Shown: positions 1-64,000, numbered from the stretch's first letter. The stretch: DNA of 64,000 nucleotides from Paramoeba atlantica (GCA_977017575.1 CDRNVI010000043.1:372001-436000), one strand, 5' to 3'. Made by a program: numbers and translations. Notes: a model not told the origin generated them from the sequence alone.

Positions 1-730
1 ACAGATTACGGGCAGGCATGGGACACATACATTCCCAAACCCTCTCATCACTACTGACCCTCTCCCATCTTCACCACACCTCCTTTCCCCCCCACACCGC
101 AGTAACCACTAGTCCGCTCTCCCTCCCCTGTGCACCACAGTAACCCCACTTTCTCTTTCTCCTCCACAATAACCATCAACGACTTCATTGATGCTCTTCA
201 ATCATCATGCTTTATTGTATCCATGTCATGTCCGCAGCAATTTCCCGGAGAAAACACGTGTGGACTTCATGTAGCAAACAACATGTATTGTGCTTTGTTT
301 CCTTATCTGGGTAGAGGTTACAAAGTGTTTCTATTTTGGCTGCGCCCAGCGACGCATACCCCCTAGTAATTTGTCATCCGCCCTACGCCCCTAGTTATTT
401 GTCACTGTTCTTCAAAAAAAAAATGCAAAGATTTCTGTTATAATAATTATTGACTGCCCCTATGGATTAAACGCGATTAAATATTCTGATGCTCCACCTG
501 ATAAAAAATATCTTGTGTTTTTCCTTGGTTTCTTCGAAAAAATCATATTTTCGATGCCATGGTGGTCTATTTGACGACAGATGTTCTTGAGCTGGTACCC
601 ACCCGGTCGCTGAATCATAAAAGCTACCGTAATTAAGCTTTAAGGTATCTACGGAAAATGATTCTAACTGTACCACGGCAATCCCTTGGGTTCGCATCAG
701 CATACTTTTTGTCAGGGTATCATGGCGAAA

Positions 731-1174
731 TCATGGTGCTTGCGTGGAAACTAACGTTGGATACATCTGATAAAACATTTGAAAGCCACCTGAAAGCACT
801 GATACGCTCGCAGTATCTTTTTCTGGAATGTTGATTTCCCTCATTACATCTACACAAAGGGCAGCTGCTGCGGGACCACGCTGTTGACTGAACATACAGT
901 GAAAAACAAGGGTACATTTGGAAATATTGGCCTCGTCGCGTAGAGTTTGCTTCTCAAAAAGACGTCTACGATCAGAAAACAATGTGTGGAGGAATTCCTG
1001 CATTTTTAAGCGGCATAATGATTTTGAAGGCAGATGCAAACTCTGCGGTATGTATCCCTCTGCCCGGTCCTCATCGCGCACATCTACAACAATTACTTCT
1101 TTCCGAAAAAGAGCCCCGCCCTTTATCACAGTGGCAAGCTCTGCGCTAGTTATTTTTCGTACGGACATGTTCAT
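731..1174 (-). CDS. Rhodanese/Cdc25-like phosphatase or arsenate reductase (ACR2-like)
   Basis: Motifs VIVVDVRDED, GYIPQSLHLPS and the active-site loop LVFHCMFSQQRGP. The likely start is Met68 of the 731..1375 ORF (ATG at 1174); the longer ORF starts at GTG inside a tandem repeat. Confidence 0.8.
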   Translation of the reverse strand: MNMSVRKITSAELATVIKGGALFRKEVIVVDVRDEDRAEGYIPQSLHLPSKSLCRLKMQEFLHTLFSDRRRLFEKQTLRDEANISKCTLVFHCMFSQQRGPAAAALCVDVMREINIPEKDTASVSVLSGGFQMFYQMYPTLVSTQAP

Positions 1175-1338
1175 AAGAAATATTGGGTTTTGTAAACAAC
1201 AATTTTGTTGTACTACTTCTGGTATATTACATGCAGTATGAATATACAGTACTACAGTACGAATTTCAAAACGCAACCTACCATATCCCGTGACGGAAAC
1301 GTTCTGAGAAAATAGAGAACTGAAGAAGCGAAAAAGCG

Positions 1339-1519
1339 GAAACAAATACTGTTCTCTTATTAAGCTTTTCTCCACTATTGTTCACCCTGGTTTGTTTGAA
1401 ACAAATATTATTCTCTTATTAAGCTTTTCTCCACTATTGTTCACCCTGGTTTGTTTGAAACAAATATTATTCTCTTATTAAGCTTTTCTCCACTATTGTT
1501 CACCCTGGTTTGTTCGAAA
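1339..1519. repeat. 59-bp tandem repeat, 3 near-identical copies
   Basis: Unit gaaacaaata(t/c)t(a/g)ttctcttattaagcttttctccactattgttcaccctggtttgtt(t/c) starts at 1339, 1398 and 1457. Confidence 0.95.
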
Positions 1520-2025
1520 AGTGGATTTTCAAAATCGACATGAATTTTTCTTAATTTATTTATCTTATTTTTCGAATAATGTAGTTCATGACACAAGCAC
1601 ATACATTAGGAAAATAGATATTTCAGGTTACATTATCATTTCAGGTTCACTCAAACCCCTTTTCAAACATCTCCCTCTGTTACCCGCTTCACTGGTCTGG
1701 ACTGGTGACCCGCAAACGTGACGTTGAGGGGGCTTTCATTAAAACGGTATCGATGCTTCAAACTTCGACCCCATCTCTCTTGTATTTAATGGCTATGCAC
1801 GGCGATTTTCGGCAAAGGGCACAACCCGTCGAAATACTTATCCTTATAAAATTAATTAAGAAAAGACGCAGTACAGTGTAGTCTACTCGCAATTAATTTC
1901 TGATGTCTGTGCTTTTGCAGTAGGCAAAGACAGTTGTATTGGCCTTCCAAACATGAAAATGTTTTGCCCCAAAATTGTCAGCCATACTATCGTCGGCTAT
2001 ACCAACCATTGTGTATGAGTAATAC

Positions 2026-2409
2026 TCAAAAAGGATATGGTGGCAACGGACGTTGTCTCAGAATTCCACTTATTCGTTGTTGACACCATATTTTATGTTC
2101 TTCCTCTTTCTTCAAATAATCTTGCCTGAACAGCTTTGCTTCACGAAGAGAAAGCGTTCTAACAGCTCGATTGTAAGCTTTTATACCTTCAAGATCGGGC
2201 GATATATATTCTCTAATGAAAGTTGCCATTTGCAGGCCGATTCTATGCAAAGATTGGATGTCCTGCCGCGGTGTATCCTTGTGGTATTTGTATAATTCTA
2301 GCTTGATTTTATGTCGAGCCCAGAATAATTGTGCACGATCCTGAGGATAAGCATCACGAATAGCTTGACACAACTTACGGTAAAGATGCTGTGAAGAGTT
2401 CCAAGACAT
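2026..2409 (-). CDS. LYR-motif (Complex1_LYR-like) mitochondrial protein
   Basis: N-terminal HLYRKLCQAIR LYR motif followed by the typical helical segment; 127 aa. Confidence 0.6.
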   Translation of the reverse strand: MSWNSSQHLYRKLCQAIRDAYPQDRAQLFWARHKIKLELYKYHKDTPRQDIQSLHRIGLQMATFIREYISPDLEGIKAYNRAVRTLSLREAKLFRQDYLKKEEEHKIWCQQRISGILRQRPLPPYPF

Positions 2410-2697
2410 GGAATGCCAAACTGAGTAGAAGGAAAGCGAGAAATTAAAACGTAAATAAAGTTATAAAGTTCATCGCGGACACACCGAATTGTTGGAAACT
2501 ACTGTACATTACATCGCACTACAAGTCGTGAGCGATACAATCGAGTCCGTTTTCCTGTTTGTGTTAGAAACCAAGGATTCGAACTCTATTCGGCCTCAAA
2601 TCATCGATTGACACGATATGCGCTTAAATGTGAGTTTGATGCCCTTGAAGAGCGCAGGGATCACGATACATTAGAAATTTGAGCTATAAGATTTTGT

Positions 2698-3084
2698 CTA
2701 CTTGGAGACTATTGTATTGTTCGGGCTCTCTGGAGCCAAACATCCATAGTTCTCTGTTACAGACAGTCCTGTTGTACTAGATAAAGTAATAAGACGATCA
2801 CTGATGTGCAAAAGTTGGAGATTTCGCGATCTTCCCTTATTTTCCTTGTCACTATTCATAATGGCTGTTGCTGTTGTCCTATTAGACCGGGAACATCGAC
2901 TCTCAATATTATTCTCACAATTTGGTAATGTAACAAAGTCTTTTCCTAATCTACTGCCCAACACAGCACAAGCATGCAAGAAACTTTCCTCTTCGTGATA
3001 TATGCGACGCTCAATTTCAATTAATTGACATCCCACACGTTCTCTCGGGGCGTGCTCCAAAAATTCCATGATACTAAATCGCAC
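2698..3084 (-). CDS. Possible EAF6/MEAF6-like NuA4 subunit
   Basis: QLIEIERRIYHEEESFL resembles the Eaf6 LxxLExQIYxxExxYL motif, and SDRLITLSSTT resembles the DRxFSxSS motif. Confidence 0.45.
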   Translation of the reverse strand: MRFSIMEFLEHAPRERVGCQLIEIERRIYHEEESFLHACAVLGSRLGKDFVTLPNCENNIESRCSRSNRTTATAIMNSDKENKGRSRNLQLLHISDRLITLSSTTGLSVTENYGCLAPESPNNTIVSK

Positions 3085-3737
3085 TATACATGTATGTATG
3101 TAGTAAGCATGAACCGGATAAAGTCATTACTGTTCAAAAAGGAAGAACTTAACGAGACGCACAAAACTTGTACTGGCACTGAAAGCCTATTACAGTGTAT
3201 GTAACGTACATGTTTCTTATCATGTCCCACGCGAACTAGTGCCTCAGCTTTCTTAAGGAACCTCTGACTTCCGCGTTACATCCAAGCCAAAATTTTATCG
3301 CTAAAACTCATGGTACATTTTTTTTTGTTTTTTAATTAAAAGTTGTCAATTTTTGGCAAGAACCATTTTTCTATTTTATTTTTGTCAATTTCACATGAAG
3401 TCTGATGTTGGCAACCACCTTTTAGAGAAGAGTGCCATAGATTTCGCACAAACTCAAATTTCATCAATTTTTTGACCATCCTTGACAATCATCGAGTGAG
3501 ATTTCGGTTTCGACTACTGTGTATTCTAAGGTAACCGGGTGACACTCAGTGCGATTATAGAAGTATAAAGAGAACCCGCGGTAAACCTCGTAGCCACGAA
3601 CAGGCAAGCTGGACGACACAAAACGTCGTAAGGCTCTGTTGCCTTTTTAGATGATGAATCAATGGGACCTATAAGGATAATTTTATGTGAACTACTTAGC
3701 GAAAATCTTGACAAAATCGATATCGTAGAAGACGCAT

Positions 3738-4025
3738 CGTAGACCCCCCCAGTAACAAGGATTTGACCCTTTTTCGGCGGTCCCCCAGTAACAAGGATTT
3801 GGCTCGGGAGGGTGGTTGGAGGGAGGTGTTTGGGCGGGTGGGGGTTGCTGGGCGGGTGAGAGTAGTTGCGCGGGAGCGAATGGCGTAGTTGCGGGGGTGG
3901 CTGGACAAAAAAGCAACGCATTCATGAACAAAAAGGGTCTTTTCCCACCCAAAAGGCATACCCCCCAATAACAAGGATTTGGTCATTTCGGCCCAAAATC
4001 GATTCTATTACTGGGGGGGTCTACG
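3738..4025. mobile_element. MITE-like element with 18-bp perfect terminal inverted repeats
   Basis: cgtagacccccccagtaa (3738-3755) is the exact reverse complement of ttactgggggggtctacg (4008-4025). Direct repeats cccc(a/c)(g/a)taacaaggatttg occur at about 3746, 3782 and 3962. Confidence 0.75.
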
Positions 4026-4166
4026 GTATTAGAAATTGGTAGCATACTGAAAGGGGAAAGGGGACTATGTGGTGTGCGACGAGCAGCACTCATCGCATCT
4101 ACCGAACAAGTTTCATTTCTCCCATAAAAACAAAATTTGGACTGATATTTCCAATGCGAAGGTATC

Positions 4167-6983
4167 TTACGACATGAAGACATCCACGTCTGACTTGGCA
4201 GTTGGCTCTGTGCCCCGAAGAAAAGCGTGTTCTAAAAGTTGCTCTACTGTCGCCCTCTTTTCTGAATCTCTTTCAAAGCACTTTAAAAGAAAATCTGCAA
4301 GCAAAGGGTCTAATTCTGTTGGTAAGTTTGGTGGTAAGCCGGATGTTTCAGTAATTTGCTGCATTGCTTGATACAGTGTTGCTGCCTGTCTCCATGGTGG
4401 TCGACCTCCATTGAGCATTTCCACAATTGTACACCCGAAGGACCATACGTCTGAATTGTACGTCCACTTGACTCCATGAAATGCTTCGGGCGCCATCCAA
4501 AGAGGGGTTCCCGTAATCGTCGCAGTTTCGGAACCAGTGACCAATTTTTTGGCCGTTCCAAAATCAGCAACTTTCAGAACGCCTGTTTTGGAAATCAGTA
4601 CATTGTCTCCTTTGAGATCACGATGTACAATCTGATGATTATGAAGGTGCTTTAACGCACTCAATATCTGGGTAGCGTAGCTTTGTAACGTTACTTTACT
4701 GAGGCCACCACTTGGAAGTTTTCGGCACATTTGGCTAAGGCTTCCTCCTTCAGCGTACTCCATCGCAATGGTAATGTCACGTGTGTTGCGATTCAGCTGA
4801 CAACCGTAATACTTGATCAAATTCCTATGTTCGGGAAGTTCCCTCATTAGGTTAACTTCTCTCACAATACTCTGTGCTTCCTTGAGAGAAAGTCGGTCAC
4901 GATGCTTCCCTTTTAGAGGAATGACTTTCAATGCGACAACGGTTCCTGTATCTTCTCTAAACGCTTTGAATACTTTACCGTGAGCCCCACGTCCGATGAG
5001 ATGCCCGCGGGTAAACTTCAATGTTGGGCTACTATCTGCGGATTTCGCGGCGATATCCATAAAAATATAATCCGTTGCTGAACGGGAAGTATTGTCAGAG
5101 AATGGTGAAGGACTTGGTGCTGATGACGGACTTCCTTGTGGTGACTCTGTGTCAAGATCTGATGAAAACGAGAATGATTCCTGTTGAGTTGGTGTTGAAG
5201 GACTTGAGAGTGCTCCGTTGTTCACAGTATATGCGCTTTCTTCCTCCGGCGCTGGTAGCAGAGATTGCAATGCTGGAGGTTTTTCGGATCTTACGGAACC
5301 CATTGAAGAAATAATGTCTTCTGAAGATGTAGTGAATGCCTCACACTGGCTTGATTTTTTCTTACGATAAAGCAATATACTCATTAATGCAGCGTTCAGA
5401 AGAAAACAGACGCTTATCCATACAAGAAAAATACGTTTGTAATGATGCCTGTGAAGGAAAGGGGCCAATTGTCTTGCCGTCGGAGGTAATTCTATGCTAA
5501 AAATAAGGACCGATTCCGAAGGCTGTAGTTCCGTACTGCTATGAGCAAATAATTTGTTGCGACCCTTTTTGCTTACAGTCACCGTTGGCTGCTCAAAGAC
5601 ATCTGAAGATTCCTTTGAAACGCAGTGTTTACCCCCCACAACAGCAATAGTATATTCATTCAGTCGGGCATTCGGTAGATTTCCAGAGTATACCGCGTGC
5701 ATGGAAGAGCCCGCAAGCTGAAAATTATTACTCTCCAGTGATCCAAGTAAAAGATTCAAGTTCACAACTCGCCAACCACAGCTACGACAACTGAGGTCCA
5801 AAACCTCTGCAAAAGGAACTATATTGCCGTCTTCGCCGAACCCACCAAAAACAAACAAGTAATTTTTGCCCTTTGTTCCGTCACCAACTACTATAACAGA
5901 ATGGTGACTCCTTGCGTAATGAAGCGGAGCGTATGGCTTCCATCCTAATTGCTCCTTAAAAAACCAAACTTTGTTCGTAACTGCACCGTTTGATATGAGT
6001 TGACCCCCAATCACAAACAAGATCCGTAAGGCATACAATGCGATTCGATGTCCACGTAAGCTCTCTGGCAAAAGAGCAACGACCTTTTTCTGATAAAATA
6101 TTGGCCAATGAACAGTATCGTACTCAACAATTTCCCTGGAACAGTTCACACTATCCAATACTTCCCCTGAGAAACCTTGTCTTGGTGATAACACTGCAGG
6201 TTCAATAATTTTGCTATGCTTGCGAATCCGTGAAGAATCTTTACTTGTACTTATATCCTGCTGCCTTGAGTGTCCGACAGAATGTTGAGCATTTATTTCT
6301 TTGCGTACATTATGTATCCTCACGCCGCCTCCGACCCAGATATAATCCCCAAGTTGAACAATCGTACTTTCACTCACTGGTGGAACGTTCGTTCCCCACG
6401 GCTCTCCATGCTCAGGAGGGGCATACCAATGAGGTTCTAACCACTGCTCAGTGGCCAAATCGAACACATCCGTATGTTCTGGAATATGGCCTCGTGGACC
6501 CACGCCACCTAACAATATGGCTACGTGATTGTGTATAACTGCACCAGAAGCATTCACTCTAGGAGTATGATACAACCCGGTATGATCCCCTGGGAGAGAA
6601 AACCACTTACGTTTCTCCATATCATATTTGAAATTTCTGGTGGCCCAAGTGCCATTCGAATACGTACCCCCGAAAACATAAAGACCAGATGCATACAGAA
6701 GAGTTACTGAGCCCAATCGTGGACCGTCAGGAAGAGTTTCGGTATGCGGCTTTCCGACAAGTGCGATTGAGATGTTCAATTCGGTTAAAGAACACGAAAT
6801 ATTTTTTCTGACCATAGAGTCCGCTGAGTAAACTCTATGCATATTTTCTTGGCGGAAAAACGGATCCAAGTAGGTACGACCCAAAGTCAAACCCAATAAG
6901 ACGCTCCCCACGAGAGGCAGTAATATTGTTTGAAGACAATACTGACGTTCTGACAGAGTGCTGCATACTCTATTAACCGACAT
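4167..6983 (-). CDS. Receptor-like kinase 1: N-terminal hydrophobic segment, Kelch repeats, TM helix, STE11/MAP3K-type Ser/Thr kinase
   Basis: Kelch GG motifs (LYVFGG, ILLGG, IWVGGG, LFVIGG, LFVFGG) with spaced W; TM IFLVWISVCFLLNAALMSILLY followed by RKKK; kinase motifs GRGAHGKV, ALK, HRDLKGDN, DFG, GTPLWMAPE, DVWSFGC. Confidence 0.9.
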   Translation of the reverse strand: MSVNRVCSTLSERQYCLQTILLPLVGSVLLGLTLGRTYLDPFFRQENMHRVYSADSMVRKNISCSLTELNISIALVGKPHTETLPDGPRLGSVTLLYASGLYVFGGTYSNGTWATRNFKYDMEKRKWFSLPGDHTGLYHTPRVNASGAVIHNHVAILLGGVGPRGHIPEHTDVFDLATEQWLEPHWYAPPEHGEPWGTNVPPVSESTIVQLGDYIWVGGGVRIHNVRKEINAQHSVGHSRQQDISTSKDSSRIRKHSKIIEPAVLSPRQGFSGEVLDSVNCSREIVEYDTVHWPIFYQKKVVALLPESLRGHRIALYALRILFVIGGQLISNGAVTNKVWFFKEQLGWKPYAPLHYARSHHSVIVVGDGTKGKNYLFVFGGFGEDGNIVPFAEVLDLSCRSCGWRVVNLNLLLGSLESNNFQLAGSSMHAVYSGNLPNARLNEYTIAVVGGKHCVSKESSDVFEQPTVTVSKKGRNKLFAHSSTELQPSESVLIFSIELPPTARQLAPFLHRHHYKRIFLVWISVCFLLNAALMSILLYRKKKSSQCEAFTTSSEDIISSMGSVRSEKPPALQSLLPAPEEESAYTVNNGALSSPSTPTQQESFSFSSDLDTESPQGSPSSAPSPSPFSDNTSRSATDYIFMDIAAKSADSSPTLKFTRGHLIGRGAHGKVFKAFREDTGTVVALKVIPLKGKHRDRLSLKEAQSIVREVNLMRELPEHRNLIKYYGCQLNRNTRDITIAMEYAEGGSLSQMCRKLPSGGLSKVTLQSYATQILSALKHLHNHQIVHRDLKGDNVLISKTGVLKVADFGTAKKLVTGSETATITGTPLWMAPEAFHGVKWTYNSDVWSFGCTIVEMLNGGRPPWRQAATLYQAMQQITETSGLPPNLPTELDPLLADFLLKCFERDSEKRATVEQLLEHAFLRGTEPTAKSDVDVFMS

Positions 6984-7076
6984 TTATGTACATAGAGACT
7001 AAAATTGAAGAGATTTCTTTAATCGTGGACAGCAAAAGTCACGAATAAAAGCTTGTCGCAAAGGGCTTTTTACATG

Positions 7077-7269
7077 CAGGGGGTGCACGAAAATATTGAG
7101 GATAAAATTCGTAAATGTTGGCCAATTTTGGAAGGTAGCATCGCATTCGAGAGCTCTCATAGAGTTACATGTGATATTATTACCTATCGCGCATTCTTGG
7201 GATTGTTTCCTAATTTTTTCCAATTGTTGAACCTGAATTCTGGTTGCCACAAAGTGCCATACACCCCTG
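7077..7269. mobile_element. Degraded MITE-like relic with CAGGGG(G)TG / CACCCCTG ends
   Basis: cagggggtg at 7077 and cacccctg at 7262-7269 form a short imperfect inverted repeat of Tc1/mariner style; no coding capacity. Confidence 0.35.
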
Positions 7270-7325
7270 TTCCACTTTTTTGCCCGCAATTGATTGAGCA
7301 CACCAGATGAGCTTTTCGAATTTTC

Positions 7326-7434
7326 TTTTTTAGGCTCTTCGTTATACGCGGTGGTCGCTTTCAACTTAGAAGTCACTCATGCTGCGCGCTTCGCGTTGAA
7401 AACTACCACCGCGTATGACGAAGAGCCTAAAAAA
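7326..7434. repeat. Long inverted repeat (40-bp arms, 37/40 matched, 29-bp spacer)
   Basis: The arms are 7326-7365 and 7395-7434; a diverged third copy lies at 8160-8203. Confidence 0.9.
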
Positions 7435-7871
7435 AAAATTGGCTTCGAAAGCAGGAGAAACCGGAAGGATTGGAGCCAAAATTAGCCAATTTTAGGGTAG
7501 AAATAGGGTTATTTTTGCGTATTTTTGTTCTCAGAGCACTAAATTCGACTTTTTTTAAATCACTCGTACGCATGAATGTAAGGCTACAGAACGTAATCGG
7601 TATAGAATTCGAGTCCAACGACACCATTCTTCCGGGACAAAAATACCCCTTTGGGACCGAAAAATACTTTTTGGCATTTTTTAGTCAAATTTGGGCCATT
7701 TTGGTAGGCGCACCACGGCTCATAGAAGGGGTATCTCGTGAAACCAACTGCGGAGAAAGCTAGTATATGTCCCGAACTCTCAAAATACAATAGGGGAAAC
7801 AGTTTTAAAAAAGTATTTTTTTTGCCATTTTTTTCGCCAAGTTGAATTTTTTTTGCAAAAGAATTTGGGTA

Positions 7872-8484
7872 ACCGGCACTATAAATGTAGGTTAAAATCC
7901 ATTTTTTTCTGATGATTTTTTTCCGCTCGAAAAAACTTTTACATGACTTTTTAAAACGTTTCCACTCATACTCATGTCGTTCCAACTTATATTTCAATGC
8001 TTGGAATACTCAATGGACCGCCCAGGATATACTACATTGGCCTACTACATTGGTCTACTTGGTATTGGTGACCTGTAAAAAGGATAAGGTGCGCTCCCAG
8101 ACGCTCCCAGACACTCCCATCCAGTTTGAACCCTCTTGGAAGCCACCACGGCTACCCCCTTCGCGTTGAGAACTGCTTCCGCGTTTAACGCAAAGACTAA
8201 AAAGGAAAAAATTGCGAAACGATCCAGAATAATCCAACTTTTGGTACAAATACTCGATTCTCCCCATATTTCGTATTCTCCCCATATTTCGGACGTTTTT
8301 TGGGGTCTTACCATTAGAGGTAGGGGGCACATCTGATCGAAAAAACGTGTGGTCTGGTAAGTAAGCTAAAAAAATAAATAAGAAAAGAGATTAACGAAAG
8401 ATCAAAAACTTTTTCCTGAGTCCTTTTGGGCATGATTGTTCAAACAAATTTTACTTGTTTTCAACCTACATTTATAGTGCCGGT
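7872..8484. repeat. Inverted pair of 22-bp perfect repeats with TTAA-like borders
   Basis: accggcactataaatgtaggtt (7872-7893) versus aacctacatttatagtgccggt (8463-8484); weaker similarity continues for about 40 bp outward. Confidence 0.8.
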
Positions 8485-8846
8485 GAACCAAAAATTTTTC
8501 CGAAAAAATCCGAACTTGTCGGACCCGTCCTGCGCATACGTGGGGGGGTCACCCCCGGGTAGGGGGGTGGAAAATACGTACCAGGACCCTGGCTACCCGT
8601 TCTGCGCTTTTGTTTCGAAAAATAATTTTTTCAAAAAAAAATTCGTGCGGTATGCCCCCCATGGACCCCCAAGGGTCCGATTTTTTTTTGAAATTTTTTG
8701 GACCACCGGAGCCCCTTTTATATATTTTTCTTCTATTATATTACTGTGTTCCTCTTATATTTTCACTGTTTTTGTTCACTTTTTTTTCAATAATCGAGGG
8801 TAAAGCGGTAGTTATACAACCACCGCAATTTTTTCAGCAAAGTACG

Positions 8847-9207
8847 TACTGTCCCCCCCGTACGTAAGAGTCCGCCGATTTTAGGCAATTGGACTCCTAA
8901 GTGGGGGGGTCACAATTTTTCGGACTCTTAAGTGGGAGGGGGCCGCATTTTTTCCTAAAATTTCAATATGGCCGGTTCCGTTTTTTTTTCCTCTATTTTT
9001 TCTATTTTTGTACCATCAAGTACAAATCGCTTGGAAATATTAAAAACGCAATGGGCAGACAAAAAACAAAATCAAAGAAAATAGAAAAAAATCAAAGAAA
9101 AAAAAATCTGGCGGCGCTTCGCGCCGCAGGCAGCCCGAGGTTCCGTCAAAAAGGACTCTTAAGTAGGGGGAGTACCCCGCGGACTCTTAAGTAGGGGGGG
9201 GGCAGTA
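8847..9207. mobile_element. MITE-like element with 29-bp TIRs (26/29) including TA at both ends
   Basis: tactgtcccccccgtacgtaagagtccgc (8847-8875) versus gcggactcttaagtagggggggggcagta (9179-9207). The motif ggactc(t/c)taagt(a/g)ggg is repeated at 8891, 8922, 9153 and 9181. Confidence 0.8.
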
Positions 9208-9395
9208 AAAGATTCGCGAGATCGTGTAAAAAATGAGTTTTTCACCCCTTGTTTCAGCTGTGGTAGCTAAGCAAAAAAGGTTCGTTTTTTCCACGTTTTT
9301 CAGTAACAAATTGTGTTTTTTTGTGTTTTTTTAGGTTATTTTACCAGAATTTATGTATACTTCTATCTTCCATTTCTCTTTTGAAATGTCCTGAT

Positions 9396-10064
9396 TACTG
9401 TTACCCCCCCTTACTTAGCCCCCACTTTTTGGCCCAAAACCCATACTTTGTGGTGAAGTAAGGGGGGTGAATAAGCGACTCAAGGTTCGATCAATTTATA
9501 GTTCTCTCGGAAATCCTCAAATTATTGAAGTACACTATGCTATCGACATTGAGCATAATTCCCTTTTCTTGAGTGTGCAAGCCAGACTCTTCACAGCTAG
9601 ATTTGGAAGATTCGAGGCCGACGTCCTCTACCTGTTTTCGTTAGTACAAGACGGCATCAACGTGCTGCTACTAACCCGTTGTGTCGACGAATCGTACGGT
9701 GAACCCATGACAATCTTCAAAAGTCATCATTCCTGCAGCTACGTAGCCTTCCTGTAGCCGTTAACGTTCCCCCCGGAACGTTAAACCGGACTGTGGTTTA
9801 AAATCCCGGTATGACGGCGTCGTCACCAAGAAAGTTGCACCACAAACCTTTGTGCATCGATCTTTGTGTGCCATCTGTGTCCCCCCTTGAAGACCACTGG
9901 GCGTGGCTCTGCCTCGCCTTACAACGATGCAACGGTCGGTTGCAGTGCACCCCTCCGGCTGTGTAAAGAGGTGGTAAGTTGCCTGGAGAAAAATCTGACA
10001 CCCCCCCTTACTTCACCACACGTCCAGTGACTAACTGTGGTGAAGTAAGGGGGGAGGCGAAGTA
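9396..10064. mobile_element. Putative non-autonomous element bounded by hairpinned repeats
   Basis: The motif tgtggtgaagtaagggggg occurs at 9449 and 10036, with an inverted copy at 10002-10020 and a partial inverted copy at 9403-9415. The left end tactg..ccccccc(t)tactt resembles the end of the 8847 element. Confidence 0.55.
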
Positions 10065-10187
10065 AGTAAGGTTCAAATTTACTTCAGTCTAACCGTTCAC
10101 GCATACCCAACGCTTGGCAGTGTCCTCGTGACACCCAAACGCCTTGGCGTCTGCAGGAAAAGAATCCGTTTCCTTAATCATAGTCTA

Positions 10188-10219
10188 ACTAGTATTTTAG
10201 TACGTACTAAAATACTAGT
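10188..10219. repeat. Perfect 32-bp palindrome
   Basis: actagtattttagtacgtactaaaatactagt; a related 14-bp palindrome atagtacgtactat lies at 10238-10251. Confidence 0.95.
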
Positions 10220-10830
10220 AATCGACTAGTACGTAATATAGTACGTACTATGAGATACTACTTTTTTGGAATGGAAGGATTTTTTTTCTCAGGTATTGCG
10301 GCACTCCTATTTGACAAAACAAATCGTTACTTTTGATCGAAACAGACGAGACAACCTATTTTGCATGGGCATAGTACAGTATAGAGGACTTTTGCGAGTA
10401 TTTTCACGGTCGACGCTCGGAGCTCTGCTTTTAGAGAGGGATGGGGATAACTTAAAGAGGAAAAACTGCTGCTTGAGAACTGCTGATGAGGGATTATAAC
10501 TGCTGATGATGAGGAACCATCGGAAAAATAATTAAGTTAATTATTTTTTACCAAAAGTATCCTACGAGAGGATCTCAGTTGCCCATGAGGTGCATAAATT
10601 AATCTAATTCGTTTCTGCACCTTTCGTTGTCAGAAAAAGCCCTCTTCTGGGGCATAGTGCTGTAGTAATGTCGAGCTAAATTCAGTCACTAAATTCACAA
10701 AAATAATCAGTTTTTTCTAAAACCCACAAATGTTTGCGTGTTAAAAAATCAAGTTCTTTTTCGAATTTTTGATACTTCCCTCAAAAGGGGCTGTGGGTAC
10801 TGTTTTTTCCCAAAAAATATTTTTCTTGTC

Positions 10831-11944
10831 ATTTCCAGTGCACCACTTTTCTTAAAAACTGTATTCTCATATCCAATGCACCATCAATTATTTAAAGAAG
10901 TATTATTTTATAATATCCTTCGGATCTACACTACAAATCCGCCATTATTCAAGACTTAGTCTTTACGATCGTAATCGTATTCATGCACTCTTCGCATCTG
11001 GCGAGAGTCGGCGAAGCATAGCTCGCATAATTGGCAAAAGTCACAGCACTGTTTGTCGCGAGTTGGCGCGTAATGCAAGAAGGGGTCAGTGCTATGAGGG
11101 GATGAGGGCACATACGCCTCTTGTGTAAAAGGGTAAAGCCTCACAAGATACAAGACCTTTTGCAAGAGGAAGTCAGCTCTCGACTTCAAAAGAAGCACAG
11201 CCCGAAACAGATTGCAAATACGATCCGGAGCTGTCGTACCGCCTCGACTTCTACCATATATCGCCACATTCGTCGCAACGCGTCCTTGGGCGGCAAGTTG
11301 TACACCCATTTGCGGATCCGGCGAAAGAGGCCATACCGTCGTCGCGCTAGACCTGATCGCAGCGCGATTCCCAACCGAACGCCACTTGAAAATCGACCAG
11401 AAGTAGTCAATAAGCGTCGGCGCTACGGCGATTGGGAAGCAGACTTGGTCGACGGCCGAGGACATACCGGATATATTCTTACCCTGTGCGAGCGTAAGAG
11501 TCGCATCCTTGTTCTTCTCAAGTTGGAATCTAAGAACGCGAAGGAGGTAAGCAAACAAATTGTAGACGGGTTAAAGAACACAGGGTTCGGACGATCACAT
11601 ACGACAACGGAACAGAATTCTGACACCATGAAGAAGTAAACAAAGAATTATAATGCAAGTCTTTCTTTTGCGCTCCGTACTATTCGTGGGAGAAAGGGTC
11701 TGTGGAACATGCAAACGATTTGATCCGACAATTCCATCAGAAAACCGAATTTTTTGAGTATTTGAACCAAAGTGAATTAAACAAAACAGCATTGGAATTG
11801 AGCACTCGTCCTCGGAAATTATTAAAATATCGTTCTCCAATGGATTTTGTGAATGAACTCCTCTACATATGTGCATAAGGCCATAGTTCGTAAATCTTTC
11901 ATGGACTAGTGGTCCAGTTTTTAAAAAAGTGTAGCACTTCTACA
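10831..11944 (+). mobile_element. IS30-family insertion sequence (decayed), about 1.1 kb
   Basis: The left IR agtgcaccacttttcttaaaaactg (10837-10861) matches the reverse complement of the right IR cagtttttaaaaaagtgtagcact (11915-11938). The right outer end reads TGTAGA on the minus strand, as recalled for E. coli IS30. The IRs enclose an IS30 transposase pseudogene. Confidence 0.85.
10937..11878 (+). pseudogene. IS30-family DDE transposase pseudogene
   Basis: Three joined frames. HTH: RHYSRLSLYDRNRIHALFASGESRRSIARIIGKSHSTVCRELARN (10940-11128). Core: ...NRPEVVNKRRRYGDWEADLVDGRGHTGYILTLCERKSR (11121-11584). C-terminus: VRTITYDNGTEF*HHEEVNKEL*CKSFFCAPYYSWEKGSVEHANDLIRQF...STRPRKLLKYRSP (11585-11878). 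D at 11442, D at 11603 and E at 11705 give D-33-E spacing. Frameshifts lie near 11114 and 11583, stops at 11621 and 11651, and ATC occupies the presumed start at 10937. Confidence 0.92.
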
Positions 11945-14900
11945 GATCATACACTGTGCAATCTAAGGTTGCGCTGTACTCCTGTACATCGCTTAGACTA
12001 GAGGAGGTAGGAGTGTGCACAATATGATTGCTGCTGTGTGTTATACTGTCTTGACTGTTTGTGTGAATTTTCGAAGCACTTCCACTGCCTCGCTCAAACT
12101 TTTTGTGACGTGTATGCTCTACAATTGAAGGTAGATTTGTTGACCTCTGTGGACTCCCAGATTCGGGGCGTATTTGAGTTACTGTCAAATCTTGAAAAAT
12201 GTTATATTTTTCAAGATGAGATGATTCTATCCTTTCTGACTTCGTTATGAAGGGATCCATTAAGAGATCATCGACGTCTGGGCGTCGCTCCGGATCACGT
12301 TCGAAACATTTCAAGAGGAAGTTATTCAAAATTGGGGGTAGTGATTTCGAACTAATCGTGGGCGGCAATCCAGTGCTCTGCGTTACCATTGTAATAAAGT
12401 TTGAGAGCGAGTCCGTCGAAGGCCATGGTGCCTCGCCGCTGTTCAACATTTCTACCACTGTGCATCCAACAGACCATACATCGACTTTCGCACTAAGATA
12501 ATCGTTCTTGTTAACGTCTTTTACATAATCTTGTTGCGTAGATTTTGTTGTGAAGTCATTAGTCGGAGTCAATCCCGCGTTCTCAACGACAGCTTTAAAT
12601 TCGGTCTGGTGAGAATATTCCACCATAGATGGATTTTTAGCCTTCAACTCGGAACAAGGCAATAGGTCTTTACCCTTCCACTGCACAAGGAGCTCGGGAG
12701 CAGTCCAAGGCAACGTACCGAAAGCATGCTTTGCAAAAGGATTCGTTGTGTGCTTTTCGTTATATGAACATAGCTGATTGTCCACGGTATGTGTTGCGAA
12801 AATCCTGGCATGGCCAAAATCGGCTAGTTTCAGGGTTCCTCTCGAGCTTAATAGTATATTATCCGCCTTGACATCGCAGTGTGACACCTGGTGCGCATGA
12901 AGGTGGGAAAGTCCCATCAACAGTTGCGTGGTAAATTTCTGTATGACACTAATGTCTAACTGTTGACGTCGGCATAGAGCGCCAAGTGTACCGCCTTCTG
13001 CGAATTCCATAACAATGTGTATCTCTGCTTTTTCGGGAAATATATTACAACCGTAGTATTGTACAATGTTTGGATGAGGTGGAAGCGATTTCATTAATTT
13101 TGTTTCTCTAGCAATTATTGCGATGTCTTCTTGCTGCATTGAATCGTATATAGGCAAGACTTTCATCGCCAAAAGCCCTCCACCGCGTTGGACTGCGGCA
13201 TAAACAATCCCATATGACCCTTGTCCAATTTCAGATGTCAATTTATACTGTAAAGTTGCTCGGTCAGACGTTGGGGTAAGAGGTGAATTTAGATCACCCA
13301 CGTGTTTTTCAAGCTGTTCTGTGAGCGATGCACTCGTATGACATGCAAACGTATCGCTATCGGCTTCGGGCCACGAGGGGCCGAAATTTGGCTCCAAATC
13401 ATGCCCCTCAAAGTTTAAATGAAGTAATGGGCGACGTACCTCCTCTTTTTTAACCTTTTCGGGTCCATTCTTTGTCATATAATGTATACGCAGACTTCTA
13501 TAGATTTCCAGGAAAACAAGACATAGCAATATGCAAATTATGAGACTTGTCCAAAAACGTGCACTTTCGACCAATGCGATCAAACGAAAGCTTTTCGATA
13601 GCCCTTGTGAGCTTATGTGCGTGATATTCGCCCGAAAAATAAGCAACTCTGATATGTACTCCGCCGGGCGGTATCCTCCACTGTATGCAAAATCAAATCT
13701 GCTATAGTTCCCAAAGTCTGTGACGAATGGTACCGTAACTGACGACCATGCTGCCATAAACAATCTTTGGAGTCGATTCCTTGTCTCATACACAGGAAAT
13801 AACTTCGCATTGTGCCTGTTTTTTCGCAAGCAGACAAGATCTATAAATCTCTGAGCTGACATTCTCTGCCATTGAGAAGTTGGTACGCGTAGGTCAAATG
13901 TCTCGATTCCTTCCGCTAGTTTGGGCCGCTCTATTTTCGCATCTTGAATGCCTCCTGCGACGAGAAGAAATTCAATTATTGTTCTCGGAGTTCCTAGTTT
14001 TACTGCTGTGAAGTAAGCTCGTGGTGAATGCATTGAATGCAAAGATACCCAATGCAGCAATGATTTATCGGCTGACAGAGTAGACGTACTTGTTTGCAAT
14101 GTCCTCCTCTGAACCTGAGCTCCGCGACCCACTCCCCCAATCGACAACAACGAGCAATTTGATCCACGAAGTAGTTGATGACCCGTAATTGGCAGTATGC
14201 TTCTTCTTCCGGCTGTTGTCCCGAAAACTCTTTCTTCAGAAAATGTGTCCAAATTAAACGAAAAGTACTTTTCGTCCACTATATTTCGATTATGATCTCC
14301 TCCTATTATGTACAACACCGACGAATTTCCTTTCTCGCTGCATTCCGGTGGAAGGATCACAGTCCCAGGAAAGCTTGGTGCCTTGAATGTACTGCCTCCT
14401 AGACTTCGCATTTTCCAGGAAACCGCAGCTAACCAGCGTAAACTTGGAATATGAAATACATCCACCACATGAACAGCAGGCTCTGAACCATCTCTAGGAT
14501 CGTACGAATGTCCACCTATTATAATAATAATATCGTCTTCGTATTCCTTTCCCAAGCTTCTAACAACGTTATTTCGAGAAGAATTGGTTGAATCTACTTT
14601 ACGTTTGAGTTCGGCTCTGCCATACACTCGGGGGGTGTAATATTGGCTTTCTTTCCTTAGAACTGTCCATTTCTTTGACGTTGTATTATATTGCAACGAT
14701 CGTGAGGAAGGTGCCTTGCTGCCTTGAGATCCTTCTCTTCCACCGAAAATAAACACGGAATCTCTATAATAAACGCTGGAATGTCCGTACCGTGGTCTAG
14801 GTAACGTAGTATATTCGAGAACTCCAATATCCAGTACTGAGCGTTCGGTAAAAAAAGCATTAGCGCACGTTTTATTATTCAATATTTGATTCAGATGGAT

Positions 14901-15080
14901 GCAACGTTTGTTGTCATACGCTATGTGATTTTCTTCAGTATTTAAGAAATTTTTGGTCGTGATATTCGTTGGCATGGTCTCGTTCGAAAACAGAAGCGTG
15001 CGTAATCCTTGATTGAAGGGGTGAAAAAAGGAACAATATAGCAAGACAATTACGGCGCGAAAATGCACGAAGAATGTCAT
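11940..15080 (-). CDS. Receptor-like kinase 2: signal-peptide-like N-terminus, Kelch repeats, TM helix, STE11/MAP3K-type kinase (non-RD)
   Basis: PRPRYGHSSVYYRDSVFIFGG, IIIIGG, LYIIGG, LLSIGG and LLVAGG Kelch motifs; TM FWTSLIICILLCLVFLEIY; kinase motifs GQGSYGIV, AMK, HCDVKADN, DFG, GTLPWTAPE, DVWSVGC. Confidence 0.9.
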   Translation of the reverse strand: MTFFVHFRAVIVLLYCSFFHPFNQGLRTLLFSNETMPTNITTKNFLNTEENHIAYDNKRCIHLNQILNNKTCANAFFTERSVLDIGVLEYTTLPRPRYGHSSVYYRDSVFIFGGREGSQGSKAPSSRSLQYNTTSKKWTVLRKESQYYTPRVYGRAELKRKVDSTNSSRNNVVRSLGKEYEDDIIIIIGGHSYDPRDGSEPAVHVVDVFHIPSLRWLAAVSWKMRSLGGSTFKAPSFPGTVILPPECSEKGNSSVLYIIGGDHNRNIVDEKYFSFNLDTFSEERVFGTTAGRRSILPITGHQLLRGSNCSLLSIGGVGRGAQVQRRTLQTSTSTLSADKSLLHWVSLHSMHSPRAYFTAVKLGTPRTIIEFLLVAGGIQDAKIERPKLAEGIETFDLRVPTSQWQRMSAQRFIDLVCLRKNRHNAKLFPVYETRNRLQRLFMAAWSSVTVPFVTDFGNYSRFDFAYSGGYRPAEYISELLIFRANITHISSQGLSKSFRLIALVESARFWTSLIICILLCLVFLEIYRSLRIHYMTKNGPEKVKKEEVRRPLLHLNFEGHDLEPNFGPSWPEADSDTFACHTSASLTEQLEKHVGDLNSPLTPTSDRATLQYKLTSEIGQGSYGIVYAAVQRGGGLLAMKVLPIYDSMQQEDIAIIARETKLMKSLPPHPNIVQYYGCNIFPEKAEIHIVMEFAEGGTLGALCRRQQLDISVIQKFTTQLLMGLSHLHAHQVSHCDVKADNILLSSRGTLKLADFGHARIFATHTVDNQLCSYNEKHTTNPFAKHAFGTLPWTAPELLVQWKGKDLLPCSELKAKNPSMVEYSHQTEFKAVVENAGLTPTNDFTTKSTQQDYVKDVNKNDYLSAKVDVWSVGCTVVEMLNSGEAPWPSTDSLSNFITMVTQSTGLPPTISSKSLPPILNNFLLKCFERDPERRPDVDDLLMDPFITKSERIESSHLEKYNIFQDLTVTQIRPESGSPQRSTNLPSIVEHTRHKKFERGSGSASKIHTNSQDSITHSSNHIVHTPTSSSLSDVQEYSATLDCTVYDL

Positions 15081-15379
15081 AAGCTAGATATTCATTCACC
15101 AATGTTTCGTTAAAATTCAGGCGTTTGTTTGGGATAGCTGCTTCGAATCTTAACCCCTCTTAGAAAACGATATCTAAAGAATGCACACGAATTCAATTAA
15201 TAAGCAGTGCTGGCCACTCTTCAAATAGCCTCCGAACTGTGTAGCGGAATGTATCATGAACTAAGTTCTAATTCGAAAGGTGTTTTTTACTCCGAGTTTT
15301 TACCTATTAGGAAGAATTTCATACGATCCTTATCACGACAGATAAAAAGAACCTAATAAACTAGCTGAAGTTACATTAA

Positions 15380-15547
15380 TTAATCAGTTTTCATGTACTG
15401 GTAAATTTGTTGCTCTTCGGGCTGACCTGCGTCAGTAAATGAGTAACCCAAATTGGTCACCCAAAAAAAGATTTCCTCAGTGAGAGAGATTTGATCCTTT
15501 AGCCTCAACCCGATTCTCTTACTGGGTGGTGTACGGTAATATGCCAT
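15380..15547 (-). CDS. Small hypothetical protein (about 55 aa from MAYYRTPP)
   Basis: Short ORF on the cluster strand; no recognisable motif. Confidence 0.3.
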   Translation of the reverse strand: MAYYRTPPSKRIGLRLKDQISLTEEIFFWVTNLGYSFTDAGQPEEQQIYQYMKTD

Positions 15548-15572
15548 ATTGAGTAGAGACAAGACAAGGCTT

Positions 15573-16187
15573 CTAGCTTTCAAATGGCATCCCACATTTT
15601 TTCCTCAAGCTTGTAGCTTCGTTTTCCAAACGCTTCTTCTCCATTTCTAAGCGTGACATTCCAGATTCTAGTCTTATGATACGATTGTTCCTGTCCTGAA
15701 CACTACATGTTTCAAGCGATATCAGCTGTCGATTTTTTTCTTCTTTGCTCCGCTCTAATTCTATGAGTGCTGTCCTTTCAAAATTGATTTGACTAATCCT
15801 ATTTTCAATTCGCTCGGAATCTCGCACTGCATTTTCCACTTGTTTCGAGATTTCTTTGGCACGTATGCGCAAAAGGTCGTTTTGCCTGAGCAATTCCGCA
15901 TGAAAATGCATAAATTTTAAGCAAAAGCTGTGAGAGAATTCTCCCATCTGTCCAAGTTCCTGCGCAGAAAGTCTGTAAGTGTCTTGCAGGAGTTTAGTAA
16001 AGGAGAGGACTAAAGGGTCAAGCGTTTCATCGAAAGTAGTTAAGGTGCTTTGCATCAATCGTAAATAGTTAATGTACAATGCATTTAATGTGTGATTCGT
16101 CAGTGTAAATATACAATAATGTATAATTAGTGAAGTTATAGTCATGGACGCCACTCTTTTTTCAAAGTCAATATAAATAGAGAACAA
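15573..16187 (-). CDS. Coiled-coil hypothetical protein
   Basis: E/K/R/L-rich heptads in the C-terminal half; the real start may be the internal MQSTL. Confidence 0.55.
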   Translation of the reverse strand: MFSIYIDFEKRVASMTITSLIIHYCIFTLTNHTLNALYINYLRLMQSTLTTFDETLDPLVLSFTKLLQDTYRLSAQELGQMGEFSHSFCLKFMHFHAELLRQNDLLRIRAKEISKQVENAVRDSERIENRISQINFERTALIELERSKEEKNRQLISLETCSVQDRNNRIIRLESGMSRLEMEKKRLENEATSLRKKCGMPFES

Positions 16188-16610
16188 TGACTACACCGTC
16201 AAACTATGAGTTTGAATGTATGGAAAATAATAAGCATGAGAATTGCACATGAGAATTCTTTGATACAAGCATTTGTCCTGGGTACACCAAGATTGCACTA
16301 AGTGTGTAGGAAGATTTGCTCATCCGTCAATTTATTGAATGCCCATATGACAACTTCAGCATAACAATGAATACGTACGTGATCAGAAGACAGCATACGT
16401 CGATGAGCATATCTCTTAAAAAATCTGAACTGCGATTCAATTACAAGCGTCCCTTCAAAGCGCACGACTTCTGCCCATTAAGCACAATAAATCATGTTTA
16501 CCACATTACCTTGCGAGAGAATCTGTTCTCCGTTTACGCGAGGCACATTCTACACAAATACACTTGTAACAATATGATATGTCGTTAGAAGAGTGGAGTT
16601 GCTCATATTT

Positions 16611-18041
16611 CTATGCCTTCAATACGCGGTCGTAAAATTCGCCTTTCAGTTTGTTATCTATTTTGTTCAACATTTCTTTTGGAAACGTGCGAAGCAAAGA
16701 CCAGCATAAATCTAAACTCACAAAGATATCTCTCGTTTCATCGTATTCCTGGCGGAGGAACATGTTTTCGTATTTTTCAAGGAACTGAAGATGGAGGAGA
16801 TCCTCTGTGCTCAGCGCCTCTTCGCCAACTACAGCTTTCATAGCAAGAATATCCCTTGCGATGGCATAAGCCGCATACATTTGATTTGACACAGCACCGT
16901 GGTCTTTTCGTGTCACACCGTCCCCGATTGCGTGTTTCATCAAGCGTGACAAAGATGGCAGAATATTTATGGGGGGATATATCTGACGGTTGTGCAGCTG
17001 ACGATCGATATAAATCTGCCCTTCCGTGATATATCCCGTAAGATCGGGAATCGGATGCGTAATATCGTCATTGGGCATAGTTACAATTGGAATCTGCGTA
17101 ATCGAGCCTGGTTTCCCCGCTACCCGTCCCGCTCGCTCGTAGAGACTAGCGAGGTCGGTGTACATATACCCCGGATAACCACGTCGCCCTGGGACCTCTT
17201 CTCGCGCTGCGCTAATTTCCCGTAATGCATCGGCGTACGAGCTCATATCAGTAAGAATCACCAGCACGTGCTTGCCACAGTCGTAGGCCAGGTACTCTGC
17301 ACACGTTAAAGCGAGGCGTGGGGTGATAATACGCTCAATGGTGGGGTCATTGGCCAAGTTAAGAAATACAACTGTGCGTTCCATTGCACCGTTCTCTTCG
17401 AATTCGCGCCGAAAAAATCGTGCGGCCTCTGCCGTGACACCCATGGCGGCGAATACGATACAGAAACTCGAACTGTTGTCAGCAGCTCCTCCCCTCCTTA
17501 CCAACCCGGCCTGTCGTACGATCTGTGCGGCCAGTTCGTTATGAGGCAATCCAGCACCACTAAACAGGGGAATCTTCTGTCCACGAGAAACGGATGTCAT
17601 GACGTCAATGGAGCTGATACCAGTTTGAATCATTTCTTCGGGATACACACGCGCACTTGGGTTAATGGGCATCCCTGTAATATCCCGATAAAACTCGGGG
17701 AGAACAGGGGGTCCGTCATCGATAGGAATTCCTGAGCCATTGAAGATACGACCCAACATGTCTTCAGTGACCCCGAACTCCATAATTTTCCCGGTAAACT
17801 CGCATGTACTGTCTCGTGCATCAATACCTGCCGTTCCCTCAAATACTTGCACAACCGCTTTGCTGCCGTCAACCTCAAGTACTTGTCCACGACGAGTTGA
17901 ACCATCGGCGAGACGTAAATTCACGATCTCAGCATAGCACGGGCTTCGTACCTTTTCGAGAATAACTAAGGGCCCATTCACGGCGTTTATAGTCCTGTAC
18001 TCCAGCCGAGGCTCTGGAGTCTCCGCCTTCGTGGATGTCAT
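16611..18041 (-). CDS. VMA2: V-type proton ATPase subunit B
   Basis: [76 protein letters not shown]. Confidence 0.98.
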
Positions 18042-18243
18042 GCGCAGAAACGATAATCAAAAAATAAAAATTTAAACGTGTGGAAATAGTTGCTAGTACT
18101 AAGACGAGATGATACTTGGGAAGAGAATTTGGATACGGAAAACTGAGCCCACAGAATTATTGCATTATGAACTCATACAAATATAGAAGTATAGAACATT
18201 ACGTACAGATATTGAATGGATGCAGGTTCGTAACCTATGGGAG

Positions 18244-19536
18244 CTACACTCCCGTTGTGGCGCTTGCTTTTGATATTGTCGATATACATTGTGTAATCAG
18301 CTCAGCACATTGCGCACCGTATTTCGGACTTTTTTCTACTCTTGAAAGCTCCTTTAACGCATCATTATACTTACCGAACTGAATAAGAAGTCTCGCAGCG
18401 CATAATGTAGAGGCATACGACTCATCATGATCACCACCGTGTAGAAGAGTCGTCATTTTTCTGTGACGAAAAGCGAAGTGCAATGCTTTTTCACATTCAT
18501 TCCTTTTTTCGTAATGGGCCCGAAGCAGTGCAAGTGTTATGCGCACATTCTCATCACCTTTCTCTAAACGATTCTCTAGGAAATTTACAGCTTCCTTCAT
18601 GAAACGAAGGGCGGCGTCCTCACGCCCGCAGCGCAGCAAGGCCAAACCTAACAGGTTCTTAGCATTTGCTGTAATCACATCTTCGTGACCCATAATGCGA
18701 ATACCCTCACGAACAGCCTGTTGTAAGACAGAAACAGCTTTCTCACTGTTGTCCAATTCAAGCAGGGTCGCGCCCCACAATTGCAAATTCTTTATTCTCA
18801 GACACGTCCATCCATGTTCATCAAGATCCAGGCTCTCTGGGTCTTTGGCCGCTGCTTTTAGCTCCATTTGTATTTCATTTTCATTCAGATCTTTGTAAGA
18901 TTCACATACAGAAGCAATAATGGGCTCGGCTTTGTCATGCTCTCCTAGCATGGAGTAGGCTTCAGCTAGCCACGAGGCAACTTGGTCCGCGTACACTGGG
19001 TGACTTTTAGGGACTTTCTCTAGTACAAGTCGAGTGCGGGTGTAATCCCCGTTAAGAGCAAAAATGGTCCCTAAATTCGCTAAGCCAACGGGATCCGTGG
19101 CAAACATAGGGTATCTCTTCAACATTCTTATAGCAATCCTCATCGCCTCATTTCCTTTGCGTTGCTTACAACTCAAAACCATTTCCAATAGTAGTTGTCG
19201 TTGCATCGAAGGATCTGCTCCTGCACATGTTCGTGCAGCTTCTAGCGCGCGTTCGGCCTCGCTCAGCCAGTAGCCTTTAAGACGATACTGAGCCTCGTCT
19301 AACCATTGAAGTTGCGAGTACTCAGATGAAATTATGCCAGTGCGTGGGGGAGATATTCGTTGAAGGTGATCCGTACTCGACCAATCCGGTTGCAGCATGT
19401 ATGGTACTTCATCCGGTGTCTGCGAGCACTCACAGCGTCGATGTGTATTGAGTAGAGCATTGCTAGACAACGACGCCGTCAAACGATTTCGCATAACACG
19501 GGAAACGCGCGAAGGCAGAAGAGCCAATTTATTCAT
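18244..19536 (-). CDS. TPR-repeat protein, possibly mitochondrial
   Basis: Repeated helical TPR-like units (LANLGTIFALNGDY, NLLGLALLRCGREDAAL); N-terminus rich in R, S and L. Confidence 0.65.
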   Translation of the reverse strand: MNKLALLPSRVSRVMRNRLTASLSSNALLNTHRRCECSQTPDEVPYMLQPDWSSTDHLQRISPPRTGIISSEYSQLQWLDEAQYRLKGYWLSEAERALEAARTCAGADPSMQRQLLLEMVLSCKQRKGNEAMRIAIRMLKRYPMFATDPVGLANLGTIFALNGDYTRTRLVLEKVPKSHPVYADQVASWLAEAYSMLGEHDKAEPIIASVCESYKDLNENEIQMELKAAAKDPESLDLDEHGWTCLRIKNLQLWGATLLELDNSEKAVSVLQQAVREGIRIMGHEDVITANAKNLLGLALLRCGREDAALRFMKEAVNFLENRLEKGDENVRITLALLRAHYEKRNECEKALHFAFRHRKMTTLLHGGDHDESYASTLCAARLLIQFGKYNDALKELSRVEKSPKYGAQCAELITQCISTISKASATTGV

Positions 19537-19828
19537 AGCGTATAGAAGTTATGTGAACTATGTTATTAGGTTACTATAGCTTATGGATTTTTTTTAGGAT
19601 TTGCAGGAGCGTCTTTTTAGGTGGAATGTACGTGCTGACTGTTTAATCTCCTTTCAGTAATTATTCGGATACTTTCAATAATGACACACATGATATTCCT
19701 AAGAACTAAATATCATCGGTTAGTAACTTAACTTATCTTGTGAGCGTTCAAGAGTCTATGACTACTAGAAGAGTCTCATGAACGAATTTATTTTGTTCTG
19801 ATAAGAACGATGATGGATGAGCCCAAAG

Positions 19829-20761
19829 TCAAAAAGATCTAACCGGGGTTTTCGCCAATGCTGATGGTCTTTCTACAATTTTAGGGTTACCACTGGATAC
19901 AGCTCGCTCGTTAGATGGTGTGTGTAAATATCTTTTTGAGAATGCGTTGAAGACGCATTGTACACATTCAGAAGACAACCGTAGCGTGGCCTGTATTATA
20001 GATATTAGTACGACAAAAAGTTCTTTAACTACTTCACAGAATGGTGATAAAAAGGTGCGACTGTGCGGAACCCAAGTTCTGTTACGCTCGCTTGAAGCGT
20101 TCCTTTCTTCAATGTGCCTTGTTTTGTATGCAAAGTCGGGAGTTGATGATTCATACGATGTGCGTTCTCTATTTTTTTCAACAAATATCATGTCCGCGCA
20201 AGGAACAATATTTACAAACTTTACACTGCCTTTAAGCGGTATGTACCCAGTAGCATCAATGGCACTAGCTGCGTGAAAATGAGTAGGAAAACGAATATGC
20301 ATAACATTCGACATGCTAGTGTGCAAAATGACCTCTTGAATTCTTCCGTATTCCGCCAGATGCGTAAGTACCATTGATGCGTCGTCCTGTTCTACACCAA
20401 AGACAGTGACCCACGAGGAGGCCTTCGCCAATTCTGGCGGAGTTTGTGAAGACACAAATCCACTTCGTTCCTCTACTAATTCAACGTCCCTTGGTCTGAG
20501 TGTCGTAGCATCATCGACACGAAACTGGCTTGTATGATAGTCATCATGGGGTTTGAGCTCCACGCCCCATCGTCGATGAGCCGTTCGCATAACGGATGCG
20601 GCGGGAGTCGATTGCTGCGTAACGGTTCGCAAAGGTTCGGCCGATGTTTCTTGTGTTTGCGAAATAGTTTCAGAGAAAAATTTGTTGCTGGACTTCCACT
20701 CGTTTCCCGCAGTGTAGTCGAACACTCCCATTTTTGTTAGGAAAAGGTCTAAAAAAGTCAA
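19829..20761 (-). CDS. Nup35/Nup53-like nucleoporin (MPPN-type RRM)
   Basis: WVTVFG...VLTHLAEYGRI...NVMHIRF...VNIVPC matches the Nup35 RRM pattern. Confidence 0.7.
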   Translation of the reverse strand: MTFLDLFLTKMGVFDYTAGNEWKSSNKFFSETISQTQETSAEPLRTVTQQSTPAASVMRTAHRRWGVELKPHDDYHTSQFRVDDATTLRPRDVELVEERSGFVSSQTPPELAKASSWVTVFGVEQDDASMVLTHLAEYGRIQEVILHTSMSNVMHIRFPTHFHAASAIDATGYIPLKGSVKFVNIVPCADMIFVEKNRERTSYESSTPDFAYKTRHIEERNASSERNRTWVPHSRTFLSPFCEVVKELFVVLISIIQATLRLSSECVQCVFNAFSKRYLHTPSNERAVSSGNPKIVERPSALAKTPVRSF

Positions 20762-21122
20762 AGTATACTACATCTAAGTTTATGTAAAAGTTTCGGTCTT
20801 TGGGTTAATATTAATGCGAACTGCCTTTGTACATGGCAATCAACTTTTAACTTTTTTTTATAATACATTAGTAGTTCATTCTACATGGCAACAACATTTG
20901 CGATAATTTTCAATTAAACATTTCGTTTATGTAGTTTATGATTCGGGCTATTTCAGAAAGGGGACACGACATTCCCTTTCTTGTAGAGTATTAAAGAAAA
21001 AGCTACTAAACGTTCAAAACAAACTTGCATTGCAGTAGAATATTGCGGGATGCTGCGTAATATCGAGGCGTTTCTACTCACGTTTGACCTCATTGTAGTG
21101 CATTCGACATTCCTCTATACAC

Positions 21123-21983
21123 TTAGGCCACTGGTTGCACTGCCTCTTCCACAACGAGACATCGAACATCTTCCCTTAGGACTGTTGTTGTTCCTGGGGT
21201 AAATTCTATGTGTCGTGCTGGCTCGTACATCTTCTTGTTAAAGTCCTTCACATTTCGCAACGTCACAACGGTACCATCGACACGTAACACACAAAGGTCG
21301 ATACAACTTCCCGATCCCAAATCATTGAATATCCCTGCCGCCACGGCATCGCCCACTAACGCTTTACATTTCTCTTCATCCATACCATCCTCATAACGGT
21401 TTTCCAACACAGCCATCGCCGCCAGACATCCGGAGCCCATACTCACGAACGGCAGTCGATCCGTGCTCCCATGCGGGGCTACCGTCCCTAAGTAAGGCCC
21501 CCGAACATCACACCCACCCAGCACCAGGGCCGCGCTCACATGTCCCTGGTACCGATACAAGTGGTTCTTTAGCCGATTCAGGCACGACAACACGCGACTT
21601 TGTCGTCCGCTCGACAAGCGCTGCAGCGTGAGCTTCGCAGCGACCAGCGCGGTGACCTTCTCCGTGTCCGCGGCAGTGCCTGCGCCACAGCACATAATGT
21701 TAGGGGCGATAAAGTGAATCTTCTCACAGTTCTTGTCAGCAACCAGCGGGCCGTTCGTGGCCCGGGTGTCGGCGCCGAGTACCACACCACCGGAGTAGAC
21801 TGCCCCGACGATGGTGGTTCCGGTTTTAGTAAATTTGGTGGCTAGGGAGGACGGGGAGATACCGGATCCCAGGGCTTCCTTTTTTAACAGTCGAGTGTTA
21901 CGTCGGGCGTTCTCGAAATTAAACGCATCCCACGTGGAGCGAGGTGTACGAGAAGACTTTTCCGCTGCGCTGTCGTGCAACAT
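21123..21983 (-). CDS. PSMB7: 20S proteasome subunit beta 2
   Basis: Propeptide then TGTTIVG, ADTRATNGPLVADKNCEKIHFIAPNIMCCGAGTAADTE, and IFNDLGSGS. Confidence 0.95.
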   Translation of the reverse strand: MLHDSAAEKSSRTPRSTWDAFNFENARRNTRLLKKEALGSGISPSSLATKFTKTGTTIVGAVYSGGVVLGADTRATNGPLVADKNCEKIHFIAPNIMCCGAGTAADTEKVTALVAAKLTLQRLSSGRQSRVLSCLNRLKNHLYRYQGHVSAALVLGGCDVRGPYLGTVAPHGSTDRLPFVSMGSGCLAAMAVLENRYEDGMDEEKCKALVGDAVAAGIFNDLGSGSCIDLCVLRVDGTVVTLRNVKDFNKKMYEPARHIEFTPGTTTVLREDVRCLVVEEAVQPVA

Positions 21984-22114
21984 TGAAGTATAAGAAATAA
22001 AAAGAAAAGGAATCTATCTAAAAAGGGTCGCATGAAGCTCAGGTATTTGAATGTTGATTGCTTCGAAAATTTTATTTCCATTTCCCCCACCCCTCTATAA
22101 ACAAGGAATATACA

Positions 22115-22669
22115 CTATTTAAGAAACATATACCGAGGGAGTTTACCGGGTACATGGACTAGCACCTGTCCTTTTCTTGCCGCAACATACGCCTTGATGC
22201 GCATTGGAACAATACTCTCGTCTCGGCCGTCCCTTATTTCGAGTGACGCAACTGGAGAACTGATTCTGTTTGGAAACACAATTGGGAAGTGATCGCCTTC
22301 TGCGTAAACTTCAAGTGTCCAGGTACCACAGGAAAGTTCGCGATCCTTCAAATGGCTTCCGGCGACGTGGACAGATTCCCTCTGCCGTCTTGAGCTATAA
22401 AATTCGTACAATTGCACTTTGTGCTGCTTTAGGCCCAAAGCGGTATATTGAGCGGTTAGCAACACATCACCTGAAACAACGTAGGGGGGAATCGAGTTCG
22501 TCTTCGAGTTCTGATGGGTACTCGTATTAGAAAGTTTGTTGTAAAGGTATTGAGCATGTTGTGTAGTTGGTTTGTGGAGCGTGTTTAGCTTGTTTGCGTT
22601 AGAAACAAAAGAGTTCCAGTGATTTCCGTAGTTTACGTGAACAACTCCTGTAAGACGGAGACTCCTCAT
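22115..22669 (-). CDS. Hypothetical protein
   Basis: 184-aa ORF on the cluster strand filling the gap between two genes; no motif recognised. Confidence 0.55.
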   Translation of the reverse strand: MRSLRLTGVVHVNYGNHWNSFVSNANKLNTLHKPTTQHAQYLYNKLSNTSTHQNSKTNSIPPYVVSGDVLLTAQYTALGLKQHKVQLYEFYSSRRQRESVHVAGSHLKDRELSCGTWTLEVYAEGDHFPIVFPNRISSPVASLEIRDGRDESIVPMRIKAYVAARKGQVLVHVPGKLPRYMFLK

Positions 22670-22910
22670 AGACGTTACGACTCCAATACGTCAGTTTTGA
22701 AGTGAAGTTTACATGTGTTATAACAAAGAAATACCCAAGGAGCAATCAACCAATTTACATGAAAATGTAAATCGCCTAATATGCTTGAACAAAAGCTTAG
22801 TCTGGTATTAGGGTAATCTAGTTTTTTCTCAATTCTTCCCATTTTTAGTCTATCATGATACTCGCAGAATAAAATTTGTGTACTACGATCAGAATGATGC
22901 ACGTTCCGTT

Positions 22911-23828
22911 TCAAACTAGTCTAACAATCTCTTGGTCAGTTTCTGGACAATACACTTCGCATGCCAGATGACCAGACATGTTCTTGATGGTCGGACCCTG
23001 ATTCCCCGACTTAGTCATTTCTTGCTCTAATTTTGCCCGAAAGACATCCTTAAGGTAACCTCGCTCACTGGTGCCATGCTCCACAAGAACAACCGTAGTG
23101 CCTTGCTGTTGCATTGTCAACATGTTGTGATGAGACATCTCGCCCGTAATCACGCATGTTGCTTTTCCGGCAACAGCTTGTAGTACGGAATATCCACTTC
23201 CGGCACATATTCCGATTTTTCTCACAGAAGACTCTAAACTATGCTTGGGGGCAAGACATAGGCGAATGTTTTGGATTCCAAAGTGACGTTTAACAGCGAG
23301 TATTACAGCATGCAAAGAAATTTTTTTTTTCGAAAGTTTATTGGTGTAGCCAGTATGTTCTTGGGGTAACGTTAAAAGCATGCCTTGGCTAGGTTCGACC
23401 ACTATGGGTTCGTACACTGGCTTGCTTGACGACTCCGGGAGGGCAGCAGCAATGCCATGTGCGATCCACTCATTAATTCCTCCTGGTGCATTATCCAACG
23501 CGGTGTGTGGGGAGTAGATTGCAATGCCTTCTCGAGCGGCTCGTAATAAGGCTTCTTGCTTGGGGTCAACAGTCCGAATGCTTCGAAGCGGTGCGAAGAT
23601 AACTGGGTGGTAGCACACCAGAAAGTGTGTTTGTCGTCGCACACACTCCTCTACCACTTCACTGGTGAGATCTAGCACTATCGCGATTCGGTAGGGACGC
23701 GAAGAGGGAATGGATGTGCTGTCCAGTAGTAGTCCTACATTGTCCCACGTGGTATCGGCATAACGAAGTGGGGCAATCGTCTCCACGGCACGTACAACAT
23801 TTTGAATAAACGGATATGTGAGGTTCAT
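22911..23828 (-). CDS. NIF3L1: NIF3 family (NGG1-interacting factor 3-like) protein
   Basis: WDNVGLL, LDLT, YHPVIF, HTALD..PGGINEW, CAGSG, TGEMSHH, HGTSERGYL. Confidence 0.92.
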   Translation of the reverse strand: MNLTYPFIQNVVRAVETIAPLRYADTTWDNVGLLLDSTSIPSSRPYRIAIVLDLTSEVVEECVRRQTHFLVCYHPVIFAPLRSIRTVDPKQEALLRAAREGIAIYSPHTALDNAPGGINEWIAHGIAAALPESSSKPVYEPIVVEPSQGMLLTLPQEHTGYTNKLSKKKISLHAVILAVKRHFGIQNIRLCLAPKHSLESSVRKIGICAGSGYSVLQAVAGKATCVITGEMSHHNMLTMQQQGTTVVLVEHGTSERGYLKDVFRAKLEQEMTKSGNQGPTIKNMSGHLACEVYCPETDQEIVRLV

Positions 23829-24128
23829 TGGTTATGCAGAACTAACAAAACAGCGTTATGCAAATGATTGATATTCGAAATGGCAATTTTCAAAATTGAA
23901 TTTTCTTAAAATAGTAATGAACAATGCTTAAAATACATGTGTACGCTCGCTGGCACCCGAGGTCGTATCGAACTCCGCGTTGTCGATTTCCCTCTCTTTT
24001 ACTTTCTAAGCAATAACCCTCTCTCTAATAGGCCCATTTTAATAAATCTTCTAATAATCCCATTTTCTTCCTTTGTGCTAAATGCCCATAATATCAAAAG
24101 GATTTTATAGAGTGTGATTAAGAAAATT

Positions 24129-26057
24129 TTACCAAGGGATTTCCTTGTAATCCTTCCAAAATTTTCCATTCTCTGTGCTTTCTGTATAAACAAGATCCAG
24201 ACATCTCGCGGCTGCGTCAATTTCATCCAGCGGACATAACATATTTTCTCGAAGCCGATGCGCCCTTTTCTGTATAGGCGATTCATCAGTAATCCAACCT
24301 GTATCTATGCTATTCATATAAATATTGTCGTGGGCGTAATCTGCAGCCGATGTTCTGGTCATCATATTTAAGGCGGCTTTAGCCATATTCGTATGAGGAT
24401 GAGTTGTGAGCTTATGGCGATAAAACATGCCCTCCATAGCAGACACATTCACAATGTAGCGTTTTCCCTTTCCCCGTAAAAGTGATGGTTTTAACTTGGA
24501 GTTGATGATAAATGGAGCCAAGGCGTTAATTGCCATCACTTCCGCTGCCTCAGAACCCTTTACTTGATTTAATTTCAGGGTCCAAGAATTTTCCTTTCGT
24601 ACGTCAGTATATTCTTGAAATGCATCATACTGATCAAATTTAGGCTGGTTCTCATCAGAGTTTGATGCTCGAGTTATACAAGTGGAAGTTCCGCTACCGC
24701 CGGATACCAGAACCTCTGTGTCCGTTGTTGCATGCTGCTGAAGCAATGGCCATGAATCCTTTATTTCTCGCGTGCAGTCCTCAAGTCGTGCAATAGAATC
24801 TGAGGAATTCTCTTGGTAAAAACGATACCATTCTAAAACTCCCTTTCCTTGAAGTCGTCCATAAATAGTATCAAATATTTGATGCTCTTGGCTACGAAGA
24901 CCTTGTGAATACTGAGCTGGTCGCTGTATAGTTTGTGCAGCGTTGTTCATAATCAAATAAATTTCTGGAAATCGGTCTGTGATAAAAGAACAGAACTGTG
25001 TTACCATCCATAAATCTCGCATGTCAAGACAGAATAAATGCAGTCGGTCTTTCCATTCACTGTAGTCAGGCTCACTGGAAAATCTTATGTAGCTATCTGC
25101 CACGAAACGCGTTGTGCCTATGACTTCCGCCCCGTTCCGCAACAAGGAAAGAACAATTGCGTATCCTATCTTGATTCGACATCCTGTGACGAGACAAACT
25201 TTTTGACTCATGTCCCTCTGTTGAACTCTTTTTGCATAGTTGAATTCGGCACATGAGGGGCACAGACTATAGTAGAAATGGTGTAAGGTAGTATAGCGCT
25301 GCTTGCATATATGACACTTCTGCCAGCGATTCATTTCCCAGCTGCCATCTACTTCATCTCCAGCGTCCCCTTTCGGATTGTGTTCTTCGTTTTGAGTAGT
25401 TTCCAAATCATCCATTGGTTTACGCACATCCGGGGCAAGACTCGCTGCGCTTTCTAAAAGTTTAGTGTGATCTCCGACTTCCTCGAGCACAAGAGGATTT
25501 GCTGTCGAAAGCAGTTCTCTAAGAGCTTTATCCCTTTCTTGTTTCATTCCTGCGCGTTGAATACGTTGCCTGTCTTCTGCAAGCATTTGTCGCGCTTTTG
25601 CCTTTCGTTCCTGCTTCGTAAGTTTTGTCCATATAGAAAAATGTTTTCGCGAGCTTACTGTATCTCTGCTGATCATGGTATAGAGCCGTGTTTGGGCCAA
25701 ATATTGATCTCCTACGTACAATTCAGGATGCTCAGAAAGTATCCGCACTACTTTGCTCGTAATTTCAAGTTCAGAAAAAGTAAAACCCCATCTTTTTTCC
25801 CTTTCTTCCATCGTCATGGTTGATTGCTCTTGAAGCGTTGAGTCATCAAGCACCACAGGGCCACCATTTTGAATTCGCTTTTCCTTCAAGGTCTGTTTCG
25901 CATCGTAATTCGCACACAGCTCATTCAGATCTTCTTCAGAAATGCTAGGAAGTTCGTTCATTTCACATGTGGAGCCTTTACTTCGAAAATATGATAAAGA
26001 AGAGAAGACAACACCACTGGCAATGGGCGATAGACGTGCTTTAAAGTAATTTCCCAA
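24129..26057 (-). CDS. Short-chain dehydrogenase/reductase with upstream CxxC...CxxC zinc-binding segment
   Basis: CHICK...CPSC, VTGCRIKIG, MNNAAQT, VNVSAMEG, HPHTNMAKAALNM, DTGWITDE. Confidence 0.85.
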   Translation of the reverse strand: MGNYFKARLSPIASGVVFSSLSYFRSKGSTCEMNELPSISEEDLNELCANYDAKQTLKEKRIQNGGPVVLDDSTLQEQSTMTMEEREKRWGFTFSELEITSKVVRILSEHPELYVGDQYLAQTRLYTMISRDTVSSRKHFSIWTKLTKQERKAKARQMLAEDRQRIQRAGMKQERDKALRELLSTANPLVLEEVGDHTKLLESAASLAPDVRKPMDDLETTQNEEHNPKGDAGDEVDGSWEMNRWQKCHICKQRYTTLHHFYYSLCPSCAEFNYAKRVQQRDMSQKVCLVTGCRIKIGYAIVLSLLRNGAEVIGTTRFVADSYIRFSSEPDYSEWKDRLHLFCLDMRDLWMVTQFCSFITDRFPEIYLIMNNAAQTIQRPAQYSQGLRSQEHQIFDTIYGRLQGKGVLEWYRFYQENSSDSIARLEDCTREIKDSWPLLQQHATTDTEVLVSGGSGTSTCITRASNSDENQPKFDQYDAFQEYTDVRKENSWTLKLNQVKGSEAAEVMAINALAPFIINSKLKPSLLRGKGKRYIVNVSAMEGMFYRHKLTTHPHTNMAKAALNMMTRTSAADYAHDNIYMNSIDTGWITDESPIQKRAHRLRENMLCPLDEIDAAARCLDLVYTESTENGKFWKDYKEIPW

Positions 26058-26250
26058 GCGATACAGCCAAACGTGAAAAATTGCCAGTGTTTCCTAAATA
26101 AACCCCCCACCCCCAATAGGATAGGGGGTACAAGCAAGGTCGTACGGTGGTGTGCGAAACAAAAATACATACGTGTAAATTTATGATGCCTACATAATAT
26201 CTTGTTGGTAGGCACCCAAAAATAGAATAGCAAACCCACACGAATGCAAA

Positions 26251-27507
26251 CTATTCTTTAGGATAGTAAACGTCCCAAAGCGTAAGCCCATGCGCTGGTG
26301 CCGGTTCTGGGCGAATTCGGTTTTGTTCTCTACCTGGTTGAAAACCTTTGCTAAGAAAGTACTCGATTTCAGTCAAACTCCAAGCTCCGTTCCCCACCAT
26401 CACCAAAGCGGCAACCATGTTTCTTAGTTGGCTCCTTAGAAATGACTTCCCGCTGATCCATATCAGAACCTCGTCTCCTTGTTTTGTCACTCTTATTTTT
26501 TCTACTGCTTTCACAGTATAAACTGTACCATGTCGGCGCAAACATCTCGTCACACGGTGATCCGCAAATCCACCAAAATCATGTTCGCCTTCCATCAGCA
26601 GGGCGGCTTTTTGCATTAGGGGAACGTCCAGCGCGCGGTCGACGTGCCACTGCATATTACCGTCGTCGAGGAGTGGGTAGGCTATACGATTCAGAATGCG
26701 ATACACGTATGTCCGCCTTAACACACTCCTGGCAGCGTGAAATCCTTCTTCGGCAGGAGAGAAGGATAAAATCGCAATCTCGTCCTCCCGTTTCTTTAAC
26801 CATGCTCGGCATCTTTGTAGGAAATTTCGAGGCGCAGGAAGGATGTGGTCAGCTGGAATATCGACATGACAGGTAAGCGAACGGCAGTGAATGCCCTGTT
26901 CCGGCACCGCTGAAGCCATTACGTCCACAGGCCCCAAGTCGCATGCAATACTAACTGTGTCCTCCACCGCTTCTTGGACCGTAGGAAGGGATGACTTAAG
27001 TTGTCGCCGTAGCCACCCATAGTATTTCGTACCTTTGTACTGAATCTCGAGCTTGTGTCGCGCATACCCCTCGGCAGGCTGTTGAGTTCCGGGGATAACA
27101 GGAACAATCTCTGGTGTGCTGCGAAGCAGAGGAAATACGTGAAAGGCGTCATCCACCACTAAGTCAGTAGCAGATATTGATGTTTCGGACGGCTGTGTAG
27201 GATGTTCTTCCTCTTTAAGGAGCTCTGATTCTTTTTGAGTATCCACGATACATGGAGCAGTATTTCTTGACGGCTTGTTAAAGAGTTTTTCAAGTCGAGT
27301 AGAGTTCTCTTCGTCTAGGTCATTCTTTGTTGCAATTTTGCCACCTTTCGACCCCTTAGTGCTGTATCTGCGGCAGAATTTGTTGTTGAAAGAGGTATTA
27401 AAAACTCTGCCACTCCCCGTTCTCATAAAGTACCTCAAGCTGTCGGAGAATACATTGTACATGCAGGTAATGCAGATAGCAATAAGAATGCTTACCCAAT
27501 AAAGCAA
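26251..27507 (-). CDS. TruA-family pseudouridine synthase-like protein (catalytic motif degenerate)
   Basis: KLEIQYKGTKYYGW, TVQEAVE, FHAARSVLRRTYVYRI, MEGEHDFGGF, GKSFLRSQLRNMV, APAHGLTLWDVYY. AVPEQGIHC stands in place of GRTDAGVHA. Confidence 0.85.
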   Translation of the reverse strand: MLYWVSILIAICITCMYNVFSDSLRYFMRTGSGRVFNTSFNNKFCRRYSTKGSKGGKIATKNDLDEENSTRLEKLFNKPSRNTAPCIVDTQKESELLKEEEHPTQPSETSISATDLVVDDAFHVFPLLRSTPEIVPVIPGTQQPAEGYARHKLEIQYKGTKYYGWLRRQLKSSLPTVQEAVEDTVSIACDLGPVDVMASAVPEQGIHCRSLTCHVDIPADHILPAPRNFLQRCRAWLKKREDEIAILSFSPAEEGFHAARSVLRRTYVYRILNRIAYPLLDDGNMQWHVDRALDVPLMQKAALLMEGEHDFGGFADHRVTRCLRRHGTVYTVKAVEKIRVTKQGDEVLIWISGKSFLRSQLRNMVAALVMVGNGAWSLTEIEYFLSKGFQPGREQNRIRPEPAPAHGLTLWDVYYPKE

Positions 27508-28067
27508 TAAGAATCCTTGCTTTACCAGACTAAAATTCTCTTCTCTTGTTATGATTTGTCTACAAAGTACGTAAAACTATTTCATATATCATGTAAATCT
27601 TTTATATTTATACGCTTCACGAATAATCTTCGCTAAAAGAATTGGCTTCCTCGTATACGCTTACCCTATGAGCGCATCCAAGAGAATAAATATAAATACA
27701 CAAAGACATAATTTACATATTTAAATCATAAATTAAGAGTGTCGCCTATGATAGTCGATACAAGATACCCATCACTCTAATCGCGTTCCACACTTTCTGT
27801 CAGTTTAACAGACACTTAATTTATAAATGCACATGTGTTTGGCCAACGAAAAGTCGGGTCTAAACGTGCAAGGCACAATGTATAGAAAGAAAACGTCAGT
27901 CACATAACTTCAGTATAGTCGAAAATCAAGCAAAACGTACACGCATCCGCACGGTACGTCTTGTGTGACGCAGGGAGAAGGAAAAATGTTTTTACACGAC
28001 AAAAACGCTAACGTGTATTTGGCGTCCATTTAAATCATTTATACATCCTACAAATCATTTGTGCATC

Positions 28068-28823
28068 CTACGCATCTGGAGCCTGTGAGCAAAAAAAGCT
28101 CTTTATGATATCGAGGACCTCATCTGCACATCGAGATTGAGACGCATCTTTTGGGTCACGTCGTGCCGCAAAGAAGCCGTGGTGCATCGTGTCAAACCGC
28201 TTCCAAATATTTTTCGATGAAAAGGGTTTTTTGGATAATATATCTTGAATATCTTTCATGGACGGCTCGTCCTTCGAGGTCAGCACACACAAAGGGGCGT
28301 TGCAAGTACGCGCATCGGTGACATCCAAAAATGACGGGTGCACGGCGGCGCATCCATGAAGAAAGCCGTCTCGCTGAGCACCCATCATTACTTTCGCTCC
28401 CCAACACATACCCAAGCCATACACAGTGCTTTCTCGTACACTATGCCTCTCACAATAATCCACCGCAGCAATGTACTTCGGCTTTGCATGCTCATACTTT
28501 CCGTTTTCCTCTATCCAATTCAAAAGAGGTTTAAAGTCTTCCAAAGGCCACGGTTCCATTGGCCAAGACTTTCCTTCAAAAAAATCAGGAACAACAACAG
28601 TGTAATTTGTGCATTGAGACAACCTGTCACATATTTGCAGCGTACAAGGATGATAGCCGAATATGTCGTATGTAACAACTATGGCCGCACTGCGCCCTTC
28701 TCCCGTCACATACATTTTTACCTCGTTGAATGTGATGAATTCACCAGCTAGTGCGTGGTCAGATTTCGAAACTGGAATCGGGCTAACATTCGTAGGACAA
28801 CATGGGTTTCCAGTGCCTGTCAT
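28068..28823 (-). CDS. Dienelactone hydrolase family protein
   Basis: DIFG, VVVPDFF, nucleophile elbow GMCWGAK, and D(EP) and H(HGF) triad residues. Confidence 0.9.
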   Translation of the reverse strand: MTGTGNPCCPTNVSPIPVSKSDHALAGEFITFNEVKMYVTGEGRSAAIVVTYDIFGYHPCTLQICDRLSQCTNYTVVVPDFFEGKSWPMEPWPLEDFKPLLNWIEENGKYEHAKPKYIAAVDYCERHSVRESTVYGLGMCWGAKVMMGAQRDGFLHGCAAVHPSFLDVTDARTCNAPLCVLTSKDEPSMKDIQDILSKKPFSSKNIWKRFDTMHHGFFAARRDPKDASQSRCADEVLDIIKSFFCSQAPDA

Positions 28824-29124
28824 TTTGCAAATATTGGTAAGTCTGCAGGAGATAATAATTACATGTATTAAAAATATATTTTGTGCGGCAGAATAAGCCT
28901 AGTCCAAGTTAATCATATAGTCCATCATATACGTATATTCCAAGTATAGTCCACGTATAGATTCGCACAGTACAAGTCTGACAAGATCCGATACCCTAGA
29001 ACGCAAGGCATTCATGACGTAGGAAAACAGCGTAAACAGTTCGTGCTTCGTAGCAATTATTTCATATCAATTAATCACAATACGAATGTTGTGAACCAAC
29101 AATATCCATGAATGGCCCATGCGC

Positions 29125-30234
29125 CTAACGCTGTTTATTATCATAGCCATCTCCAGTGACGACATTCCCAACCTCAATCGGCTGAGTAACAATAACTCTG
29201 CCACCGTCGACAGCTGCGTTTGGAGAATGATTTCTATCCATAAGTGATCTACGGGGAAACACACATAAGCCTTTCAAAATGCGCATTTCATTAGAGGCGA
29301 TTAGAGTGTACAGCCCCATGAAATCTTCCAAAAAGAATGTTGGTTGTCGGAGAGCCGCCGAGAGCTGGAGGGCAAGGGAGGATACCTCGTTAAAAGCTGT
29401 AACCGACTCGTATCGGAGTTTTCCATATAGCGGGGCTATTTCTGGAAGTGTCAGGGGATGACGCTCTCGAACCGTTGCTTGAGCGCAAATTCTTCCTAAA
29501 ATAAGGCATCGAAGGGCTACTGAAGAGTTCAAAAATGGGGCAACATTCGACTTCAGGTCCTGGGTGTTCGATGATATTGACGAAGGGTTTTGCATTCCGG
29601 CTATGCATTTCTCAACATAGGCCTCGTAGGGTTTATTTCCGCAAATAGGACCGTGATAGGTATTCTCCGCACTTTCGCGACAACTTGGAGAGCAGTAACG
29701 ATCCGAACATTCTGCTGGATTTCTCCGACAGCGGAGCACAGAGCCAGTACGGACTTGACGTGCGCAATTAGCACAAATCTGGTCTGATAAGGTAACTACA
29801 ATAGGATTTTCATGCCACAATACTTCGCCCGCTGCCCAGTATCGGGTGGCTACCCAACGAAGAGCACCGGAAGAACCTCTTTTTAGTTCAATTCCAGGTG
29901 GAAAATCAATGGATGTCGTATCCCCGAAGCAAGTAAGCTCTTCCTTACCATCCTTTGACTCAGGTAGAGTCGGAGGGCGTAAGGTCATGTTATTTCTTCG
30001 AAGGTATTCTACACTAGGATCAGCCAATTCCGGTAATTTCAAAAGGTTGCCTATGGCCACTGTTAGTTGCAGAAGTTCGGTCTCTTTGTGATTAATCGCG
30101 AGTCCCCTCATACAGTAGTCTGCAGCTAGAGAAGGATACCCTTTTGATGATAAGGTTTTAGCTCTTTGCACGCAGTGTTGCAGCCAATTTTGCTTGGCGA
30201 CTTGTCGTGCCGCGTTTAACTTAATTCTGACCAT
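29125..30234 (-). CDS. SMYD-like MYND/SET-domain protein (SET degenerate)
   Basis: AAGEVLWHENP, CANC...C....C...YCSPSC MYND finger, and SLMDRNHSPNA in place of NHSCxPN. Confidence 0.65.
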   Translation of the reverse strand: MVRIKLNAARQVAKQNWLQHCVQRAKTLSSKGYPSLAADYCMRGLAINHKETELLQLTVAIGNLLKLPELADPSVEYLRRNNMTLRPPTLPESKDGKEELTCFGDTTSIDFPPGIELKRGSSGALRWVATRYWAAGEVLWHENPIVVTLSDQICANCARQVRTGSVLRCRRNPAECSDRYCSPSCRESAENTYHGPICGNKPYEAYVEKCIAGMQNPSSISSNTQDLKSNVAPFLNSSVALRCLILGRICAQATVRERHPLTLPEIAPLYGKLRYESVTAFNEVSSLALQLSAALRQPTFFLEDFMGLYTLIASNEMRILKGLCVFPRRSLMDRNHSPNAAVDGGRVIVTQPIEVGNVVTGDGYDNKQR

Positions 30235-30497
30235 AAAAGAGCCCTAGTTCGATATAAATAGTAGATAGAAAACTAGAAACCTTAGAATTCGAACTGTTTC
30301 CATGACGTATTCTAGAAAAATATATACAGTATAACTGTAAATGGGGTACGCGGAGTAAATATAATGTTACATTATCATCAGAGAAACGTATCTTCGGGAG
30401 TACCACTAGGCAATGAATCCACTCGTCTTGATTCTAAAATATGTGGGAAATATCAAACGAAGTCGACGCCTCTCCAAGCACTTTGACAAGAACAGAT

Positions 30498-32015
30498 CTA
30501 GAACTGCATAGAAGTTGAAGCCTTTTTGAGACTATCTACCTTTGAACGTCCCGGAAGTGCGGCAGTCTTCTTCACTGGGCCGCTCGACGTACCAACTTGA
30601 GATGAAGCAGGAATAGTACCAACTTGCGATTTCTCTTCAGTAGGCACACGTAACGGTTGTGGTAGTGAAGTGGTAGCGTGAGATACGGCTCGCCCTGGAT
30701 CCCAACCTGCCATGTGTTGTGCACTAACACTTGGACTCCACGGCGTTGGCATCGGCGCGGGCAAATGACTCGGAACCCTCACCGCATCCGCCTTCCTCAC
30801 ACCCCCCTCCCCTGCGGGAATCCCCTTTGAGGCATCACTCACAACCACACACTGTGTCTCCGGCATCCCCCTCCGCCCACCGCCGGCTCGCGCGCCTTCT
30901 CCTGTTCCGACCTCCTCCTTTCCCCGTGCCCCCCAACGCCACTCCGCTAACGCCATCTCCGCCTGCCGCGGCCCCGCAGTAAGCACATCCCCCCACTTCC
31001 CCTTCGGGTGGATCGCATCTGTCGGGGGTCGACCCCACTGCCCGCGGTCATGCCCCCAACTCGTCCCCGGCGGCAGCGGCGCATTCACCCCCGGGAGCAA
31101 CAACGAGGGATACCCCGGCGGGGGGCCATGGACCTGCATGTGCACCAGCCACGGAGGGGGATACGGCGTCGACACCCCCGCCGGCATCCCCAGTGCCACC
31201 CGCAGCCGGCTCGAGAGGAACCCGGGCTGCACATCACGATGGCCCGGGGCCCGACGCTCCCCCTCGGTGTACAGCACCCCGAGCTCCGCACACACCCCGC
31301 TCGAGACTTTGGTGAAACAGTCACGTAGGGCGTCGTAGTCGGGTCGTGGGGCAACGAGTGCGTTACTCCCCTTGGATGCGGCCGTGCCGTGGTGCTGGCT
31401 GGCGCGTGCCTTGTCGACGTAGTACTTGCGTATCGTAGCGACTCGAGTCCCCGCGACATCCGCGGGTAACTCGTACCGCAGATTCGAGGAGCGCTGGGAG
31501 AGGTATTTCCGACGGTGACTCCAGTGTTGGGGGACGGGGACGTAGTTGCGGTAGGTACGGAGGTGGACCGCGGCGATGGGGTCATTGGCGTTGATGTCAT
31601 GGAGATCTACGGCCTCGGGGCGGTATACCGCGAGTTTGAGACGGCCAACCGTCCAGGGGTCCGTCTTCCGTTTCTGACGTAGAGTTGTGGGAGGATTAGG
31701 TACCGCATTTCCGGCGGCAGCCTTTTCTGTAGTCGAGGTTGTCATGTCATGCTCTTCTTCGTCATGCTCTTCTTTGGTTTCGTCTGCTTCTATAGATGAT
31801 TCGTTTTTTCGAGAGTGAAAGCGAGTGATCATTTCTTGAATTTCAGGATCATACTCGTCGATCGCCCTTGGGACGATCGGGACCACACGTGCAGCTTTGC
31901 CCTTAGAGCCAGCTTTTCCTTTTGCTTGCCTTCTTTTGGATGTTGAATTGGCAGTTTGCGGCTCAAATTTTATGAATTTCCGAGGTTTGGCTGTCATAAC
32001 GAACGTTAGTATCAA
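30498..32015 (-). CDS. SF3B2: Splicing factor SF3B2/SAP145/Cus1
   Basis: DUF382-like DINANDP...RNYVPVPQHWSHRRKYL; PSP domain PPPWLVHMQVHGPPPGYPSLLLPGVNAPLPPGTSWG..RGQWGRPP. Confidence 0.9.
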   Translation of the reverse strand: MILTFVMTAKPRKFIKFEPQTANSTSKRRQAKGKAGSKGKAARVVPIVPRAIDEYDPEIQEMITRFHSRKNESSIEADETKEEHDEEEHDMTTSTTEKAAAGNAVPNPPTTLRQKRKTDPWTVGRLKLAVYRPEAVDLHDINANDPIAAVHLRTYRNYVPVPQHWSHRRKYLSQRSSNLRYELPADVAGTRVATIRKYYVDKARASQHHGTAASKGSNALVAPRPDYDALRDCFTKVSSGVCAELGVLYTEGERRAPGHRDVQPGFLSSRLRVALGMPAGVSTPYPPPWLVHMQVHGPPPGYPSLLLPGVNAPLPPGTSWGHDRGQWGRPPTDAIHPKGKWGDVLTAGPRQAEMALAEWRWGARGKEEVGTGEGARAGGGRRGMPETQCVVVSDASKGIPAGEGGVRKADAVRVPSHLPAPMPTPWSPSVSAQHMAGWDPGRAVSHATTSLPQPLRVPTEEKSQVGTIPASSQVGTSSGPVKKTAALPGRSKVDSLKKASTSMQF

Positions 32016-32225
32016 AAAGGAAAGAACTTATAAGACTTGGAAAGCATATATAAAAAGATTTAACTTGAAAAAATATTCATTCAACGTAAAAACTGATTTT
32101 GCGCTTAAAGGATCGTAATTTTATATTCACTCACATTTTACAATTGTACGTTTACCTGTGTCACGTGTAATTCTTAATGTATTCAACTTTTTGTGATGCA
32201 GGAATATTCACTCGTCCTCGTTTTC

Positions 32226-32789
32226 CTAGTCGTGCGGAGACCGCTTCGGTGAATCTAGTACAACAGTTATGGGACCTTCATTGCACAGGCTCACATGTGA
32301 AAATGCACCAAAGGCACCCGTGTGTACGCGCGCCGGAACATATTTTTTACGAACAAGCTCTGCAAAAGAGTCAAACATGTCCCGGGCTTTTTCGCTGGAC
32401 ATCGCTTTTCGAAAATCTGGCTTGTGACCCTTTAATTGCTGGCAAAGCGTGAATTGGGAAACGAGCATGATATCACCAGCAATTGCTGTTACGGATTTAC
32501 TCCATCGCCCACTTTCAGGACGCGTTTCCTGAACGGCAATCTCAGACTCATTTGAAGCCTCGCCACTTTTTAGAGATCCGCTTCTGTCTCGGACTTTATT
32601 TTTCAAAGAATCGGTCAACGAGAATAATCGAATATTAAGAATTTTATTTGCCATCCATTCCATGTCATTCACTGTGTCATCGTGGAATATACCAACTAGA
32701 ATGCAAAGTCCGGGACCGGAGATTGAGCTTATGAGCCGCTCCTCCACTTTAACACTTGCACTTATTATGCGTTGAACAACGCACCTCAT
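32226..32789 (-). CDS. DTD1: D-aminoacyl-tRNA deacylase
   Basis: MRCVVQRI..ASV, VSQFTL, GHKPDF, TGAFGA, NEGPITVVLDS. Confidence 0.95.
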   Translation of the reverse strand: MRCVVQRIISASVKVEERLISSISGPGLCILVGIFHDDTVNDMEWMANKILNIRLFSLTDSLKNKVRDRSGSLKSGEASNESEIAVQETRPESGRWSKSVTAIAGDIMLVSQFTLCQQLKGHKPDFRKAMSSEKARDMFDSFAELVRKKYVPARVHTGAFGAFSHVSLCNEGPITVVLDSPKRSPHD

Positions 32790-32920
32790 CTATAAGTTGG
32801 AGTGGTAAAATATACTGCAACACATTATTTGAATATCAAACTGGACCCCAAAGAAAGGTCTTTAAAAGAGCAGGTACATTTCTCTTACCATTTCATGAAT
32901 GTACATGTGAATAAACATTG

Positions 32921-33961
32921 TCAATCTGTAAACGAGGCATCCATGTTGGAAAGAAATTCCATTTCTTTCTCTATATTCTTACGGCTGAATCTGTCCCGAG
33001 ACGCTGATGAGGAGAAGAGAGGTCGAGTGTAGAGACCATCACCTTTCGTTTCTTCCCGAGCCACCTCGGCAAGTCGTTGATCATACAACGCTTCGTGAGA
33101 TGCAGGCAATTCCCGATTCTCACCATCCCCAAGTGCCAATATTTCCGTAAGATCCCTCTGGAACTCTACATCCACCCCCGTACGCCGCCGAATGCCCTCC
33201 ATCCTCAACTGTTGCCGGTGAACCTCCCTTCGTTGTTCCCCCAACACCTTCTCCCGTTCCCTGCGATCCCTACGCTCGTCCTCACTCTCCCGCCCCCGCG
33301 CCGCCCTCAGTTCTTTCTCATACCGCTGCGCGTCGCGCTCGGCCAGCGCTCGCAGCTCGGCCTCCTCCCTCGCGGCCACCGCCTCCGCCAGGCGCCGTTC
33401 CTCCCCCGCCCGTCGCTCCATCTCGTTCCGGGTCTTCGCCTCGATCCGGCTCGCATGGGCGCGCAGCTTGGTGTGCCTCTCCCCGGGTTGGATCAAACCC
33501 TCCGCGGGGTTTTGCAGCGCCCGTACCTCCAGCGGGATCACATGGCCCAGCGGGTTCACGTAGTTCGACACGCAGGAGGGGATGTTCCACTCCGCGCGCT
33601 CCGCAGGGGTGAGCGCACGCGGGGGGGAGCGCTCGGACCGGCCAGGGGGGCTGGACGCACGAACCGGGAGAGCGGCATGGGGAGCGGAGGCTCCTTTGTG
33701 GGAGGCTCGCTTCCTCGGGCGCAGCGGGTCGTTGTGCTGTTCCGCAATCTCAAGGACATGGGAGGAGGGGGAGGGGGAGGGGGCATTGTGGTGAGTGTAT
33801 TGGAGTAACTTGGGGGTTGTGGAGGAGGGGGTGGGGGTGGTGGAGTTTGGGTCCTCGATACCGAGCTCACGGTATCGAGCTTGGAGGGCGAGGCGCGTGA
33901 GATGGAGATTGTGCTCAATTTCGGCGTTGGAGGGTCTGGGGGGTAGGTGTACCGCGCTCAT
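32921..33961 (-). CDS. SNW1: SKIP/SNW1/Prp45 splicing factor
   Basis: SPPRALTPAERAEWNIPSCVSNYVNPLGHVIPLEVR matches the SKIP core; charged helical region follows; ALYDQRL motif. Confidence 0.85.
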   Translation of the reverse strand: MSAVHLPPRPSNAEIEHNLHLTRLALQARYRELGIEDPNSTTPTPSSTTPKLLQYTHHNAPSPSPSSHVLEIAEQHNDPLRPRKRASHKGASAPHAALPVRASSPPGRSERSPPRALTPAERAEWNIPSCVSNYVNPLGHVIPLEVRALQNPAEGLIQPGERHTKLRAHASRIEAKTRNEMERRAGEERRLAEAVAAREEAELRALAERDAQRYEKELRAARGRESEDERRDRREREKVLGEQRREVHRQQLRMEGIRRRTGVDVEFQRDLTEILALGDGENRELPASHEALYDQRLAEVAREETKGDGLYTRPLFSSSASRDRFSRKNIEKEMEFLSNMDASFTD

Positions 33962-34249
33962 GGTTGTGGAGAGGAATGAGGCAGTAGTTATGAAAGAGTT
34001 TAAAAATTAAGACAAAAGTACGATTAAAGGGAAGTGCACGAAGACGCTTGAATACTACATGCATACATGTTTATATGTTTGAATGTGTATATGAGGGACC
34101 GTATCATGTGCTTCTGGAATAGAAAATCGCAGTGCCGTTTGAGTGGGATCCACTTATCCGAGGTTATGTAGGGGGCTTACATGGTTGTCTTACATGATTA
34201 TTAGCGAACTCGATCAAGCACATCATAGCTCATGCATTCACGCTAGTTT

Positions 34250-35368
34250 TCAAGTACAGAAAGAACTCAAGCATCGCACAAACGTTTGCACTCTATCTTC
34301 GATACCGCGCTGCCGAGATATCCTTCGAGATTTTATGAGAGGAAAATGATCGAGATTATTGCGTTCTTTGGATAGTTTGACAGATTTTTTTCGTGGTGAG
34401 AGAAGAACATGTTGTCGTTCACCCTCCTTCCCCGAAAGGCGTTCCCCTTTTATGGTAATCGCAGGAACATCATCGGGAATAACAAATTTGTAAAGGTTGT
34501 AGAAGTTGCAATATTTCACAAGGTGAGGCGGCAATTCCTTGCGATCAATATACGACGAATATGGAAGATAACGCACACCATTGCGTGCATATTTTCTTAA
34601 TAGATTAATGATGCTATTTGACTCCATTCTGTCATTCATATGGCCTGTTCGCGCGTAGGAATCAAGCAGATCCTTTGTCTCTTTGCGGGTCTGAGTTATG
34701 CGACGCATTCGGTTGTGCGCAGTTTTTGCAAGAATGCAAGACGTGGGAGCTAGCACTCCGAAACGCACGAGAGGAGCTACAATGCTTCCAATATGGTGTA
34801 ACCCGGCATAATGTTGAACGGCAAGACATGTGAGCTCCTTGTTTGGCGAATTTGAGTCAAGCGCCGCTAGTAGGTCTAGATTATTCGTTTCTCTTAATGC
34901 TAAACCTAGAAGAAGTAAGCGGCACATAAATGATTTTCGATAGTCAGTCAAAGGCATCATGGGCAGGAGACGGCGTACCAATGTGTTAAAAGAAATCGAA
35001 TGCCGAGCGTTACATTCGCGTGCTAGGTTGGTACAGTGTTTCATGCATAAAAGTGAAGGTAGCGGTATATTTATATCTTCACGTGACTTACAGTTTTGCA
35101 AGCAGTCATGAACGTAAACAAAAGCGTGCTCTCCCGAAGCATCCGTAATCTTAGTGGAGGCGTTGCCCTCATTGCGCTTGTTCCTTGAACGTGAAGGACG
35201 TGTGTTTATTCCGTTATATGTGTTTGCTAGTGGATAAAAAATATCAAAGAGGCCATTCGGGTATTTTCTACGGAACGTAGTTGAGGAGGGTAATTCTGAT
35301 CTAGCATGAAATCGAGGGTTATGTGAGATAGCGTCCGAGACCTCTTTTGATATGGATACAACCTCCAT
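34250..35368 (-). CDS. Hypothetical protein
   Basis: 372-aa ORF on the cluster strand; no motif recognised. Confidence 0.6.
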   Translation of the reverse strand: MEVVSISKEVSDAISHNPRFHARSELPSSTTFRRKYPNGLFDIFYPLANTYNGINTRPSRSRNKRNEGNASTKITDASGEHAFVYVHDCLQNCKSREDINIPLPSLLCMKHCTNLARECNARHSISFNTLVRRLLPMMPLTDYRKSFMCRLLLLGLALRETNNLDLLAALDSNSPNKELTCLAVQHYAGLHHIGSIVAPLVRFGVLAPTSCILAKTAHNRMRRITQTRKETKDLLDSYARTGHMNDRMESNSIINLLRKYARNGVRYLPYSSYIDRKELPPHLVKYCNFYNLYKFVIPDDVPAITIKGERLSGKEGERQHVLLSPRKKSVKLSKERNNLDHFPLIKSRRISRQRGIEDRVQTFVRCLSSFCT

Positions 35369-35568
35369 GAACGCATGAGTATTACAGTGTAGGGGACCGG
35401 TGTTTCATACTATACTTTACTTTAACGTTTACAGAATAGTTTTTCATTATGATTTAGTTATTTGTTCGGTTATTTTACATGTATATTCATCTGAATGACG
35501 TAAATATCGCACGTACAACATGAATTTAATGTTAAATTCATTACAAGAGAAAACCATTGATGCATCAT

Positions 35569-37935
35569 TCATTCATTAACCAGGTGAGCGCGTGTGCTTA
35601 TGTCCGGTATGTATCCTGTCGTCTCACGGCGTCCTACAATTGGTGCAGTAGGTTCTAATGCACCAAGGGATCTGAGTTCTTCTAAACTGTACAGCGATTT
35701 TCCGATATCCTTGGAGGTGTCTCTACTTTGTGCCATTTCGCGAAAAAAGCGTTCTACTAGGCAAATGCAGGCATCGGCACTGACATTCGTATTTTCGCCC
35801 AGACAATTCGCGATCCAGAGGGGTAACTTTGCTACCTTTTCTTGCAATGCGTACCTCCTGTCCGCTAATATCATCACGCCATAGTCAGCCTTGTTGCGTA
35901 GAACACGACCAACGCATTGTGCAGATTGCCTCATGGCATCGAATGTGACATACTCGGTTTCGGATATGTTGAGACTTTCTTCCATCCATCGCTTTCGTTC
36001 GTTTAGAGCTCTCTCTTCAGGTGGTAGAAAAGGAACACCAATCATAATCACACAGCGACCATATTGAGAGTCAAAGTCAATCCCTTCAGAAATTTTACCT
36101 CTAGCTATGCTAAAAAATACAGCGCCACGTCCAATGTCACACGCACGGCGATAGTTAGCAAGAGCAAGAGCAGTCTCCTCAACATCCTGGCTTTCAATAA
36201 ACACCAATTTGTGCTTTGTTATTTCGGAGACAAGGCCCGATGTCATCCATGCATGAAGTACCTTTCCCATGTACATGTACCCAGGAAAGAAACAAACCAT
36301 TCCATCAGGAACTACAGCTGCAAGCGAACTAACCAATTTTCCATAATTTGATACCACCGCAGGTTGTACTGAATCGTTTTGTCGTGTTTTGTAACTAGTG
36401 TTTAGTTCAACAAGTTCTGTGGACATTGACATTTGATCTGCCCCGCGAGTAACGACAATGGGAGCAATGCACCTCCTCGTGAGTGTCATTTCAAATGTTT
36501 TCGCGATCATTGGAGTGAAGCCTAATATCTTGGGAAAAATGTGCAGCGGACTGAGCGTACCACTCGTTAAGATTACATTGTTGTAGGACGAGAAAACGGG
36601 GCGCATTGCCACCGCAGCATCAAGACAACATAATTGAAGTACTGGATCGGGAGTACGTTGAATGTTCGTTGGGTCGAAAGGCTCGTAAACAACAGAAAAC
36701 CCATCGTTTTGATAAACGGCTAAAAGGGTTGCGAAGTCTGCCACTAGGCTTAGATGCCGATATGCATACGCATCTGAAATTTCTAGTGTGTTCATGAGAA
36801 GTCGCAATCTTTCAGAAAAAAACTTAAGCTGTGCGGTGTCAAGACCGATTTCTTGCTTCAATTTTTCCAGAAAGAGGGGAGGCTTGCATACATACACAGT
36901 ACTCATAGTAAATACGTATTTATGGAGAAATCCGATCAGCTTGCGCATCATGTGTATAAAATGATCGGCTCGCCTCATCCTACCAGAAACCGCTTCTCTT
37001 TCCATGTCTTGAAGCAACTGAGGTGGGTCCAGTATGCGATCCGTGTCTTGCATACCACTCAATGCGAAACCTTCAACCAATTTCTTGTATTCGTCACGCA
37101 GTCGATCGACGTTGTCCTTTTCAATTTCCGAGTATTTATTCCGAAGACCATCAATATTTGCTCGCTGTGCGATTTCAATATCGCGCTGTGTGAGAGTGAT
37201 GCTAAGCGCTTCAATACACACATCGTCCACGTTATGTCCTTCGTCAAGAATTACGATGCTGTTGGATGACAGACGCGACTGGACTACGGCGCTCAACTTC
37301 GGATCAACTAAATAAGTGTAACTATGCACCAGAAAATCAGCATATTCAACCGCGTGGCGCGCCATCCAATATGGGCAGTGCCCTCTTGCCCGTCCAAGAC
37401 GTCGTAAATCTTCCAAAGCATATACCCCTGTAGGCAGAACGCATTGTCCCACCCCTGCGGCCTCTTCTACATCATTAAAATAGCCACACGCTGTGCGACC
37501 TGAATCACGCAGCCACGATGCAGTCAAACGACGGCATGCAGAGTCTACTTGGGCACCATATCCTTGCGTGTACACGTCCTCATGAATGCACATGTTCTTC
37601 CGAGCAGAGAGACCAATTGCAAGTAATGGTTTCAAGGGCGTCCCACTCTTTTCCCAATATTGAATCAGCCTTCTGAGCTCTTCAAGCACTTTACTCATTT
37701 CGACTACGGTTCGAGTGCAGTATACGATTTTTCCGACGTCAATTTTATACTTGTTCCAGTAGGCAACCAACAAAGACAGAAGAGATATCGTCTTGCCAGT
37801 GCCACTGGGCATTTCCAATAATAAGTGCCCTTTGCGATCGAGGCCATGCTTCAATTCCTGCATGTATTTAAACTGCTCGGGGTAAATGTAGTCATACGGA
37901 AAAAGCACCTCCAGCTCCTCGATGTAGAAACGCAT
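35569..37935 (-). CDS. ERCC2: TFIIH helicase XPD/Rad3
   Basis: LEVLFPYDYIYPEQ, EMPSGTGKT, Fe-S cysteines, DEGHNVD, TSGTLSP, ARGKISEGIDF, QCVGRVLR. Confidence 0.97.
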   Translation of the reverse strand: MRFYIEELEVLFPYDYIYPEQFKYMQELKHGLDRKGHLLLEMPSGTGKTISLLSLLVAYWNKYKIDVGKIVYCTRTVVEMSKVLEELRRLIQYWEKSGTPLKPLLAIGLSARKNMCIHEDVYTQGYGAQVDSACRRLTASWLRDSGRTACGYFNDVEEAAGVGQCVLPTGVYALEDLRRLGRARGHCPYWMARHAVEYADFLVHSYTYLVDPKLSAVVQSRLSSNSIVILDEGHNVDDVCIEALSITLTQRDIEIAQRANIDGLRNKYSEIEKDNVDRLRDEYKKLVEGFALSGMQDTDRILDPPQLLQDMEREAVSGRMRRADHFIHMMRKLIGFLHKYVFTMSTVYVCKPPLFLEKLKQEIGLDTAQLKFFSERLRLLMNTLEISDAYAYRHLSLVADFATLLAVYQNDGFSVVYEPFDPTNIQRTPDPVLQLCCLDAAVAMRPVFSSYNNVILTSGTLSPLHIFPKILGFTPMIAKTFEMTLTRRCIAPIVVTRGADQMSMSTELVELNTSYKTRQNDSVQPAVVSNYGKLVSSLAAVVPDGMVCFFPGYMYMGKVLHAWMTSGLVSEITKHKLVFIESQDVEETALALANYRRACDIGRGAVFFSIARGKISEGIDFDSQYGRCVIMIGVPFLPPEERALNERKRWMEESLNISETEYVTFDAMRQSAQCVGRVLRNKADYGVMILADRRYALQEKVAKLPLWIANCLGENTNVSADACICLVERFFREMAQSRDTSKDIGKSLYSLEELRSLGALEPTAPIVGRRETTGYIPDISTRAHLVNE

Positions 37936-38254
37936 CCTTCAGGTACTCGCCACTTAGCACAAAGTCTATGCAAGTTATATGCAAGTTAATTCATGTAATT
38001 GATACGAAAATAGTCAATCTAAGTAAGATTTTTCAAAGAATATCAAATTTTTTAAAGTGCGTTTCCAGACGAGGAAGTGAAATACACTTACAACGTGTTA
38101 TCCTTTTTAAAATCGTATCAATAAAGTAATAAAGTGCACCTCCCATATGATGAGCAACCAATATCTCACAGCAGGCTGGATACATTTTGTGTCGCATAGC
38201 TGAGCGTAGCCTAGAATTCTATTCTACTTCACCCAAGTAAAAAAGCTGCACCTA

Positions 38255-38800
38255 TCAAGGTGCTGGGAGAGATTTAAACTCCTCTTGAAGCTGCTTCATA
38301 CGCTGATCGTGCTCCTGTTCTAGCTGCTCCTTCTCCTTCTCATCGGCATTTTGTAGAAGCTGTTGGTACATGTCAAGAGCCGCCTTGGTAACTTTCTCTG
38401 CATCTTCGTAATCATCAGCATAATACGTCGTTCCAGAACTCTCCCGGGAATCCTCGATCGCGGCTCTGGCCTCTTCGAAGGCAGCGTTCAGACTACGAAT
38501 ATCTGTAAAAAATTTATCGTGGTTTCCGTTCGAATAATCACGTCTGGTTACCATCGTAAGCGCACATCTTTGCAGTTGGCATGAACGCATGTTTCCCAAT
38601 GACCGAGAGACTGCACTGCGGGAATAAAAACGACAGTTCGAATTGAAGTCCATGTCATTTTTCCTTAAACATTGACCTCTTACGCTTGAAAACGTTTCTG
38701 TGAGTGTAGCAACCGTAACAGCTGATAAGTGAGATGTGTTCCGGGCGGTTGTCAAGCTCGCGAGCGAGCGACCAAGATAAATTTTATGGGTTAGCGACAT
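38255..38800 (-). CDS. Hypothetical protein with mitochondrial-targeting-like N-terminus
   Basis: R/S-rich N-terminus and a compact helical C-terminal domain (FEEARAAIEDSRESSGTTYYADD). Confidence 0.6.
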   Translation of the reverse strand: MSLTHKIYLGRSLASLTTARNTSHLSAVTVATLTETFSSVRGQCLRKNDMDFNSNCRFYSRSAVSRSLGNMRSCQLQRCALTMVTRRDYSNGNHDKFFTDIRSLNAAFEEARAAIEDSRESSGTTYYADDYEDAEKVTKAALDMYQQLLQNADEKEKEQLEQEHDQRMKQLQEEFKSLPAP

Positions 38801-39260
38801 GCGAGAAAGTAACGAGCAAAAAAAATAATTACGGTTATACTAAGACACTTAATAGATTCATAAGGAGGAAATAGTTATAGTGTAACAAATTATGCTATGG
38901 CACACCGCCTTTGTTGCACTCTGTTTTAGTATCACTTTTTAAAAAGTATTGTGATCCATCACTCAAATAATATATCATAATATGCGCTCATCTGAACTTA
39001 TAGTATTCCTTACTTTTTGCTGCAGAATTCGAGCAATCTTTCTTTATGAGAAAAATCAAGCCTTGTCCTCATAAGTTTCAAATATAAAATCGTCATATTT
39101 CGAACCGTCTACCGATTTTCAAGCCGCCCAAAACAAAACAATTTTTATACTTTTCCAGTCATCCATTACATATCAAACCTATTTTTTATGTCTTAACATT
39201 TAAACCTTCAAATCAAAACCTTCTCCCCCCCCCACCCTGACCCCCCACCCCCTCTCCCTC

Positions 39261-40775
39261 TCACGACCGCCCGTGGCCGTACGGCCCCGACATCGTCCCA
39301 AACGCACCATACCCCGGGTACACCCCCCCGGGCATCGGCACACCCACCCCATACGGCTGCGCGGGGTTCGCGGGGCCTCCCCCCGCGCCCTCCTGGGGGG
39401 GCTGCAACGGGGGGCCGTACCCCCCCGCCCCGACCCCGTACCCCCCCGCGAGCCCCGCGCTGGGCTCCGTGCCGTAGGGGTAGTACCCGAACCCCGGGGG
39501 GTAGCGCCCGGAGGGGGGCTCGGGGGCGACGACGTGGTGGGGGTACCCGGGCTGCCCGGGGTAGGGGCTGAGGGGTCCCGGACGGGCCCCGGTGGGGAGC
39601 ACGCCGCTGCCGGGGTAGGGCACGTTCAACGGGGAGGGGGAAGCGGCGGTGGCTGGGGGGGTGCCGCCTAGGGGAGCGGGGTAGCCGCGGGGTGCGAGAG
39701 CTGAGGGGTAGGCGGGGGTGCCGGGATGGAGGGAGGAGGGGGGGAGGGTGACGTAGCGGGGGGAGGCGGGGGTGGCGGAGGGGGGGACGACGCCGGGGAG
39801 GGGGTAGCCCGGTACCCGGGGAGAGGCGGAGGTGGGGGAGGAGGAGGAGGGGTAGGCGGAGGAGGGAGCGTAGGGCATGGGGAGGGCGCCACGGTGGGGG
39901 TGGGGGACTGCCGCGGTGTTCCACACCCCCGGGTGGTGGGTTGAGGGGGTGGGAGCGGGAGCGGAGGCTGTGAGGGTGTCGGAGGATAGGGCGGCGTAGC
40001 TACGTGGGGGGACGTACTTCCCTCGGGCGCTGTCGGTGGTGGATGCGGGGATGGGCTGCGGGGTGGGGTGAGATGGCACTTCGTCCTTGGCGAGAACGGG
40101 AGGAGCGGTGTAGGGTACGTGACCGCGGGTCGCGGTTTCTGCATCCGTTTTGAGGTCCGGTGTTCCAAGGGGCGAGGTTGTGTGGAAATCTTGCGAGAAA
40201 GTCGTCAAGGGGGCCGTGACGGCGTCCGGGGCAAAAGCCGCGGTGATGCGTTCCGAGTGCGTTTCCTCACTTTGGAGAGGAATGGCTGTCTCCATGAAAG
40301 TACCGAAGCTGTACGTTCCAGAGACCTGACGCTCCGCTAAGGGTTCTAAGACCAACGGGGAAATTTGATGGCTGTAAGCAACGTGTCTGGGTAACGGGGA
40401 GGGTACAATTTGGATCGTGTTTTCTTCAGCCGATCCGACGCGCCGTTCTACTGCGTCTTTTCCTTGAGCTTCCTGCAATACATCAGTTTTTGCGATATGC
40501 TCCACGATTGGTATGGTTTTCAGTGCGGGGACACTGACCTGCGATGCAGTTGGGGGACGTACGGCTTTTTCATCCTGTGCAGGACCTTTGGGTGGCGAGG
40601 ACGGCTTGATTATAGTGTTGTCTTGAATTTTACTCGTCGGAGCTGATTCAGTGGAAGCCGTTTTCACAATTGAACATTTCGCGCGGACACGTTCCGAAAA
40701 TGACATGCCATCTTGGACCCTAGAAAAAGAACCACCCCAAGCTCCAAAAGCTTTAGTAGTTGCAGTTGGCGTCAT
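39261..40775 (-). CDS. Low-complexity Pro/Gly/Tyr-rich protein
   Basis: 504-aa ORF whose C-terminal half consists of PGYP/PYG/GGYG repeats; very GC-rich. Confidence 0.65.
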   Translation of the reverse strand: MTPTATTKAFGAWGGSFSRVQDGMSFSERVRAKCSIVKTASTESAPTSKIQDNTIIKPSSPPKGPAQDEKAVRPPTASQVSVPALKTIPIVEHIAKTDVLQEAQGKDAVERRVGSAEENTIQIVPSPLPRHVAYSHQISPLVLEPLAERQVSGTYSFGTFMETAIPLQSEETHSERITAAFAPDAVTAPLTTFSQDFHTTSPLGTPDLKTDAETATRGHVPYTAPPVLAKDEVPSHPTPQPIPASTTDSARGKYVPPRSYAALSSDTLTASAPAPTPSTHHPGVWNTAAVPHPHRGALPMPYAPSSAYPSSSSPTSASPRVPGYPLPGVVPPSATPASPRYVTLPPSSLHPGTPAYPSALAPRGYPAPLGGTPPATAASPSPLNVPYPGSGVLPTGARPGPLSPYPGQPGYPHHVVAPEPPSGRYPPGFGYYPYGTEPSAGLAGGYGVGAGGYGPPLQPPQEGAGGGPANPAQPYGVGVPMPGGVYPGYGAFGTMSGPYGHGRS

Positions 40776-41232
40776 GGCAGTTTGTTGGCCAAGCGCAGAG
40801 GGTGGTAAGCTAATTCTGGAACACTTTTGGTAACAGAAAATACAAAATAAACTCTTCAGCTAGATAATAGAGTGGAGTAAACTGCTCGTCAATGCTAGTA
40901 ACAAATATTTTGCTGAGCGTAAATTATTTTACTGTTGAACCTATTCAATACAGCGCTGTGCAACGTGGCGCACATCTCGAAAAAACGTCTTTCTAAAATA
41001 GCTCATTTTATTATAGTTATCATAAAGTGTAGTCTACAATTGTGAGCCATCATAATTGTTGAGCCCAACCGTAACTTTTATCTATTTGATCTTTCGATAT
41101 TTAAGAATTGGATTCCCTAGAATAGATTACTTTTTCATGCTATACTGTATATTGAAGGTTCTGGTAAAATATTTTCGGACGCTCATTGAACTATGGATGG
41201 TGAAGCTGGGGCATTTTCGTTTTACAGTAAGG

Positions 41233-42291
41233 CTACTGTTGTTTGCATTCCTTTTCGGGAGCTCCTTCTTTGTCGTTTGAAGTGTCTTTACTCGGGTCGA
41301 ATTTCGGTAGGCTAGTTGCATCATCAGGTCGAAAAATAACAGTGCCATCACCAGTGAACTGGCATCGACGCCCAGTAAAGTAATCCACCGCATGCGGTAT
41401 AATGTTGTTTTTGATTTCGCTACCAAGATCATAATCGTAATCAATTTCCGTTTCAAGTTGCTCGTATTCATCGTCTGAAATGTCTTCATCGCTGTCGATC
41501 ATGTCATCTTCTTGCGGTATGCGTGGCGGGTCAAAAAAGTTGAAAAAGGAATCGCACTTTTCTTCTTTTTCAACAACACGCGTCGTTTTCTTCGTCTTGT
41601 GTCTCTGCGTTTTCTTCTTTATTTGGACAGTGAGATTAGTAGAGCGATCAAGCCAGTCGATCTTTGTTCCTTTAGAGTTCGAAAGCACGCTCTCTCCATC
41701 TTCCAATTCCTTGTAATACGTCTTTGTTAACTTAACATTCTTAAAAAAAGGATTTGGCCGAAAGCCAAAATGCAGCTCGAAACCCTTTTCCGGGTTTTTC
41801 TCCAGGTAACAAACTGAAACATTTTCTAAATATTCCAATGCTGGTTTATCTTTGTCTTGAATATACTCGCGTAGCACATCACTTGATATCAGAGCATTGA
41901 TCCAAAAATTAGGGATCCCCTTCGCAACGCTAGTATCCTCTTGCGCGGTATTTTCTTCGACGGATTCATCGACTTCTAACAAAGCCTTTCCGCGGAGGAT
42001 TAGATCATCTGAAGGTTTCTCGTCACCCATGACAATGCGCCCTCGTTCTTCGTATGGTGCACGACAACATTCATCACATTTCATCTCAATTTCTCGTATT
42101 TTTCTATTGTATTCGTTCCGGAGATCCTGTATAGCTTTGTAGTTAGCTTTTAATGCATAGACAGTCCGCCGTTGAGGTATCGTCAATTGAGTGAGAATAG
42201 TCATTGTGTCTTCCCCTTCGCTCATCATTTCATCCATTTCATCGTACTCTTCAGAGCTGCTGCTGGTCTCCTCTCTAATTCGCATCGGCAT
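41233..42291 (-). CDS. NAP1: Nucleosome assembly protein 1
   Basis: KGIPNFWINAL, KDKPALEYL, FELHFGFRPNPFFKNVKLTKTY, GTKIDW, SFFNFFDPP, IIPHAVDYFTG. Confidence 0.93.
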   Translation of the reverse strand: MPMRIREETSSSSEEYDEMDEMMSEGEDTMTILTQLTIPQRRTVYALKANYKAIQDLRNEYNRKIREIEMKCDECCRAPYEERGRIVMGDEKPSDDLILRGKALLEVDESVEENTAQEDTSVAKGIPNFWINALISSDVLREYIQDKDKPALEYLENVSVCYLEKNPEKGFELHFGFRPNPFFKNVKLTKTYYKELEDGESVLSNSKGTKIDWLDRSTNLTVQIKKKTQRHKTKKTTRVVEKEEKCDSFFNFFDPPRIPQEDDMIDSDEDISDDEYEQLETEIDYDYDLGSEIKNNIIPHAVDYFTGRRCQFTGDGTVIFRPDDATSLPKFDPSKDTSNDKEGAPEKECKQQ

Positions 42292-42618
42292 TGCGTTGAT
42301 GTTAGGATGATACTATATATATTGCTAAATCGAAAATTTTAATACTACTGCAGCATAAATGAGGTATCCATGAATGTGCACAAGCTTGCGCATGTACAGT
42401 ACGCTAAAAAGAAAAACCAATTTGAAACAAGTGTCAAACTTCACCTAAATCGCTTGCATATAAGATTTCTGATAAAACACCCTTGAAAGCACAAATTGCA
42501 ACTACCCCAGAGATAAACGCATTTAATATCTGAAACTCCTTTACTTAAAGATTTCAATGTCATGGAAAAACGTCAAGAAATTTGCTGAATTTGTTACTTG
42601 TTAAGACCGAACCAGTTA

Positions 42619-44235
42619 TTACTGGGAAGCGCCGCGGCGACCTGCCTTCATAATCTCATCGACTAACAAAAGCTGCGAAGTTATTACCGCAGCTGCGTTT
42701 ACGAGTGCTCCTTTCACCGCAACATTGTCCCATATTCCTGCTTCCGTCGGATTAATAATGTTCCCACTGTTTACGTCCAACCCCACATACGTACTCTTCT
42801 CATTGGTTTCGAAGTCTCTAGCGTGCGCACTTTGCAATTCTATGAGGCTACCTTGGGCATCCAGTCCACTATTCTCTGCCAAAACCTTGGGAATAACTAA
42901 AAGGGCATCTGCAAAGGCACGTACACCAATCTTCTTCTTCCCATGCACGTTATCTGCTAGCTTCGTTAAGTGATGGTGACATGCAATTTCGAATGCCCCT
43001 GCTCCCGGAATGAGCGATTCGTCTTCAAGAGTATTCTTTAAACTCCGCAGACCGTCGCGAAGTGCATCCTTGACCTGTTCAATCGTATGATTGTTCGGAC
43101 CCTTCACTAGCAATGTGCCGGAGCGACACGACCGGACATCTTCCACGAATGTGTACTTTTCCTCGCCAAGAGTTTGCTCATGCACAAGCCCTGCGTAGCC
43201 CAAGACATCGGTAGTAAGGTTATCAAGTCCGCTAATTGCTTCACCACCGCAGGCACGCACGAGTCGCTCCATGTTACGCCTCTTTGCCCGGCGCAATGCC
43301 AGAATATTTTCCCCTGCCAGCATGTCGAGCGAAGGTGGATCAATGCCTTTCTGGTTAATTACAACCAAGTTTTTACCACACTTTCGTTTTAAGTCAATAA
43401 TTTGCTGAACCCTGTCATCAACAACCTTGCGCTCCGCTTTAGCCAGTGTTTCCTTCTTTAAAGGATCATCGTAATAGAAGTTCGCTCCCAGCTCAGAATT
43501 TTCATACTCAAGAGATACATTACATATTAAAATGTAAGTGTCCTCTACGCGCTTGGGCATGGCTTCGTGGCGGGCTCCGTGATCCAGCACAAGTCCATGA
43601 ATAAAAGACGTGTCCGTGGCCATTCGATGTTTCATGTGCATAATTTCAATCATATTCAAATCAATTTCACCGCCCTCTTCCCTGATTGTCTCTACCGCAT
43701 CGACCAATGCAACCGAGAGCTGTTGCGCAAATGCTTTACCGATTTTGGTACCAAGAGAGGTAAGCGCCACGTGGTGCATGATTTCTCTAGTCTTCGATGA
43801 TTCCTTTAGAAAAACCTCAACACTAAACTCCTTTATAAATTCTGTGGCAGCCTGTCGGGCGATGTCAATGCCCTCAGTAAGGATTCTGGGGTGCATCCCT
43901 TCCTGGAGGAATCTTTCGCACTGTCGGAGAAGTTCACCGATTAGAAGCACTGTACTTGTAGTCCCATCCCCCGTAATGTCGTCATTCGCAGTTGCTGCAC
44001 GCGCAATCATAATGGCGGTTGGATGTTGGATTTGCATCTCGGTCAGGAGAACATTTCCGTCCTTCGTAAGCTTTATTTGACCAGCTCCTCCGACCAGCAT
44101 TTTGAGAGTTCCCTTCGGCCCGAGGTTGCTCTTTAATACTTCATACAGTCCTCGAGCCGCAGATAAGTTGATTGCTAGGGCAGAAGCCTTGTTTGCGGCG
44201 ACCCCACCTTGATTTAAATATGACAAGCTTTGCAT
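42619..44235 (-). CDS. CCT6: T-complex protein 1 subunit zeta
   Basis: SNLGPKGTLKMLVGGAGQIKLTKDG, ITGDGTT, HGLVLDHGARH, NQKGIDP, ALRRAKRRNMERL, QLLLVDEIMKAG. Confidence 0.97.
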   Translation of the reverse strand: MQSLSYLNQGGVAANKASALAINLSAARGLYEVLKSNLGPKGTLKMLVGGAGQIKLTKDGNVLLTEMQIQHPTAIMIARAATANDDITGDGTTSTVLLIGELLRQCERFLQEGMHPRILTEGIDIARQAATEFIKEFSVEVFLKESSKTREIMHHVALTSLGTKIGKAFAQQLSVALVDAVETIREEGGEIDLNMIEIMHMKHRMATDTSFIHGLVLDHGARHEAMPKRVEDTYILICNVSLEYENSELGANFYYDDPLKKETLAKAERKVVDDRVQQIIDLKRKCGKNLVVINQKGIDPPSLDMLAGENILALRRAKRRNMERLVRACGGEAISGLDNLTTDVLGYAGLVHEQTLGEEKYTFVEDVRSCRSGTLLVKGPNNHTIEQVKDALRDGLRSLKNTLEDESLIPGAGAFEIACHHHLTKLADNVHGKKKIGVRAFADALLVIPKVLAENSGLDAQGSLIELQSAHARDFETNEKSTYVGLDVNSGNIINPTEAGIWDNVAVKGALVNAAAVITSQLLLVDEIMKAGRRGASQ

Positions 44236-44386
44236 TTAATAAATTTACAATAGTAGGAAATGATACATGCAAAAAGTGATGAAACGATAGTTAAAAGTGA
44301 CACAGAGAATGATAAACGCTAGAAACTACATACTACATAGACGTAATACACGTAGACTGTAAAAACAAGATAATAACAAACATGGG

Positions 44387-44851
44387 TCAGACGCTTTCCG
44401 ACTTCTCGTTGAACACATGAAATAGATCATGTAAATCTTGATCATTTAAAGGAGCATGCCTAACTTTCTCCAATAAATGAAGTATTCGAACTAACCACCT
44501 TTGTCGTATTTCAAAGTCTCTATCTTCATTACGTCGATGTTCTTCTTGCCGTTGCGCATAGGGTTTGAGAAAATAATTTATTTCGTAATGAAGTCTCAAG
44601 TTGTAAAGAGTAAGTGCTGTAAAAGCCGCAATCCACAAAATAAATCTAAACTTCGTATATCGGCGTTGGTACTCTATGTCTACCTCACGTAGCAAATAAG
44701 GTGCAAGTTGTGGGTCTCGTCGGGCAAACACGTCTAGCTGACGACCGATAACGCCTTCCTTCGTAGATGTATTAAGAAACGGGCGTCGGGCAGCACTCAG
44801 TACTGCGACGCTGCCTATTCGCCAAGGCAGTATTCTTTTCCGAACAATCAT
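44387..44851 (-). CDS. Small single-pass membrane protein, possibly mitochondrial
   Basis: Basic N-terminus, TM FRFILWIAAFTALTLYNL, charged C-terminal helix. Confidence 0.6.
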   Translation of the reverse strand: MIVRKRILPWRIGSVAVLSAARRPFLNTSTKEGVIGRQLDVFARRDPQLAPYLLREVDIEYQRRYTKFRFILWIAAFTALTLYNLRLHYEINYFLKPYAQRQEEHRRNEDRDFEIRQRWLVRILHLLEKVRHAPLNDQDLHDLFHVFNEKSESV

Positions 44852-45151
44852 GCAAGCGCCAAGGAAACTTGAATATCTAAAGTGTTCTAATTTTGATGAA
44901 AAGTAGGCAGAAATGTTTTACACGTAAAAAAATGGTAGAATTGTGTAGGTAATTTTTTCTTCGTACGTCAAAGAACTTACATAATTTCATGAACAATAAG
45001 AGGTATGGGAGTGACGTGTACAGCATTGATAAAGTGTGATCTAAAGTCGGCGATCTAGTCATTTACCGAACCATCTGCATTATATTCAAGCTTATTCTCA
45101 ATGTAAGAGTTCCGAATTCGTGATCTTTCTTGCAAGGTCTCGTATTGCGCC

Positions 45152-45301
45152 CTAGTGCCTTCTGTGTTTCCTATTTTCTCGATGAATTAACTCATTCCGC
45201 ACAATGTGAAAAACAGCTGTGAGCGTAATCCCGGCGAATACAAGATCTCTTCCTCGTGACTGAATGAAGTTTTGCAGTCGATTCCTAACTTGCTGAAACA
45301 T
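45152..45301 (-). CDS. Putative 49-aa membrane micro-protein (below ORF-track threshold)
   Basis: Manual translation: MFQQVRNRLQNFIQSRGRDLVFAGITLTAVFHIVRNELIHRENRKHRRH*; cluster strand, one hydrophobic segment. Confidence 0.35.
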   Translation of the reverse strand: MFQQVRNRLQNFIQSRGRDLVFAGITLTAVFHIVRNELIHRENRKHRRH

Positions 45302-45699
45302 GAAAATATGCCAAAAAGGATGAAAAACTAGTTTGAGTGTCAGGATATTGGAGATTTTTTGAAGATTTGCGCCTTCATGAACGCCGGTCTATGTGTGTAC
45401 CTTGTATAGATTGTGTAATGTGTGAATAATAAAATAATCTTTCTGTATCACCACTACGTTTAGGACTTTAGAAGTATGTTTGATTACATTGTTTGTTCAC
45501 ACAAATCACCGGAGCCTGCGCAGAGAGTATGCTACTTCAAAACGGCTGTCCGATTTGCTTGGAAAGAGGAACCCTGTACTGTACTCTTTAGAATTTTTGA
45601 TATTCACAGATGTATGGTACGATGTACAATGTATGTATAAAACAACTACACCTATATCTAGCACACATTCAGCATGACAAAGACAAGAACCTTTCATTT

Positions 45700-46881
45700 T
45701 CAAAGCACCTTATCACTGGTGACCCCTTGCTCGTTGTTCTGAACCCCACCGTAGTCGACGTAAAACCACGTCTTCGGGGTGTGACTCGTTACCTTACCGT
45801 ATTTATCCAACTGTCCAGCGGCAATCAGCTTTCGCTTCTCCAGCGCCTGAGGCCCGAGACCCCAGCGTCGGGGATACACATTGCGATCCATAATCACTCG
45901 TTTCAACACGGCAACAATCCCATACTCCGCGGAAGCCACTTGCGAGGCAGTCATTTGCGCCACCCCCAAAGCAACGGCCTCTCCTTTTGACGTCAACAGC
46001 ACGATCACCTGGGAGACATCAATCCCGTTGTCATAGCGCAACACGCCCTGGACCATCAGCTTAGCGCCGTAGCACAGCGCGTTAACTGTCGTGTCCTTCA
46101 CCACGACCCGTTTATGCCGCGTAAGTATGGACTCGCACGGGGAGATCACCTGCCGCAGATACCACTCCTCGGCCTTCGTGTGGTACAGCCAGGCAGCGTC
46201 CATCACGTCATGCATTGTCACCAGATTGTCCTGCTCCGTTACGCTGCCGGTCCGGGAGCGCCGCAGCTCCTCCATGTGGGCCCCCACCCCGAGCAGCAGG
46301 CCGAGATGGACACACAGCGTCCGCACGTACGTCCCCGCCTCGCAGTCCACACGAAAGATGGCAAGATTTCGCTTCTTGTCGTACTCAATAAGTTGATTTT
46401 CGTATATCGTTCGGATACGAAGTTGCCTTTTCACGGCAGACTGTACGGGAGGGCGTTGGAAAAGTGCCCCGGTGAGTGTGTCGAGGGCGTGGAGCAACGA
46501 TCGTTTCCCACCGGGCAGGGCTCCGTGAAGTTTGAGTACAGCCATGTATTCTTTGCCCGCATTTTGTTGCGACTTCACTAAACGAGTGGCGCGATTCAAA
46601 CACACAATCAGATTTCCTGTAACTTTGGGGTCCAGTGTGCCACTGTGTCCCGTTTTTTCACACCGCAGGATGCGTTTAATCCAACTCACGACCTCATGGC
46701 TGCTGGGGTTGGAAGGTTTGTCGAGGTTTAGCATGCCGTAGTTGATGTACTCGCGGATAGGACGTGTTTCTGGGGTCCAGCCTGCTTCAATGGCGACGAA
46801 ATTTCTAGCTTTCACATTCATCGACTCATAATCGTACAAGAGGCGGGAGGAAAATTTCACCTCCTCAGGCGTGTCAGACAT
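45700..46881 (-). CDS. CBF5: H/ACA snoRNP pseudouridine synthase Cbf5/dyskerin
   Basis: [51 protein letters not shown] domain, PRRWGLGP; lacks the lysine-rich tail. Confidence 0.97.
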
Positions 46882-47036
46882 TTTTAGAAGAACAGTATGT
46901 CTTATCTCTAGTCAGTAGCTTACTGATCGAAATATTTACTAAACCTGGGACGACGATGCCAGAAAAGATTATTGTTGCATGTTGATAACCAATAACATTG
47001 TTTACAAGTTTAATGACAAGAGGATACCTTTCGTCT

Positions 47037-48884
47037 TCATTTTAGTTTATTAGAATTTAGACCATGCGTAATTTTCTTAGTCCATTTAAGGTGTCGTTTA
47101 GATGCGTCTTTGCAAAATTTCGACTCGGAACGTAAACTGGACGAAAGCAAGACATCCGCATCTTGCAATTTCTCGCGTAATTTTTGAAGCTTTTGAATAT
47201 CCGACTGAATATCTTCCATGTATTTGCGCAATCCTGAAATAGAATTATTCTTCAAACGTTCGCGTACATCAAAATTCTTTACTTTAGACTCAAATTTCTC
47301 AAGCATTGAAAGAATATCTTGTCTCTTTCGCTCTACACTATTTTGCTTGAGTGCTGTTTCGTCCAAGTCGGAAGATAATAGTTGCTGCAGCTTCTGTAAT
47401 CGACCGTTCTCTTCTTCAACGCGTGATGATATAGAGTTGATATGATTCTGAACTTTTTCGCATTTAGCAAGATAATTCCTCTTCTGCTTACGTTCAAACT
47501 TTATCTGATCTAGTAATTTCGAAGTACGGCTCAATGCATCAGATTCTGTAGTCGAACAATCATGTTTCACAGAATTAAAAGTCTTTCTTAGGTATTCGTT
47601 GTTATGCCGACGCTCACGAATTGCGTTTTCTAGATCATGAAGCTTTAATCCAACGAACTCATTCTCTTTTTCAAAGCTTTTACTTGCCTCATCCTTCGCA
47701 CCACTTTCCAGCATTAGTTGTTCGTAAACACGCTTTTCTTCTTTCTCTGCAAGTAAGTATTCAAGCAAAGCTTCTTCACTGACAGCCTGGCGTGACTCTA
47801 CAGTGCGTGCAAGGTTTAAGGCCTCGTCCTTGTGAACTTCATGAAACAAATAAAGCTCCTTCTTTAGCTCTTTAGTATCGCGCTGAAGCAAAGCGATCTC
47901 CAGGTTTAGATCTGTTGTTATGAATCCTGTAACAGGGGTAGCTCGTGCCAAATTCGTCGCGCATAAGACACGGTACACATTCTCCTCGTTTCCTGTAGCG
48001 TTTACTTTTATATGAAGAAATGTGTCAGAACCATAAAGAGAACCTGAAGAATCCGTATTTGTGTAACTCGATTTTAGGTACTTGGTAACGCCGCGCTTCC
48101 GAAAAGGGAGCCGAAGCCGATGACAATATATGGCAGTAAGAAGAGCGAAAACAGAGGAAAGTGATTGTTCGGCTCTATGGTACTTGTAGCTATCTTGTAT
48201 GTTGAGTCCACATAGTGGAGGACGTGCACGCATCCCTAGAATAATTACGTCCATCTTGATATTTCTACGGTCAGGAGTAAACAGTTGACACTCTATCGCA
48301 AAGTCAATGCAGTCCTTTCTTCCACGAGAGTCTGCGGACTCTGTTGTCGAAATTACATGTTCAGTACGTTCACCAATTTCTTTGATGAGCTCATCAGCTA
48401 CTTCGTCGATGTCCATACTTGAACGAACCGTAAGAACTCCTGAAGATGCTCTTCTAAAGTATGGAATCTCGTGGAGCCGTTCGTCACTGGAAGATGGAAT
48501 AATGTAATGCTCGTTTTCCTCCCTATCGTACCCTGTACAGGTCAATTCCAAACGATAATTTTGTCCGTCTAAAACCTTTGAAAAAGCATCTCGCAACAGA
48601 GCACAGAAAGTATTCTTTGTTATCTTTTCTTCATCGCTATGCATGAAAACAACTGCGTTTCTTCCACGGGATAGAGCATGCTCTATACGGGATGTAAAGT
48701 CTCTGAGCTTTGAACTCTGTGCACCACTTGAAACACTGTTAGAAGGGAAAAAAGCCCTCGTGCGTAGCTCATCACGACCTGTGAACGCAACTCCACCCTC
48801 TACTTCCTCCACGAAGAGATCTGCTGCAGACGTGGGGAGATGTTCAATTTGTACATGAGTATGTAACATTAAGGTAGTTAACAA
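47037..48884 (-). CDS. Degenerate kinesin-like protein with long coiled coil
   Basis: QSLSSVFALLTAI...LRLPFRKRGVTKYLKSSY resembles kinesin KSLSALGNVI...IPYRDSKLTRLLQDSL; no P-loop recognisable; the C-terminal half is coiled coil. Confidence 0.55.
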   Translation of the reverse strand: MLTTLMLHTHVQIEHLPTSAADLFVEEVEGGVAFTGRDELRTRAFFPSNSVSSGAQSSKLRDFTSRIEHALSRGRNAVVFMHSDEEKITKNTFCALLRDAFSKVLDGQNYRLELTCTGYDREENEHYIIPSSSDERLHEIPYFRRASSGVLTVRSSMDIDEVADELIKEIGERTEHVISTTESADSRGRKDCIDFAIECQLFTPDRRNIKMDVIILGMRARPPLCGLNIQDSYKYHRAEQSLSSVFALLTAIYCHRLRLPFRKRGVTKYLKSSYTNTDSSGSLYGSDTFLHIKVNATGNEENVYRVLCATNLARATPVTGFITTDLNLEIALLQRDTKELKKELYLFHEVHKDEALNLARTVESRQAVSEEALLEYLLAEKEEKRVYEQLMLESGAKDEASKSFEKENEFVGLKLHDLENAIRERRHNNEYLRKTFNSVKHDCSTTESDALSRTSKLLDQIKFERKQKRNYLAKCEKVQNHINSISSRVEEENGRLQKLQQLLSSDLDETALKQNSVERKRQDILSMLEKFESKVKNFDVRERLKNNSISGLRKYMEDIQSDIQKLQKLREKLQDADVLLSSSLRSESKFCKDASKRHLKWTKKITHGLNSNKLK

Positions 48885-49196
48885 ATTCTTTGGTGACTTT
48901 TTGTACTTTTGAAAACTACTGTAGATGTCTTTGGGAAATGTTCTCGCAAACCTACTTCAATAATTAAATACTTGGTCTCTCGCATAAACAATTTTCGGAG
49001 GAACATTAAGCAGTGCAGTAGTTGTGCTACACTGTTGTCAAGCATTCTGGTGAGTCATTTATCTAATTCCGGAGTGTTTGTCCGTATGTCAAGCAGCACG
49101 TAGTTTCTGCCGAAACTCGCTTAGCTAAAGCGTACGAACGCGTACGGTAAAATATTCCTCTATTTTTGTAGCATTACATTCCACAAACGCTTTTCA

Positions 49197-49964
49197 TTAT
49201 TTTTTACATTCCCTGATGCACTCATCAATGATCCACGAGGAAACGTTGCCATTGCAATACGTGTCAAGCACAGTTACACCTCTTTTATTTTTTATAAACG
49301 CAACAGAAATTGTGGCATAGCAATCAGTAAGATCATAAGCGGTGGGATTACGAATTATGACCGAATTAGACGCTTCAGGGCGGGTTTTTAGTGTATTCAA
49401 AAAGTTATCGGTACCGATCTCTTCCTTTCTTCGAACACCAAAACAATTACATTGAGCAAACCTTTCCTTTCTCACCCAGTTCAGAGCCTTTCCTGTTTTA
49501 CTGAACGGCAGTCCTGCGCTTTCTTCACTTAGTTCAAGCTCGGGAACACTTGCATTAGCTAACAAACTCGTCAAGGCATCCAAACAGACGGGTAATATGT
49601 TCCCATCGGCGTTTATTACAGTAAGTTCTATATGTAGTAAATAGACTGCTTCTCCATCAGCGACGCTTAGTTTATCTAATTCCAGTGCATCACTGGAGCG
49701 AAGGACATTCTCAAGCCTTAGAGCCAGTGCCGCATGTGAAACGCGAAGCTTATTGGCACTCGTATGCTCTGCAAAGTCGAATGGTGCAAAGACTCGAACG
49801 GTATAGAATCCGTCGTTGGGTCGCTTGGGTAGAGGAGGGCTCAACTGCCCGTAAAGTACGGCGGTGACGACTGTATTGCCTCTCTTTGAGACTGCGTTGC
49901 CGTATGTGCTACTTGGAAAAAGATTTTGTTGAACCTGGACAGGACTATGGCTGCACATTAGCAA
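49197..49964 (-). CDS. Exosome RNase PH-fold subunit (Rrp43/Rrp42-like)
   Basis: GNAVSKRGNTVV, ALELDKLSV, LHIELTVINADGNILPVCLDALTSLL. Confidence 0.8.
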   Translation of the reverse strand: MLMCSHSPVQVQQNLFPSSTYGNAVSKRGNTVVTAVLYGQLSPPLPKRPNDGFYTVRVFAPFDFAEHTSANKLRVSHAALALRLENVLRSSDALELDKLSVADGEAVYLLHIELTVINADGNILPVCLDALTSLLANASVPELELSEESAGLPFSKTGKALNWVRKERFAQCNCFGVRRKEEIGTDNFLNTLKTRPEASNSVIIRNPTAYDLTDCYATISVAFIKNKRGVTVLDTYCNGNVSSWIIDECIRECKK

Positions 49965-50312
49965 GAAACAAATCTAGAAAAAATAATCAGTTAAAAATTC
50001 ATGTAGAATTTGTACGAAACGGGAATATTAAGCCTTGTTTTGGCTTTTACACAATAAGACTATACAGTGAGTCGCCAAATGGAAGCATAGTTTTACCCGA
50101 GTTTTACCCTGTACAATATTTCGAACGACAAAAAGCGTTCATGTTCGACGCATAATTTATGAATCACGTACGAGTTTCATTATCATTGTTTACATCAGTT
50201 GCGTAGGGCTGTGTTAATGCACGATTGTACAGCACTGTATTGCATTTCAAGATCGTGGATAAATTGTTGTGTGCATTGCCTGGAATGTGGATTTTACACT
50301 AAGGTTGACGAT

Positions 50313-51116
50313 CTATTTTCTTTTTCTTGAAAGCTTCTTGTTTCGTTTGGAGCAACGCCCATGGGCCTTTAATCTTTTTAATCTTGTTAATTCAGATTGC
50401 ACATATTTTTTATTTGAGAAACTGTTCGCTTTGTCTTTGCGATTTGTCTGATACTGTCTTTTACCTCGAAAGCTATTCAACGTGTGACCTGTTGACTCAA
50501 TGTAGTCAGCTTTCATGTTATCTTCTATTAGCTTCGGTCGCGAAACAAAAGTATCAATATCGATCGATTTTGTAGACACAACAACAGTGCCGAATCTTTG
50601 TTCTGAAAGGAACTCATCTCCATCTTCTTGAGGCGCACTTGATGTTTGCTCTCCTGTAGAAATAATTCTCCCGTTGCACACTAGAGCACTGCTACCCACA
50701 AGGAATTTTGAATGCTCTACTTCACCTGAAGGTTGAAAGGTAAAATCGGGTTTAATTGGATGTTGCATCATCTCATTGTACTGCTGTCTTGCTGCTTCAC
50801 GTCTATCTTTCCGCTCTGTGCGGATTTTTTTGGTATGAGACCGACGCTTCTGCATTGATGCGTTCACACGCCTTTCGTTTTTTCGTCTATGAAATCCCGT
50901 AAGAAATTCCTCTCGAGAACTACTATCAAAGCTGATCTCCTTGGGCTGAATTGCATTCTTCTTCGACTTGCGCGTTCCTCGTGTTTCTAAGTATTTCGCA
51001 TTTCTGTCCGAGCGGAATCCTTTGCGCTTTGAATAAACTTTCTCTTCCCGAACGCCGCTTCCTATTTTCACCATAGTGCGGATATTACTTTCCTCATAAA
51101 TACCCAAGAAAACCAA
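50313..51116 (-). CDS. RRP17: Rrp17/NOL12 ribosome biogenesis protein
   Basis: EISFDSSSREEFLTGFHRRKNERR signature; basic C-terminus. Confidence 0.85.
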   Translation of the reverse strand: MVFLGIYEESNIRTMVKIGSGVREEKVYSKRKGFRSDRNAKYLETRGTRKSKKNAIQPKEISFDSSSREEFLTGFHRRKNERRVNASMQKRRSHTKKIRTERKDRREAARQQYNEMMQHPIKPDFTFQPSGEVEHSKFLVGSSALVCNGRIISTGEQTSSAPQEDGDEFLSEQRFGTVVVSTKSIDIDTFVSRPKLIEDNMKADYIESTGHTLNSFRGKRQYQTNRKDKANSFSNKKYVQSELTRLKRLKAHGRCSKRNKKLSRKRK

Positions 51117-51459
51117 TCACTCACAAAGAATACATACACGACATAAATAAGGCGCACTTAGCTTTGTGAAAACTGGGTTTGGAAGTAACCTAAATAAATA
51201 TTATCTCAGCTCTAATGTTCTCTAATGTTCAGTATGAGTACCCAAAATAATTCATCACACAAATATAAAAGGAGTGAAATATAAAAGTAGTAACAACATA
51301 AACACTGTTGTAATGAGACAGTATGACTGCACAAAATGGTAAACTGTTATTCTTTGCACAAAAACCGCACTCGTAGTAAATTCCCCCGACAAGGATAACT
51401 ACATTTCAACAATTCCGTGTCTTAAACCAATATACGAAACTGCTATTGTTGTATACGTT

Positions 51460-53025
51460 TTATGGCATCTCCTTTCGCGCGCCCCACACAAGCGCCCCGA
51501 CCGCATTGATTGCTGTGGTGCTCGCTGCACGGTGCTCCTTCTTGAACAACAAAGCGTGGAGCAGCGATCGTCCGATTCCTAAGGTTAGAGAAATACGGCT
51601 GGGTAGCTCGACCAGGGGAGGTTGCTGTAGGCACCACACGAGTCGTAGCATATGCCGCAGCTGAACGTTGAGGGAGGCCTCTGAATAGTGTTCCGAGATA
51701 CGATCCACAAGCCGTGTTACGAGGGGAATGTCAAAGACGGGTGCCTCGGTGTGAGAGACGGGTTGTTTCTCCGTCTTCTCGGTGGCCGGGGGTATCTTCT
51801 GGGGCATTTTCACTTCCCCTTCGTAGGCCACCGACAAGAGGGCGTCAAGTATCAGCACGCAACCCTCTACAGAGATGAGGTGAAAGTCTACACGGGCTTT
51901 TTCGTTGAGCTGACGTAGAAGCTCGTCGTCTCGAATGCCTGTGACGTGGATCACGGAGTAGACCCGATGTAGATGAGATGTGTTCGCCAAAGATAAGGTC
52001 TCCTTCAGACGGGAAAGAATGGAACAAAACAGCTCATAGTTTTCATACCCTGTGCAGGCAATGGCATACTCCCACAGAGCAAGGGCACAAATAAATGGAA
52101 ACTCTGGTAGTCTTTTGAGTAGTTGGGGAGTGATAGTGTTCAGATAACAGCGGTCATACTCGCGTGATACCTGGAGCAATCGCAAAGTCTCAGTTAGGGC
52201 TCGGGTTGGTAAATCAGCAAGTGAGCGTTTTTTCAGTTCACACATTAAGATACTCATAGCCCGATTGTCCCATAATGAACAGTCACAAACATTGACAAAT
52301 TGCGTGACAAATGAGGTATAGTCGAGATCATCCATATTTGGTATCAGCTGGGCAAGCTCATAAAGTGGGTCTTCGGAGCGAATAGATATTTCTTTAGATT
52401 GTTTCGGCGTCATTCCAAGCTTTTCTACTTTCGTCTTTGCCTTTAACATTGAAAGATTTTCTACGCTCTTTTCCATATCCGCTTGCAGGGGGGAAGCTTC
52501 AACATTTACCTTCTCACTCAGACGTTCTGGTATCATAGACTGTGCGTCAAGTATGTTATAGATTTCAATCAAACCCTTAATTTCTACAGGATTTTCAGCT
52601 TTCTGAACAAAGCTGTTCAATTGTGAAAGGGCCCGAAATTTTGACTCCTCAGTTTTCTCCCTTAAGTACATTGTCACAAATGAGCGAATCCGTGCGTACT
52701 CACCGTTCAATGATAAAATTCGTGGCAGAGAAATCTTCGCTCGAGCATTTTCCGGAGGAGCCGGTGCATGCACGGAAGACAACACATCTGCTGCGCTGGA
52801 GGTTACTTGCACCATACCTCCAATGCGTTCTCCTCGTTGTGCGGTAGCTGCAGTAGCCGCAATGCGCTTGACATACAGACTTTTACACAACATTGCACCC
52901 GACGTGAAAGGCGTAGGAGTAGAATGGTCAAAGCTGTTCTGTTTAACAATTAAATAGAAAAAATTAGACAACAAAGAATATGGCTTGAAATCTCTGTAAA
53001 CATTGTATGGTATTGCTGAGTACAT
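51460..53025 (-). CDS. Helical-repeat hypothetical protein, possibly mitochondrial RNA-binding
   Basis: Leu-rich helical repeats; the likely start is the internal MLCKSL, which has a targeting-like sequence. Confidence 0.6.
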   Translation of the reverse strand: MYSAIPYNVYRDFKPYSLLSNFFYLIVKQNSFDHSTPTPFTSGAMLCKSLYVKRIAATAATAQRGERIGGMVQVTSSAADVLSSVHAPAPPENARAKISLPRILSLNGEYARIRSFVTMYLREKTEESKFRALSQLNSFVQKAENPVEIKGLIEIYNILDAQSMIPERLSEKVNVEASPLQADMEKSVENLSMLKAKTKVEKLGMTPKQSKEISIRSEDPLYELAQLIPNMDDLDYTSFVTQFVNVCDCSLWDNRAMSILMCELKKRSLADLPTRALTETLRLLQVSREYDRCYLNTITPQLLKRLPEFPFICALALWEYAIACTGYENYELFCSILSRLKETLSLANTSHLHRVYSVIHVTGIRDDELLRQLNEKARVDFHLISVEGCVLILDALLSVAYEGEVKMPQKIPPATEKTEKQPVSHTEAPVFDIPLVTRLVDRISEHYSEASLNVQLRHMLRLVWCLQQPPLVELPSRISLTLGIGRSLLHALLFKKEHRAASTTAINAVGALVWGARKEMP

Positions 53026-53336
53026 GATATCGCTGTGTACATTGTATGATGTTGCGTTGTATTAGAAGGTATTATCATTTGACTATTAGTATGTGGGAAT
53101 ACAAGTACTTACACAACATGTTAAGTACAAGTAATACTTAAGGACCTACATAACTTCAGTGCTCGAATGCGAATAAGTTTCAAATCGGTGATTTACACTG
53201 CGTATGAATATTATCCATTGGATAGTATAATGCTACAAAAATTCGGGAATGGGATGTAATATGGGGGAACAGTCTACAAAAAAGTTTATTTTTCATTTTA
53301 TGTCATGCAAGGAATTGATATATGTTTACAATGCTA

Positions 53337-56300
53337 TCACGATGCAGTGCTGTAAGCCTGTTCGTCGCCCATATCCAAGCTGCCGATTGAAGAAGACGTT
53401 GTCGACATGTCGCTTTCATCATCACTTGTGGATAAAATCGTACTTATGTATTCATCCTCGTGACTCGACATGTAATCATCTGCATCCGCGAAAAGTCCTT
53501 CGTAGGAGTCTAGAGCACCACTTCCGATATCTGACTCCCACGTTGATGCTTCGGAAGTAGAGTCAGAAAGCTGGGAATCCGAAAAACGAGTATTGCTGGT
53601 ATTTTCAATAGTGCTCTGAGTTCTCGTCGGCCCATAATTCGTATCCACTGCCCCCATTGTGTATCTGTCATATTCATTTGGCTGAAGCATGCTGGGCGCA
53701 GAACCGGCATGCAAGAAAGTAGTAAAAGTACTTTCGTTAGAAGAGTGGTCGATTCTGTCCAATTCATCCATGTGAGAACCCCCAGTATTCCATACAATAG
53801 CCCCTATACTGGACGCGTCCCGGCCCGCGATTGATACAACCCCTATAATTCTTGAGCGCTCGTTATGATAATCCAAAATGACGTTTTCATGCGCATAGGT
53901 CTTTGAGTTGTAAGCACTTAATTGCAAGGAACTGTATGCGAGCAGAACACTAGAGTCAGGGCTCATTAGCGTTTCACACCTACTAAAGGCGGGGACAGTT
54001 TGTAATAATGATCCTGTCCTTAGATCCCAGATTCCAGTATCAACTATAACATGACTGCCGTTACGGTGAAATAGGCAAGAGCCCTCGTCTATTCGGTCAA
54101 AGAGATGCACTGGTGGTTTTCGTGCACTTCGTCGAGTATCCCATAGAGTTCCGCCGCAGAGTAGTAACTGGTCGTTCATGCTTAGACACGATTCTCTAAC
54201 TTCCTCTAACTTCCACACGGAAGAGTATGTCGGATCTTTCATTTGGCACACTGGAAACGAAGAATAGGTAGATATGATATTTTCTTGCTCAAAATCTACT
54301 AGAGCGTAGGTCGGTGGCGCATTTTCCCATCGGCTCGAACTGTATTTCGTTACTAAAAGAAGGGCATCTTGAACATTGCCAAATTGAGGTTGCCATGAGG
54401 ATCCTATAGTAAATTGGTTCGTTGCTTCGAATGGATATCGTTTAACTATAACCGCTTCACTGACTGCAAAAGAAGTTATGGGAAGCCTACAGTGAGTCTG
54501 AATTTCATCTACTGTATGATTAGTTCTTGCTGTTGTCCTCTCCGACGCGGAAAAATCAAATGTGGAAGATTGTGCATTAATTAAATCTCTAACAACAGTA
54601 TCAGCTGTATAGGAACGACCCTCTTCATAGGTTTCAACAATTTCTAGTAGAAGATCACGTCCGTATGCAACTACGCTGCCAGAGGAAGTGCCAATAAAAG
54701 TGGTGTGATTATTGCTGCTCCTTAATACGTGTGCAACATCGGATTCCCAGTTTGCGAAAGCTAGCGAAATAGCTTTTACCTCTGAATATTGAAAGATGTT
54801 ATGATATGTACTGGTCTTATTAAGTTTAGAGTCCGAAATGTACCGTGGTTGCATTGTACATGTTGTTGCTCTTGAGGTGCCGTGCATGCTTCGGTCCATC
54901 TGCATATGATATGGTACTTTGTCAATGTTAGATAAATTAGAATCGAAACTTCTAGCATCGAAATGTTCACGAGTTTCAATCAATGGGAAAGTGGATGAAT
55001 GCGCACACAAATTTAGTTCCTGGCGCAGCGTTTGAGCGGTCTGCAATAAACCGCTGTCAGTTAAGATCTTGTCAAGTAATGCCAACTGTCTATTGTTACC
55101 AATATTTCTAGCTTCCGTAGTGCTCCCTAATTCGTTCCGACGTGTCCGAAATTTCTTTTTTAATAGAGTGCTCTCGAGCGGTATAGGACGGGGAATGAAG
55201 TGTTCGTATCGTTGTAACGCTTTCTTACAGTTTAAAAAAATCAAATTTCGAGTGTACGGCTGAAGCAATTCGTGCAATGCAGTGAGAGTTCCCAACCTCA
55301 AAAGTACATCTCGAATTTCATTAATTTCAATGAGTTCCATAACAAGTGCTGTAATTCCAATGAGCAGTTGACTTTCCCAGGAGTCTGTGATCCAGGAAAA
55401 GCCTTCCTGTTTGGAGACAAGAGATTTTATGCGAGTAAAAGAATCCACGACTTTAGCCACAGCATTTACTCCTGCTGCGTAGCGAAAAATATCAAAGATA
55501 TTTTTGGTATCAAGTGAGATATTTTCTCTGGATAACGAAGTCGAACTCGGAAATCGCTTTCGAGACTTCTCTTTCGGGGAACTTTGGTTTACGTTCCTGC
55601 TACATGATCCACGAATCAATAAAGACAGAAACCTAAAAATCAACCCTGTCACATGAAAATAATACATTCCCTGAGTCTTGTCTTGCTTCTCTAAAGGAAA
55701 GTCCGGAAGTTTTGATATTATTTCAGATAGCGCATATACCTTCAGCGCCGAACGACCAACTCGGTAGGGCGTCAATCCTAGAGCAGAACGCATGGCAGGA
55801 AACCAAGCCATCCATCTTAAACATGAAAAAATGGTGATCTCTGTCGACTTTCGCTGGCGATTTCGCGCGGAGGATATGTACTGTAGCATTTTGATATGGA
55901 TATCAGCTCTCTTCAATTCGCGAATTAGGTCGGAGCGCACGTTCATCAAAGTCAAGTCCAACGTGGCCCGTTCTTCGGCAGTCCCACTAAGAACACACAA
56001 CGCACTCTTACTTTTCAGCAATGGTAACCAGCGTTTTCGAGGTATGTGTGTGTTTGCTTTTTTAAGCACACCCTTACAAGAGAGCAATAATTGTGCCACC
56101 ACCATATTTTCGATGCACTCAACAAACATTAACATGCTATCGTGATCGGTATCATCATTCGGTACGGCGCTCATACAGTGGCTAATGGATTGAACGAGTT
56201 GAGCACATCCAGGATCCGTAGGCCACTGCTTTGAATCGATCGTGTCCTTGAACAAATTTGATTCAAAAAGACTCGTTACTTCATAGCATTCGAATTCTTG

Positions 56301-58712
56301 CGGAAGAGCGTTTGAAGCAGACTGTTGTGTCTTTCGATTTTTAGCTTCTTTTCCTGTCTTTTTGATCCGACATTCCGAGCGTTTATTGTGTCGAGGTACT
56401 TCCAATGAGCTATTCATTTCTTTCGTACAAAGCTTCTCTTTTTTATGGTTTCTGGTAGAAGAGTATGCATGTAATTCTGATTTGTTTGGAGGAAGAACAC
56501 CTAGAAGAGATAGCACACAAGGATATTCCACAGCTAATTTGAGCACTGACGCAGCACGATTTCGCAAATGTAGGGGAAAATCAGTTGCACCAATACTGTG
56601 ACACGAAATATATGTGATCAGTTGAAGGTAATCTTCTCCCCAAAGTAATGCACTACGAATTTCGTTCCGTAGGAAAAGCACATGAACGATGTTAATTGCT
56701 TCATATCGCATGCAGGCAGAAGAACAGGTCAGAAGGTTTGCGATGCTGCAAGGTTTCATGTACTTCACTATCGTTGTAATATTTTTCGAATTAGCGCACA
56801 ATCTCCAAAACATTTGCAAAACCAAGCACACGAACCTCATGTAAAGACGACTGGTAATAAACGTTGGACTATCATCTATTCGGTCGGCAATTCCAAAAAC
56901 GGATGACCGCGATCGTTTTTGACTCAGCAAAACTTCAGCTCCCTCTGATAGCCTATCCGTTGGATAGTGGTTTGATCCGTCAATTTTGTCATTTAAGCAG
57001 CGAGAAATGAAGGGCGACCCCAAATTTAAAGTAGAAAACCAAGATTCGGGTTTTTCCAAATAATTGGATAAACACGACAATAATTCATGTACCGAGCTAG
57101 GGACAACTGAGGAATCGAGGAAATTGTCCTGTTTTCCCAAAATTTCTATCAGAGTGCTAAATTCGAGAAAACTGGTATTAAATACGCAATGAAGAACATC
57201 CGTAGATGTGCCTTTTACTTGTGCATGTTCATGAGGTTCCGTATGACTTTTCTCAACTGGCTTCAAAAGTCTATGTAGGTGATGAGGTTGCGGTGGCAGG
57301 CGCAATGTGCGACATCCATATGGTACTACGTCTCGTCCTAACACATAGGGAGAGTAACCCTGCTTTCCCTTTAAGTGACCCCATTGATTATTAGAAAATA
57401 ACCTCCACATGACCTTAACTTTCAATGTCTCGGGGTCCCAGGAATCCACGATCCCAAGAATGTCCTCATTATCGCATTCCGGAGGAAAGTAAGGAGGTTC
57501 TCCTCCTGAAAGTGAAGGAAGTGGAGTCCATTCCCCTTTGATAGGTTTGTTCGGCACAACGTATTTCACGTCCAGGAATGAAATAGTGGAGCACGGCCAT
57601 GGTATTTGATGAACTTCCTTCTGGCGATTTTCTTCTCCGCATATCTTTGCATTGCGTATGACATCGGTCATCTTTTTACATGCACCGCGATCATCCATCA
57701 GTAAAAAAAGGAGCCTCCGTACAACGAAGTCTGTAAATTTAGAATTTATTGCGATTTCTCCCTGTTTATACACATTACCTAATATGCACAGTTTCAGTTG
57801 CAAGCGATGCAAAAGTGTGGGGTAGTGCACTTCATATTCAACGTACATGCCGCACTGAAGCACGACAGAGTGCTTACAAACTGCGCAAGAACAGGTTTTT
57901 GAGACTTGTTCTTCCGGGAAAAAGTTTTCGAGACTCTCCTGACGTTGTTGCTCTTCGATAGACTTATGTAAATCCCAAACATCCACTTCTAATAAAATAC
58001 AATTCAGATAGGCATCGTAATCATGGAGGTAAGGACGGAAGCCAAATTTGGTCATAATGTAAAGAATGTAGTGTAACCAAAAACTTTCTTCCTCCCACCG
58101 GAATTTGCAATCGAATTCGTCATGAGGCTTTGTACTAAGAAACTCGCTTTCCACCATGTCATACATATCGCTGCCAGAAACAATATCGCAAACTTCGTTA
58201 GCCAATTCGTTCCAAGTTCCACTCTTGAGGTACATGCGGCGTTCTCGAGATGAAACTGTTGAAACATTTTGAAGAATCGCTACTATACTTCGCAAAACAT
58301 CAAGCCGTGTCTTTGATCGAATTAAGTCTCGTTTCGTTATTTCTGTAGAACTCCCAGGGTGAGAACCGGAACTTGTTTTTGAGCGTTGGGGGATTTCATA
58401 CGCAAAATTCCTTTCAGAGGAGAGTTCCGGATCCTCGAATATATCTCTCAAATTTGTATCTTCGTTCACGCTAATAGACTCTGTTCGCGAACTACTCAGA
58501 ACTTGTACTGCTGGCTCGGAATCATTTTCATGTGTTCGCGGTGCTCTTGGATTCGGCTCCTTGTGCAGGCGAACGTAATACCGCACCAGTCGGCGCATAT
58601 GGGCAAGCAATTTCTCACGGCGGACAGCATCGGGTTGTGATGGAAAGTGAATTGGTTCCCGCATTGTGTACCATGGCATGTTGGATTCGTTCTGCGTATG
58701 GGAGGATGTCAT
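53337..58712 (-). CDS. DCAF1/VPRBP-like CRL4 substrate receptor
   Basis: Long ARM-like N-terminus; LisH-like LLDKILTDSGLLQTAQTLRQEL; WD40 GTLWDTRRS..PPVHLFDR...LFHRNGSHVIVDTGIWDLRTGSLLQTVPAF; acidic tail. Confidence 0.8.
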   Translation of the reverse strand: MTSSHTQNESNMPWYTMREPIHFPSQPDAVRREKLLAHMRRLVRYYVRLHKEPNPRAPRTHENDSEPAVQVLSSSRTESISVNEDTNLRDIFEDPELSSERNFAYEIPQRSKTSSGSHPGSSTEITKRDLIRSKTRLDVLRSIVAILQNVSTVSSRERRMYLKSGTWNELANEVCDIVSGSDMYDMVESEFLSTKPHDEFDCKFRWEEESFWLHYILYIMTKFGFRPYLHDYDAYLNCILLEVDVWDLHKSIEEQQRQESLENFFPEEQVSKTCSCAVCKHSVVLQCGMYVEYEVHYPTLLHRLQLKLCILGNVYKQGEIAINSKFTDFVVRRLLFLLMDDRGACKKMTDVIRNAKICGEENRQKEVHQIPWPCSTISFLDVKYVVPNKPIKGEWTPLPSLSGGEPPYFPPECDNEDILGIVDSWDPETLKVKVMWRLFSNNQWGHLKGKQGYSPYVLGRDVVPYGCRTLRLPPQPHHLHRLLKPVEKSHTEPHEHAQVKGTSTDVLHCVFNTSFLEFSTLIEILGKQDNFLDSSVVPSSVHELLSCLSNYLEKPESWFSTLNLGSPFISRCLNDKIDGSNHYPTDRLSEGAEVLLSQKRSRSSVFGIADRIDDSPTFITSRLYMRFVCLVLQMFWRLCANSKNITTIVKYMKPCSIANLLTCSSACMRYEAINIVHVLFLRNEIRSALLWGEDYLQLITYISCHSIGATDFPLHLRNRAASVLKLAVEYPCVLSLLGVLPPNKSELHAYSSTRNHKKEKLCTKEMNSSLEVPRHNKRSECRIKKTGKEAKNRKTQQSASNALPQEFECYEVTSLFESNLFKDTIDSKQWPTDPGCAQLVQSISHCMSAVPNDDTDHDSMLMFVECIENMVVAQLLLSCKGVLKKANTHIPRKRWLPLLKSKSALCVLSGTAEERATLDLTLMNVRSDLIRELKRADIHIKMLQYISSARNRQRKSTEITIFSCLRWMAWFPAMRSALGLTPYRVGRSALKVYALSEIISKLPDFPLEKQDKTQGMYYFHVTGLIFRFLSLLIRGSCSRNVNQSSPKEKSRKRFPSSTSLSRENISLDTKNIFDIFRYAAGVNAVAKVVDSFTRIKSLVSKQEGFSWITDSWESQLLIGITALVMELIEINEIRDVLLRLGTLTALHELLQPYTRNLIFLNCKKALQRYEHFIPRPIPLESTLLKKKFRTRRNELGSTTEARNIGNNRQLALLDKILTDSGLLQTAQTLRQELNLCAHSSTFPLIETREHFDARSFDSNLSNIDKVPYHMQMDRSMHGTSRATTCTMQPRYISDSKLNKTSTYHNIFQYSEVKAISLAFANWESDVAHVLRSSNNHTTFIGTSSGSVVAYGRDLLLEIVETYEEGRSYTADTVVRDLINAQSSTFDFSASERTTARTNHTVDEIQTHCRLPITSFAVSEAVIVKRYPFEATNQFTIGSSWQPQFGNVQDALLLVTKYSSSRWENAPPTYALVDFEQENIISTYSSFPVCQMKDPTYSSVWKLEEVRESCLSMNDQLLLCGGTLWDTRRSARKPPVHLFDRIDEGSCLFHRNGSHVIVDTGIWDLRTGSLLQTVPAFSRCETLMSPDSSVLLAYSSLQLSAYNSKTYAHENVILDYHNERSRIIGVVSIAGRDASSIGAIVWNTGGSHMDELDRIDHSSNESTFTTFLHAGSAPSMLQPNEYDRYTMGAVDTNYGPTRTQSTIENTSNTRFSDSQLSDSTSEASTWESDIGSGALDSYEGLFADADDYMSSHEDEYISTILSTSDDESDMSTTSSSIGSLDMGDEQAYSTAS

Positions 58713-59235
58713 TGGAAAAAGAAGAGATAAGGAAACGGGCGTAAATAATTTTGAAGTGGAGTTACTTTAACTATGTTAGATCACTGAGTTATCTACAAAA
58801 ATGCGAGCATACTACAGGGGCTGCGGGTGCTGTTTCAGCGCGGTTTCGGCACGGTTTCAACGCGGTTTCGCGGGACACTAGAAACATGCATTATTACATC
58901 GTAATTTGTGGGTGATTCTTTGGACACTCAACATTTGAGCAATTCGTTCAAAAAAAAGGAAGTCGGGATTACTTACAAGTCCTTTTCCCAGTATGTAGTT
59001 CAATATTGTACTGGACTACAATTGCGAAAGCATGTGAAGTATCCAAAGATCGGGCACGTTCGTCTATTGACGATGTTTGCTTCTTACCAGGACTTGACAG
59101 CATGCATACGTTTGAAAGCTCTAGTAGACTTCACGGCGTGTAAACTCCCATCACAATCTGGTGAAAGCGAATTTCATTGGGACATCCAAAGTCAGTGGAC
59201 CAATGCACGCAATATAGCAATGCGCAGCTGTGGTC

Positions 59236-61050
59236 CTACGAAGTAAACAAATGATAAAGCGTGCTACTGATTGAGTCAGAACATATTCTTAACGATTGAG
59301 TTCGACTTTCCGAAATGCAATCACTTTGCATTGGCTGTGTGTTGTCGGGCATCAAATCTTTGTCTAAGAATGTCAGAGCGAATTCAGCACTAAGGCGATC
59401 CCTTTTTGACTCAACATTCTTAAAATAGCGTTTTAATTCTAAAGGGGAACGGAAAAAAGTGGCTATAGAGTTCGCGGTTTCGGCGCCCACCTGTGGAACA
59501 TGACATAGCATGCGGTAAAAACTCTGCACACGTTTATCGGTATTTCTCATATTATTTACGTGCTGCGTCCATTTCTCTCGGCTACCCGTAAAGACAGATT
59601 CGCCTCTATGTTCGCTTCCAGGTAGAATATCCGTCTCTTCTCCTGGACACGTGGTATCAGCAGGTAAACATATTTCTATATTAGGTTTACCGGAAGAAAT
59701 TCTAGAACGTTTCATAGTATGGTGAAACACAGCAGCCTTATCTACTCTACGTGCTGCTAGCGTGTTTCTCATGGCGGCACTAATTTTTGAGGAAAGTTCG
59801 AGGAGAGTTCTAGCGGATTCCTCCATATTTTGTGTGCATATTACAGTGAAACCATCTCTAAGTAGAAGCGAATGAATGGAGGCATTTAGAGTAGACTCAC
59901 TCAAGATTGAATAACGTCCTTTGTGACTTTTTTCTATATTTCCTTCAATGAGGTACATTACGAAAGGTATGCAGCAGCGCAATAGGCCGACTCTTTGGTC
60001 ATAAAAACGACCGTCAATTATGCTTGCAGAAAGATCCTGGATGGTTTTCCTTTCTATTATATACGGCAACATTCGATTTATTCTATTATAATTTGATGTT
60101 TCCGAATATGTCCACACTATGTCTCCTATGGGTAGTTGCTCTAGTTGAATAAATTGATCATGCTCACTCACACGTGCTATTTCGGATTGATCGTTCAATA
60201 ATAGCTCTAGGACCTCATCTGTCGGTGAGCTGCGTCCTTTATAAACACCAGGTGCTTTTGCAAGCTTACCTTGAGTTGGCCTACCCATCGTAATTTTACG
60301 ATTCCCTTGGAAGACTTGGCGTAGATTTTCAACTAAGGCTTTTAAGTTCGGGTCCTCGCGACGGTCGAATATAATGCTTAAATTCCGAAAAGATGTGCAA
60401 ACATTTGATAATGGAATCTTTTTTGTGAACATGTTGAATCGTATTTTGTGACTCGACGAATCGAAATAACTAAGGTTCACGTGTGGAGCTGGACTATGTA
60501 ACTTATTAAATAGATCGCCACGGGCTATGGTTATATGGCTTCTTTCCTCACACAATCCAGCGTCGAAATCTTGATCCAAACGGTTATGCTGTATTTCATT
60601 TCTGTTATGCGTTGCAATATAATGGATATCAAGATTCTGTTTTCCAGTCTCAGAAGAGAGTGTTGTGTCATCCAGTATTGTAGGACACTTTCTATAACTT
60701 TCTATAACTCTTCTGTGGGATGATGCATTTTGTCGATCCCACTCGGCTTTAAGGGCCTCCAAAACGTTTCCTTGTACGCCGTTAATTTCCGCTAATTCCT
60801 TGTAAGGACTTTCTATTTCAAGGGGATATCTACTCAATCCTACGTAGGCAGCTTTCAAGTGTTGGCTTTTTCGCTCAGGGGTAAGATTTTCTAGCAAGCT
60901 TTCGGGACTATCATGAGATGTGGCAGATTTCTGAACTTTCAGATCGCATTTTTCCATAGCTTCCTCCAGAAGGCGGAGAAGACTTTCATTAGCGCGTTGC
61001 GACATTACATGTAGTAAAAACAGCCTACACTTGAAATCAATAAAAATCAT
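59236..61050 (-). CDS. MUS81: Crossover junction endonuclease MUS81
   Basis: N-terminal HhH (LSRYPLEI), ERCC4 nuclease motifs IIFDRRE, LPIGDIVW, IIERKTIQDLSASIIDGRFYDQ, YLIEG; C-terminal HhH (MLCHVPQVGAETA). Confidence 0.92.
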   Translation of the reverse strand: MIFIDFKCRLFLLHVMSQRANESLLRLLEEAMEKCDLKVQKSATSHDSPESLLENLTPERKSQHLKAAYVGLSRYPLEIESPYKELAEINGVQGNVLEALKAEWDRQNASSHRRVIESYRKCPTILDDTTLSSETGKQNLDIHYIATHNRNEIQHNRLDQDFDAGLCEERSHITIARGDLFNKLHSPAPHVNLSYFDSSSHKIRFNMFTKKIPLSNVCTSFRNLSIIFDRREDPNLKALVENLRQVFQGNRKITMGRPTQGKLAKAPGVYKGRSSPTDEVLELLLNDQSEIARVSEHDQFIQLEQLPIGDIVWTYSETSNYNRINRMLPYIIERKTIQDLSASIIDGRFYDQRVGLLRCCIPFVMYLIEGNIEKSHKGRYSILSESTLNASIHSLLLRDGFTVICTQNMEESARTLLELSSKISAAMRNTLAARRVDKAAVFHHTMKRSRISSGKPNIEICLPADTTCPGEETDILPGSEHRGESVFTGSREKWTQHVNNMRNTDKRVQSFYRMLCHVPQVGAETANSIATFFRSPLELKRYFKNVESKRDRLSAEFALTFLDKDLMPDNTQPMQSDCISESRTQSLRICSDSISSTLYHLFTS

Positions 61051-61138
61051 TATAAATTATTATAAAGGGTCCTTTTCGGGAAAAATATTGGAAGCAATAA
61101 ATACACAAGAAAGAGTATGAGTCACGTTTGGATGACTA

Positions 61139-63058
61139 TTAAGACGAAAAATAGCCATTGGAATGCGCGTATGACACAAGTCTTTCCAATAAAACAGAGC
61201 TGTGCATGGGAATCGTTGAAGCAAGGAATCTTCCGTATGCTGGAGCACTGTTTGCGTTTCCTGCAGTATAGAAGGGCGCGGGTCCATCGCAGACTGCAAA
61301 CTGTATGAGTCTTTTATCGCGTGCCTTGGTCTCATGTTTGGTTTCAGTGAAATTAGTGGTTTCCTCAGTGCGACATTTCTTCGACACAGGTTCTAACCTT
61401 TGTACGATAAAATGGGTCATATGTTGATTGACAACTGGACGCACGCCAGACAACCCAGTGCGGAATGCACTACTAATTTTCATGCAATTCTCTGCATTGA
61501 TCCCAGATACCAGACCATCATCATTTACGCCCATGAATAAGATACCTCCGTAGGTGTTCAGAAAAGATGTTGCATACGTACATGCTCGTTGAACATGTAC
61601 TCTTAGGATCTTTGAGGTACATGTATCATCAATGGAAGGTGATTTTTCGCGAGTACCCGCGTCGGTTTTATGAAGCTCGTTTTCATTGGAGGCACTGCTA
61701 GATTTAAATTCCCGAAAAGACGTTTCGAAAGACTGGTTACCGTTGAGCTGGTCACCTACTCTGAGTACAGTCGTCTGCCGCGAGACCAGTTTCAGTAATT
61801 TTTGCTTGCAAAGTTTACCTGAAACAGAAAAAGCTGTGCGCGTCCGATTATTCATATTGCTAACAATGCCTGCTATGCATTTAGTAATGTCCATATTTTG
61901 TGGAAGTCCGCTAGTTTTTTCGCGTATCGAAGATGAGGAAGTTGCATTTATTGGCAGGGTATTCTCGGTCTCACCAATTCGGCTCATGTTGTTTAACATC
62001 GCAAGTTTTTGTATCTGTCTCAGTGTAGAAGACAGAGAAGGGGGCGTGTACAATACATGTAATTGGAGTTCGTGCAACCGTATACAGACGTTCGGGAGGA
62101 CACATTCGCTTTCTTTGCGAGCAGCGTCGTTCGATGTAAAATTTAATGCATCTAGAGGAGTTTCCTGTTGAAAGTTCGAAAAAGCGCCTATTCCGCATTC
62201 TACAACTACGTTGTAAAGTGGACAACGCGGTTTCTTCGTAGTGTTTTTCCAATTGCACGCATAAGCTGCTTGCAATGCCCGGCTTCCCCCTACCCGAATC
62301 AGTGAAGTTGTATCCAAGTGATAGCTCATTTGGCTGAAAGTGCTGTATTCAAGATTTGTGTAGATTTCCGAAGCGAGCTTGTGGTTTTTTGCGGGAGTTC
62401 GTATGTAGCCGACAGTCACAAGACTTTTTTGTTTTCTGTTCCGGACAGCTAAAAACCAGCGATACATTTTACACGGTGAGTACGTTGTGCATCCTTCGTC
62501 GGGACAGATGGCAACAACGGTTAGGCACAACAGCACATAATTTCCCCACTGAGATTCGCGACCAAGAAACTGTTTACCGGGATGCATAAGAGTCCGAAGT
62601 ACTGGAATGGCAAACAGTTGGAGTATTCTACCAAATTGCGCGCTCCTGGTACAATTTACATCCGCAGAATCCAATGTATTGAGTCTATGCTCGTTGTCTA
62701 TAGTATAAATTATCCTATCAAACGCGCTACATCGCATCAGATTCGGATAATATTCAGCTAATGAATTCTGTATGCGAAGCCGAAGAATAATTTCGTATCC
62801 TTCCGTCTTCCTTTCATAGTCTTCTGGAAAAATCTCCTGAATATTTCTGGGATCTGTAGGAGGCACGATTTGCTCTGTGAGCAAAGCATCAATGTAGATA
62901 CAATAACTATCCCGCAGTGCACGCCAATCCGGAGAGGTGTACGAACTAATACGAATTATGTCTAGGACGCCTCCGTTCGGTGTGTTTAGCAAAGCGCATA
63001 TGTATGCAGTAGTTTGACGAATATTTTCCGCTTCGACCAAAAAATGCGATCGAGACAT
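61139..63058 (-). CDS. Schlafen/AlbA_2-domain protein
   Basis: N-lobe-like YICALLNTPNGGVL; C-lobe ETSFREFKS and YATSFLNTYGGILFMGVNDDGLVSGI. Confidence 0.75.
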   Translation of the reverse strand: MSRSHFLVEAENIRQTTAYICALLNTPNGGVLDIIRISSYTSPDWRALRDSYCIYIDALLTEQIVPPTDPRNIQEIFPEDYERKTEGYEIILRLRIQNSLAEYYPNLMRCSAFDRIIYTIDNEHRLNTLDSADVNCTRSAQFGRILQLFAIPVLRTLMHPGKQFLGRESQWGNYVLLCLTVVAICPDEGCTTYSPCKMYRWFLAVRNRKQKSLVTVGYIRTPAKNHKLASEIYTNLEYSTFSQMSYHLDTTSLIRVGGSRALQAAYACNWKNTTKKPRCPLYNVVVECGIGAFSNFQQETPLDALNFTSNDAARKESECVLPNVCIRLHELQLHVLYTPPSLSSTLRQIQKLAMLNNMSRIGETENTLPINATSSSSIREKTSGLPQNMDITKCIAGIVSNMNNRTRTAFSVSGKLCKQKLLKLVSRQTTVLRVGDQLNGNQSFETSFREFKSSSASNENELHKTDAGTREKSPSIDDTCTSKILRVHVQRACTYATSFLNTYGGILFMGVNDDGLVSGINAENCMKISSAFRTGLSGVRPVVNQHMTHFIVQRLEPVSKKCRTEETTNFTETKHETKARDKRLIQFAVCDGPAPFYTAGNANSAPAYGRFLASTIPMHSSVLLERLVSYAHSNGYFSS

Positions 63059-63653
63059 TTCTCAGTAATCGTTACCTCTTTAATCAGAGAGCGCTAGTGA
63101 GCTTTGCGTCTTAAGCCAATGTTGCGTCACAAATCATCCGAGGATAAACGGTGTCACGTAAAAAAATTCATTAAAAAAATATCCATTATTCATTCAAAAA
63201 AATATCCATTATGATCTACAAAGCATGTTTATGTGAAATTTCTATGCGAAACACCAGCACAATACATAAAAATGATGCGACTAAAGTAATGTAGTAATGC
63301 CATGAAGTATTTCTGAGAAATACAAGAAATTTTATTCCGAGAAAGATCTTCCCGGACGAAATGTTCAACGGTTTTTAAAACTACTGACATTTAGAGCTAC
63401 TGTATATCGCCTATTCCTCTAAAGCACCATATACATGATGCACATGTTCGCAAAAAAGAGAATTTTGTACAAAACAAAGAGTAACAAATTCTTCATAAAG
63501 CAGCAACGCCCAATTATCGCCGTTGGCTTGCTAATCAATCTAAAGCAACAATGATTTTGGTGTCCCCTTTTTCTGTAACAATCTTTTCTGTAGCAAATAC
63601 GTCGCCCACGTATTACACAACCATGCAAGAGCCCAATAATTAAGCAAGTACTC

Positions 63654-64000
63654 TTACTCAACAGGTGAAGATCGGGGCTCAAGAGGGGGGGACCATGCAG
63701 GTGTCCGCCGATTCATAATTTGGCTTTCACCAGGGCTGTTGCTCCCAGGCGTGGTCATACCTCCTCGCGTTATTACGCCAGTCAAATGTCCTTCAAGAGT
63801 CGACGTAACAAACTGAAAAGCCTCTTCTACACTGTCCGTAAAGCAAATGTCGTCAATGTCGTCCTGTGAAATGGTTCCAAGATCTGCAAGCGCTTGCCAA
63901 TTCAACACTGTCTTCCAGTAGGACGCCCCAAAAAGAACAATGGGCATTCTCTTTACCTTCCCTGTCTGCTTTAACGTTAGCATTTCGAAGAGCTCATCAA
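63654..64000 (-). CDS. LOG-family nucleotide phosphoribohydrolase, 3' part only (truncated by window)
   Basis: DELFEMLTLKQTGKVKRMPIVLFGASYWKTVLNW...FTDSVEEAF is the C-terminal part of the PGGxGTxDE motif region. Confidence 0.85.
   Translation of the reverse strand, partial: DELFEMLTLKQTGKVKRMPIVLFGASYWKTVLNWQALADLGTISQDDIDDICFTDSVEEAFQFVTSTLEGHLTGVITRGGMTTPGSNSPGESQIMNRRTPAWSPPLEPRSSPVE

What the first reader, a model, noticed from the sequence alone, without database searches (positions are those of the whole stretch)
4167..15080. Tandem pair of receptor-like kinases with Kelch-propeller ectodomains fused to STE11/MAP3K kinases
Seen: both ORFs (938 and 1046 aa) have an N-terminal hydrophobic segment, several Kelch GG repeats with many N-x-S/T sequons, one clear TM helix followed by basic residues, and a cytoplasmic MAP3K-type kinase. 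They are strongly diverged from each other. Known: Kelch propellers are usually cytosolic, kinetoplastids lack classical receptor kinases, and a few TM-bearing STE kinases are known (e.g. T. brucei RDK1). Inference: a lineage-specific surface-sensor family wired directly to a MAPK cascade. If the organism is an endosymbiont, these are candidate host-sensing receptors.
Basis: partly seen in the sequence, partly recalled or inferred. Interest (0 to 1): 0.7.

Follow-up and report, generated by a model that had tools for sequence, protein, structure and literature searches.

The report
Kelch-ectodomain membrane MAP3K-like kinase pair
Two neighbouring genes in a relative of the amoeba endosymbiont Perkinsela encode single-pass membrane kinases with a Kelch propeller predicted outside the cytosol and a MAP3K-like kinase inside; the family is small and undescribed, but both halves of the design already have precedents in trypanosomes.

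Summary
Both ORFs (938 and 1046 aa, minus strand) are real. Each has an N-terminal hydrophobic signal, about six Kelch GG…W repeats, one transmembrane helix followed by basic residues, and an intact kinase closest to MAP3K2 and ASK1.

An exhaustive profile search of 1.84 billion proteins placed only five family members at the top. They are gene A, gene B, Perkinsela sp. CCAP 1560/4 KNH00558.1 ("protein kinase"), its unnamed Perkinsela-like relatives, and the free-living prokinetoplastid Apiculatamorpha spiralis. A is the Perkinsela orthologue. B is a fast-evolving non-RD paralogue found only here.

- **Precedents exist.** T. brucei Tb927.5.3150 has signal peptide, Kelch, TM and an orphan kinase, and the tagged protein sits in the ER (Jensen 2021). 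RDK1 is a membrane-associated STE11-like kinase.
- **Membrane anchoring is common.** About a third of the nearest STE kinases, several of them euglenozoan, also carry a TM helix.
- **Host sensing is weakened.** A free-living relative has the gene.
- **Untested.** Surface location, ligand and MAPK wiring.

In the only public contig with this locus, B carries two frameshifts, so it may be dispensable. The propeller models have low confidence (pLDDT 44–45). The scan also noted a similar tandem pair on another piece of this genome (s1-392814).

The parts
4167..6983 (-). Gene A: 938-aa type-I membrane Kelch-ectodomain STE11-like kinase, orthologue of Perkinsela KNH00558.1
   Evidence: ORF. Pfam Pkinase plus Kelch. 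The kinase tree groups A with the Perkinsela clade at 96/91. Collinear full-length alignment.
6879..6983 (-). A residues 1-35: N-terminal signal sequence or signal anchor (hydrophobic core 16-34, LTLG then RT)
   Evidence: Kyte-Doolittle peak of 1.98-2.39. An N-terminal hydrophobic segment is present in all six family members. No SignalP was available.
5427..6878 (-). A residues 36-519: ectodomain with six GG…W Kelch units (GG at 105, 159, 218, 326, 380, 450), a roughly 90-aa insert in blade 3 and a C-terminal stalk; 5 sequons
   Evidence: Pfam. Profile search against PDB Kelch domains, E=1e-23. AF2 model with pLDDT 44; its Foldseek matches are all six-blade Kelch propellers, TM-score by target 0.55-0.62.
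5370..5426 (-). A residues 520-538: transmembrane helix followed by YRKKK (positive-inside)
   Evidence: Hydropathy 2.37; net charge of the next 15 residues +3.
5013..5369 (-). A residues 539-657: Ser/Pro-rich juxtamembrane linker, read as probably disordered
   Evidence: Seen directly in the sequence. No Pfam hit.
4218..5012 (-). A residues 658-922: STE11-like kinase domain with GxGxxG, VALK, HRDLKGDN, DFG and GTPLWMAPE all intact
   Evidence: Pfam Pkinase 8.8e-63. Best PDB match MAP3K2 at 2.4e-47, then ASK1. Invariant columns.
6984..11939 (.). 5-kb spacer between the two genes with no long intact coding ORF; it holds a truncated IS30-family transposase relic at 11121-11639(+)
   Evidence: ORF list. 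NCBIfam NF033563, 1.3e-34, 120 bits, profile positions 34-195 of 267. No third kinase copy.
11940..15080 (-). Gene B: 1046-aa divergent paralogue with the same architecture, found only in this organism
   Evidence: ORF. Pfam. In the tree it is sister to A plus Perkinsela at 93/61, on a long branch of 1.4. In the public contig it is split by two 1-bp insertions.
15009..15080 (-). B residues 1-24: N-terminal signal sequence (hydrophobic core AVIVLLYCSFF)
   Evidence: Hydropathy 1.81-2.27.
13557..15008 (-). B residues 25-508: Kelch ectodomain with 9 N-x-S/T sequons (enriched)
   Evidence: Pfam Kelch_6, Kelch_4, Kelch_3 and Kelch_1 above cut-off. The GG/W columns are invariant across the family. 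AF2 model with pLDDT 44.7; Foldseek matches KEAP1, KLHL3 and designed six-blade Kelch propellers, TM-score by target 0.60-0.65, rmsd about 4.8 Å. Sequon test.
13500..13556 (-). B residues 509-527: transmembrane helix followed by RSLRIH
   Evidence: Hydropathy 2.35; net charge of the next 15 residues +3.
12225..13247 (-). B residues 612-952: STE11-like kinase domain, non-RD (HCD in place of HRD), with a long insert in the activation segment and about 60 aa more between APE and DVWS
   Evidence: Pfam reports Pkinase in two stretches. Alignment. Best PDB match MAP3K2 at 2.6e-31, then ASK1.

Best explanation
The two genes are paralogous members of a small, so far undescribed family of single-pass (type I) membrane kinases. 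In the results listed here the family occurs only in early-branching kinetoplastids (Prokinetoplastina).

Proposed mechanism:
1. An N-terminal signal sequence sends a roughly 480-residue domain into the ER lumen, and from there possibly to the cell surface. That domain is a six-blade Kelch propeller plus a stalk.
2. One TM helix with a basic stop-transfer flank leaves a disordered Ser/Pro-rich linker and a catalytically intact STE11/MAP3K-like kinase in the cytosol.
3. The propeller most likely binds a protein or glycan partner. Partner-driven clustering would switch on the kinase, which would then phosphorylate a MAP2K or other cytosolic substrates.

Gene A is the orthologue of the single Perkinsela gene (KNH00558.1). 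Gene B is a rapidly evolving non-RD duplicate that exists only in this organism. B is either a co-receptor-like partner of A or a copy on the way to being lost.

Shown: domain content, domain order, conserved hydrophobic segments, catalytic residues, family distribution and the A-Perkinsela relationship.
Inferred: topology, glycosylation, cellular location, ligand and substrate.
For: - ORFs and Pfam domains.
- Hydrophobic N-terminus plus a single TM helix with a positively charged C-side flank: the segments are present in all six members, and the flank is positive in five of six (Perkinsela P0174 net 0).
- GG/W Kelch columns invariant across the family.
- PDB profile hits to Kelch propellers, E=1e-23.
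- Both AF2 ectodomain models superpose on whole six-blade Kelch domains, TM-score by target 0.55-0.65.
- Sequon asymmetry: pooled P=0.0012, driven by B.
- MAP3K2 and then ASK1 are the best solved relatives of both kinases. All catalytic motifs are conserved.
- In the exhaustive HMMER search, family members score 750-1226 bits, against 660 bits or less for multi-kinase or kinase-only proteins.
- Names: Perkinsela sp. CCAP 1560/4 and Apiculatamorpha spiralis.
- Kinase tree: A plus Perkinsela at 96/91.
- Single copy in the three Perkinsela-type loci.
Against: - No signal-peptide or topology predictor could be run. The N-terminal segment of A starts 16 residues in and could be an anchor, although the topology would be the same either way.
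- The structure models have low confidence (mean pLDDT 44-45, pTM 0.46-0.50, alignment of only 6 sequences), so propeller closure is not proven.
- Sequon enrichment is not significant for A taken alone.
- The only experimentally studied analogue, Tb927.5.3150, is mainly ER-localised when tagged. A surface role is therefore not the default.
- B is frameshifted twice in the public contig.
Confidence: 0.7

Rival explanations
1. The proteins are ER or endomembrane residents whose Kelch propeller faces the lumen. They would report on a lumenal state such as glycoprotein load, folding or lipid/cargo status, rather than sensing anything outside the cell.
For: Five of seven tagged T. brucei TM kinases co-localise with BiP, including the Kelch-bearing Tb927.5.3150 (PMC8519429). 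The predicted topology is equally compatible with an ER location.
Against: No member has a C-terminal di-lysine ER-retrieval motif (C-termini read). The T. brucei data come from overexpressed C-terminally tagged proteins, and that kinase belongs to a different class (orphan). Enriched sequons on B fit any secretory-pathway location.
Confidence: 0.3
2. This is the first reader's reading: the pair are host-sensing receptors that an endosymbiont uses to read the amoeba cytoplasm and feed a MAPK cascade.
For: A groups with the Perkinsela clade. Other agents' notes call this organism a Perkinsela relative inside a marine amoeba (I did not check this independently). The gene is retained in the Perkinsela sp. 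CCAP 1560/4 genome. It is duplicated in this organism.
Against: The free-living predator Apiculatamorpha spiralis has a canonical member, so the family predates endosymbiosis. The three Perkinsela-type loci examined each carry a single copy, with no tandem partner in the 10-kb flanks. The extra copy B is frameshifted in the other available version of the locus. There is no ligand, location or expression evidence.
Confidence: 0.12
3. Gene B is a decaying duplicate, a pseudogene in the making, and only A is functional. On this view the 'pair' has no joint function.
For: B has the longest branch in the family (1.4 against 0.43 for A). It has HCD in place of HRD and two large kinase inserts. In the public contig ctg4014l it carries two non-compensating 1-bp insertions, at codons 28 and 273, and 3 of its 7 substitutions are nonsynonymous. 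A and the V-ATPase B gene differ only by synonymous changes, and the sequenced parts of the other coding genes carry no indels.
Against: In the window B is one uninterrupted 1046-codon ORF with every catalytic residue, the TM helix and the signal sequence intact. It shows a significant sequon bias of the kind expected under selection for a glycosylated ectodomain. The contig indels could be assembly errors.
Confidence: 0.3
4. The family is simply the prokinetoplastid orthologue of trypanosomatid Tb927.5.3150, whose kinase diverged until it was classed as 'orphan'. Nothing here would then be a new family.
For: The outline is the same: signal sequence, Kelch repeats, a TM segment around residue 440-520, then an ePK domain. 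T. brucei also has a second orphan kinase gene immediately adjacent (Tb927.5.3160), which recalls a tandem pair.
Against: Tb927.5.3150 is 1654 aa with two predicted TM segments, and its kinase is classed unique/orphan rather than STE. No protein of that size and layout appeared among the 150 best hits of the full-length profile search. The neighbouring genes examined show no sign of the link. The T. brucei sequence could not be fetched, so this was not tested directly.
Confidence: 0.3

Closest known systems
Perkinsela sp. CCAP 1560/4 KNH00558.1 ('protein kinase', 912 aa) and its unnamed relatives P0003/P0318 and P0004
   Same: Collinear over the full length: signal sequence, Kelch ectodomain, one TM helix, STE11-like kinase. 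The kinase is up to 52% identical to A. A and this clade are sisters at 96/91.
   Different: They are single-copy and lie in a different gene neighbourhood. They were never described: the main text of the Perkinsela genome paper mentions neither kinases nor Kelch. B has no counterpart there.
Apiculatamorpha spiralis (PhF-6) EP00759_P041767, 777 aa
   Same: Same architecture, with six textbook Kelch blades. The kinase is 47% identical to A.
   Different: The ectodomain is compact (about 330 aa) and lacks the blade-3 insert and the stalk. The organism is free-living (PMC7859406).
Trypanosoma brucei Tb927.5.3150 (Jensen et al. 2021, PMC8519429)
   Same: Signal peptide, Kelch repeats, TM segment and ePK domain in the same order. 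It is the only Kelch-bearing kinase in the T. brucei kinome.
   Different: It is 178 kDa (1654 aa) with two TMHMM-predicted TM segments. Its kinase is classed unique/orphan, not STE. It is ER-localised when tagged. No loss of fitness was seen on RNAi. The L. major orthologue lacks the Kelch part. Homology to the window's family was not testable here.
T. brucei RDK1 (Tb927.11.14070) and MEKK1 (Tb927.2.2720)
   Same: Both are membrane kinases of T. brucei. RDK1 is a membrane-associated STE11-like kinase proposed to start a MAPK cascade from a membrane (PMC3894213).
   Different: They have two or three TM segments. Their sensor domains are bacterial-type or cyclase-like, or absent. Neither has a Kelch propeller or a cleavable signal sequence.
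Single-pass STE-type receptor-like kinases of diplonemids, euglenids and uncultured protists (for example Diplonema japonicum P0009, Namystynia P0244, metagenomic P0195)
   Same: These are the nearest kinase domains outside the family. 48 of 148 have a strong TM helix upstream of the kinase, usually followed by basic residues.
   Different: Their ectodomains differ: Cys-rich, PBP-like or unannotated, and none is Kelch.
Attractin-type extracellular Kelch propellers (Pfam PF24981)
   Same: Gene A's ectodomain scores above the gathering cut-off for the Pfam family named Attractin/LZTR1 beta-propeller (54.1 bits against 50). Attractin's ectodomain contains a Kelch propeller (my own knowledge, not tested), so there is a precedent for Kelch outside the cytosol.
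   Different: Attractin has no kinase and sits in a multi-domain metazoan ectodomain. The similarity is at the level of the repeat family only.

Membership tests
Kelch-repeat beta-propeller | Pfam Kelch models scored above their gathering cut-offs | tested here: met
   A: PF24681 63.5 bits against 50, PF24981 54.1 against 50, Kelch_4 40.7 against 21.6. B: Kelch_6 30.4 against 25.3, Kelch_4 30.2, Kelch_3 30.3, Kelch_1 22.2 against 20.1.
Kelch-repeat beta-propeller | Five to seven tandem units of about 50 residues with a GG doublet and a conserved Trp, in register | tested here: met
   Six GG doublets in A and seven in B. Four GG…W pairs are invariant across six family members. P0002 has six canonical blades.
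Kelch-repeat beta-propeller | Closed propeller fold | tested here: inconclusive
   AF2 mean pLDDT is 44.0 for A and 44.7 for B. Foldseek still aligns both models to entire six-blade Kelch domains, TM-score by target 0.55-0.65, E 7e-9 to 2e-12.
STE11 / MAP3K protein kinases | Complete ePK catalytic core (G-loop, VAIK Lys, alphaC Glu, HxD…N, DFG, APE) | tested here: met
   All are invariant in alignment A1. B has HCD rather than HRD, so it is a non-RD kinase, but it keeps Asp, Lys and Asn.
STE11 / MAP3K protein kinases | Closest similarity to STE11-family kinases rather than other groups | tested here: met
   PDB search for A: MAP3K2 165 bits, ASK1 145, MST 143, PAK 141. For B: MAP3K2 112, ASK1 109, PAK2 101. 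Database neighbours are ASK/MAP3K15 proteins. No tree against a reference kinome was made.
STE11 / MAP3K protein kinases | Phosphorylates a MAP2K (STE7) activation loop | not testable with these tools
   Needs a biochemical assay.
Single-pass type I receptor kinase | N-terminal signal sequence | tested here: inconclusive
   Hydrophobic N-termini in all six members, with small residues at plausible cleavage sites. No SignalP or DeepTMHMM was available.
Single-pass type I receptor kinase | One TM helix between ectodomain and kinase, with positive-inside flank | tested here: met
   A 520-538 then YRKKK; B 509-527 then RSLR. Five of six members carry a net positive charge after the helix.
Single-pass type I receptor kinase | Ectodomain passes through the secretory pathway (N-glycosylation bias) | tested here: inconclusive
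   Significant for B (P=0.013 for enrichment, P=0.016 for cytoplasmic depletion) but not for A (P=0.16).
Single-pass type I receptor kinase | Plasma-membrane location and ligand-dependent activation | not testable with these tools
   The nearest experimental analogue is in the ER.
Tb927.5.3150 orthologue group | Signal sequence, Kelch, TM, ePK in that order | tested here: met
   Compared with S2 Table of PMC8519429.
Tb927.5.3150 orthologue group | Kinase of the trypanosomatid 'unique/orphan' class; about 1650 aa with two TM segments | tested here: not met
   The window's kinases are STE11-like, 938 and 1046 aa long, with one TM helix. Tb927.5.3150 is 178 kDa, with a 4962-nt ORF inferred from the primer name, and is classed unique/orphan.
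Tb927.5.3150 orthologue group | Specific sequence affinity or shared synteny | tested here: inconclusive
   No such protein appeared among the 150 best profile hits. The T. brucei sequence could not be fetched.
Prokinetoplastid Kelch-TM-STE11 family (Perkinsela KNH00558.1 type) | Collinear full-length match and a kinase-domain clade | tested here: met
   Family members score 750-1226 bits in single full-length stretches. A plus Perkinsela at 96/91, B joining at 93/61, and the whole family including PhF-6 at 57/94.

The most novel reading that the evidence does not exclude
A and B work as a receptor and co-receptor pair on the surface of a eukaryotic endosymbiont. A is an RD kinase and B a non-RD kinase with a heavily glycosylated propeller. 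Their Kelch propellers would bind host-amoeba molecules and drive a MAP kinase cascade that couples symbiont growth to the host. This would be the first receptor-kinase system described for a eukaryote-in-eukaryote endosymbiosis.
Probability: 0.08. Interest if true: 0.8.

Novelty: new variant of a known kind. Interest (0 to 1): 0.4.

Why it matters
Kinetoplastids are usually said to have few or no receptor kinases. This family shows that early-branching kinetoplastids keep a clean receptor-style design of signal sequence, propeller, one TM helix and a MAP3K-like kinase.

Together with the many TM-anchored STE kinases nearest to it, several of them from diplonemids and euglenids, it suggests that modular 'receptor MAP3Ks' were part of the ancestral euglenozoan toolkit and were largely lost or remodelled in trypanosomatids.

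It also gives a concrete candidate for how a Perkinsela-type endosymbiont could perceive its surroundings, and a comparison point for the unexplained T. brucei Kelch kinase Tb927.5.3150. The value is comparative and hypothesis-generating. Nothing here shows a new mechanism.

Tried and rejected
1. Word-based ectodomain search and word-based profile search. The first found only the query. The second found unrelated kinases and did not even recover the family. Both were uninformative.
2. I first assumed Tb927.5.3150 was the orthologue. I dropped this as the default after its size (1654 aa), its two TM segments and its orphan kinase class emerged. A 1654-aa gene next to the Perkinsela-like homologue turned out not to be a kinase, so the matching length was a coincidence.
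3. The hits with two matched stretches in the profile search that I checked (8 of them) are dual-kinase proteins, not further Kelch-kinase fusions.
4. Synteny between the window and the Perkinsela-type loci: none.
5. A third copy or pseudogene in the 5-kb spacer: none.
6. AF2 with a 6-sequence alignment gave low-confidence models for both ectodomains.
No expression, spliced-leader site or read-level check of the B frameshifts was possible, and read laying was not used.
8. The protein-atlas feature search gave only generic Kelch clusters below 0.9.
9. The T. cruzi and T. conorhini 831-834-aa kinases (P0010, P0012) are cytosolic STE kinases without TM or Kelch, not orthologues.

Full report
**What is there**

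The window reads like a kinetoplastid polycistron. Of 31 ORFs of 200 aa or more, all but one lie on the minus strand. They encode housekeeping proteins such as V-ATPase subunit B, a proteasome subunit, a Nup35-type protein, NIF3 and a pseudouridine synthase.

Two of these ORFs are the finding: gene A at 4167-6983 (938 aa) and gene B at 11940-15080 (1046 aa). A 5-kb stretch without long coding ORFs separates them. It carries a truncated IS30-family transposase relic (NF033563, 1.3e-34). The window holds no third copy.

**Anatomy**

Both proteins score for Pkinase (8.8e-63 and 1.6e-49) and for Kelch families above the Pfam cut-offs in their N-terminal halves.

| Feature | Gene A | Gene B |
|---|---|---|
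| N-terminal hydrophobic segment | residues 16-34 | residues 1-19 |
| Internal TM helix | 520-538, then YRKKK | 509-527, then RSLR |
| GG doublets in the ectodomain | 6 | 7 |
| Sequons, ectodomain / total | 5 / 6 | 9 / 9 |

Against composition-preserving shuffles, the sequon bias is significant for B only. B's ectodomain has 9 sequons against 4.1 expected (P=0.013), and its cytoplasmic part has 0 against 3.8 (P=0.016). A has 5 against 2.95 (P=0.16). The pooled Fisher test gives P=0.0012.

The kinase domains keep every catalytic motif. A has HRDLKGDN and GTPLWMAPE. B has HCD, which makes it a non-RD kinase. B also has a long activation-segment insert and a further insert of about 60 residues. 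For both, the best solved relatives are MAP3K2, then ASK1, then the STE20-type kinases.

A and B share 35-44% identity in the kinase and about a quarter in the ectodomain. The one qualification is that 'many sequons' is a statistical signal only for B.

**Is the N-terminal half a propeller?**

A profile of six ectodomains hits solved Kelch propellers at E=1e-23, including designed SAKe proteins, LZTR1, KLHL2 and KLHDC10. The GG and Trp columns of four blades are invariant in the family. The Apiculatamorpha member shows six textbook blades.

AlphaFold2 had only six sequences to work with and gave low-confidence all-beta models (mean pLDDT 44.0 and 44.7, pTM 0.46 and 0.50). Foldseek nevertheless aligns both models to whole six-blade Kelch domains such as NS1-BP, KEAP1, KLHL3 and KLHL12. 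The TM-score normalised by target is 0.55-0.65, and rmsd is about 4.8 Å for B. I take a six-blade Kelch propeller as likely. A would carry a roughly 90-residue insert in blade 3 and a stalk before the membrane. Propeller closure is not demonstrated.

**Relatives**

A word-based search with A's kinase region found three proteins combining Kelch and kinase at 45-47% identity. The next hits were ordinary STE11/ASK kinases.

An exhaustive profile search of 1.84 billion representatives put five family-level proteins at the top: P0003, A, P0002, P0173 and P0174, at 750-1226 bits and almost all matched full-length. The next scores (660 bits or less) belong to proteins with several kinase domains or a kinase only.

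Exact look-ups identified the members:
- P0174 is Perkinsela sp. CCAP 1560/4 KNH00558.1, annotated only as 'protein kinase'.
- P0002 is from Apiculatamorpha spiralis (PhF-6), a free-living prokinetoplastid (PMC7859406).
- P0173 is a truncated gene call of B itself.
- P0003/P0318 and P0004 come from unnamed ENA assemblies. Their loci share gene order with the Perkinsela locus, so they are Perkinsela-like organisms.

All six proteins have the N-terminal hydrophobic segment and the single TM helix. Each Perkinsela-type locus carries one copy. The tandem pair is specific to the window's organism, and its gene neighbourhood is different.

In a kinase-domain tree, A is sister to the Perkinsela clade (96/91). 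B joins below that on a long branch (93/61, length 1.4 against 0.43 for A). PhF-6 comes next (57/94). So A is the orthologue. B is either an older paralogue lost elsewhere or a fast-evolving local duplicate.

**What is already known**

Jensen et al. 2021 (PMC8519429) list ten T. brucei kinases with TM segments. One of them, Tb927.5.3150, has a signal peptide, two Kelch/Kelch-like domains, TM segments and an ePK domain. The V5-tagged protein co-localises mainly with the ER marker BiP, with some posterior puncta.

That protein differs in several ways:
- It is 178 kDa. The cloning primer name implies a 4962-nt ORF (1654 aa).
- It has predicted TM segments at 442-464 and 607-629.
- Its kinase is classed as 'unique' (Parsons 2005) or 'Orphan', with no loss of fitness on RNAi (Jones 2014).

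It was not among the 150 best profile hits, and I could not fetch its sequence. Whether it is a very diverged orthologue remains open; I put this at about 0.3.

Membrane-associated STE11-like kinases are also known. RDK1 has been proposed to start a MAPK cascade from a membrane.

Of the 148 nearest STE kinases in the library, 48 have a strong TM helix upstream of the kinase, usually followed by basic residues. Of the ten I looked up by name, five come from diplonemids or a euglenid and five from unnamed metagenomic or ENA contigs. The ectodomains of the ten I scanned against Pfam are unannotated or, in one case, PBP-like. The 'receptor MAP3K' layout is therefore common among the nearest relatives, several of them euglenozoan. 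The Kelch ectodomain is the prokinetoplastid version.

The main text of the Perkinsela genome paper mentions neither kinases nor Kelch. No paper in the library describes this family.

**How it probably works**

The most economical reading is a type I membrane protein. The propeller would sit in the secretory-pathway lumen or outside the cell, and the active MAP3K-like kinase would sit in the cytosol. Partner-induced clustering would activate it.

Only the domain content, the conserved hydrophobic segments and the catalytic residues are shown. The topology, glycosylation, location, ligand and substrate are inferred.

ER residence is a serious rival because of the T. brucei precedent. On the other side, no family member carries a C-terminal di-lysine retrieval motif (C-termini).

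The host-sensing idea is weakened because the free-living Apiculatamorpha has the gene and the obligate endosymbiont Perkinsela has just one copy.

**An unexpected point about B**

The window is not identical to the only public contig that holds the locus, ENA ERZ24900291 ctg4014l. Over 20.3 kb the two differ by 25 substitutions and 6 single-base indels.

- The three differences in A and the two in the V-ATPase gene are all synonymous.
- B has seven substitutions, three of them nonsynonymous (A75T, E179K, M639V).
- The contig carries two extra G residues inside B, at codons 28 and 273. Neither lies in a long homopolymer.
- As a result the public gene calls split B into a 240-aa Kelch piece and a 770-aa TM-kinase piece.

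Only synonymous changes appear in A and the V-ATPase B gene, and no indel falls in any other coding sequence of the compared stretch. That pattern looks like real allelic or strain divergence. B may therefore be broken in one allele and dispensable. Alternatively the contig has two errors. In the window B is a single intact ORF with all functional motifs.

The scan also holds a first-reader note of a similar tandem pair on another piece of this genome (s1-392814). I could not tell whether that is the allelic contig or a second locus.

**Limits**

No read-level or expression check was made, and read laying was not used.
- No signal-peptide or topology predictor was available.
- The profile search lists only 150 proteins. 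A distant member with a weak kinase match would not be seen.

**Verdict**

This is a real, conserved and undescribed prokinetoplastid family that combines two features already known separately in trypanosomes: a Kelch-bearing TM kinase and membrane STE11-like kinases. I file it as a new variant of a known kind, with moderate interest.

Noticed in passing
window 2942-23250 against L006 (ENA ERZ24900291 ctg4014l 21952-42264): The window differs from the only public contig with this locus by 25 substitutions and 6 one-base indels (99.85% identity). Changes in A and the V-ATPase B gene are all synonymous, which points to a second haplotype or strain rather than sequencing noise.
   Followed up: partly
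window 14264 and 14999 (B codons 273 and 28): The public contig has an extra G at each site, so B is frameshifted twice there and was called as two genes (240 aa plus the 770-aa P0173, whose TTG start is read as M). The window copy is intact.
   Followed up: partly
window 11121-11639 (+): A 172-aa ORF in the A-B spacer matches the IS30-family transposase model NF033563 (1.3e-34, 120 bits, profile positions 34-195 of 267). It is a truncated relic of a bacterial-type insertion sequence inside a kinetoplastid-type gene array. Pfam gave no hit for the same ORF.
   Followed up: partly
window 6984-11939: A 5-kb stretch without long coding ORFs interrupts an otherwise tightly packed minus-strand gene array, exactly between the two paralogues.
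   Followed up: no
P0195, P0009, P0244, P0177 and 44 others: About a third of the closest STE-type kinases in the 1.84-billion-protein library have a single strong TM helix upstream of the kinase. Of ten checked by name, five are from diplonemids or a euglenid and five from unnamed metagenomic or ENA contigs. One (P0195) has a borderline periplasmic-binding-protein-like ectodomain. This looks like a broad, little-described class of receptor-style MAP3K-like kinases.
   Followed up: partly
P0145 (ENA, 1281 aa): An unrelated eukaryotic protein has two Kelch propellers, a SAM domain and a kinase. It is a Kelch-kinase fusion with a different layout and no membrane-receptor architecture.
   Followed up: no
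T. brucei Tb927.5.3150 / Tb927.5.3160 (literature): The Kelch-bearing TM kinase of T. brucei sits next to another 'orphan' kinase gene, that is, a tandem kinase pair. Whether this mirrors the A/B pair was not testable.
   Followed up: no
L004/L005 5286-6020 and window 16611-18041: A V-ATPase subunit gene lies a few kb upstream of the Kelch kinase both in Perkinsela (subunit D) and in the window (subunit B). The subunits differ, so this is probably coincidence.
   Followed up: no
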